A DNA stretch of 32,000 nucleotides from Candidatus Brocadia sp. (GCA_021650915.1 CP091279.1:2010001-2042000); one strand, 5' to 3'. Positions 1 to 32,000 are shown, counted from the first letter of the stretch. Notes: a model not told the origin generated them from the sequence alone. Made by a program: numbers and translations.

Positions 1-685
1 TAATCCTTCCGTCGGCTAACTCAAGGATTTTTGTCTGTCCTTTCTCATAGATGCGTTTTGATTTGGCGCCCAAAATGAAGGTAAGTCCCATACCCTCCAT
101 CTGTTTCTGCAACATTGCAGCGCCTTCTCCATTCAATTGCCGGGGAAGCAGCCGATCGAACATTTCAATAATGGTAACGGAGACGCCCAGCTTTCTGAGC
201 CCGTTTCCTGCCTCAATCCCGAGCAATCCACCTCCAATGAGGGTAACTTTTTTTGCACCCGTGGTACGATGTGAAATAGTCAGTGTGTCTTCTACCGAGC
301 GCAGGGTAAAGACTCCTTCGGCAGTGGTAATCCCCTCAATGGGGGGAAGAACACCGCTGCTGCCCGTTGCCAATAACAGTTTGTTATAGGTAAAAATCGA
401 CCCGTCCGCTAACGTAATCGTTTTATTTCTGGAATCGATCTCTTTCACGACGCTGTTGAGGTACAGATGGATTTTGTTTTTGTGATACCACGCAAGGTTG
501 TAGACAAAAAATGCCTCAAGCGCAACCTCTCCTGCCAATAACTCTGGTATTCTGGGCCTGGAATAAAAGGGATAATACTCCCGCGTGAAAATCATTATCT
601 CGGCACAGGGGTCTCTTTTACGGATGTTCTTTGCCGCTTCTGTTCCAGCTACGCCGTTACCAACGATGATATATTCTGTATTCAC
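1..685 (-). CDS. NAD(P)/FAD-dependent pyridine nucleotide-disulfide oxidoreductase (NirB / rubredoxin-reductase-like), N-terminal ~228 codons; 3' end outside window
   Basis: Own minus-strand translation; it is absent from the ORF track because it runs off the edge. GTG at 685-683 is preceded by AGGAAGAGGA. The protein starts VNTEYIIVGNGVAGTEAAKNIR (first GxGxxG, FAD fold). It continues ...KLLLATGSS... and KKVTLIGGGLLGIEAGNGLRKLG (second GxGxxG, NAD(P)H fold). Confidence 0.75.
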   Translation of the reverse strand, partial: MNTEYIIVGNGVAGTEAAKNIRKRDPCAEIMIFTREYYPFYSRPRIPELLAGEVALEAFFVYNLAWYHKNKIHLYLNSVVKEIDSRNKTITLADGSIFTYNKLLLATGSSGVLPPIEGITTAEGVFTLRSVEDTLTISHRTTGAKKVTLIGGGLLGIEAGNGLRKLGVSVTIIEMFDRLLPRQLNGEGAAMLQKQMEGMGLTFILGAKSKRIYEKGQTKILELADGRI

Positions 686-730
686 CTTGTCATCCTCTTC
701 CTCACGCCAACGAAAAATTGCAGACCATCC

Positions 731-1810
731 CTACCGGCCAAAACTAATCCCTATCGATTCCGCAACTTTTACCAATCCATCCTCCGTTGGCACCGTTTTC
801 TGGCCTTGAGCGACATCGCTGAAGGGAACCGATTCAATCCTTTTTCCCCGTAAACAGACCATCTCGCCAAATCGTTTCCTGGCAATCAGGTCAACCGCGG
901 CTACCCCAAATTGAGTTGAAAGAATGCGATCAAAAGCACAGGGAGAACCCCCTCGCTGCAAGTGGCCCAGGACGGTCACGCGCACCTCCATGCCATAATT
1001 GCCGATACTCGCCCCAACCTTATTCCCGATACCGCCCAGGCGTTCAGCGCCGCCACCTGCTTCTGCACAATGTAGTACAGTAACATCTCCTCCGACAGGC
1101 CTTGCTCCTTCCGACACAACTACAATATTCGACCTGTTGCCGCCTTTTTTGCGATCCATAATCTTCTGCCCCACCTTTTCAATGTCAAAGGGGATTTCTG
1201 GAATAAGAATCACGTCTGCTCCGCCACCTATGCCAGTTTCCAAGGCAATCCAGCCCACATACCGACCCATGACCTCAACCACCATAACCCGGTGATGGCT
1301 TTCTGCGGTGGTGTGTAACCGATCGAGGGCGTCCGTAACCGTTTGTACCGCGGTATGAAATCCAAAGGTAACATCCGTGGCCAGGATATCATTGTCGATG
1401 GTCTTGGGCACCCCAACGACCGGACAGCCGAGCTTAAACAATTCGTTAGCAATCTTCAGCGTGCCATCACCGCCAATAACAATCAGGGCGTCCAACTCCA
1501 TCGATTGGATGTTGTTCATCACCTCACGGGAAACATCCTGCACTTCAGGCTTTCCATCTTTCATGACTTTATATTCAAAGGGATTTGACCTGTTCGTTGT
1601 ACCCAGAATAGTCCCGCCAATCGGGAGAATTCCCCGGATGTTCCATGGGGTTAATTCCCGCGATTTATTCGGCAAAATGAGCCCGTCAAAACCGTCCTCA
1701 ATTCCAATGATTTTATAGTTGTACTTTACCGAAGCTGTTTTAACAACGGCACGGATCACGGCATTCAGTCCCGGACAATCGCCTCCGCCTGTTAATACAC
1801 CAACTTTCAT
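731..1810 (-). CDS. pfk: 6-phosphofructokinase (ATP- or PPi-dependent cannot be decided by eye)
   Basis: ORF 731..1897. The start is trimmed to MKVGVLTGGGDCPGLNAVIRAVV (ATG 1810-1808, AAAAGGGGG upstream). PFK motifs present: GGGDCPGLN, IGGDGT, PKTIDNDI, MGR, GHLQRGG. Confidence 0.9.
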   Translation of the reverse strand: MKVGVLTGGGDCPGLNAVIRAVVKTASVKYNYKIIGIEDGFDGLILPNKSRELTPWNIRGILPIGGTILGTTNRSNPFEYKVMKDGKPEVQDVSREVMNNIQSMELDALIVIGGDGTLKIANELFKLGCPVVGVPKTIDNDILATDVTFGFHTAVQTVTDALDRLHTTAESHHRVMVVEVMGRYVGWIALETGIGGGADVILIPEIPFDIEKVGQKIMDRKKGGNRSNIVVVSEGARPVGGDVTVLHCAEAGGGAERLGGIGNKVGASIGNYGMEVRVTVLGHLQRGGSPCAFDRILSTQFGVAAVDLIARKRFGEMVCLRGKRIESVPFSDVAQGQKTVPTEDGLVKVAESIGISFGR

Positions 1811-1999
1811 TGCATACCGCCCCCTTTTATAGAATAATTTGCATAACACAATAGACAACAACTGCCCCTTTGCCCTTTTTTCTATGGAAACCGACAAAGA
1901 CGGGAATTGTTATAGCCGGTCTTTTTGGACGGAGGCATGTCTTTTATACCCTGACCCGAACCGTTTGAAAAGACAAAGTCCGAAGCACAAAATTCCTGC

Positions 2000-2038
2000 A
2001 TAGACCCTGTCAGGGTTTTAAACCCTGACAGGGTCTAT
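2000..2038 (-). terminator. 39-bp near-perfect palindrome downstream of the cytochrome c genes; candidate terminator
   Basis: The sequence is atagaccctgtcagggttt-t-aaaccctgacagggtctat. Each arm is itself self-complementary (accctgNcagggt). It lies 46 nt after the stop of the 2085..2456 gene, and a short T-run follows on the minus strand. Confidence 0.5.
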
Positions 2039-2084
2039 TGTATACATATTTTTGCTAAAAGATCAAAATTATCTTTGGAAGATA

Positions 2085-2456
2085 CTACGACCTCTTCTTC
2101 GGGGCAAGTTTTCGCACGTATCTTGCCAGTGCCTGTATCTCCTCAGGTTTCAGCTTGTCACTCCATCGGGGCATCTTGTTCTTACCGTTCATGATAGAAC
2201 TTAATACCTCTTCGTCGTTCTTCTTGCCCTGCCACTCCGGGTCAGCAAGATTGGGGGCTTTCAACTCACGACCCCTCTTCGTTCCTTTCCCATCCTCACC
2301 ATGGCACGTGGCACAATGGTATTCAAATAATTTTTTTGGATTAATCTCTTCACCCTCTTGTCCCAGAACGGTAGAAAACCCGGGAAACAGGCCAAAGAAG
2401 GCAAGAACAAAGACGCCGCAGACTCCGCTGCGTTTCCTGTCATCCATATCTCGCAA
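2085..2456 (-). CDS. monoheme class-I c-type cytochrome, secreted
   Basis: 123 aa with an N-terminal hydrophobic signal (GVCGVFVLAFFGLF). It has a single CATCH heme motif followed by GEDGKG, and a distal NKMP methionine region. Confidence 0.85.
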   Translation of the reverse strand: MRDMDDRKRSGVCGVFVLAFFGLFPGFSTVLGQEGEEINPKKLFEYHCATCHGEDGKGTKRGRELKAPNLADPEWQGKKNDEEVLSSIMNGKNKMPRWSDKLKPEEIQALARYVRKLAPKKRS

Positions 2457-2504
2457 CTCCTTTTGATAAAACCGGTAAACGTTGATTCCATCCCGTGAGA
2501 GATT

Positions 2505-2855
2505 TTATTTCTTTCCAAAACCCCTGATGACGGAAACTAATGCCTTGATTTCGTCCTGGCTTAGTTTTTCTTTAAAGGGCATCATCTTTTCCGGCGTTCC
2601 GTTGTTAATTTGCTTGATGATCTGCTCGTCGGTCGTCTTTGCCTGCCATTCCGCATTGGCAAACTCACGCGCTCCCAGACCTGTCCCAAGGTCTGTAGGG
2701 TGGCCATTCTCTCCGTGACAGGTTTTGCAATGTGTCATATACACCTTTGTTGCATCAATATCTGCTGCCCTGGAAACTGATATTCCGGAAAAATAAGCAA
2801 TTGCTCCTGCCATAACAGCCACCGATACACCTGTAAAAATTCCTGTCTTACTCAT
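2505..2855 (-). CDS. monoheme class-I c-type cytochrome, secreted (paralogue of 2085..2456)
   Basis: ORF 2505..2951 is trimmed to MSKTGIFTGVSVAVMAGAIAYF (ATG 2855-2853, AAGGAGGAGAAG upstream). It has a CKTCH heme motif and an EKMMP region. The architecture matches the neighbouring gene. Confidence 0.85.
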   Translation of the reverse strand: MSKTGIFTGVSVAVMAGAIAYFSGISVSRAADIDATKVYMTHCKTCHGENGHPTDLGTGLGAREFANAEWQAKTTDEQIIKQINNGTPEKMMPFKEKLSQDEIKALVSVIRGFGKK

Positions 2856-2975
2856 TTTCTTCTCCTCCTTAAACGTTACGACATTAAAGAAATAGTATTT
2901 TTTATACTGATGGGTATAGCGTCGCAAAGCCACTACCCAAAACCCATCCATTATACACTGCCCTGCGGGCAGCTC

Positions 2976-3170
2976 TTATTCCTCGTACGTAAGTACCCGG
3001 ATAATGCCCATGGTGCCACCATCATTGTTCGTGGTGCTGTCACACACGGAAATCACCTTTTTAATCTTGTTCTGCTGAAGAAATTCATTTACTGTCCTGT
3101 CCAGCTCCACCAGCTCGTTATGAACTTGAAATATCTTGAGAGACGAAGTAAAGGTTTTCACTTTCACCAT
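2976..3170 (-). CDS. small hypothetical protein (64 aa), Cse60-like pattern
   Basis: The MVKVKTF...LDRTVNEFLQQNKIKKVISV...GIIRVLTYEE layout resembles small Cse60-type proteins. It is co-oriented and tightly spaced with the SOR gene. The family call is weak. Confidence 0.45.
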   Translation of the reverse strand: MVKVKTFTSSLKIFQVHNELVELDRTVNEFLQQNKIKKVISVCDSTTNNDGGTMGIIRVLTYEE

Positions 3171-3204
3171 AAAACGACTCCTTCATAAAATGTGCAAAGA
3201 GAAT

Positions 3205-3585
3205 TTATTTGGTTACGTTCACCTCTTTTGTACCCTCCCAGATACCGTGGAGGTTGCAACGGGTAAACACCCGAAGCGGTCTCTTTCCCGGGTGGTGCAA
3301 GACGATACTCAGCGACACCTCCGGCTTGCTGAGTTCCGCAGTAAAATCCACGCGCGAGATATAAATATGCCCGCAATACAGGTCTACGAACTGAATGAAG
3401 TGGCCATTTTCCATAACATGAGACACTTCTCCCACTTTTATGGTAACTGTAAAGGGCTGGCCTACCTTCACAACCTCCGGTACGGAAATCACGGGTACAT
3501 GCTTTTTTGCCGTATCCGCAGGGCCGGTAGCTAAGGTGTTGACCTGACAAAACAACGTACTCTCCGATGTCATTTGTTCCTCCAT
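3205..3585 (-). CDS. sor: superoxide reductase (neelaredoxin / desulfoferrodoxin family, single-domain type)
   Basis: 126 aa with SOR iron-ligand signatures: KKHVPVI, HVMENGHFIQF, CNLHGIWEG. Confidence 0.85.
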   Translation of the reverse strand: MEEQMTSESTLFCQVNTLATGPADTAKKHVPVISVPEVVKVGQPFTVTIKVGEVSHVMENGHFIQFVDLYCGHIYISRVDFTAELSKPEVSLSIVLHHPGKRPLRVFTRCNLHGIWEGTKEVNVTK

Positions 3586-3605
3586 AATGAAAAATGTTGA
3601 AAAAT

Positions 3606-3806
3606 TTAAATACTGCTTTTATGCAGCGATGCAGACACCATTTTGATTGCTTTTACAGGGCACGCCGGAATGCACCGTCCGCACTGGTTGCAGGTGTGTT
3701 GCAGAATCTCCGCCTTTTCAGTCTTCATAACGATTGATTCTACGGGACAAACGTGCAGGCATTCTTCACAACCAACGCATTCAGCCTTATCCACAACAAG
3801 AGTCAT
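3606..3806 (-). CDS. 2x[4Fe-4S] ferredoxin
   Basis: 66 aa with two CxxCxxCxxxCP clusters: CVGCEECLHVCP and CNQCGRCIPACP. Confidence 0.88.
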   Translation of the reverse strand: MTLVVDKAECVGCEECLHVCPVESIVMKTEKAEILQHTCNQCGRCIPACPVKAIKMVSASLHKSSI

Positions 3807-3868
3807 TTGAATATCTCACCAGGAAATGGAACAGCATCCCTGCTGCCCGCTGCAAAGGGTTAAAAGAT

Positions 3869-4273
3869 TTATTCAGACCGGACTTCTATCTTCCGCGGTT
3901 TTACATGCTCCGCCTTGGGCAAGACAAGCGACAAGACACCGTCCGACATCTTCGCTTCAATCTTATCGCGATTAATTGCGTCCGAAATGACAAAATGCCG
4001 GTGATAATGCCCGATGGTATATTCGTTATGCAGCACTTTCTCATCACGATAAGCCTCCTGGGACACCTCACCGTTGACAATCAATTCGTTGTCCCGGAGG
4101 TCGATCGCTATATTTTCTGTGCCGACCCCTGGCATATCGATCAAAATCGTGAAATTATCCGGCGTTTCATAGATATCAGACTGAGGAAAATACCAGTCGC
4201 CCTTTCCCGTTATGACGCATTTGTCGGGAGCGATCTTCTTTTTTTCAACTGACGGATGTTCTTTTGTTTCCAT
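3869..4273 (-). CDS. Hsp20/alpha-crystallin family small heat-shock protein
   Basis: 134 aa with an alpha-crystallin domain pattern: DIYETPDNFTILIDMPGV...F.R.F.L...ID.DKIEAKMSDGVLSLVLPK. Confidence 0.85.
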   Translation of the reverse strand: METKEHPSVEKKKIAPDKCVITGKGDWYFPQSDIYETPDNFTILIDMPGVGTENIAIDLRDNELIVNGEVSQEAYRDEKVLHNEYTIGHYHRHFVISDAINRDKIEAKMSDGVLSLVLPKAEHVKPRKIEVRSE

Positions 4274-4293
4274 GATTATCGTTCTCCTTTTCG

Positions 4294-4743
4294 TTAAGCT
4301 TTCTGAATCACCACTTGCCTGGGTTTTGTCTCGGATGCCCTGGGGAGCGTTACCAGCAAAACACCATTCTTGTATGAGGCGGCTACCTTTTCCACATCAA
4401 CTTTTTCAGGCAACATTATGGAACGGGCAAATGTTCCATAATTTCTTTCCCGACGCAGGTAGGTTGCCTTTGCCGCAGGCGCTGCGGGTCTTCTCTCCCC
4501 CTTGATCGTTAAAACGTCGTCCACCACCTGGATGTCCAGATCGCCAATCCTGACTCCGGGAAGTTCCGCACGCACAAAGACACTTTCCTCATTTAGCGAC
4601 ACAATAATCGGGGGAAATTCCATAGCCGCATACCCTTCCCCTTGAGGCGCAGAACTCAAAATATCCAGCAAATCGCTCATTTCCTTCTGTATATGAGCAA
4701 GACTATCAAGCGGACCTGACCTGTCCCATTTTATAAGACCCAT
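4294..4743 (-). CDS. Hsp20/alpha-crystallin family small heat-shock protein
   Basis: 149 aa with the pattern VFVRAELPGV...LTIKGER......YGTFARSIMLPEKVDVEKVAASYKNGVLLVTLPR. Confidence 0.85.
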   Translation of the reverse strand: MGLIKWDRSGPLDSLAHIQKEMSDLLDILSSAPQGEGYAAMEFPPIIVSLNEESVFVRAELPGVRIGDLDIQVVDDVLTIKGERRPAAPAAKATYLRRERNYGTFARSIMLPEKVDVEKVAASYKNGVLLVTLPRASETKPRQVVIQKA

Positions 4744-4808
4744 AAACGTTACCTCCTCTCCATTGCATAAAATGTATCAAACAGAAATAAAACTTTGTAA
4801 GCACTTGT

Positions 4809-4830
4809 TGTCTATCTAAAATTTTAGACA
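4809..4830. promoter_or_regulatory. inverted repeat TGTCTA-N10-TAGACA upstream of the hsp20 operon; candidate operator
   Basis: tgtcta is at 4809-4814 and tagaca at 4825-4830, about 70-85 nt upstream of the 4743 start codon. It is not the CIRCE consensus. The function is inferred from position only. Confidence 0.25.
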
Positions 4831-5083
4831 CATCTTTCCAGTCTCCTGGATTCATCTTCTCTTTTCTTTGTTTTAAACCGTTCCAAAATTTCTAGCATAC
4901 GAATCGTTTCTCGTATAACGACAAGAATTTATAATAGCCTTTTATCAAATCGCTTCTCACGAATGACGGGAGCGACCTTCCGCTACGGGTGTACATGATA
5001 GAGAGTGCGCAAGAAAGATGCCAATGGGAGGAGATCGTTCCCGGCAGAGAAATGAGCGGGCAAGAATTTCTTACAATCAACCG

Positions 5084-6184
5084 CTATGCCCTGACAAATC
5101 TTTTGCCCGAGAGCTGTTTTGCTAACTTCTTTATTTCAAGAATCAGTAAGGTGCTGGTCACAACGGAGGTGGGAAGTTGCGTGATATGGATAATTTCATC
5201 AATGTCCTTCGGACTGCTGGACAGAAGCGAGAATATCTTTTTTTCCTGGGAGTTAAGCGCCAGGTTCCGTGGGTCGTTTGCCAAAGATGTTTCGCCGTCA
5301 CTCAGGGTTTCTGCAAGGGGGCCCAACTCCTGCAGTATATCGGAGACATCCTCCACGAGCTTGGCCCCTTCCTTAATCAACTTATGGGTGCCACGGCTGT
5401 AAATGTTGTCAATGGCGCCGGGAATGGCAAAGACCTCTTTTCCCTGTTCAAGCGCCCACTGTGCCGTTATCAGTGAACCACTTTTCAATGACGATTCAAC
5501 CACGAGCACCCCCAGGGACAAGCCGCTGATTAGCCGGTTTCGCGGCGGGAAATTGCGAAAATCGGGCGGTGTCTTCATGGAGAATTCAGAAACAAGGGCG
5601 CCATGCTGAACGATCTGTTCGGCCAGTTCAATATTTTCCCGGGGATAGATGACTCCCAGTCCGCAGCCGAGCACCGCAATGGTGCGTCCTTTGGAGCCAA
5701 TGGCGCCACGATGGGCAGCGGCATCTATGCCGCGCGCCATGCCGCTGATAATGCAAAGCCCTTTCTGCGCCAGGAGCCTGGCAAAACGTTCCGCCTGTGA
5801 CAAGCCATAATAGGTGCAGCGCCTTGCCCCGACAATAGCAAGGGCAAGGATATCGGTTTCCAGGATGGAGCCTCTGACATAGAGGACGAGCGGTGGATCG
5901 TAGATGGCCTTGAGATGTTTCGGATAGTGCTCGCTGGTGTACGGCAGGATTTGAACTCCCTTCTGCCCGGCCAATTCAATTTCGGCCTCAATATCGATGG
6001 TTCTCGATTCCTCAACAACGGCCTTTGCAAGCTTCGGGCCGATGCCTGGCACTGCCTCCAATTCTGTCCGGGAGGCGTCAAGAATCGCCTCTGAAGAGCC
6101 GAATCTTTCAAGGAGTGTTTTATACGTCCGTATCCCGATCCCCCTGGTCATATTCAGACGGAGGAGGGCCTCTAATTCTGTCAC
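5084..6184 (-). CDS. dprA: DNA-processing protein DprA
   Basis: 366 aa. It has an N-terminal HhH region (GIGIRTYKTLLERFGS). The Rossmann-like core shows IVGARRCTYYG and ISGMARGIDAAAHRGA. A C-terminal winged-helix tail is present. Confidence 0.9.
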   Translation of the reverse strand: MTELEALLRLNMTRGIGIRTYKTLLERFGSSEAILDASRTELEAVPGIGPKLAKAVVEESRTIDIEAEIELAGQKGVQILPYTSEHYPKHLKAIYDPPLVLYVRGSILETDILALAIVGARRCTYYGLSQAERFARLLAQKGLCIISGMARGIDAAAHRGAIGSKGRTIAVLGCGLGVIYPRENIELAEQIVQHGALVSEFSMKTPPDFRNFPPRNRLISGLSLGVLVVESSLKSGSLITAQWALEQGKEVFAIPGAIDNIYSRGTHKLIKEGAKLVEDVSDILQELGPLAETLSDGETSLANDPRNLALNSQEKKIFSLLSSSPKDIDEIIHITQLPTSVVTSTLLILEIKKLAKQLSGKRFVRA

Positions 6185-6248
6185 GGTTACTTCCTCATAA
6201 AGATAAAACGCGGACTATTGCGCCGCCGCCCGGACGATGCGCCATTCG

Positions 6249-7328
6249 TCACAGGGGTTTGTTTAATACGCGGTAGATAATTTCTTCCGTTACCTGATCC
6301 GAAATAGCAACCTCGCCAATTTTTAGGGGAAGGATAAAACGGAGCCGGCCGGCAACGGTCTTTTTGTCGGTGTACAGCGCCCTTACCATATCCTCCGGTG
6401 GCAAGCCGGTATGCAGCGGCAATCCCAGCCTCCGGATTAAGGAAAGTTGCCGCTCCAGCACCAGAGAATCGGTTAATCCCATCTCCATGGCAATCTTCGT
6501 TGCATACAGCATTCCGATGGCTACTGCCTCACCGTGCCGGTATTTTTTGTACCCGGTGAGGGCCTCAATGGCATGTCCTATGGTATGCCCGTAATTTAAA
6601 ATGGCCCGCAGGTGCGTTTCTTTTTCGTCTTCTTCCACCACCTTTGCCTTGATTTTACAAGAGGTGGCAATGATGTTCACGAGGGCTGTGTGATTCAACT
6701 GCAGGATATCATACAGGGTGTTTTCCAGAAAGGCAAACAATTCAGCATCCCGGATGACGCCATATTTGATGACCTCCGCCAGTCCCGTCACCATCTCAAC
6801 GGCCGGCAAGGTTGAGAGGGTGTCGGTATCAATAAACACCGCCCTGGGCTGATAAAAACTCCCGATCATGTTTTTCCCTTTCGGATGATTTACCGCCACC
6901 TTGCCGCCGATGCTGCTGTCGACTTGCGCAAGGAGTGAAGTGGGCACCTGGATAAAGGGAACGCCCCGCATGAAGGTGGCGGCAACAAAGCCGCTGATGT
7001 CGCCTACGACACCCCCGCCCACCGCAACGATGAGGGAATTTCTGTCCAGCTTATGATCAAAACACGCGTCGTAAAGCATCAACGCCGTGTCCAGGGTCTT
7101 CTGCTCTTCACCCGGTTTTAATGCGATACGCCGGACATCAAATTTATTCCGGGAAAGACTTTCAGAGACCGCGCCGCCGTACACCCGCTCGACGTTTGTG
7201 TCCGTTATCAGGAGCGTCTTGCAGGGGCTCTTTTCCTGCGCCAGGATATCCCCAATGTGCCGGAGAAGACCCTTGTCGATCAAGATGTTGTAACTCTGGG
7301 AAGACAGATGAACGCGTATGGTTTTCAT
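6249..7328 (-). CDS. aroB: 3-dehydroquinate synthase
   Basis: 359 aa with the motifs GGGVVGDISGFVAATFMRGVPFIQVPTSLLAQVDSSIGGKVAVNHP and NYGHTIGHAIE. Confidence 0.92.
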   Translation of the reverse strand: MKTIRVHLSSQSYNILIDKGLLRHIGDILAQEKSPCKTLLITDTNVERVYGGAVSESLSRNKFDVRRIALKPGEEQKTLDTALMLYDACFDHKLDRNSLIVAVGGGVVGDISGFVAATFMRGVPFIQVPTSLLAQVDSSIGGKVAVNHPKGKNMIGSFYQPRAVFIDTDTLSTLPAVEMVTGLAEVIKYGVIRDAELFAFLENTLYDILQLNHTALVNIIATSCKIKAKVVEEDEKETHLRAILNYGHTIGHAIEALTGYKKYRHGEAVAIGMLYATKIAMEMGLTDSLVLERQLSLIRRLGLPLHTGLPPEDMVRALYTDKKTVAGRLRFILPLKIGEVAISDQVTEEIIYRVLNKPL

Positions 7329-7420
7329 ATCCTTTTTATGAGACCCCGGTGAAATCGTGCATGAACGTTGAAATAAAGATAAATATGTACCATAGATTCA
7401 GCCCATTTTACAGAAAAATT

Positions 7421-8236
7421 TCAATGCTTCTCCGTTGTTGTTTGCTGTGGCACGAGCGCCCAGATACGGCACTGCCCGCCTGATCCGCCTTCAATCTTAA
7501 TGGGCGCAACGATAAGGGTAAATCCTCTGGGCGGCAATTTGTCAAGATTGGCCACATTTTCAAGCATAAATTTTCCCGCACCATTGATCACATGGTGAAC
7601 CTGAAAGGCCGAGCAGTTTCCGCAATCCCCACTCAGGGTATCAATACCAACACCCTTAACATTTCTCTTTTCTACCAGAAAGATGGCGGCCTCCTTCGAA
7701 TAACCAGGAAAGTGCATGCTGCCGTTTGTATCTTTGTTTTTATAATCCTCAAAATTATACCACCGTTTACACCAACCGGTATGTAATAATACCATCGAAC
7801 CATCAGGTATCCGCCCGTGAACCTTTTCCCACTGTTCAACATCAGACAATAAGAGCGCATAATCATGGTCGTGCCCTGCCTTGTCGGTAATGTCAATCAT
7901 AACCGCTGGCCCGACCAGTTGTTCAAAAGGGATTTGATCGACAGAAGGCCGGTTCAGTTCAAAATGGTTGGGGGCATCGAGGTGAGTTCCGAGGTGTTCC
8001 GGGGTACTATACCTGCCGGAAAATACCATATCCCTTTTTATATTCGCAATGACCTCATACCTGAACGGGGTATAGTTTCCCACCGGCCAGTAAGGATTCT
8101 TTTCATTCAGGGGATAGGTCAAATCAATAACCGTGGCCTTACCTTCCATTACATCTTCAAGGATACCGGCCTGCAGGCACGGTTTCCAGAAAATTAACAT
8201 GATCCCGAATGTAACTATTCTCAGAATATTTTTCAT
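7421..8236 (-). CDS. cyclase-family protein (kynurenine/aryl formamidase-like), secreted
   Basis: 271 aa with an N-terminal signal peptide. The HxGTHxDxPxH metal motif appears as EHLGTHLDAPNHF. Confidence 0.8.
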   Translation of the reverse strand: MKNILRIVTFGIMLIFWKPCLQAGILEDVMEGKATVIDLTYPLNEKNPYWPVGNYTPFRYEVIANIKRDMVFSGRYSTPEHLGTHLDAPNHFELNRPSVDQIPFEQLVGPAVMIDITDKAGHDHDYALLLSDVEQWEKVHGRIPDGSMVLLHTGWCKRWYNFEDYKNKDTNGSMHFPGYSKEAAIFLVEKRNVKGVGIDTLSGDCGNCSAFQVHHVINGAGKFMLENVANLDKLPPRGFTLIVAPIKIEGGSGGQCRIWALVPQQTTTEKH

Positions 8237-8365
8237 CCCGTGTGTCCCCTTCGCAAAGTAAACTCGATCTTACAAAACATGAAGTATAGAAATTCCGATC
8301 CTCTCTCTCATCGAATTTCAAAAAATTCCAGGGAGATGAAGAACTTATTCGCTTGGGCGCTCATA

Positions 8366-9268
8366 TAATATCTGACATAATTAAGTAGACTATTTACGAA
8401 AGAACTCTTTTATCTGTTCTGGTCGTTTTTGAATTGACCTTAAAGAACCGAGAACAACAGAGTGTAGTTCTTTTTTGTCTTTAATGGGTTTCGCATTTAG
8501 TTTTTGTGTCTTTACCGTATTCCAAACTTCTTCGTCTGGATTCAACTCAGGTGAATATCCGGGCAAATAATGAAGAGATAGCCATGATGCGTTTTCCAGA
8601 GCAAAACGTCCTACACCTTTTGCTTTATGACAGGGCGCTCCGTCAATAATAAAGAAAAGTTTACGGTTAATAAAATGTCTATGAAGAGATTTCATAAATT
8701 TAATCAATGTTCCAGAATTAAAATGTGTCGTGGCAATTTGAAAAAGAAGATGTCCTTGTGCGCTAACAGCAGAAGTAACTGCAACGGAAATGCCTTTTTT
8801 GCCAGAGACGCGAACAATTGGTTTACCATCGGGAAAAGTCCATGTTTTTCCCACATGAGGAATCGGCTTGAAAACACTCTCATCTCCATAAAGGATTATT
8901 CCCTTGGATTGAGAAGCGGAGCGTGTAATCCTGGGGAGTTCATATCTTTTCCATCTTCGGACTTCCTTAATGTCTTGTTCCAGCGCTCGCCTCTCAGGAC
9001 TTTTACGCACAAGCCCCAACCTTCTCAAAAATCTCGGCATGTAATCCCTGTGCATCTTTATGCCAAACTTATTTCGTATAAGAATTCGTACACGAGGCCC
9101 AGTCCAAAGATCAGAGGCAAAACCATAATCAGTTGCTGGCTGCCGCAGGAGATCCATCAATTTAAGGATAGTTCTTTGTTCCAGTTTCGATGGAGATCCT
9201 GTTGTCTTTCTGGATTTCAGTTTAATAAGGTGGATGGGTTTGTCAAGACCATTTATTATTAATTTTTA
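8366..9268 (-). mobile_element. IS630-family element (type 1), 3' two-thirds only; truncated by ISL3 copy 1
   Basis: A terminal sequence (TA)TAATATCTGACATAATTAAGTAGACTATTTACGA lies at 8364-8399 and contains the transposase stop codon. The body ends abruptly at the ISL3 inverted repeat (9269). Confidence 0.75.
8390..9265 (-). pseudogene. IS630-family (DDE_3) transposase, N-terminally truncated
   Basis: ORF 8390..9160 stays open upstream to 9265 (...NGLDKPIHLIKLKSRKTTGSPSKLEQRTILKLM...) with no start codon. A TAA at 9266-9268 abuts the ISL3 end. DDE_3 hallmarks are present: IILYGDESVF, FFIIDGAPCH, LPGYSPELNPDEEVW. Confidence 0.8.
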
Positions 9269-10615
9269 GGGTTCTTCTCCCAATTAGTTTGCAAAAGCTT
9301 GTATAATTTTTAATGAAAAGTACCGTTCGTCATGAAATCCATAAGCTTTTCTTTTGATAACTTTGATCTTATTATTAACCCCTTCGAGTTTACTGGTATG
9401 AATTTTATAATCGCAGTGATTCAAGATTCCGTAGCTGTATTTTGTAAGCATATTTGCAAACGTATTCACGACAGAATAGTTGAGCGTTTTCGCTAAAAGG
9501 CTCCATTCATCAATGGCTTTTCTCGCCCACGTCCGTGAGGTATAGGTCCAAATATGTTTGAGCTTATCTTTAAGAATCAGAACGGTATTTATGGTTTCAT
9601 TAAGCGACAAGAGCTGTTTGAGATGTTCTCGGTGTTTTTTCCTGCGAATATTTCGTTTATTTTTTAACAAAAGATATTTTGAACTCTTGATGACGTCCTT
9701 ATCCTCCTTCGATGCTTTTTGGTATTCAGCATTTCGCACCTTGTCAATAATTTTACCAAAACTTGAAACCACATGAAACAGGTCAAAGACTATCTTAACA
9801 TGAGGTACGTGCTTTTTTACTGCATGAATATAAGGATCCCACATATCCATGGCAATGGCCTCAAGCGCCTGCCTTTGTTCCTCTGTCATACCCGCAAAGA
9901 AGGTTCCCAGCGTTTCTTTTGTTCTTTCCTTTCCCACCCAGACTACGCGGCCACTCAGATAGTCCAGAACAACGGTCAAATAGCGCTGTCCCTTCTTAAC
10001 AGAGATTTCGTCTACCGCCAGTATGCGAAGATTCTGATAATCTGTCTGCGCGTATTGTCGTTCCAGAAAAAACTTGTCGATGGTTTTTACGGTTTTCCAG
10101 TTAATTCCAAAATGTTTTGCAACTTCGGTTACGGTTAACACTTTACACAATTCGTGAATATACGCTGCTAAACGATGCGTAACACGACTGTAGGGTTGAA
10201 AAAAACCCAAGTCTTCAACTACGATTCGATTGCATGGCTCACAGGCAATCTTACGATACGAACAATGTATCCATACGCGAACTGAACCAGGATTCAGATC
10301 CCGCAAAGATCGTTTGTCATGACGGTAAATGCGCTGTGCTTTGCTGCCACACGCATGACATATTGGGCGAAATCGTTCATCGGGCACGGCAGTAAGCTGA
10401 GATATCTCAGCATCAGGAAAAACAGTTTGCTTCGTAATTCTTACCCGCTGAAAAGGAAAATATGGTAATATACTTAATGGGGACATTGCTGGTCTCCTGT
10501 AAATAGTTTATAGAACGGTATATATCTATCTATAGGAAACACCAAATGTCCACTCTTTTCAATGATTTAAAGGATTTTCTTCTCAATTCTTATTGACTAA
10601 TTGGGAGAAGAACCC
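9269..10615 (-). mobile_element. ISL3-family insertion sequence, copy 1 (apparently intact, 1347 bp)
   Basis: Perfect terminal inverted repeats GGGTTCTTCTCCCAATTAG at 9269-9287 and 10597-10615 enclose a full-length transposase gene. No direct target duplication is detectable (flanks aattttta vs gaaaaatt). Confidence 0.9.
9284..10486 (-). CDS. ISL3-family transposase
   Basis: 400 aa. It has an N-terminal zinc finger (CHACGSK...CEPCNRI). The DDE_Tnp_ISL3 pattern reads ILAVDEISVKKGQRYLTVVLDYLSGRVVWVGKERTKETL. The C-terminus is EGVNNKIKVIKRKAYGFHDERYFSLKI. Confidence 0.92.
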   Translation of the reverse strand: MSPLSILPYFPFQRVRITKQTVFPDAEISQLTAVPDERFRPICHACGSKAQRIYRHDKRSLRDLNPGSVRVWIHCSYRKIACEPCNRIVVEDLGFFQPYSRVTHRLAAYIHELCKVLTVTEVAKHFGINWKTVKTIDKFFLERQYAQTDYQNLRILAVDEISVKKGQRYLTVVLDYLSGRVVWVGKERTKETLGTFFAGMTEEQRQALEAIAMDMWDPYIHAVKKHVPHVKIVFDLFHVVSSFGKIIDKVRNAEYQKASKEDKDVIKSSKYLLLKNKRNIRRKKHREHLKQLLSLNETINTVLILKDKLKHIWTYTSRTWARKAIDEWSLLAKTLNYSVVNTFANMLTKYSYGILNHCDYKIHTSKLEGVNNKIKVIKRKAYGFHDERYFSLKIIQAFAN

Positions 10616-10692
10616 GAAAAATTTAAAGTGCAAGATAACTGAAAGTCATTATAATAATACAGAAAATATCAGGACTTTTTTCTGTAAGGTTT

Positions 10693-10719
10693 TCTTTGTG
10701 GTCTTTGTGGTCTTTGTGG
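10693..10719 (+). repeat. tandem repeat, 3 x 9 bp (TCTTTGTGG)
   Basis: Three perfect units at 10693-10701, 10702-10710 and 10711-10719. They are followed by ggttgcggctgtgctgc (10732-10748), a motif also found inverted at 20665-20681 and 27505-27521. Confidence 0.85.
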
Positions 10720-10751
10720 TTGAACTTTTTTGGTTGCGGCTGTGCTGCCTT

Positions 10752-11108
10752 ATGAATTTCCGGTTTACAAAAGCCGAACGGTTGACCCTGAAGAAGGAAT
10801 TTGAACGGGTTTTTCAGGACGGGAAGGTATTGAAAGACGCAAAGGTTGTGCTCTACGTGATGGCAAACAGCCTCCCGCATTCCCGCCTGGGCCTGGTAGT
10901 AAGCAAGAAGGTGGGAAATGCCGTGCGGCGCAACCGCGCCAAACGATTACTGAGGGAGGTCTACCGGCTGAATAAACATGTACTGACCATGCACGTCGAT
11001 ATGATTGCCATTCCGCGTCACCCTTTTTCGTCCGATCTGAAACGGTCCGATGTTGAAGATGGTTTTAAGAAATTACTCCTCAAAATCAACGAGGCCTTTT
11101 GCCCGTGA
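10752..11108 (+). CDS. rnpA: ribonuclease P protein component
   Basis: ORF 10593..11108 is trimmed to MNFRFTKAERL (ATG 10752). The RNase P protein motif reads VSKKVGNAVRRNRAKRLLREVYR. It is followed by yidD with a GTGA overlap. Confidence 0.88.
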   Translation: MNFRFTKAERLTLKKEFERVFQDGKVLKDAKVVLYVMANSLPHSRLGLVVSKKVGNAVRRNRAKRLLREVYRLNKHVLTMHVDMIAIPRHPFSSDLKRSDVEDGFKKLLLKINEAFCP

Positions 11109-11314
11109 AGTATCTCATCATAAAACTCCTTCAGGCCTATCAGTTTCTTATCTCGCCCTTCTTGCGGCATTCCTGCCGTTACGAACCCACCTGTTCCCAA
11201 TATATGATCGATGCGATACAAAAGAAGAGTATCTTGTGGGGCACGTGTCTCGGGGTATGGCGTATTTTGAGATGTCATCCATTTGGCAGCTCCGGATACG
11301 ATCCGGTAAACTAA
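11099..11314 (+). CDS. yidD: membrane protein insertion efficiency factor YidD
   Basis: The YidD signature reads YQFLISPFLRHSCRYEPTCSQY...RCHPFGSSGYDPV. The real start is probably GTG 11105, which overlaps the rnpA stop (11106-11108); the ORF track uses TTG 11099. Confidence 0.88.
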   Translation: MPVKYLIIKLLQAYQFLISPFLRHSCRYEPTCSQYMIDAIQKKSILWGTCLGVWRILRCHPFGSSGYDPVN

Positions 11315-11354
11315 GCCTTCGGGACATTGTTGCAATTACACGTTTTTTTCAACA

Positions 11355-11430
11355 AAATTCCACTCCCTTCACCCCCGCCAGCGGGGGACAGGCACTGTTC
11401 TCCATACAGAGGGAGGTCAAGGGGGGATGT
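11355..11430. repeat. G/C-tract hairpin repeat, divergent relative of the E-repeat family
   Basis: ccactcccttcacccccgccagcgggggac parallels the reverse complement of 27400-27446 (acccaccccTTtatCCCCtcCcAGgaGtGGAC). It has a CCCCCG-ccag-CGGGGG hairpin at 11372-11387. A second 10-bp stem lies at 11432-11441/11457-11466. Confidence 0.45.
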
Positions 11431-11621
11431 TTGAAATCCCTGAACATGCACAGAGGAGGGATTTCAGACAATCTTACTGCCCCTGATTTTCTTCAGTCAA
11501 TTCCTCGTACCGTTTCGACGCAATCTGTGCCTCTGCTTCCAATCCCTTTTTCCGGTATGTCGTCTCAAGATTTTTGTGGGTCATTGCTACGTTTAGACTG
11601 ATGGCAATGGATTTCCTGAGA

Positions 11622-11657
11622 TCGTAAATAGTCTACTTAATTATGTCAGATATTATA
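11622..11657. repeat. orphan IS630 (type 1) terminal inverted repeat
   Basis: This 36-nt sequence is the perfect reverse complement of 8364-8399, including the outer TA. It is oriented as the opposite end of the same element. No recognisable IS630 transposase N-terminus lies next to it. Confidence 0.8.
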
Positions 11658-11887
11658 CCTGGAGTAAAAGCCTCAAATTACCTACTGCGGCTATTATACC
11701 ACGGACTTTTTCACCCATTTCTTTCGCTCTATACCACACGACAAAGACATGGAATTCTCTGGTTGCACAAACCCCACGCATCCCTTTGCGAAGGCTTCCG
11801 ATGGACTATGGTGGACTCCTCTACAGCCATATCTATTGCCCACCAATTCAACTGCTCACTTTTCTTGACTTGACTGTCAAGTACATT

Positions 11888-12283
11888 CTAAAATATTTTT
11901 ACTGAATAGTTGCTATTTTTATCTTTATTGGCTCTTGATTTTATGGAAGAAATAAAATTGTTTATCTTTACTCCCAACACATCTAATTTTTCAATTATAG
12001 GTTTGTAAATTTCGTCCTGAATTAGATCCCTCTCATGGAGTAAATCAACCCAATATTTAGACTCCCATAGAGAACCTCTTGCATTATAGTAAAATTTTAC
12101 CGAATCTAAATAATGGTATCTGCCAAATCCCTCGGCTATATTTGCTCCTATAGAATCAATTGCCCTGATAAATTGTTGTCCAATTCCAAATCTATATTCA
12201 CTTTTCATCTTTGTATAGATATCCCACCCACACTTGTTTATTCCTCCTGCAATCCGATATACTTCAAGATCTTCTATTCTCAT
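11888..12283 (-). CDS. four-helix-bundle protein of the 23S rRNA intervening-sequence protein family
   Basis: 131 aa with the family pattern ...QFIRAIDSIGANIAEGFGRYHYLDSVKFYYNARGSLWE.... Confidence 0.8.
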   Translation of the reverse strand: MRIEDLEVYRIAGGINKCGWDIYTKMKSEYRFGIGQQFIRAIDSIGANIAEGFGRYHYLDSVKFYYNARGSLWESKYWVDLLHERDLIQDEIYKPIIEKLDVLGVKINNFISSIKSRANKDKNSNYSVKIF

Positions 12284-12342
12284 TTATCACTTACTCAGCA
12301 AATAACCATAAATACCTACAAATGACAACTTGTAGTATCTCC

Positions 12343-14949
12343 TCACCTATTTAACACCAGCCCCCCATTGGATCGGTATAATAACAGGTTTTCCGCGATG
12401 GTATCGGGAAAGACATCCCGGTTCCCTTGGTTGTCAATAAATATCCCCATCCCGCCGATTTCTTCCGTTTTGGATAGCGATGAAACACCATGGCTGTGAT
12501 CGTTTGCACCATAAAGGTCATTTCCACAAAAATCCGCCAGGACACCAATGCCTTTTTCCAGGCCAACGCCCTGCGAAGTGGTTTCGCTCCGATATGTGTC
12601 ATTTCCGCAATCATCCACCAGAAACCCGATGCCAGTGTCATGTCCGCACCCCTGCGAAACGCCAAAGGTGCACTCATAGGTGTCGTCGCCGGAGGTGTCT
12701 TTTACGAGACCAATGGCTGAATGGATACCAGCGCCCTGGGCATAGCGACCCGCATAATATTTATCGTTGCCCTCTTTATCATACAAAAATCCCAGGGAAA
12801 AATAATAGCCGCTGCCCTGAGAAAAATAGTCTCCATGATACTGATCAGCGCCTTTTTGATCGATCAGCATGCCAATCCCGCCTGATGCCCCAACAATGGT
12901 TTCTTCCGGCCGGATACCCATCCCCATCCCCTGTGCCATGGACTGAAACGATTTCTCAGAATCACGGAAATCCGGATATGTTCCACCGGCAAAGTAATAA
13001 TCATTTCCCTGCGTATCTCTTAATGCGCCAAAGCCCTTTGTGAACCCCACGCCCTGGCCAAACTGCCGGCTAAAATAAACATCGTTACCTCGCGCATCAT
13101 TGAGAATCCCTGCCCCGAAGAAACCCACTCCCTGATTGACGACGCGGCTGTTATAAAAATCGTTGCCGTCGTTATCCAGTAACAACCCGACTCCAAACAG
13201 GCACGCTGCCTGCGAAAAATCTTTACCTGAATACTGATCATTCCCCTGAAAATCTATCAGGAGTCCAATTCCAAACCTTCCCGTACCCTGTGAGAACGGG
13301 GCATCCGTTTGGTAAGTATCATCACCGGACAAATCGATACAAAGAGATACCGGAGTGTCCCTGTTGGATGAACCCGCATGATTAAAGTAACAATCATTCC
13401 CCCCGAGGTCGATGATCACTGCCGCATCGGCATAATAATACGAAGTGCCTGTTCCACCCACAAAGATCTTTCCGATGCTGGTATCCTGCACAAACAGAAT
13501 GTCACCGGCAAAATCTTGTGATGCCCCTAACCCCCTCGCGCCAGAGGAGGGGATACTATCTGGGAATATATCGCCGGTTTCCCTTTCCCGTGCTGATCCA
13601 ATATTCTCCGCTGGTTTTTGTCTCAAGTCTGTTTCATCGGAAATTTCCGGCTGATGTGCACCCTGAAGGGATGCTGGCAGACGAAATGGCGATACCTTCG
13701 TTTGCATCGCTTCGGGATATGTCTTTTCCTGCCCGGCTATGCCCTGTTCATCAGAGAAAGGGGCAAGTTGACGCAGCAGCAATGATGTCGCCTGAAACAA
13801 CTTTGCCAGGTCAACCTTTTGAGATAGCGCCAGTACCCTGGCGAGGTCCTTTGGTTCAACCTTCTCGTTGGGCAACCAAACTTTATGGGCGTTTTGATAC
13901 AGAAATTCAACCTCTCCCTGTGATAAGCCAGAAAATGCTTCTTTCACGAGCGAAACACAGGATGGTAAACAATCTACAACGATCTGTAATTGCCTTTGCA
14001 AGCCAGTCGTTCCCATTTTTTGTAATTGCTCCGTATGCGGTGGGATGCCGGGAGATTCATCCAGCAATGCTGCTGCAAACCCTATCTGAGCACGGACATC
14101 TTCCCTGCACAGCATATCGACAATATCCTGGCCAATCTTTGGAATATCAAAGGGGTGCAGCATGAAATAGTTTACGACGGACAAACGAAACGGATTGGCC
14201 TCGTCATTGGATTGGAATCCTTCCCGCACATAGATCTCTTCGCCAATCCGCTGTAATGTTGTGCCAAGCATGCCCCTGTATCTTTCGCTTTTGATTGCAA
14301 ATTCAATAAAACTTGTCCCTTTGTGTTCTGAATGGGGAGGCATTTTTCTTTCTCCACTCGGAGATAGATTTTTCTCCTCCCCATTTCCCCCATGCAAAGG
14401 GGGAAATAAAAGCGGGGCACTTTTATCCTCTTCTGTAAGCCCATGACCTTCGTCTGAGATAAAAGAAGACATGGGTTCCGTCACATCCTTGAGCAGTTTC
14501 CCAAACAGTCTTGGATAAAGCATGATTTCGGTATTATCGCGGGAAACCGTAAGTGCAGGCGTACCCCCTGCGCCGATGGCTTCTATGGTCTTTTTGAACT
14601 GGATGAGATTGAGTTCATCCTTGCCTGTGGTAGATTTATCATTAACCTTTGTAATAACATCTCCAACCTTCAAACCTGCCTCAGCAGCAGGCGATCCCCG
14701 GGTAATCTCCTTTACCAGAACACCTTTCCCTTCTGCATTTTCCATAAAGATACCCAGCCAGCCTTTATTGAAATTAACCTTATCCTTCTCAAATCCCAGG
14801 CCTTCAAGCGTAAAAAAGTCTTTGGTGTCAAAACTCTGTCCATCAACGGAAACTGGCATACCTTCGTCTGCCAAAGTATCTAAGTTCATCGTGGATATTA
14901 CGAGAACAGAAAAATAAATAAACACGAAACACAAGATTGTATTAAGCAT
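12343..14949 (-). CDS. large secreted/anchored protein: N-terminal signal/TM, PDZ domain, long linker, C-terminal array of ~11-12 GNDxY repeats
   Basis: 868 aa with N-terminal LNTILCFVFIYFSVLVIS. The PDZ motif reads GVLVKEITRGSPAAEAGLKVGDVITKVNDKS. The C-terminal ~350 aa consist of ~23-residue units of the form xQGxGxxxGxGxLxDxxGNDxY. The GNDxY cores are GNDCY, GDDTY, GNDQY, GNDFY, GNDVY, GNDYY, GADQY, GNDKY, GDDTY, GNDTY and GNDLY. Confidence 0.8.
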   Translation of the reverse strand: MLNTILCFVFIYFSVLVISTMNLDTLADEGMPVSVDGQSFDTKDFFTLEGLGFEKDKVNFNKGWLGIFMENAEGKGVLVKEITRGSPAAEAGLKVGDVITKVNDKSTTGKDELNLIQFKKTIEAIGAGGTPALTVSRDNTEIMLYPRLFGKLLKDVTEPMSSFISDEGHGLTEEDKSAPLLFPPLHGGNGEEKNLSPSGERKMPPHSEHKGTSFIEFAIKSERYRGMLGTTLQRIGEEIYVREGFQSNDEANPFRLSVVNYFMLHPFDIPKIGQDIVDMLCREDVRAQIGFAAALLDESPGIPPHTEQLQKMGTTGLQRQLQIVVDCLPSCVSLVKEAFSGLSQGEVEFLYQNAHKVWLPNEKVEPKDLARVLALSQKVDLAKLFQATSLLLRQLAPFSDEQGIAGQEKTYPEAMQTKVSPFRLPASLQGAHQPEISDETDLRQKPAENIGSARERETGDIFPDSIPSSGARGLGASQDFAGDILFVQDTSIGKIFVGGTGTSYYYADAAVIIDLGGNDCYFNHAGSSNRDTPVSLCIDLSGDDTYQTDAPFSQGTGRFGIGLLIDFQGNDQYSGKDFSQAACLFGVGLLLDNDGNDFYNSRVVNQGVGFFGAGILNDARGNDVYFSRQFGQGVGFTKGFGALRDTQGNDYYFAGGTYPDFRDSEKSFQSMAQGMGMGIRPEETIVGASGGIGMLIDQKGADQYHGDYFSQGSGYYFSLGFLYDKEGNDKYYAGRYAQGAGIHSAIGLVKDTSGDDTYECTFGVSQGCGHDTGIGFLVDDCGNDTYRSETTSQGVGLEKGIGVLADFCGNDLYGANDHSHGVSSLSKTEEIGGMGIFIDNQGNRDVFPDTIAENLLLYRSNGGLVLNR

Positions 14950-15265
14950 AATGGAGTTTGCTTTATAATAGATTTTTAAGAAAAATCCGCGCTTTTCTTA
15001 TGTTACTGCCCAGGAAGGGTTATGCTGATAGCGCAACAGCAATAGCGGAAATTCAGGATAATAGAAGCACCTGCCAAAAGCAATGGGAAAATAGAAAGAA
15101 AGATTCTACACGGGAATACAATCCGCCAACACTACGCATGAATAGAAAAACCAGTTTTTATCCCCTTCTTCATTTCTCCGCCTTCCCCTATAATGGACTG
15201 GCTTTTTCAGACCAGTGACTAAGATGCAAAATGGTAAGATAGGCGAGTGAAAGGAGGTCTGGAAA

Positions 15266-15538
15266 ATGCGAAAGAGATTTGATAAGGAATTTATGGCGAG
15301 AGTGGCATTGGGGGCGATAAAGGAAGAAAAGACGTTAGCGGAGATATCATCGCAGCATGAGGTACACCGGACGCAAATAGTAAAATGACGGAAGCGTGCA
15401 ATGGAAGGGATGGTAGGGATATTTGAGGGAAAGGAGTCAAAGGGTGCAGGAGAGAAGGATAAAGTAACAGATGAGTTGTACCGGCAGATAGGGCAACTGA
15501 AGGTGGAGAACGAGTGGCTTAAAAAAAATCTAGTGTAG
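15266..15538 (+). pseudogene. IS3-family orfA (HTH/leucine-zipper part) with in-frame TGA
   Basis: The translation is MRKRFDKEFMARVALGAIKEEKTLAEISSQHEVHRTQIVK*RKRAMEG...DELYRQIGQLKVENEWLKKNL. The TGA at 15386-15388 sits where IS3 OrfA proteins have the conserved W (TGG). The frame ends at a TAG created at the IS630 junction. Confidence 0.7.
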
Positions 15539-15572
15539 AGACATATTAATAACGAAACACATAATATGATGT

Positions 15573-16663
15573 ATGAGACAAACCGAAATACATCTAACCG
15601 AAGAGGATAAGGCGGCACTGAAGGTTTTTCGTTCGAAGGGGAAGCACATGGCAAGGGAAATCAACCGGGCGCACATTTTATTAGCATTAGATGAAAAAAT
15701 GCCTGAATTGCTCATCATGCAGGTTCTGGGCGTGGGTCGCACCACCATTTGGCGTACGCGCTCGGCTTATGTAGAAAAGGGATTGGATTATGCTTTGCAC
15801 GATGTGGCACGTCCTGGGCAACCACGGCAGTACGGAATCGATCAGCAAGCCGAGATTGTAGCTTTGGCTTGTAGTGCGCCTCCGAAGGGAGCTAAGCGTT
15901 GGACGATCCGATTGCTTACCAAGGCTGCGCGTCGGCGTCCCAAGCTGAAAAACATCAGCCGTGAAAGTATTCGCCGGTTTCTAAAAAAACGACTGCAAGC
16001 CTTGGCGCAAGGTGGTGTGGTGTATTGGCAAAATCACCACGGAGTATCGACAAAGGATGTATGAACTGTTGGAACTCTATGCACGGCCATATCGGAAAGA
16101 GGAGCCCGTGATCTGCGTGGACGAGAAAAACAAACAGCTTTTACAACAGACCCGGGCACCGATTGTGGCCAGACCTGGTGCGCCAACGAAGGGGGATTAC
16201 GAATACCGGCGTGCTGGCACGCGCAACATCTTCTTGGCGGTGGAGCCAAAGGGTGGACACCGCCAAGCGGAGGTGACAGCCCGTCGCACCAAGCCTGATT
16301 TTGTTCGGTTCATAGGCCGATTGGTAGAAAAGGTCTATGCCGGAGCAGAGAAGATTCATCTGGTGATGGACAATCTGAATACTCATTTCCGCAGGAGTTT
16401 TGAAGAAGTTTTGGGTGTCAAGCGTGCGGAACGGATGCTGGCAAGGGTAGAGTTTCACTACACGCCAAAGCACGCCAGTTGGCGGAATATGGCAGAAATT
16501 GAAATAGGAGTTATGGATAGACAGCAGACTGCCCAACGAAGTGATACTTAGGTCCGAAGTGGCCGCCTGGCAGCACCGCCGTAATCAAGCTAAGACCAAG
16601 ATCGAATGGAAGTTTACCCGACAAGATGCCGACGATAAACTATCCAGGCATTATGTCTTTTAA
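15573..16663 (+). pseudogene. IS630-family transposase broken into three frames
   Basis: ORF 15573..16064 carries the HTH part, ORF 16012..16551 the DDE part, and a third frame to TAA 16661-63 reads ...LRSEVAAWQHRRNQAKTKIEWKFTRQDADDKLSRHYVF. Continuity FLKK|NDCKPWRKVVWCIGK needs a +1 shift in the A7 run at 15983-15989. A second +1 shift is needed between 16508 and 16549. Confidence 0.8.
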
Positions 16664-16704
16664 TTAATATGTCTTAATACTAGTGTGCAGACATATTAAT
16701 TACA
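16661..16704. repeat. internal palindrome resembling abutted IS630 type-2 ends
   Basis: The sequence is taattaatatgtcttaatacTAgtgtgcagacatattaatta. Both arms resemble the element's terminal IR, joined at a TA. Confidence 0.6.
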
Positions 16705-16787
16705 AATTATATATTGTGGACAATTTTAGCTATATCGCGCCGTAAAACAGCATTTATATGTTTCGTTATTAATATGTCTCTACACTA

Positions 16788-17453
16788 GAGAGATTGGAAA
16801 TTAAAGAGAGAAGGGGGTTGATAGAACCGGATAATAAGGAAATAAGTGTACGCCGGCAATGTGAGCTGTTAGGTTTAAATAGGTCGAACGTGTACTATGA
16901 GCCAGTGGGGGTGACAGAAGAGAGACTCCGGCTAATGCATCGAGTAGATGAGATATTTACGGAATATCCCTTTTATGGGAGTCGGCGTATACAAGAGACG
17001 TTAGAACGCGAGGGTATACGGGTAGGTAGGGAACGAGTGCAAAGGTATATGAGGGAGATGGGTTTACGTGCGATATACCCGAAGAGGAGTCTGAGTAAGA
17101 GGCATCCTGGTTACAAGATATACCCCTATCTTCTCAGAGATAAGGAAATTAGTGGTCCGAATGCGGTATGGGTAACGGATATAACATACCTGCGGCTTAA
17201 ACGGGGATTTGTATACCTGACAGCAACAATAGATTGGTATAGCCGTTATGTGGTATCGTGGCGTATAAGCAATACGATGGAAGTGACATTTTGTGTAGAG
17301 GCCTTGGAGGCGGCCTTAGAGAAGGGTAGCCCGGAGATATTTAATAGTGACCAGGGTTCGCAGTTTACGAGCGATGAATTTACGGGAACACTGTTAAGGA
17401 AAAGGATCGCAATCAGTATGGATGGTCGTGGTCGTGCGTTTGATAACATTTTT
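16788..17453 (+). pseudogene. IS3-family orfB (integrase core), C-terminally truncated before the catalytic E
   Basis: The translation reads ERLEIKERRGLIEPDNKEISVRRQCELLGLNRSNVYY...WVTDITYL...FNSDQGSQFTS...DGRGRAFDNIF and then runs into the ISL3 IR at 17454. The tail of ORF 16794..17486 is read-through into ISL3. Confidence 0.8.
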
Positions 17454-17582
17454 AGGTTCTTCTCCCAATTAGTCAATAAGAATTGAGAAGAAATTCCTTT
17501 AAATCAGTGAAAAGAGTGGATATTTGGTGTTTCCTATAGATAGATATATACCGTTCTATAAACTATTTACAGGAGACCAGCA

Positions 17583-17967
17583 ATGTCCCCATTAAGTATA
17601 TTACCATATTTTCCTTTTCAGCGGGTAAGAATTACGAAGCAAACTGTATTTCCTGATGCTGAGATATCTCAGCTTACTGCCGTGCCCGATGAACGATTTC
17701 GCCCAATATGTCATGCGTGTGGCAGCAAAGCACAGCGCATTTACCGTCATGACAAACGATCTTTGCGGGATCTGAATCCTGGTTCAGTTCGCGTATGGAT
17801 AAATTGTTCGTATCGTAAGATTACCTGTGAGTCATGCAATCGAATCGTAGTTGAAGACTTGGGTTTTTTTCAACCCTACAGTCGTGTTACGCATCGTTTA
17901 GCAGCGTATATTCACGAATTGTGTAAAGTGTTAACCGTAACCGAAGTTGCAAAACATTTTGGAATTA
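17583..17967 (+). pseudogene. ISL3 transposase fragment (codons 1-128)
   Basis: MSPLSILPYFPFQRVRITKQ...VAKHFGI is near-identical to copy 1. Homology stops after ggaatta (17967). Confidence 0.88.
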
Positions 17968-23301: not shown

Positions 23302-25419
23302 CTTACAGTTGGACAATTTTTTGCTGGACAAATTAACCAGAATCAAATTGAGGGATACTCGTTGTCAGAGAAACACCTATCAAAATATCAGCAAGCCTGC
23401 GTATTCCCCGCCACATTACTTCCACACCAGGCTCCCTGCCTTTGCCCTTTACAAATCCACCAAGCGGTGCAATAATAAGAATTGCCTCACGCAATGACAA
23501 ACTCTTACCCTTATTTGCAGCATATTCTCCACGGTATTTGATCAGTTTCAAAACTTCTACTTCCTGCTCACTAAAAAGCAAATCACTTGCAACCTCCGGT
23601 GTCTCTCTGCCTAGCATGGTTAAATACATCAACCGCCATGCTGTAATCATATCAATGGTTAAGCACCTCTCCAGCCTATCCAAACTCCCCAGCCTCCGGT
23701 CCTCACTCCTGCGGCCACTCTTTAATATCTTGTGAAACACCTCTATCCGAAATCGTACCGTATACCACTGCACCTTTTCACACGCCTGCTCAAAGTCCCT
23801 GACTTCTCTATTGGTTAACAATTTCCAGTCCAGCCCCTCTTCTCCCTTCGGTGGCGATACCTCTTTCGCTCGTATTGCCCACAGCCTTACCTCCTCTTTC
23901 TCCTTTTTGGGATGCCTTATCCTGACTTCCCGAAACCGTATCTCTAACTCCGCCTCTCTTTCTCTCTTGTCTTTCCCTTTGACAAACACCCTCATCCTAC
24001 CAACAGGCGCCTCTCTGTCCACGACTTCCCATACCTTGGCATCCTCACACACCCTCCTGTTATGAAAAGAGCGCACTAAGAATGAAACCTCCTCGTGGCT
24101 TGCCAGTTCAAACAATTCATAGGTATCCGCTTCCCTATCCCCCACACTCACCCAGTCCACTCCGGACGCCTCTTTCACGGCTCTGGCTGTCGCTTGCAGA
24201 CTCCTTAACCACTTATAACTCTCCTTCTCCTCGATCGGCTTTTGCTTTCTCTTTGCCTTCTTCCCGTGTTCATCAGGGTCTCTTGCCCATGTCTGCGCAT
24301 CTAATACCCCCAAAGGTATCCCGGTCGTGGTAAAGACCACCGTATCGTGCAGAAAATACCCATCCTCCCCTTGCTTCGTTGACAAACACCCTAGTCCCTC
24401 TGTCGCTTCATGGCCAGACAAATTCATGCTCGTCGTATCATTTACCGAAAGGACCACCTTATGCTCTCCGGCCCTCTTGAGGGTCTGCTGTATATGCGCA
24501 TCTAATATATCCGCCGGCTTTACCCCCTCATCCCCAAAAAATCGGTATGCCCCCTTCAACTTCGCCTCCGTGTTACATGCCATGGGTATCGGTGATGCCG
24601 GACTTGCAAAAAAATCCCGCACGATACTCATTACCCTTTTTTTCTTCGCTCGGTTGGCAAGCCTTACCCCCTGAAATTCTTCCTCCACCCAATCCTCGCA
24701 TCCTCTCTCTTGCCTTCCTGCTTCCAATATCCCCTCTTCTAACTCATAGACAAACACATGTTTCCTTGAAAGTCTCTTCTCATGATATCTGTCGTTCCTC
24801 CCTCGCCCTTGCGTCTCCCCCAAATACTCCCAATTCGACGCCTTATAACATGTCCCCTCATAACGCTCCTTCTCCACATAGCTCTCCACCAGGACGGGCA
24901 CCGCCTTATACGCTTCTTCCCAATCACTACGCAGCCTCCTGAGCGCCTTTGACATCACATGCGATGCAAGGTTCTTCACCCGCAACCACGGCACTATCAA
25001 AAATCGACTGTTGCTTACCACTTTCCTTAAACCACTCTTCCTCTCCTCTTCATCCCATCCTAATCGCTCATCTCGCACCTTTACTCGCCATGCCGATGAT
25101 GAAAACGACATCGCCCCTATCCACCCTGCCTCTGAACTCTTTACCAAATATTTTATCTGCTGTCCATACAACTTCGCTGAATGCAAATAATGATGCTCCG
25201 CCAACAGCTCTTTCCAAATACTATAGTTGGGATCATTTTTCCCTCTTACCAATACTAACCCGATCTCTCCCAATTGCCACAGCTCGTACTCCTGGCATCT
25301 CCTTTCGCATGTATATCCCCTATATTCAATTTCTTCGCTCTGGCTTACTTTTGGTATCATGTACCTTAGTATGCCATTTGTACTCCATTTTGTTCAGCAA
25401 AAAATTGTCCAACTGTAAG
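23302..25419 (-). mobile_element. IS4-family (Tn5/IS50-like) insertion sequence, ~2.12 kb
   Basis: It has 25-bp perfect terminal IRs CTTACAGTTGGACAATTTTTTGCTG (23302-26 / 25395-419), extendable to 31 bp with one mismatch. TCAAGAG is present on both sides (23295-301 and 25421-27). The interrupted sequence is contiguous in the paralogous repeat at 27347-27446. Confidence 0.88.
23333..25360 (-). CDS. fusion protein: N-terminal DUF4338 (DruA-like) domain + Tn5-type DDE transposase
   Basis: 675 aa. Residues ~50-215 carry the DUF4338 pattern: LLAEHHYL, IKYLV, SNSRFLIVPWLRV.NLASHV, DWEEAY and VLVESYVEKERYEGTCYKASNWEYLGETQGRGRNDR. Residues ~225-675 are Tn5-like: AYRFF, SVNDTTSMNL (D), VSVGDREADTYELF (D) and YTVRFRIEVFHKILK (Y-2-R-3-E-6-K spacing of the YREK signature). 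Confidence 0.85.
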   Translation of the reverse strand: MIPKVSQSEEIEYRGYTCERRCQEYELWQLGEIGLVLVRGKNDPNYSIWKELLAEHHYLHSAKLYGQQIKYLVKSSEAGWIGAMSFSSSAWRVKVRDERLGWDEEERKSGLRKVVSNSRFLIVPWLRVKNLASHVMSKALRRLRSDWEEAYKAVPVLVESYVEKERYEGTCYKASNWEYLGETQGRGRNDRYHEKRLSRKHVFVYELEEGILEAGRQERGCEDWVEEEFQGVRLANRAKKKRVMSIVRDFFASPASPIPMACNTEAKLKGAYRFFGDEGVKPADILDAHIQQTLKRAGEHKVVLSVNDTTSMNLSGHEATEGLGCLSTKQGEDGYFLHDTVVFTTTGIPLGVLDAQTWARDPDEHGKKAKRKQKPIEEKESYKWLRSLQATARAVKEASGVDWVSVGDREADTYELFELASHEEVSFLVRSFHNRRVCEDAKVWEVVDREAPVGRMRVFVKGKDKREREAELEIRFREVRIRHPKKEKEEVRLWAIRAKEVSPPKGEEGLDWKLLTNREVRDFEQACEKVQWYTVRFRIEVFHKILKSGRRSEDRRLGSLDRLERCLTIDMITAWRLMYLTMLGRETPEVASDLLFSEQEVEVLKLIKYRGEYAANKGKSLSLREAILIIAPLGGFVKGKGREPGVEVMWRGIRRLADILIGVSLTTSIPQFDSG

Positions 25420-25420
25420 A

Positions 25421-25476
25421 TCAAGAGGGGACGAAAGAAGTCCCCGCCCAGGAGGGGATTCAGGGGTGGGTTTAAC
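25421..25476 (+). repeat. E-repeat, right half
   Basis: tcaagaggggacgaaagaagtccccgcccaggaggggattcaggggtgggtttaacc is collinear with 27393-27446. Confidence 0.85.
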
Positions 25477-25688
25477 CTTATCATAAAAAGTCGCCGAAGG
25501 CCTAATTAAATGTTTAGGCAACTTCATCTCCCTGTTTCTCCCCGTAAACGGGGAGTGGAAACAGGGGGGAAATCGCCGGTGGTCTTGTTTTATGCGTTCG
25601 TGGTCCGACAGGCTTACCATGAAAGATATACTCAAGAGGCGTACAATTTGTGATTTATAAACTTGATACAGACTTACCATAATCTAAA

Positions 25689-25855
25689 GGGGTGGCACGG
25701 ACAAGCTGTGCTTGTCCGTGTTTTTGTGATACTGCTCAATACCTTGTGCTTGCAATGATCAGACTTGGTTTGTCTACCCAATTTTTAAAATAGATATTTC
25801 ATAAACAACGTCGTGCAAGTTCAACACGGACAAACAGAGTTTGTCCGTGCCACCC
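25689..25855. repeat. 167-bp MITE-like element bounded by two inverted hairpin modules
   Basis: The left module is GGGTGGCACGGACAAGC-tgt-GCTTGTCCGTGTT (25689-25722, followed by T5). The right module is the inverted counterpart AACACGGACAAAC-aga-GTTTGTCCGTGCCACCC (25823-25855). Confidence 0.65.
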
Positions 25856-25928
25856 TGTTTATCAATCTAAATATTCACTGATTGTAAACCTTTTGAGTAT
25901 AGTATTTCTGTCGGTTCAAGGGCTACGA

Positions 25929-26582
25929 CTAATCATACCGAACCCGCTCCAGGTCGGCCGCCTGCTGAATATCGGTGTCAATCCACTTCGTGTCAATAAA
26001 TCTGGCCTTGTGGAATACCGATTCGTTGAGCGTACATCTCTCAAAAGTGCAGCGGATGAAGGTTGCTGCGCGGAAAATGGCCTTTTGCAGACGACATCCC
26101 ACGAACGTTGTTTCAAGAAAAATCGATGAGGGGCAGCGGACAAAGAAATAATCTTCCTCTTCAAACCGGCAGCCTTGCCACCAGGTGCCGCTCAGGGAGA
26201 CCTCACGAAGCCTGGAACCACGGAGTTTGCAGCCGGAAAAAACGGACAGGCCAAACGAACTGAGTTCTCCCCTTGTCGCCTCAAACGTGCATCCGAAGAA
26301 ATGGCTTCCGGTAAGAAAAGAATTCCTGACCTCCAAACCCGTCCATGAGCAGCCCTGATAATGTCCCTGATCACACAAGACGTGGTCAACGGAAAAATTC
26401 TGGAAACGGGTACCTTGAGCCCGGAGATAACGGCAACGTCCATCCTGCATCGTGAAGGACTGCACCGTACTGCCGATCAGACGCCGGTTGGAAAAATCTT
26501 CCTGCGTCAGGTTTATCCCGGAAACGGTTTCCTGAATAAAGATCGTTTTGTCCTGACGTTGATTTTCTTCCGCATGACTCAT
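25929..26582 (-). CDS. pentapeptide-repeat protein
   Basis: 217 aa with runs of A(D/N)LxX-type quintets, for example CRFEEEDYFFVRCPSSIFLETTFVGCRLQKAIFRAATFIRCTFERCTLNESVFHKARF. Confidence 0.8.
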   Translation of the reverse strand: MSHAEENQRQDKTIFIQETVSGINLTQEDFSNRRLIGSTVQSFTMQDGRCRYLRAQGTRFQNFSVDHVLCDQGHYQGCSWTGLEVRNSFLTGSHFFGCTFEATRGELSSFGLSVFSGCKLRGSRLREVSLSGTWWQGCRFEEEDYFFVRCPSSIFLETTFVGCRLQKAIFRAATFIRCTFERCTLNESVFHKARFIDTKWIDTDIQQAADLERVRYD

Positions 26583-26612
26583 AATCGATAGAAATCCAAA
26601 ACTCCCTCTCCC

Positions 26613-27116
26613 TTAAGGAGCTTTTTTTCTGCCTTTCAGATATTTTCGATACCGTTCTTCACCGACACACTCGCTTCCCACCGGGCACTTTTCAACACAA
26701 CTTTCCGGCACTTCACGCTGCACCGTTTTCCCGCAAAGCTCACAGGCAAATTCATGCTCGAAACCGGCCACCGACGCCGTACCCTGCTTATGACAGTGCG
26801 GACACGCTACATCGATAATCTCCACCCTTTTTATCTTCTCGGCGCCGGGACACTGAAAGATGCCGGGTTTTTTCAATTTCTCTGCAGGAGGCGGAGTATA
26901 CTCCTTGACTTGTGAAATGATTTGGGTCGCCAAAATGCGAAGGGGCATGCGCTTTTCTCTCTTTAAAAATTCCTGAAGCGCCTTCATGGCCTCCCGATTT
27001 CCCTTTCCCATCCTCCCGATCTCTTCAAGGGTCTCCTTCACCTTTCCGGCATCACCTTGATACAATCCCTGCAAGAGTGGCTGAATACTGATAGCGCTGG
27101 AAGTAATGTCCTTCAT
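26613..27116 (-). CDS. hypothetical protein with C-terminal Cys-rich (zinc-ribbon-like) region
   Basis: 167 aa. The helical N-terminal half has a HEAT-like feel. CPHCH...CELCG...CVEKCPVGSECV follows in the C-terminal half. It is probably co-transcribed with the pentapeptide gene (30-nt gap). Confidence 0.6.
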   Translation of the reverse strand: MKDITSSAISIQPLLQGLYQGDAGKVKETLEEIGRMGKGNREAMKALQEFLKREKRMPLRILATQIISQVKEYTPPPAEKLKKPGIFQCPGAEKIKRVEIIDVACPHCHKQGTASVAGFEHEFACELCGKTVQREVPESCVEKCPVGSECVGEERYRKYLKGRKKAP

Positions 27117-27346
27117 GATGACACGATATCCTGGTTTATGAGACGGTTCGTTCCTTGACTGGGAAAATACGGTATTTTCAACAACAGGTCAAGAGAAATT
27201 TTGGCAGATGCGAAACGAATTACTGCAAACCAGCCGGAGGCATTTTCTCTGTCTTGTGTTTTGAGACATTATCAGTAAAATTATCATAACCTTTTTAGAA
27301 ATTGGTTGCAGACAGTTACATTCCTGCGTTGTCTCTGTTTCCCCCG

Positions 27347-27446
27347 GGAATTTCAAATTTTCTGCTCCTGCCTTACACACCCCCAACCCCTCTCAAGAGG
27401 GGACTAAGAAGTCCACTCCTGGGAGGGGATAAAGGGGTGGGTAACG
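27347..27446 (+). repeat. E-repeat, intact copy (~100 bp, G/C-tract hairpins)
   Basis: It contains the CCCCTC-tcaa-GAGGGG hairpin (27387-27402), followed by ...tccactcctgggaggggataaaggggtgggtaac. It is the uninterrupted equivalent of 23247-23301 + 25421-25476. Confidence 0.85.
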
Positions 27447-27515
27447 TTCTCTCGTATACAAGAAAAGCCGTTAAGTTCTGTAAAAATAAAATAAATCCCA
27501 TAGCACAGCACTGCT

Positions 27516-27703
27516 GCAACCAATTCTCCGTTGTGAAAGCGGGAGATTGCTTCGGATAAGACCCTCGCAATGACACTGGATATGTCTTTGATGACATACA
27601 GTGCGTCGTCATTGCGAACGAAGCAAAGCAATCCTTCTCTTATAAATAAACGGTACCTTCTGATAAGGGGTAAATAAGGTTGCGAAAAAACTTGCAAAAA
27701 AAG
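27516..27703 (+). repeat. R-repeat, intact copy (~190 bp)
   Basis: It is the uninterrupted equivalent of 20676-20772 + 22278-22370. It contains the 10-bp inverted pair tcgcaatgac (27565-74) / gtcattgcga (27608-17). The IS110-family insertion point corresponds to 27612|27613. Confidence 0.85.
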
Positions 27704-27761
27704 AAAGATTTTATACGGTAATATTACAGACTCGTTTGGACATTGTGTCAGGAGGATATGT

Positions 27762-29576
27762 GTGGCATTGATAAGCTTGCAGGACGTAACGATAGGCTTT
27801 GGAAGACCGGCGCTGATTGAACATGCGAGTTTGCAGATTGAACGGGGTGAAAGGGTGTGTCTGCTTGGCCGTAATGGCGCTGGCAAGTCCACCCTGCTCA
27901 AGCTGATCAACGGCGATCTGATACCCGACTCAGGCGAGATTGTCCGGCAAAAGGGGCTGCATACCGCCTATCTTTCCCAGGAAATTCCCGGAGAGGTGCA
28001 CGGCACGGTGTTCGATATCGTATCTGCGGGGTTCGGGATGCAGGTGCGTGGCGCTTCTCCGCAAGATATTGCTCCTGATCCGAAAAGGCGCCATCGGGTG
28101 GAAAAGATCATTTCGCAGATGCAATTAAATGCCGACGCTGAATTTAACGCACTTTCCGCCGGCCTCAAACGCCGGGCGCTGCTTGCCAGGGGGCTGGTGT
28201 GTGACCCTGATATCCTGCTGCTCGATGAGCCAACCAACCATTTAGACGTCGATTCAATCACCTGGCTGGAGGAGTTTCTCCTGCGGTATGGAGGAACGCT
28301 GCTTTTCGTTACCCATGATCGCACATTTCTGAAAGAACTGGCCACCCGCATTCTTGAACTTGACCGGGGAAGGCTTTCGAGCTGGGCGTGTGACTATGAG
28401 ACCTTTCTTGAACGCAAACAGGCCGTCCTCGACGCCGAAGAGAGTCAGCAGGCCGTTTTTGACAAAAAACTGGCGCAGGAAGAGATATGGATCCGGCAGG
28501 GCATCAAGGCGCGCCGTACCAGAAACGAAGGACGGGTTCGGTCGCTGGAAGATATGCGCAAGGCCAGGCGGGAACGACGGCAGGTTATGGGCACGGTGCG
28601 CATGCAAACCCAGGATGCCGAGCGGTCTGGCGCGCTCGTGATAAAGGTTGAAGATATCGTCTATAGCTACGACGCCAAACCGGTTGTCAGTAGTTTTTCC
28701 GCAACGATTATGCGGGGCGACAAGATCGGGATTATCGGCCCTAATGGTGCGGGCAAAACCACGCTTCTGCGGCTTCTTTTGGGAGAATTGACTCCCCAGC
28801 AGGGCAGCGTGCGTCATGGCGCCCGCCGCAACATTACCTATTTCGATCAGCTTCGCGCCCAATTGAAAGAGGATAAATCGGTTTTTGATAATATCGGGGA
28901 CGGGAACGACGTCATCATCTTTAACGGCAAACCGCGGCACGTTATCAGCTATTTGCAGGATTTTCTCTTTTCTCCCGATCGTGTTCGGGTGCCCGTGAAT
29001 GCCCTTTCAGGCGGAGAGCGCAACCGACTCCTCCTGGCGCGGCTCTTTGCCCGGCCGTCCAACGTCCTTGTGATGGATGAACCCACGAACGATCTGGACT
29101 TAGAGACCCTGGAGCTTTTGGAAGAATTGCTTTTAGACTATCAGGGCACCCTTCTCCTCGTCAGCCATGACCGTACCTTTCTGAACAATGTGGTAACCAG
29201 TACCTTTGTGCTTGAAGGGGAAGGGAGGGTGCGTGAGTATGTCGGCGGATATGACGATTGGCAACGCCAGAGCAAAGAAAAACGGGACGACGGTACGGAG
29301 AAAACTCCTGCGAAGACAGAACCGGTGCGGCGGCAACGTGAACGGCCCCGCAAGCTTACCTTTAAGGAGCAACGTGAACTGGAGGCCTTGCCACAACGTA
29401 TTGAAGACCTGGAAGCAGAACAACATCAATTGTATCAAGCCATGAGCGACCCCCTGTTTTTTCAAAAGGGGAAAGAAGAGATCGCAAACATCAAGGCAAG
29501 GGCATCTTCTCTGACAGGTGAATTGGCAGAGGCCTATCAACGATGGGAGACATTGGAAGGCCTCCGCGAACCGTAA
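27762..29576 (+). CDS. uup: ABC-F family ATPase (Uup-like), two ABC domains plus C-terminal coiled-coil
   Basis: 604 aa with a GTG start 6 nt after GGAGGA. Walker A motifs are GRNGAGKST and GPNGAGKTT; signature motifs are LSAGLKRR and LSGGERNR. There are no TM segments. The basic/coiled-coil tail reads RQRERPRKLTFKEQRELEALPQRIEDLEAEQ. Confidence 0.9.
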   Translation: MALISLQDVTIGFGRPALIEHASLQIERGERVCLLGRNGAGKSTLLKLINGDLIPDSGEIVRQKGLHTAYLSQEIPGEVHGTVFDIVSAGFGMQVRGASPQDIAPDPKRRHRVEKIISQMQLNADAEFNALSAGLKRRALLARGLVCDPDILLLDEPTNHLDVDSITWLEEFLLRYGGTLLFVTHDRTFLKELATRILELDRGRLSSWACDYETFLERKQAVLDAEESQQAVFDKKLAQEEIWIRQGIKARRTRNEGRVRSLEDMRKARRERRQVMGTVRMQTQDAERSGALVIKVEDIVYSYDAKPVVSSFSATIMRGDKIGIIGPNGAGKTTLLRLLLGELTPQQGSVRHGARRNITYFDQLRAQLKEDKSVFDNIGDGNDVIIFNGKPRHVISYLQDFLFSPDRVRVPVNALSGGERNRLLLARLFARPSNVLVMDEPTNDLDLETLELLEELLLDYQGTLLLVSHDRTFLNNVVTSTFVLEGEGRVREYVGGYDDWQRQSKEKRDDGTEKTPAKTEPVRRQRERPRKLTFKEQRELEALPQRIEDLEAEQHQLYQAMSDPLFFQKGKEEIANIKARASSLTGELAEAYQRWETLEGLREP

Positions 29577-29702
29577 CGTTTTGATATTGCAACGGATGCT
29601 CACACCGGACTGGCAATTCGATTTTTACAATGAGTGTCTTTGCCACAACGTGGCATATATTCTTTATGGCGATAGGGTTCACCTATCGCCATACAATCCC
29701 TT

Positions 29703-30659
29703 TTATTCCGTTTTGATGGATTGCAAAAGGAGATGCGACAATATGATATTATGCATACCGTAAGACCGGAGAAATTGCAGGAATTTTTGCCGGTTATGAA
29801 GATCTACCGGTGAATATATCTTTTGTTGCGCCGATGCCGCCGGATCTTTCCCTCCTGCATCATGCAATTGCGGGATATCGCGGGCAAGGATTTGAGAAGT
29901 TGCCTCCATCAATTGTGAAACAAGAAGAGTGTCCGGGTGATGAGTCGTGTGCTGATTTCCAGGGGTGGTATCCGTCTCTTCTTCCTCGTATTGCATGCAT
30001 GCATTATGAAGTATTTCTTTCCAGATATCATAAATCTTCCCGTAACTATCACTCGAGTCGTGACATTCAATACACTTCTGCCGCGCTGGCTTAAATGCCG
30101 TTCCGTCATACGTCAGTTGATGGCATCCGGTGCAGGAAACATCTCTGACCATAATATCCGGCACTTTTGCATTAAACCCCTTGATATTTCCTTCCCGGTA
30201 TTCCTGTATACCCACATGGCAACGACGGCAATCTTCCACGTCCTTTTCCTTATGATGACAGGCCAGGCAATCCTCATCCTGCACAATGAGTTTGCCGTGG
30301 GTTTCTGTGCCAACAGCGCTGTTCGTATGACAGAGATCACAGTCAAATCCCTTGCCGGGAGAATGGGCCCGATGGCTGAAAATCCTTTTTTGATAAGGAG
30401 CTTCATAGGCAAGATAATTCACATGACATCGATCAATGCAGGAATGAGTAACCGCCGGGTAGTTGGACTGCATTACCTTGTTCTTATGGTTTTCCCCCGT
30501 GTTTTTCTCAACCCTATTTTCATCTCCGGTAATGTACGCCATTTCAGATGGCGGACCGGGAAACATTTTGTCTGCTTTGTGGCTATTGCTACCGCCGATT
30601 GCAAGATGCTGCACGAAAACGAGCAGGTGGCACAGGGAGATGGCAAACCATAGAAACAT
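29703..30659 (-). CDS. multiheme c-type cytochrome (5 CxxCH + 1 CxxxCH)
   Basis: ORF 29703..30737 is trimmed to MFLWFAISLCHLLVFVQHLAIGG (signal-like; GGAG 6 nt upstream of ATG 30659). Heme motifs are CDLCH, CLACH, CRRCH, CTGCH and CIECH, plus CIDRCH. Confidence 0.85.
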   Translation of the reverse strand: MFLWFAISLCHLLVFVQHLAIGGSNSHKADKMFPGPPSEMAYITGDENRVEKNTGENHKNKVMQSNYPAVTHSCIDRCHVNYLAYEAPYQKRIFSHRAHSPGKGFDCDLCHTNSAVGTETHGKLIVQDEDCLACHHKEKDVEDCRRCHVGIQEYREGNIKGFNAKVPDIMVRDVSCTGCHQLTYDGTAFKPARQKCIECHDSSDSYGKIYDIWKEILHNACMQYEEEETDTTPGNQHTTHHPDTLLVSQLMEATSQILARDIPQLHDAGGKDPAASAQQKIYSPVDLHNRQKFLQFLRSYGMHNIILSHLLLQSIKTE

Positions 30660-30739
30660 GTCGAGCTCCGGAAATGTTGATTTTTTGTAACAATTCAGCG
30701 TACTTTCGCTCACAGTCACCACGAGTGAATAAAACATTG

Positions 30740-30905
30740 ATGCTATAATCCCGAAGGGATGTCATGATTATAGCATAGTGTTATATAATTATGGTTGACC
30801 CCGTGGGGGTGGCATAATATCGCCATTTTCCTGATATTTCACCCCTGCGGGGTTGAATATGGCGGTGCGTTTTTTCTATAGTCATGTCATCCCTTCGGGA
30901 TTTTT
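30740..30905. repeat. ~165-bp palindromic (MITE-like) element between the two multiheme cytochrome genes
   Basis: The terminal arms are AATCCCGAAGGGATGtCATGA (30747-67) and TCATGtCATCCCTTCGGGATT (30882-30902). Internal small hairpins include atgctataatc/gattatagcat, cccc-gt-gggg and cccc-tgc-gggg. Confidence 0.7.
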
Positions 30906-30931
30906 CAAGAAGCTAAATTGTTACTAAGATT

Positions 30932-32000: not shown

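Follow-up and report, generated by a model that had tools for sequence, protein, structure and literature searches.

A DDE transposase is commonly pictured as a catalytic core joined to DNA-binding domains. The activity of some insertion sequences (ISs) also depends on base modification, since Dam methylation at the ends, the product of a host enzyme that makes N6-methyladenine, governs when IS10 and IS50 move.

The closest characterised relative of the protein domain described here is Mom of phage Mu (PF25680), and the relationship is remote at the level of sequence. Mom is a GNAT that moves glycine from Gly-tRNAGly to the N6 position of adenine in double-stranded DNA, and it constitutes the anti-restriction function of a transposable phage. 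An HTH-like insertion in Mom (approximately residues 175-209) is essential for activity and is predicted to hold DNA. The domain itself belongs to the DUF4338 family (PF14236), which is now named after DruA, one of the unexplained components of the anti-phage system Druantia type I. DUF4338 occurs in Druantia type I (PMC7251935), and the Aravind group has annotated it as a GNAT that is fused to DndF in DNA-modification-dependent restriction systems (PMC10853773). The literature searched contained no biochemical data on any DUF4338 protein, including DruA, and our searches found no report of a fusion between DUF4338 and a transposase. Here we describe such a fusion in an anammox bacterium.

Results

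An intact Tn5-like insertion sequence encodes a 675-residue fusion protein

The window analysed is a stretch of 32,000 nucleotides from the genome of Candidatus Brocadia sp. (CP091279.1). Positions 23302-25419 comprise an IS that is intact and was recently active; it belongs to the Tn5/IS50 lineage within the IS4 family and resides in a Brocadiaceae (anammox) genome. The coordinates of its features are given in Table 1. A first-pass annotation made from the sequence alone had described a Tn5-like IS with a single 675-residue open reading frame and perfect 25-bp inverted repeats, and these descriptions hold. The repeat CTTACAGTTGGACAATTTTTTGCTG is present at 23302-23326 (+) and 25395-25419 (-), with exactly two occurrences in the window and no match in the shuffled window sequence. 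When the repeats are extended, 30 of 31 bases agree. The automated inverted-repeat finder caught flanking palindromes and not the IS ends, so searches with end consensus sequences were used instead. The ends start with 5'-CT and, judged by eye, fit six of the seven specified positions of the IS50-subgroup consensus CW------Y---CA-A--W- (Table 1 of PMC2266710). Assignment to the ISPepr1 subgroup of IS4 was rejected, as its end consensus fits worse than that of IS50 and Tn5-specific domains are present. The fused elements have an additional conserved subterminal motif, GCTGGACAC, at both ends. A Shine-Dalgarno-like AAGG was read from the sequence 6 nt upstream of the ATG, and a sigma-70 promoter scan of the left end of the IS found nothing.

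Table 1. Features of the insertion sequence and its target (window coordinates).
Feature	Position	Strand	Remarks
Complete Tn5-like insertion sequence (IS4 family, IS50-type ends, one ORF)	23302..25419	-	2118 bp
Left inverted repeat (upstream of ATG)	25389..25419	-	25 bp perfect, 30/31 extended; subterminal motif GCTGAACAA
Right inverted repeat, directly 3' of stop codon	23302..23332	+	25 bp perfect plus extension GCTGGACAAA
Subterminal motif of IS end DNA			GCTGGACA
GNAT-transposase fusion ORF	23333..25360	-	675 aa, intact
GNAT-fold DUF4338 domain, residues ~27-207	24740..25282	-	Pfam, AF2 model, structural matches, conservation
Linker, residues 208-222	24695..24739	-	pLDDT <50 at 216-220; poorly conserved
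Tn5-type end-DNA-binding domain (Tnp_DNA_bind), residues 223-279	24524..24694	-	Pfam E 1e-11; also IS4_FS_Nterm
DDE core and C-terminal dimerisation region, residues 270-662	23375..24553	-	NF033590, Tn5 homology
Catalytic D308	24437-24439	-	
Catalytic D408	24137-24139	-	
Catalytic E540	23741-23743	-	
Target-site duplication copy	23294..23301		CTCAAGAG
Target-site duplication copy	25420..25427		ATCAAGAG, one mismatch
Interrupted dispersed hairpin repeat (target), left half	23247..23293		89% identity to 27346-27390
Interrupted dispersed hairpin repeat, right half	25428..25476		Alignment
Uninterrupted paralogous repeat copy	27346..27446		Local palindrome CCCCTC-TCAA-GAGGGG within longer hairpin

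Residues 223-658 of the protein are a complete Tn5-type transposase, with an end-binding domain, a DDE/YREK core and a dimerisation helix. A phmmer search matched this region to the Tn5 structures 1MUS/1MUH (E 2e-38, aligned to Tn5 residues 11-458), and Foldseek matched it to 4DM0/1MM8 (E 2e-28, TM 0.78-0.80). The NCBIfam model transpos_IS4_3 (NF033590) scores 381 bits against a cut-off of 160, and the Pfam model Dimer_Tnp_Tn5 matches residues 573-664. The YREK signature is complete as Y533-(2)-R536-(3)-E540-(6)-K547 and, like the DDE triad, is invariant in 50 homologues. All the sequence motifs named in the first-pass annotation are present: HHYL (56-59), KYLV, NSRFLIVPWLRVKNLAS, DW (146-147), GTCYKASNW, GRGRNDR, VNDTTS, GDREAD and YTVRFRIEVFHKILK. 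The element (2118 bp) and its product both lie outside the range typical of IS50-type elements (1350-1550 bp, ~450-480 aa), and the excess is due to the added GNAT domain, which sits in an N-terminal extension of about 220 residues.

Insertion occurs at the centre of GC-rich palindromes

Transposition is by cut and paste, as in Tn5. The most fitting reading of the target duplication is 8 bp with a single mismatch. The TCAAGAG direct repeat reported earlier does lie on both sides (23295-23301 and 25421-25427), but its right copy is one base off the inverted repeat. Related elements have duplications of 8-10 bp, mostly a perfect 9 bp (elements L003, L015, L018, L023, L024, L025, L031 and L046). 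The IS interrupts a dispersed hairpin repeat, and the uninterrupted copy at 27346-27446 had been taken for a clean empty site. It is indeed an uninterrupted copy, but a paralogous and not an allelic one. It shares 79% identity with the joined IS flanks, which have 9 additional bases at the junction, and it is predicted to fold as DNA with -23.4 kcal/mol (z = -3.7). Copies that are 88-94% identical are found at different sites in Brocadiaceae genomes other than the source, and DNA matches over the full length of the element there reach 88-92%. Together with the intact ends and the target duplication, these copies support the earlier proposal that the fusion moved as one unit.

In every fused Tn5-like element examined, the insertion lies in a GC-rich palindrome, at its centre. 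The GNAT domain was considered as the cause of this preference and rejected. Domain-less Tn5-like relatives of 1.4-1.6 kb from cyanobacteria, Chloroflexi and Proteobacteria insert into the same CCCCTCTCC-N-GGAGAGGGG palindromes, whereas IS66 elements encoding the domain make 8-bp duplications at non-palindromic sites. A targeting role for the domain, as suggested in the first-pass annotation, is therefore unsupported.

The fusion is widespread and under purifying selection

The fusion protein has 2,507 homologues, and nearly all of the 120 listed have both the DruA and the Tnp_DNA_bind domains. They derive from Planctomycetota, Omnitrophota, Acidobacteriota, Desulfobacterota, Verrucomicrobiota, Bacteroidota, Proteobacteria and Bacillota. 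A tblastn search of PLSDB plasmids with the full protein returned domain-less relatives only. Both halves of the fusion are under purifying selection (dN/dS 0.19-0.23 for the GNAT domain versus 0.14-0.18 for the transposase), and conservation of the GNAT domain equals that of the DDE core.

These data also bear on whether the long reading frame might have arisen from misassembly or misannotation, or might be two genes in a decaying fusion, possibilities to which we attach almost no probability. The sole hint of such an origin comes from the many truncated homologues in databases, which lie on contigs that end inside the element. Against it, more than 100 full-length homologues have one uninterrupted reading frame with no stop between the two parts; dozens of uninterrupted proteins of 675-790 residues come from independent assemblies and phyla; and the identical protein was recovered from an independent assembly. 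Purifying selection on both halves, intact inverted repeats and an intact DDE triad point the same way, and we rejected an artefact or a split gene on the strength of the uninterrupted homologues, the selection and the independent copy. The GNAT domain was added to the N-terminus of a Tn5-type transposase in an ancestor. It can apparently also be lost, as two domain-less elements (L035 and L036) nest within the fused clade in the tree.

The N-terminal domain is a DUF4338 domain with a predicted GNAT fold

Searched separately, both halves of the protein match known families, and the identification of the N-terminal half as DUF4338 is secure. The Pfam model PF14236 matches residues 36-191 (E 9e-37), with 127 bits where the cut-off is 27. 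The match spans only positions 53-225 of the 297 in the profile; the fusion protein therefore lacks the N-terminal part of the family profile and is without the ~90-residue N-terminal extension of longer DUF4338 members.

As modelled, the extra domain of about 180 residues is a GNAT. The AF2 model has a pLDDT of 82 in this region, and its order of secondary structure elements fits the GNAT topology beta1-alpha1-(alpha2)-beta2-beta3-beta4-alpha3-beta5-alpha4-beta6-beta7. All 68 PDB structural matches at E<=1e-3 are GNATs, with TM up to 0.66, and the top neighbours are the N-acetyltransferases SpeG, GCN5 and Naa50 together with tRNA-bound AtaT. Searching PDB sequences with a profile of the domain alignment found nothing. 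The conserved residues H57, Y58, R96, D97, R119, S133, D146, E159, Y172, N176 and K200 and the conserved loop G185-R-G-R-x-D190 are putative parts of an active site. By inspection, the acetyl-CoA pyrophosphate loop Q/R-x-x-G-x-G/A between beta-4 and alpha-3 is not kept; its place is taken by R127-V-K-N130-L-A132-S133, in which position 127 is not conserved and N130 stands in place of a glycine.

The extra domain resembles the DNA-modifying enzyme Mom

The Pfam Mom model matches 26 of 34 members of the family at E<=0.01, with a best value of 1.4e-7. The window protein scores 24.3 bits as a whole and 27.0 bits as the domain alone, against a gathering threshold of 27.1. Alignment with hhalign to the Mom family gave E 7e-4 over 84 columns, with a probability of only 26%, and to Mu Mom alone a probability of 13%. 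Viral proteins with the closest structures include Mom-endonuclease fusions from jumbo phages. In HMM alignments, NSR119F lines up with LNR(111)MW of Mom, and NLAS133 with NSES(124). Mom residues R111, S124, H58, Y59, D149 and Y159 correspond to R119, S133, H57, Y58, E163 and Y172 here, of which R119, S133, E163 and Y172 are backed by HMM or profile alignments and H57 and Y58 are matched by motif position only. Conservation of H57, R119, S133 and Y172 is 95-100% in each of the three DUF4338 groups. For Y58 it is 99-100% in two of these groups and 66% among the top 150 representatives, and position 163 is always acidic, with D in about half of the family and otherwise E.

The same domain accompanies six transposase lineages

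Six DDE transposase lineages from five IS families have a DUF4338 domain, either fused to the transposase or encoded within the element: Tn5-like IS4, a second IS4 group, IS630, IS701, ISAs1 and IS66. The partners were assigned by NCBIfam models scoring above their cut-offs (IS630, IS701, IS4_1, IS66, ISAs1 and Tn5-like IS4_3). In-frame fusion is seen in five lineages or more, with the domain at either end of the transposase (N- or C-terminal). In IS66-type elements, stand-alone DUF4338 genes of ~300 aa overlap the transposase stop codon within IS66-type inverted repeats. The end sequences of the domain-bearing elements are unrelated, being CT... in Tn5-like elements and GTAAG... in IS66. The GNAT tree, which was built without a bona fide DruA sequence, follows transposase family, implying old and stable partnerships. 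That the domain is tethered to six DDE lineages or lies inside their elements argues that it serves the transposon itself, and strengthens the earlier suggestion of a transposition accessory module.

The element is not part of a Druantia system

The first-pass annotation had likened the N-terminal region to DruA. The likeness holds for the broad Pfam family and not for DruA in the narrower sense. PADLOC DruA models match residues 64-115 only (E 0.0012, 16 bits), and they give 13-25 bits over ~50 residues for all transposon-linked members. On the Pfam model, transposon-linked DUF4338 proteins score 90-167 bits, so this model fits them well. The window has no druB-E genes and no large DruE helicase, its longest ORF being no more than 868 aa; the neighbours are IS transposases, an MBL hydrolase, a pentapeptide protein, an ABC-F ATPase and cytochromes. 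Membership of a Druantia system was rejected on the low scores of the curated DruA models and the lack of druB-E nearby. DUF4338 proteins form about 8,700 clusters; among the best 150 representative clusters, transposase fusions are far more evident than anything defence-like in context. The Pfam name 'DruA' is misleading for most members of the family, which are now labelled only 'IS4 family transposase' or 'DUF4338 protein'.

Discussion

A proposed nucleic-acid-modifying domain tethered to a transposase

Our preferred reading, to which we give almost but not quite an even chance, is that this is a Tn5-type IS with a Mom-like, nucleic-acid-modifying GNAT tethered to its transposase and serving the transposon. 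From the kinship with Mom we infer that the extra domain may be catalytically competent, as an acyl or aminoacyl transferase acting on nucleic acid. Its substrate would most likely be DNA held in or near the transposition complex. Acetyl-CoA is improbable as the donor because the CoA loop, which Mom has also replaced, is V-K-N-L-A-S here, and an aminoacyl-tRNA, which Mom uses, is the leading candidate. We favour an effect through a covalent mark placed either at the ends of the element or on the donor DNA. By analogy with Dam methylation in IS10 and IS50, such a mark could tune when the ends are usable; alternatively it could protect the element.

The Mom-like modifier might instead be cargo that acts genome-wide, in anti-restriction, epigenetic regulation or defence, with fusion as a means of compact expression. 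Mom itself has an anti-restriction role in a transposable phage, DUF4338 recurs in Druantia type I and on DndF, the domain is a separate ORF in IS66 elements, and domain-less relatives transpose to the same kind of sites. Passengers are, however, rarely fused in frame to a transposase, and this domain is fused in at least five lineages at either terminus. ISs produce very little transposase, a poor fit for modification across the genome, and the GNAT tree tracks transposase family with no free exchange. We regard a cargo role as unlikely. Slightly less credible to us is a module that has no catalytic role and serves in DNA binding, targeting or regulation, for example a base-flipping reader of the ends or of palindromic targets. 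The conserved polar residues could bind a ligand or a base without catalysis, the domain directly precedes the end-binding domain, both ends of fused elements have the extra GCTGGACAC motif, all insertions are in GC-rich palindromes, and a further N-terminal region in longer family members appears winged-helix-like from its sequence. This explanation sits badly with the domain-less relatives that use the same palindromes, with the domain-encoding IS66 elements that hit non-palindromic sites, and with the service of the domain to transposases whose ends are unrelated; moreover, the counterparts of Mom's two essential catalytic residues (R119 and S133) are near-invariant.

The domain could also be an acyltransferase whose substrate is a protein, small molecule or charged tRNA, so tying transposition to metabolic state. 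It might acetylate the transposase or nucleoid proteins, or resemble the tRNA-acetylating GNAT toxins or the aminoacyl-tRNA protein transferases. We consider this improbable, more so than the readings just discussed. The top PDB neighbours would suit it, and the Mom paper notes that GNAT substrates are not predictable from fold. The canonical pyrophosphate loop is not conserved, however; Mom, the sole sequence-level relative of known function, acts on DNA; and DUF4338 otherwise occurs in systems directed at DNA (DndF and Druantia).

If the preferred reading is right, an enzyme-like GNAT domain under selection in six transposase lineages would represent an accessory activity of a new kind, and the fusion might be the first transposase that chemically marks DNA. 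The findings suggest that a family until now known only through the name of an anti-phage system works for transposons. Kinship with Mom, retention of the catalytic residues and the mostly IS-borne distribution together provide a concrete, testable idea of the role and origin of DruA. In the broadest form of this idea, which we think unlikely, DUF4338 proteins would mainly be transposon-borne, Mom-like enzymes that modify DNA bases covalently and probably draw on aminoacyl-tRNA as donor; in at least five IS families, transposases would carry a DNA-marking activity of their own to control or protect their movement; and DruA of Druantia type I would be a domesticated member of the family that provides the self-marking arm of that system, as the DruM methylase does in type II.

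Comparison with known systems

The element shares with Tn5/IS50 the DDE triad, the YREK signature, the N-terminal end-binding domain, the C-terminal dimerisation helix, ends that start with 5'-CT and a duplication of 8-9 bp. It differs in its greater size, in the GNAT-containing N-terminal extension, in its longer inverted repeats with a second conserved motif, and in the strong preference of its group for the centre of GC-rich palindromes. The IS66 elements likewise carry DUF4338 proteins within their inverted repeats, in genes that overlap that of the transposase or fused to its C-terminus; their transposase belongs to a different family, the domain is downstream or C-terminal, and the classical accessory genes tnpA and tnpB are not present in those seen with DUF4338. 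Dam control of IS10 and IS50 is a functional analogy only. There too, base modification at the ends governs the movement of a cut-and-paste DDE transposon, but Dam is a host enzyme, whereas here the modifier would be part of the transposase itself. In DndFGH restriction modules (PMC10853773) the same domain family is joined to a DNA-directed machine, with a different partner protein and a different biological role.

The comparison with Mom is the most informative about function. Common to both are the motifs W...HY, (N/S)R on beta-4 and N-x-x-S at the start of alpha-3, an acidic residue after beta-5, and Y-x-A-S-N-(W/F). Both have a GNAT fold, as modelled for the extra domain, with borderline but consistent Pfam and profile matches between them, both are without the CoA-loop signature, and both reside on mobile elements of the DDE transposon type. 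The HTH-like insertion of Mom is absent here, where hhalign places a gap opposite the short GRGRxD loop that replaces it, and the extra domain has a two-helix insert between beta-3 and beta-4 that bears the invariant R96-D97. Finally, Mom is a free late phage protein, whereas the extra domain is fused to a transposase.

Structure of the insertion sequence and its transposase

Across the 32 kb, the 25-mer CTTACAGTTGGACAATTTTTTGCTG is found at two places only, in opposite orientations, and no match came up in 100 shuffles of the sequence; the inverted repeat extends further, to 30 of 31 bases. The region between these ends is a discrete element (see table). On the forward strand it is flanked by CTCAAGAG on the left and ATCAAGAG on the right. 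The 7-bp direct repeat TCAAGAG reported in the first-pass annotation is perfect and present on both sides, but its right copy lies one base off the inverted repeat, so the duplication is better given as 8 bp with one mismatch. A nearby copy of a dispersed repeat had been read as the empty site. The joined flanks match it at 79% identity with 9 extra junction bases, and it displays the former target, but as a paralogue and not an allelic empty site. The target is a local palindrome, CCCCTC-TCAA-GAGGGG, within a longer hairpin-forming repeat (z = -3.7).

Features of the window element and its surroundings
Feature	Position	Strand	Remarks
Tn5-like IS	23302-25419		
Inverted repeats	23302-23326; 25395-25419		CTTACAGTTGGACAATTTTTTGCTG
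IS ORF	23333-25360	minus	675 aa, single ORF between the repeats
DruA (PF14236, formerly DUF4338)	residues 36-191		Pfam, E 9e-37
Tnp_DNA_bind	residues 223-279		Pfam
Dimer_Tnp_Tn5	residues 573-664		Pfam
Subterminal motif	25389-25397; 23324-23332		GCTGAACAA; GCTGGACAA
Flanks with the interrupted target repeat	23247-23301; 25420-25476		
Paralogous repeat copy	27346-27446		displays former target
Contiguous repeat segments	27472-27689		
Separated repeat segments	20632-20772; 22278-22357		1505 bp apart
IS110-family transposase gene	21128-22138	minus	within the 1505-bp gap
Further transposase genes	16794-17486; 18213-20045		IS-dense region

The C-terminal two thirds of the protein is a complete Tn5-type transposase. 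NCBIfam transpos_IS4_3 matches at 381 bits (cut-off 160), residues 223-658 align to residues 11-458 of the crystallised Tn5 transposase (phmmer, E 2e-38), and an AlphaFold model of the whole protein (pLDDT 79.5) reaches TM 0.78-0.80 when superposed on structures of the Tn5 synaptic complex. These results and the Pfam domains agree with the Tn5-like C-terminal part first proposed from sequence, and every motif quoted in that proposal is found in the ORF. The catalytic residues are D308, D408 and E540, with YREK completed by Y533, R536 and K547; the DDE and YREK residues are invariant across 50 homologues. The IS ends open with 5'-CT and agree with the end consensus of the IS50 subgroup in 6 of its 7 positions. 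Given the Tn5 homology and these ends, the element is an IS50-type member of the IS4 family. Its ends and transposase resemble those of the IS50 subgroup (1350-1550 bp, duplications of 8-9 bp; De Palmenaer et al., PMC2266710), but it is about 600 bp too long.

Fused elements at other loci (L009-L032), whose Tn5-like transposase carries the same extra domain, share GCTGGACAC, a conserved subterminal motif that follows a T-rich spacer and occupies roughly nt 23-31 of each end. It is missing from most of the domain-less relatives examined and from the fused Bacillota elements L043 and L046. The motif resembles a -35 box and might equally be a second protein-binding site. Elsewhere in the window, repeat segments contiguous in one copy are separated in another around an IS110-family gene; 20632-22357 thus reads as an IS110-type insertion in a dispersed repeat copy, with 27472-27689 as its empty site. 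Of the two further transposase genes, that at 16794-17486 is an IS3-type rve integrase ORF; that at 18213-20045 encodes a 610-aa DDE_Tnp_1 transposase whose 224-residue N-terminus is unassigned.

The N-terminal domain has a GNAT fold

The N-terminal third of the protein is a GNAT-fold DUF4338 domain. The Pfam match is significant, as the initial reading of this region had anticipated. An AlphaFold model of residues 1-222 (34 homologues; pLDDT 82, pTM 0.79) has the GNAT strand-helix order with two additional helices between beta-3 and beta-4, and all 68 Foldseek matches in the PDB at E<=1e-3 are GNAT acyltransferases. In the model of the whole protein, a low-confidence linker (residues 216-220) joins the two modules. 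The fold agrees with an annotation by the Aravind group, who described DUF4338 as a GNAT domain and reported it fused to DndF (PMC10853773); beyond that paper we found no fold statements for DUF4338 in the literature.

Many family members (P0077-P0124, about 745-790 aa) have an additional N-terminal region of some 90 residues with the motif ...SRxxLSRxVCxWLxWRxxNGxxKEMSCRVALLKLxRxG..., which corresponds to Pfam DruA profile positions 1-52 and resembles a winged helix. This region is absent from the window protein and from its relatives of about 680 aa. In the cluster representatives P0184 and P0249, DUF4338 is fused to MORN repeats and to DUF6788, with no obvious transposase.

The label "DruA-like" holds for the broad Pfam family but no further, as the curated PADLOC DruA models score just 16 bits over 50 residues of the window protein and 0-25 bits for nine other transposon-linked DUF4338 proteins. 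A large helicase or other Druantia gene was sought in the window and none is present; the neighbours are IS3-, IS110- and DDE_Tnp_1-type ISs, an MBL hydrolase, a pentapeptide protein, an ABC-F ATPase and multihaem cytochromes. A role as a Druantia component was rejected on these grounds.

The fusion is old, widespread and under selection

Among 5.8 billion proteins searched, 2,507 were homologues, and almost all of the 120 listed combine DruA and Tnp_DNA_bind in one protein of 675-790 aa. An independent assembly contains exactly the window protein, and an artefactual fusion ORF is very improbable. In a scan of one genome per species, full-length fusions were present in Brocadiaceae, Omnitrophota, Desulfamplus, Geobacter, Calditrichota, Acidobacteriota, Nitrospirales, Thiobacillaceae, Burkholderiales, Novosphingobium, Pedobacter, Cloacimonetes and Bacillota; one Verrucomicrobiota genome holds at least five copies. 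No copy with the fusion was found among PLSDB plasmids. Copies in other Brocadiaceae are 88-94% identical in DNA to the window IS and lie at different sites, so the fusion moves as one unit, as had been claimed.

Both modules are under purifying selection: between Brocadiaceae copies the GNAT domain has a dN/dS of 0.19-0.23 and the transposase one of 0.14-0.18. GNAT motifs and DDE core are equally conserved across the 120 homologues. The fusion is genuine, of old date and maintained by selection. Neighbour-joining of the transposase core places the fused elements in what is essentially a single clade within a radiation of domain-less Tn5-like elements, and two domain-less sequences fall inside that clade. 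This pattern fits a single capture of the domain, spread across phyla and occasional loss.

The domain accompanies several transposase families

When 1.84 billion cluster representatives were searched exhaustively with a profile, 8,665 DUF4338 clusters emerged (1,434 at E<=1e-30). A Tn5-like C-terminus is present in 55 of the best 150 of these. Six others carry the domain N-terminally on a transposase of a different IS4 group (NF033592), four carry it C-terminally on an IS66 transposase, and IS630 and IS701 fusions occur once each; all partners score above NCBIfam cut-offs. The suggested survey for DUF4338-transposase fusions thus extended to other IS families. On plasmid pTs417 of Candidatus Thiodictyon syntrophicum (L092, RefSeq, 3926-5260), an ISAs1-family transposase has an N-terminal DUF4338 domain. 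Its sister plasmid pTs485 (L091, 3986-8758) has what is apparently a disrupted fusion: an integrase and an IS91 insertion separate a DUF4338 gene from a Tn5-like gene that lacks the DNA-binding domain, and a split DUF2235 gene encloses the whole region. The record represents a cultivated lineage.

Stand-alone proteins of about 300 aa form the P0216 clade (7,929 matches at E<=1e-10, mostly on 1-4-kb contigs). In all contexts examined their genes directly follow an IS66 transposase gene, overlapping its stop codon, inside IS66-type inverted repeats (GTAAGTATTTGG...) of a 2.7-kb element with 8-bp duplications. The metagenome contigs L082-L090 carry such 2.7-kb elements, with the IS66 transposase gene and the overlapping DUF4338 gene, inverted repeats GTAAGTATTTGGTGATCCCG and 8-bp duplications; classical IS66 tnpA and tnpB are absent, and in L082-L087 the transposase gene is in two ORFs. 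The GNAT-domain tree groups by transposase family, which points to old, stable partnerships and not frequent swapping. No papers on the association were found in the literature covered, which excludes subscription journals and ISfinder.

Target choice is a trait of the transposase

Every insertion of a fused Tn5-like element is central in a GC-rich palindrome whose left arm is rich in pyrimidines and whose right arm is rich in purines, for example CCCCTCT[CCCTTTGGG]AGAGGGG, and eight elements from different phyla have perfect 9-bp duplications. The domain had been proposed as a possible targeting module. This was rejected, as sites of this kind are also chosen by domain-less 1.4-1.6-kb relatives from cyanobacteria, Chloroflexi and Proteobacteria, whereas DUF4338-encoding IS66 elements insert in non-palindromic DNA. 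The preference for palindromes belongs to the transposase clade.

Throughout this clade (NF033590), with or without the GNAT domain, insertion is central in GC-rich palindromes across many phyla (for example CCCCTCTCC-N5-9-GGAGAGGGG; sites in the window and at L003, L005, L015, L023, L024, L025, L031, L033, L046, L063, L067 and L072-L080). The pattern suggests that the transposase itself may recognise its target by sequence or structure. At a Thiobacillaceae locus (L012, element 388-2739), the 9-nt flanks GGCTTTGCC and GGCAAAGCC are mutual reverse complements, not direct repeats, within a perfect 20-nt palindrome; recombination between copies in oppositely oriented repeats is one possibility.

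Relation to Mom and possible function

From profile and alignment evidence, the closest characterised relative of the domain appears to be Mom of phage Mu. The homology is remote but consistent: the Pfam Mom model is the second match (24.3 bits for the whole protein, 27.0 for the domain alone, cut-off 27.1) and matches 26 of 34 family members at E<=0.01, and when compared profile to profile with an alignment of 34 Mom sequences, the domain family scores E 7e-4 over 84 columns, at a probability of only 26%. Among predicted viral structures, several top matches bear the annotation "endonuclease-like" or "homing endonuclease"; these are probably the jumbo-phage Mom-restriction-endonuclease fusions of Iyer et al. 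(PMC7824862).

In 2026 Mom was shown to be a GNAT which takes glycine from Gly-tRNAGly and attaches it to adenine N6 in double-stranded DNA, with R111 and S124 essential and W48, H58, Y59, D149, R151 and Y159 important (PMC13219725). The aligned Mom/window pairs are R111/R119 (NSRF), S124/S133 (NLAS), D149/E163 and Y159/Y172; H58-Y59 was matched by eye to H57-Y58 by position. Conservation was compared across three DUF4338 groups, namely Tn5-fused proteins, the best 150 cluster representatives and proteins associated with IS66. In all three, H57, R119, S133, E159 and Y172 reach 95-100%; Y58 reaches 99-100% in two of them but only 66% in the top-150 representatives. Like Mom, the window domain is without the acetyl-CoA loop Q/RxxGxG/A (PRNSES in Mom, VKNLAS here), but in place of the essential HTH-like insertion of Mom it has a short conserved GRGRxD loop.

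The observation and central interpretation of the first-pass annotation, a mobile Tn5-like IS with a fused DUF4338 domain, are upheld. Databases give the large IS family to which the element belongs no other label than "IS4 family transposase". The pairing of GNAT domain and transposase, the range of IS families in which it occurs and the Mom link appear undescribed as far as we found, and are directly testable. With the domain physically linked to six DDE transposase lineages, we consider it unlikely to be cargo of the same chemistry that plays no part in transposition. A non-catalytic binding or regulatory module seems slightly less likely again, set beside near-invariant putative counterparts of the Mom catalytic residues. 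An acyltransferase for protein, a small molecule or tRNA would share the fold of the Foldseek matches, and we think it improbable.

We tentatively favour a transferase acting on nucleic acid near the transpososome, to the benefit of the element. The domain would be an active acyl or aminoacyl transferase, placing, for example, a covalent mark on the ends or donor DNA. Such a mark might time or protect transposition, by analogy with Dam control of IS10 and IS50. In published Druantia gene lists, type II has the methylase DruM in place of the DruA of type I, so DruA may be the DNA-marking arm of type I.
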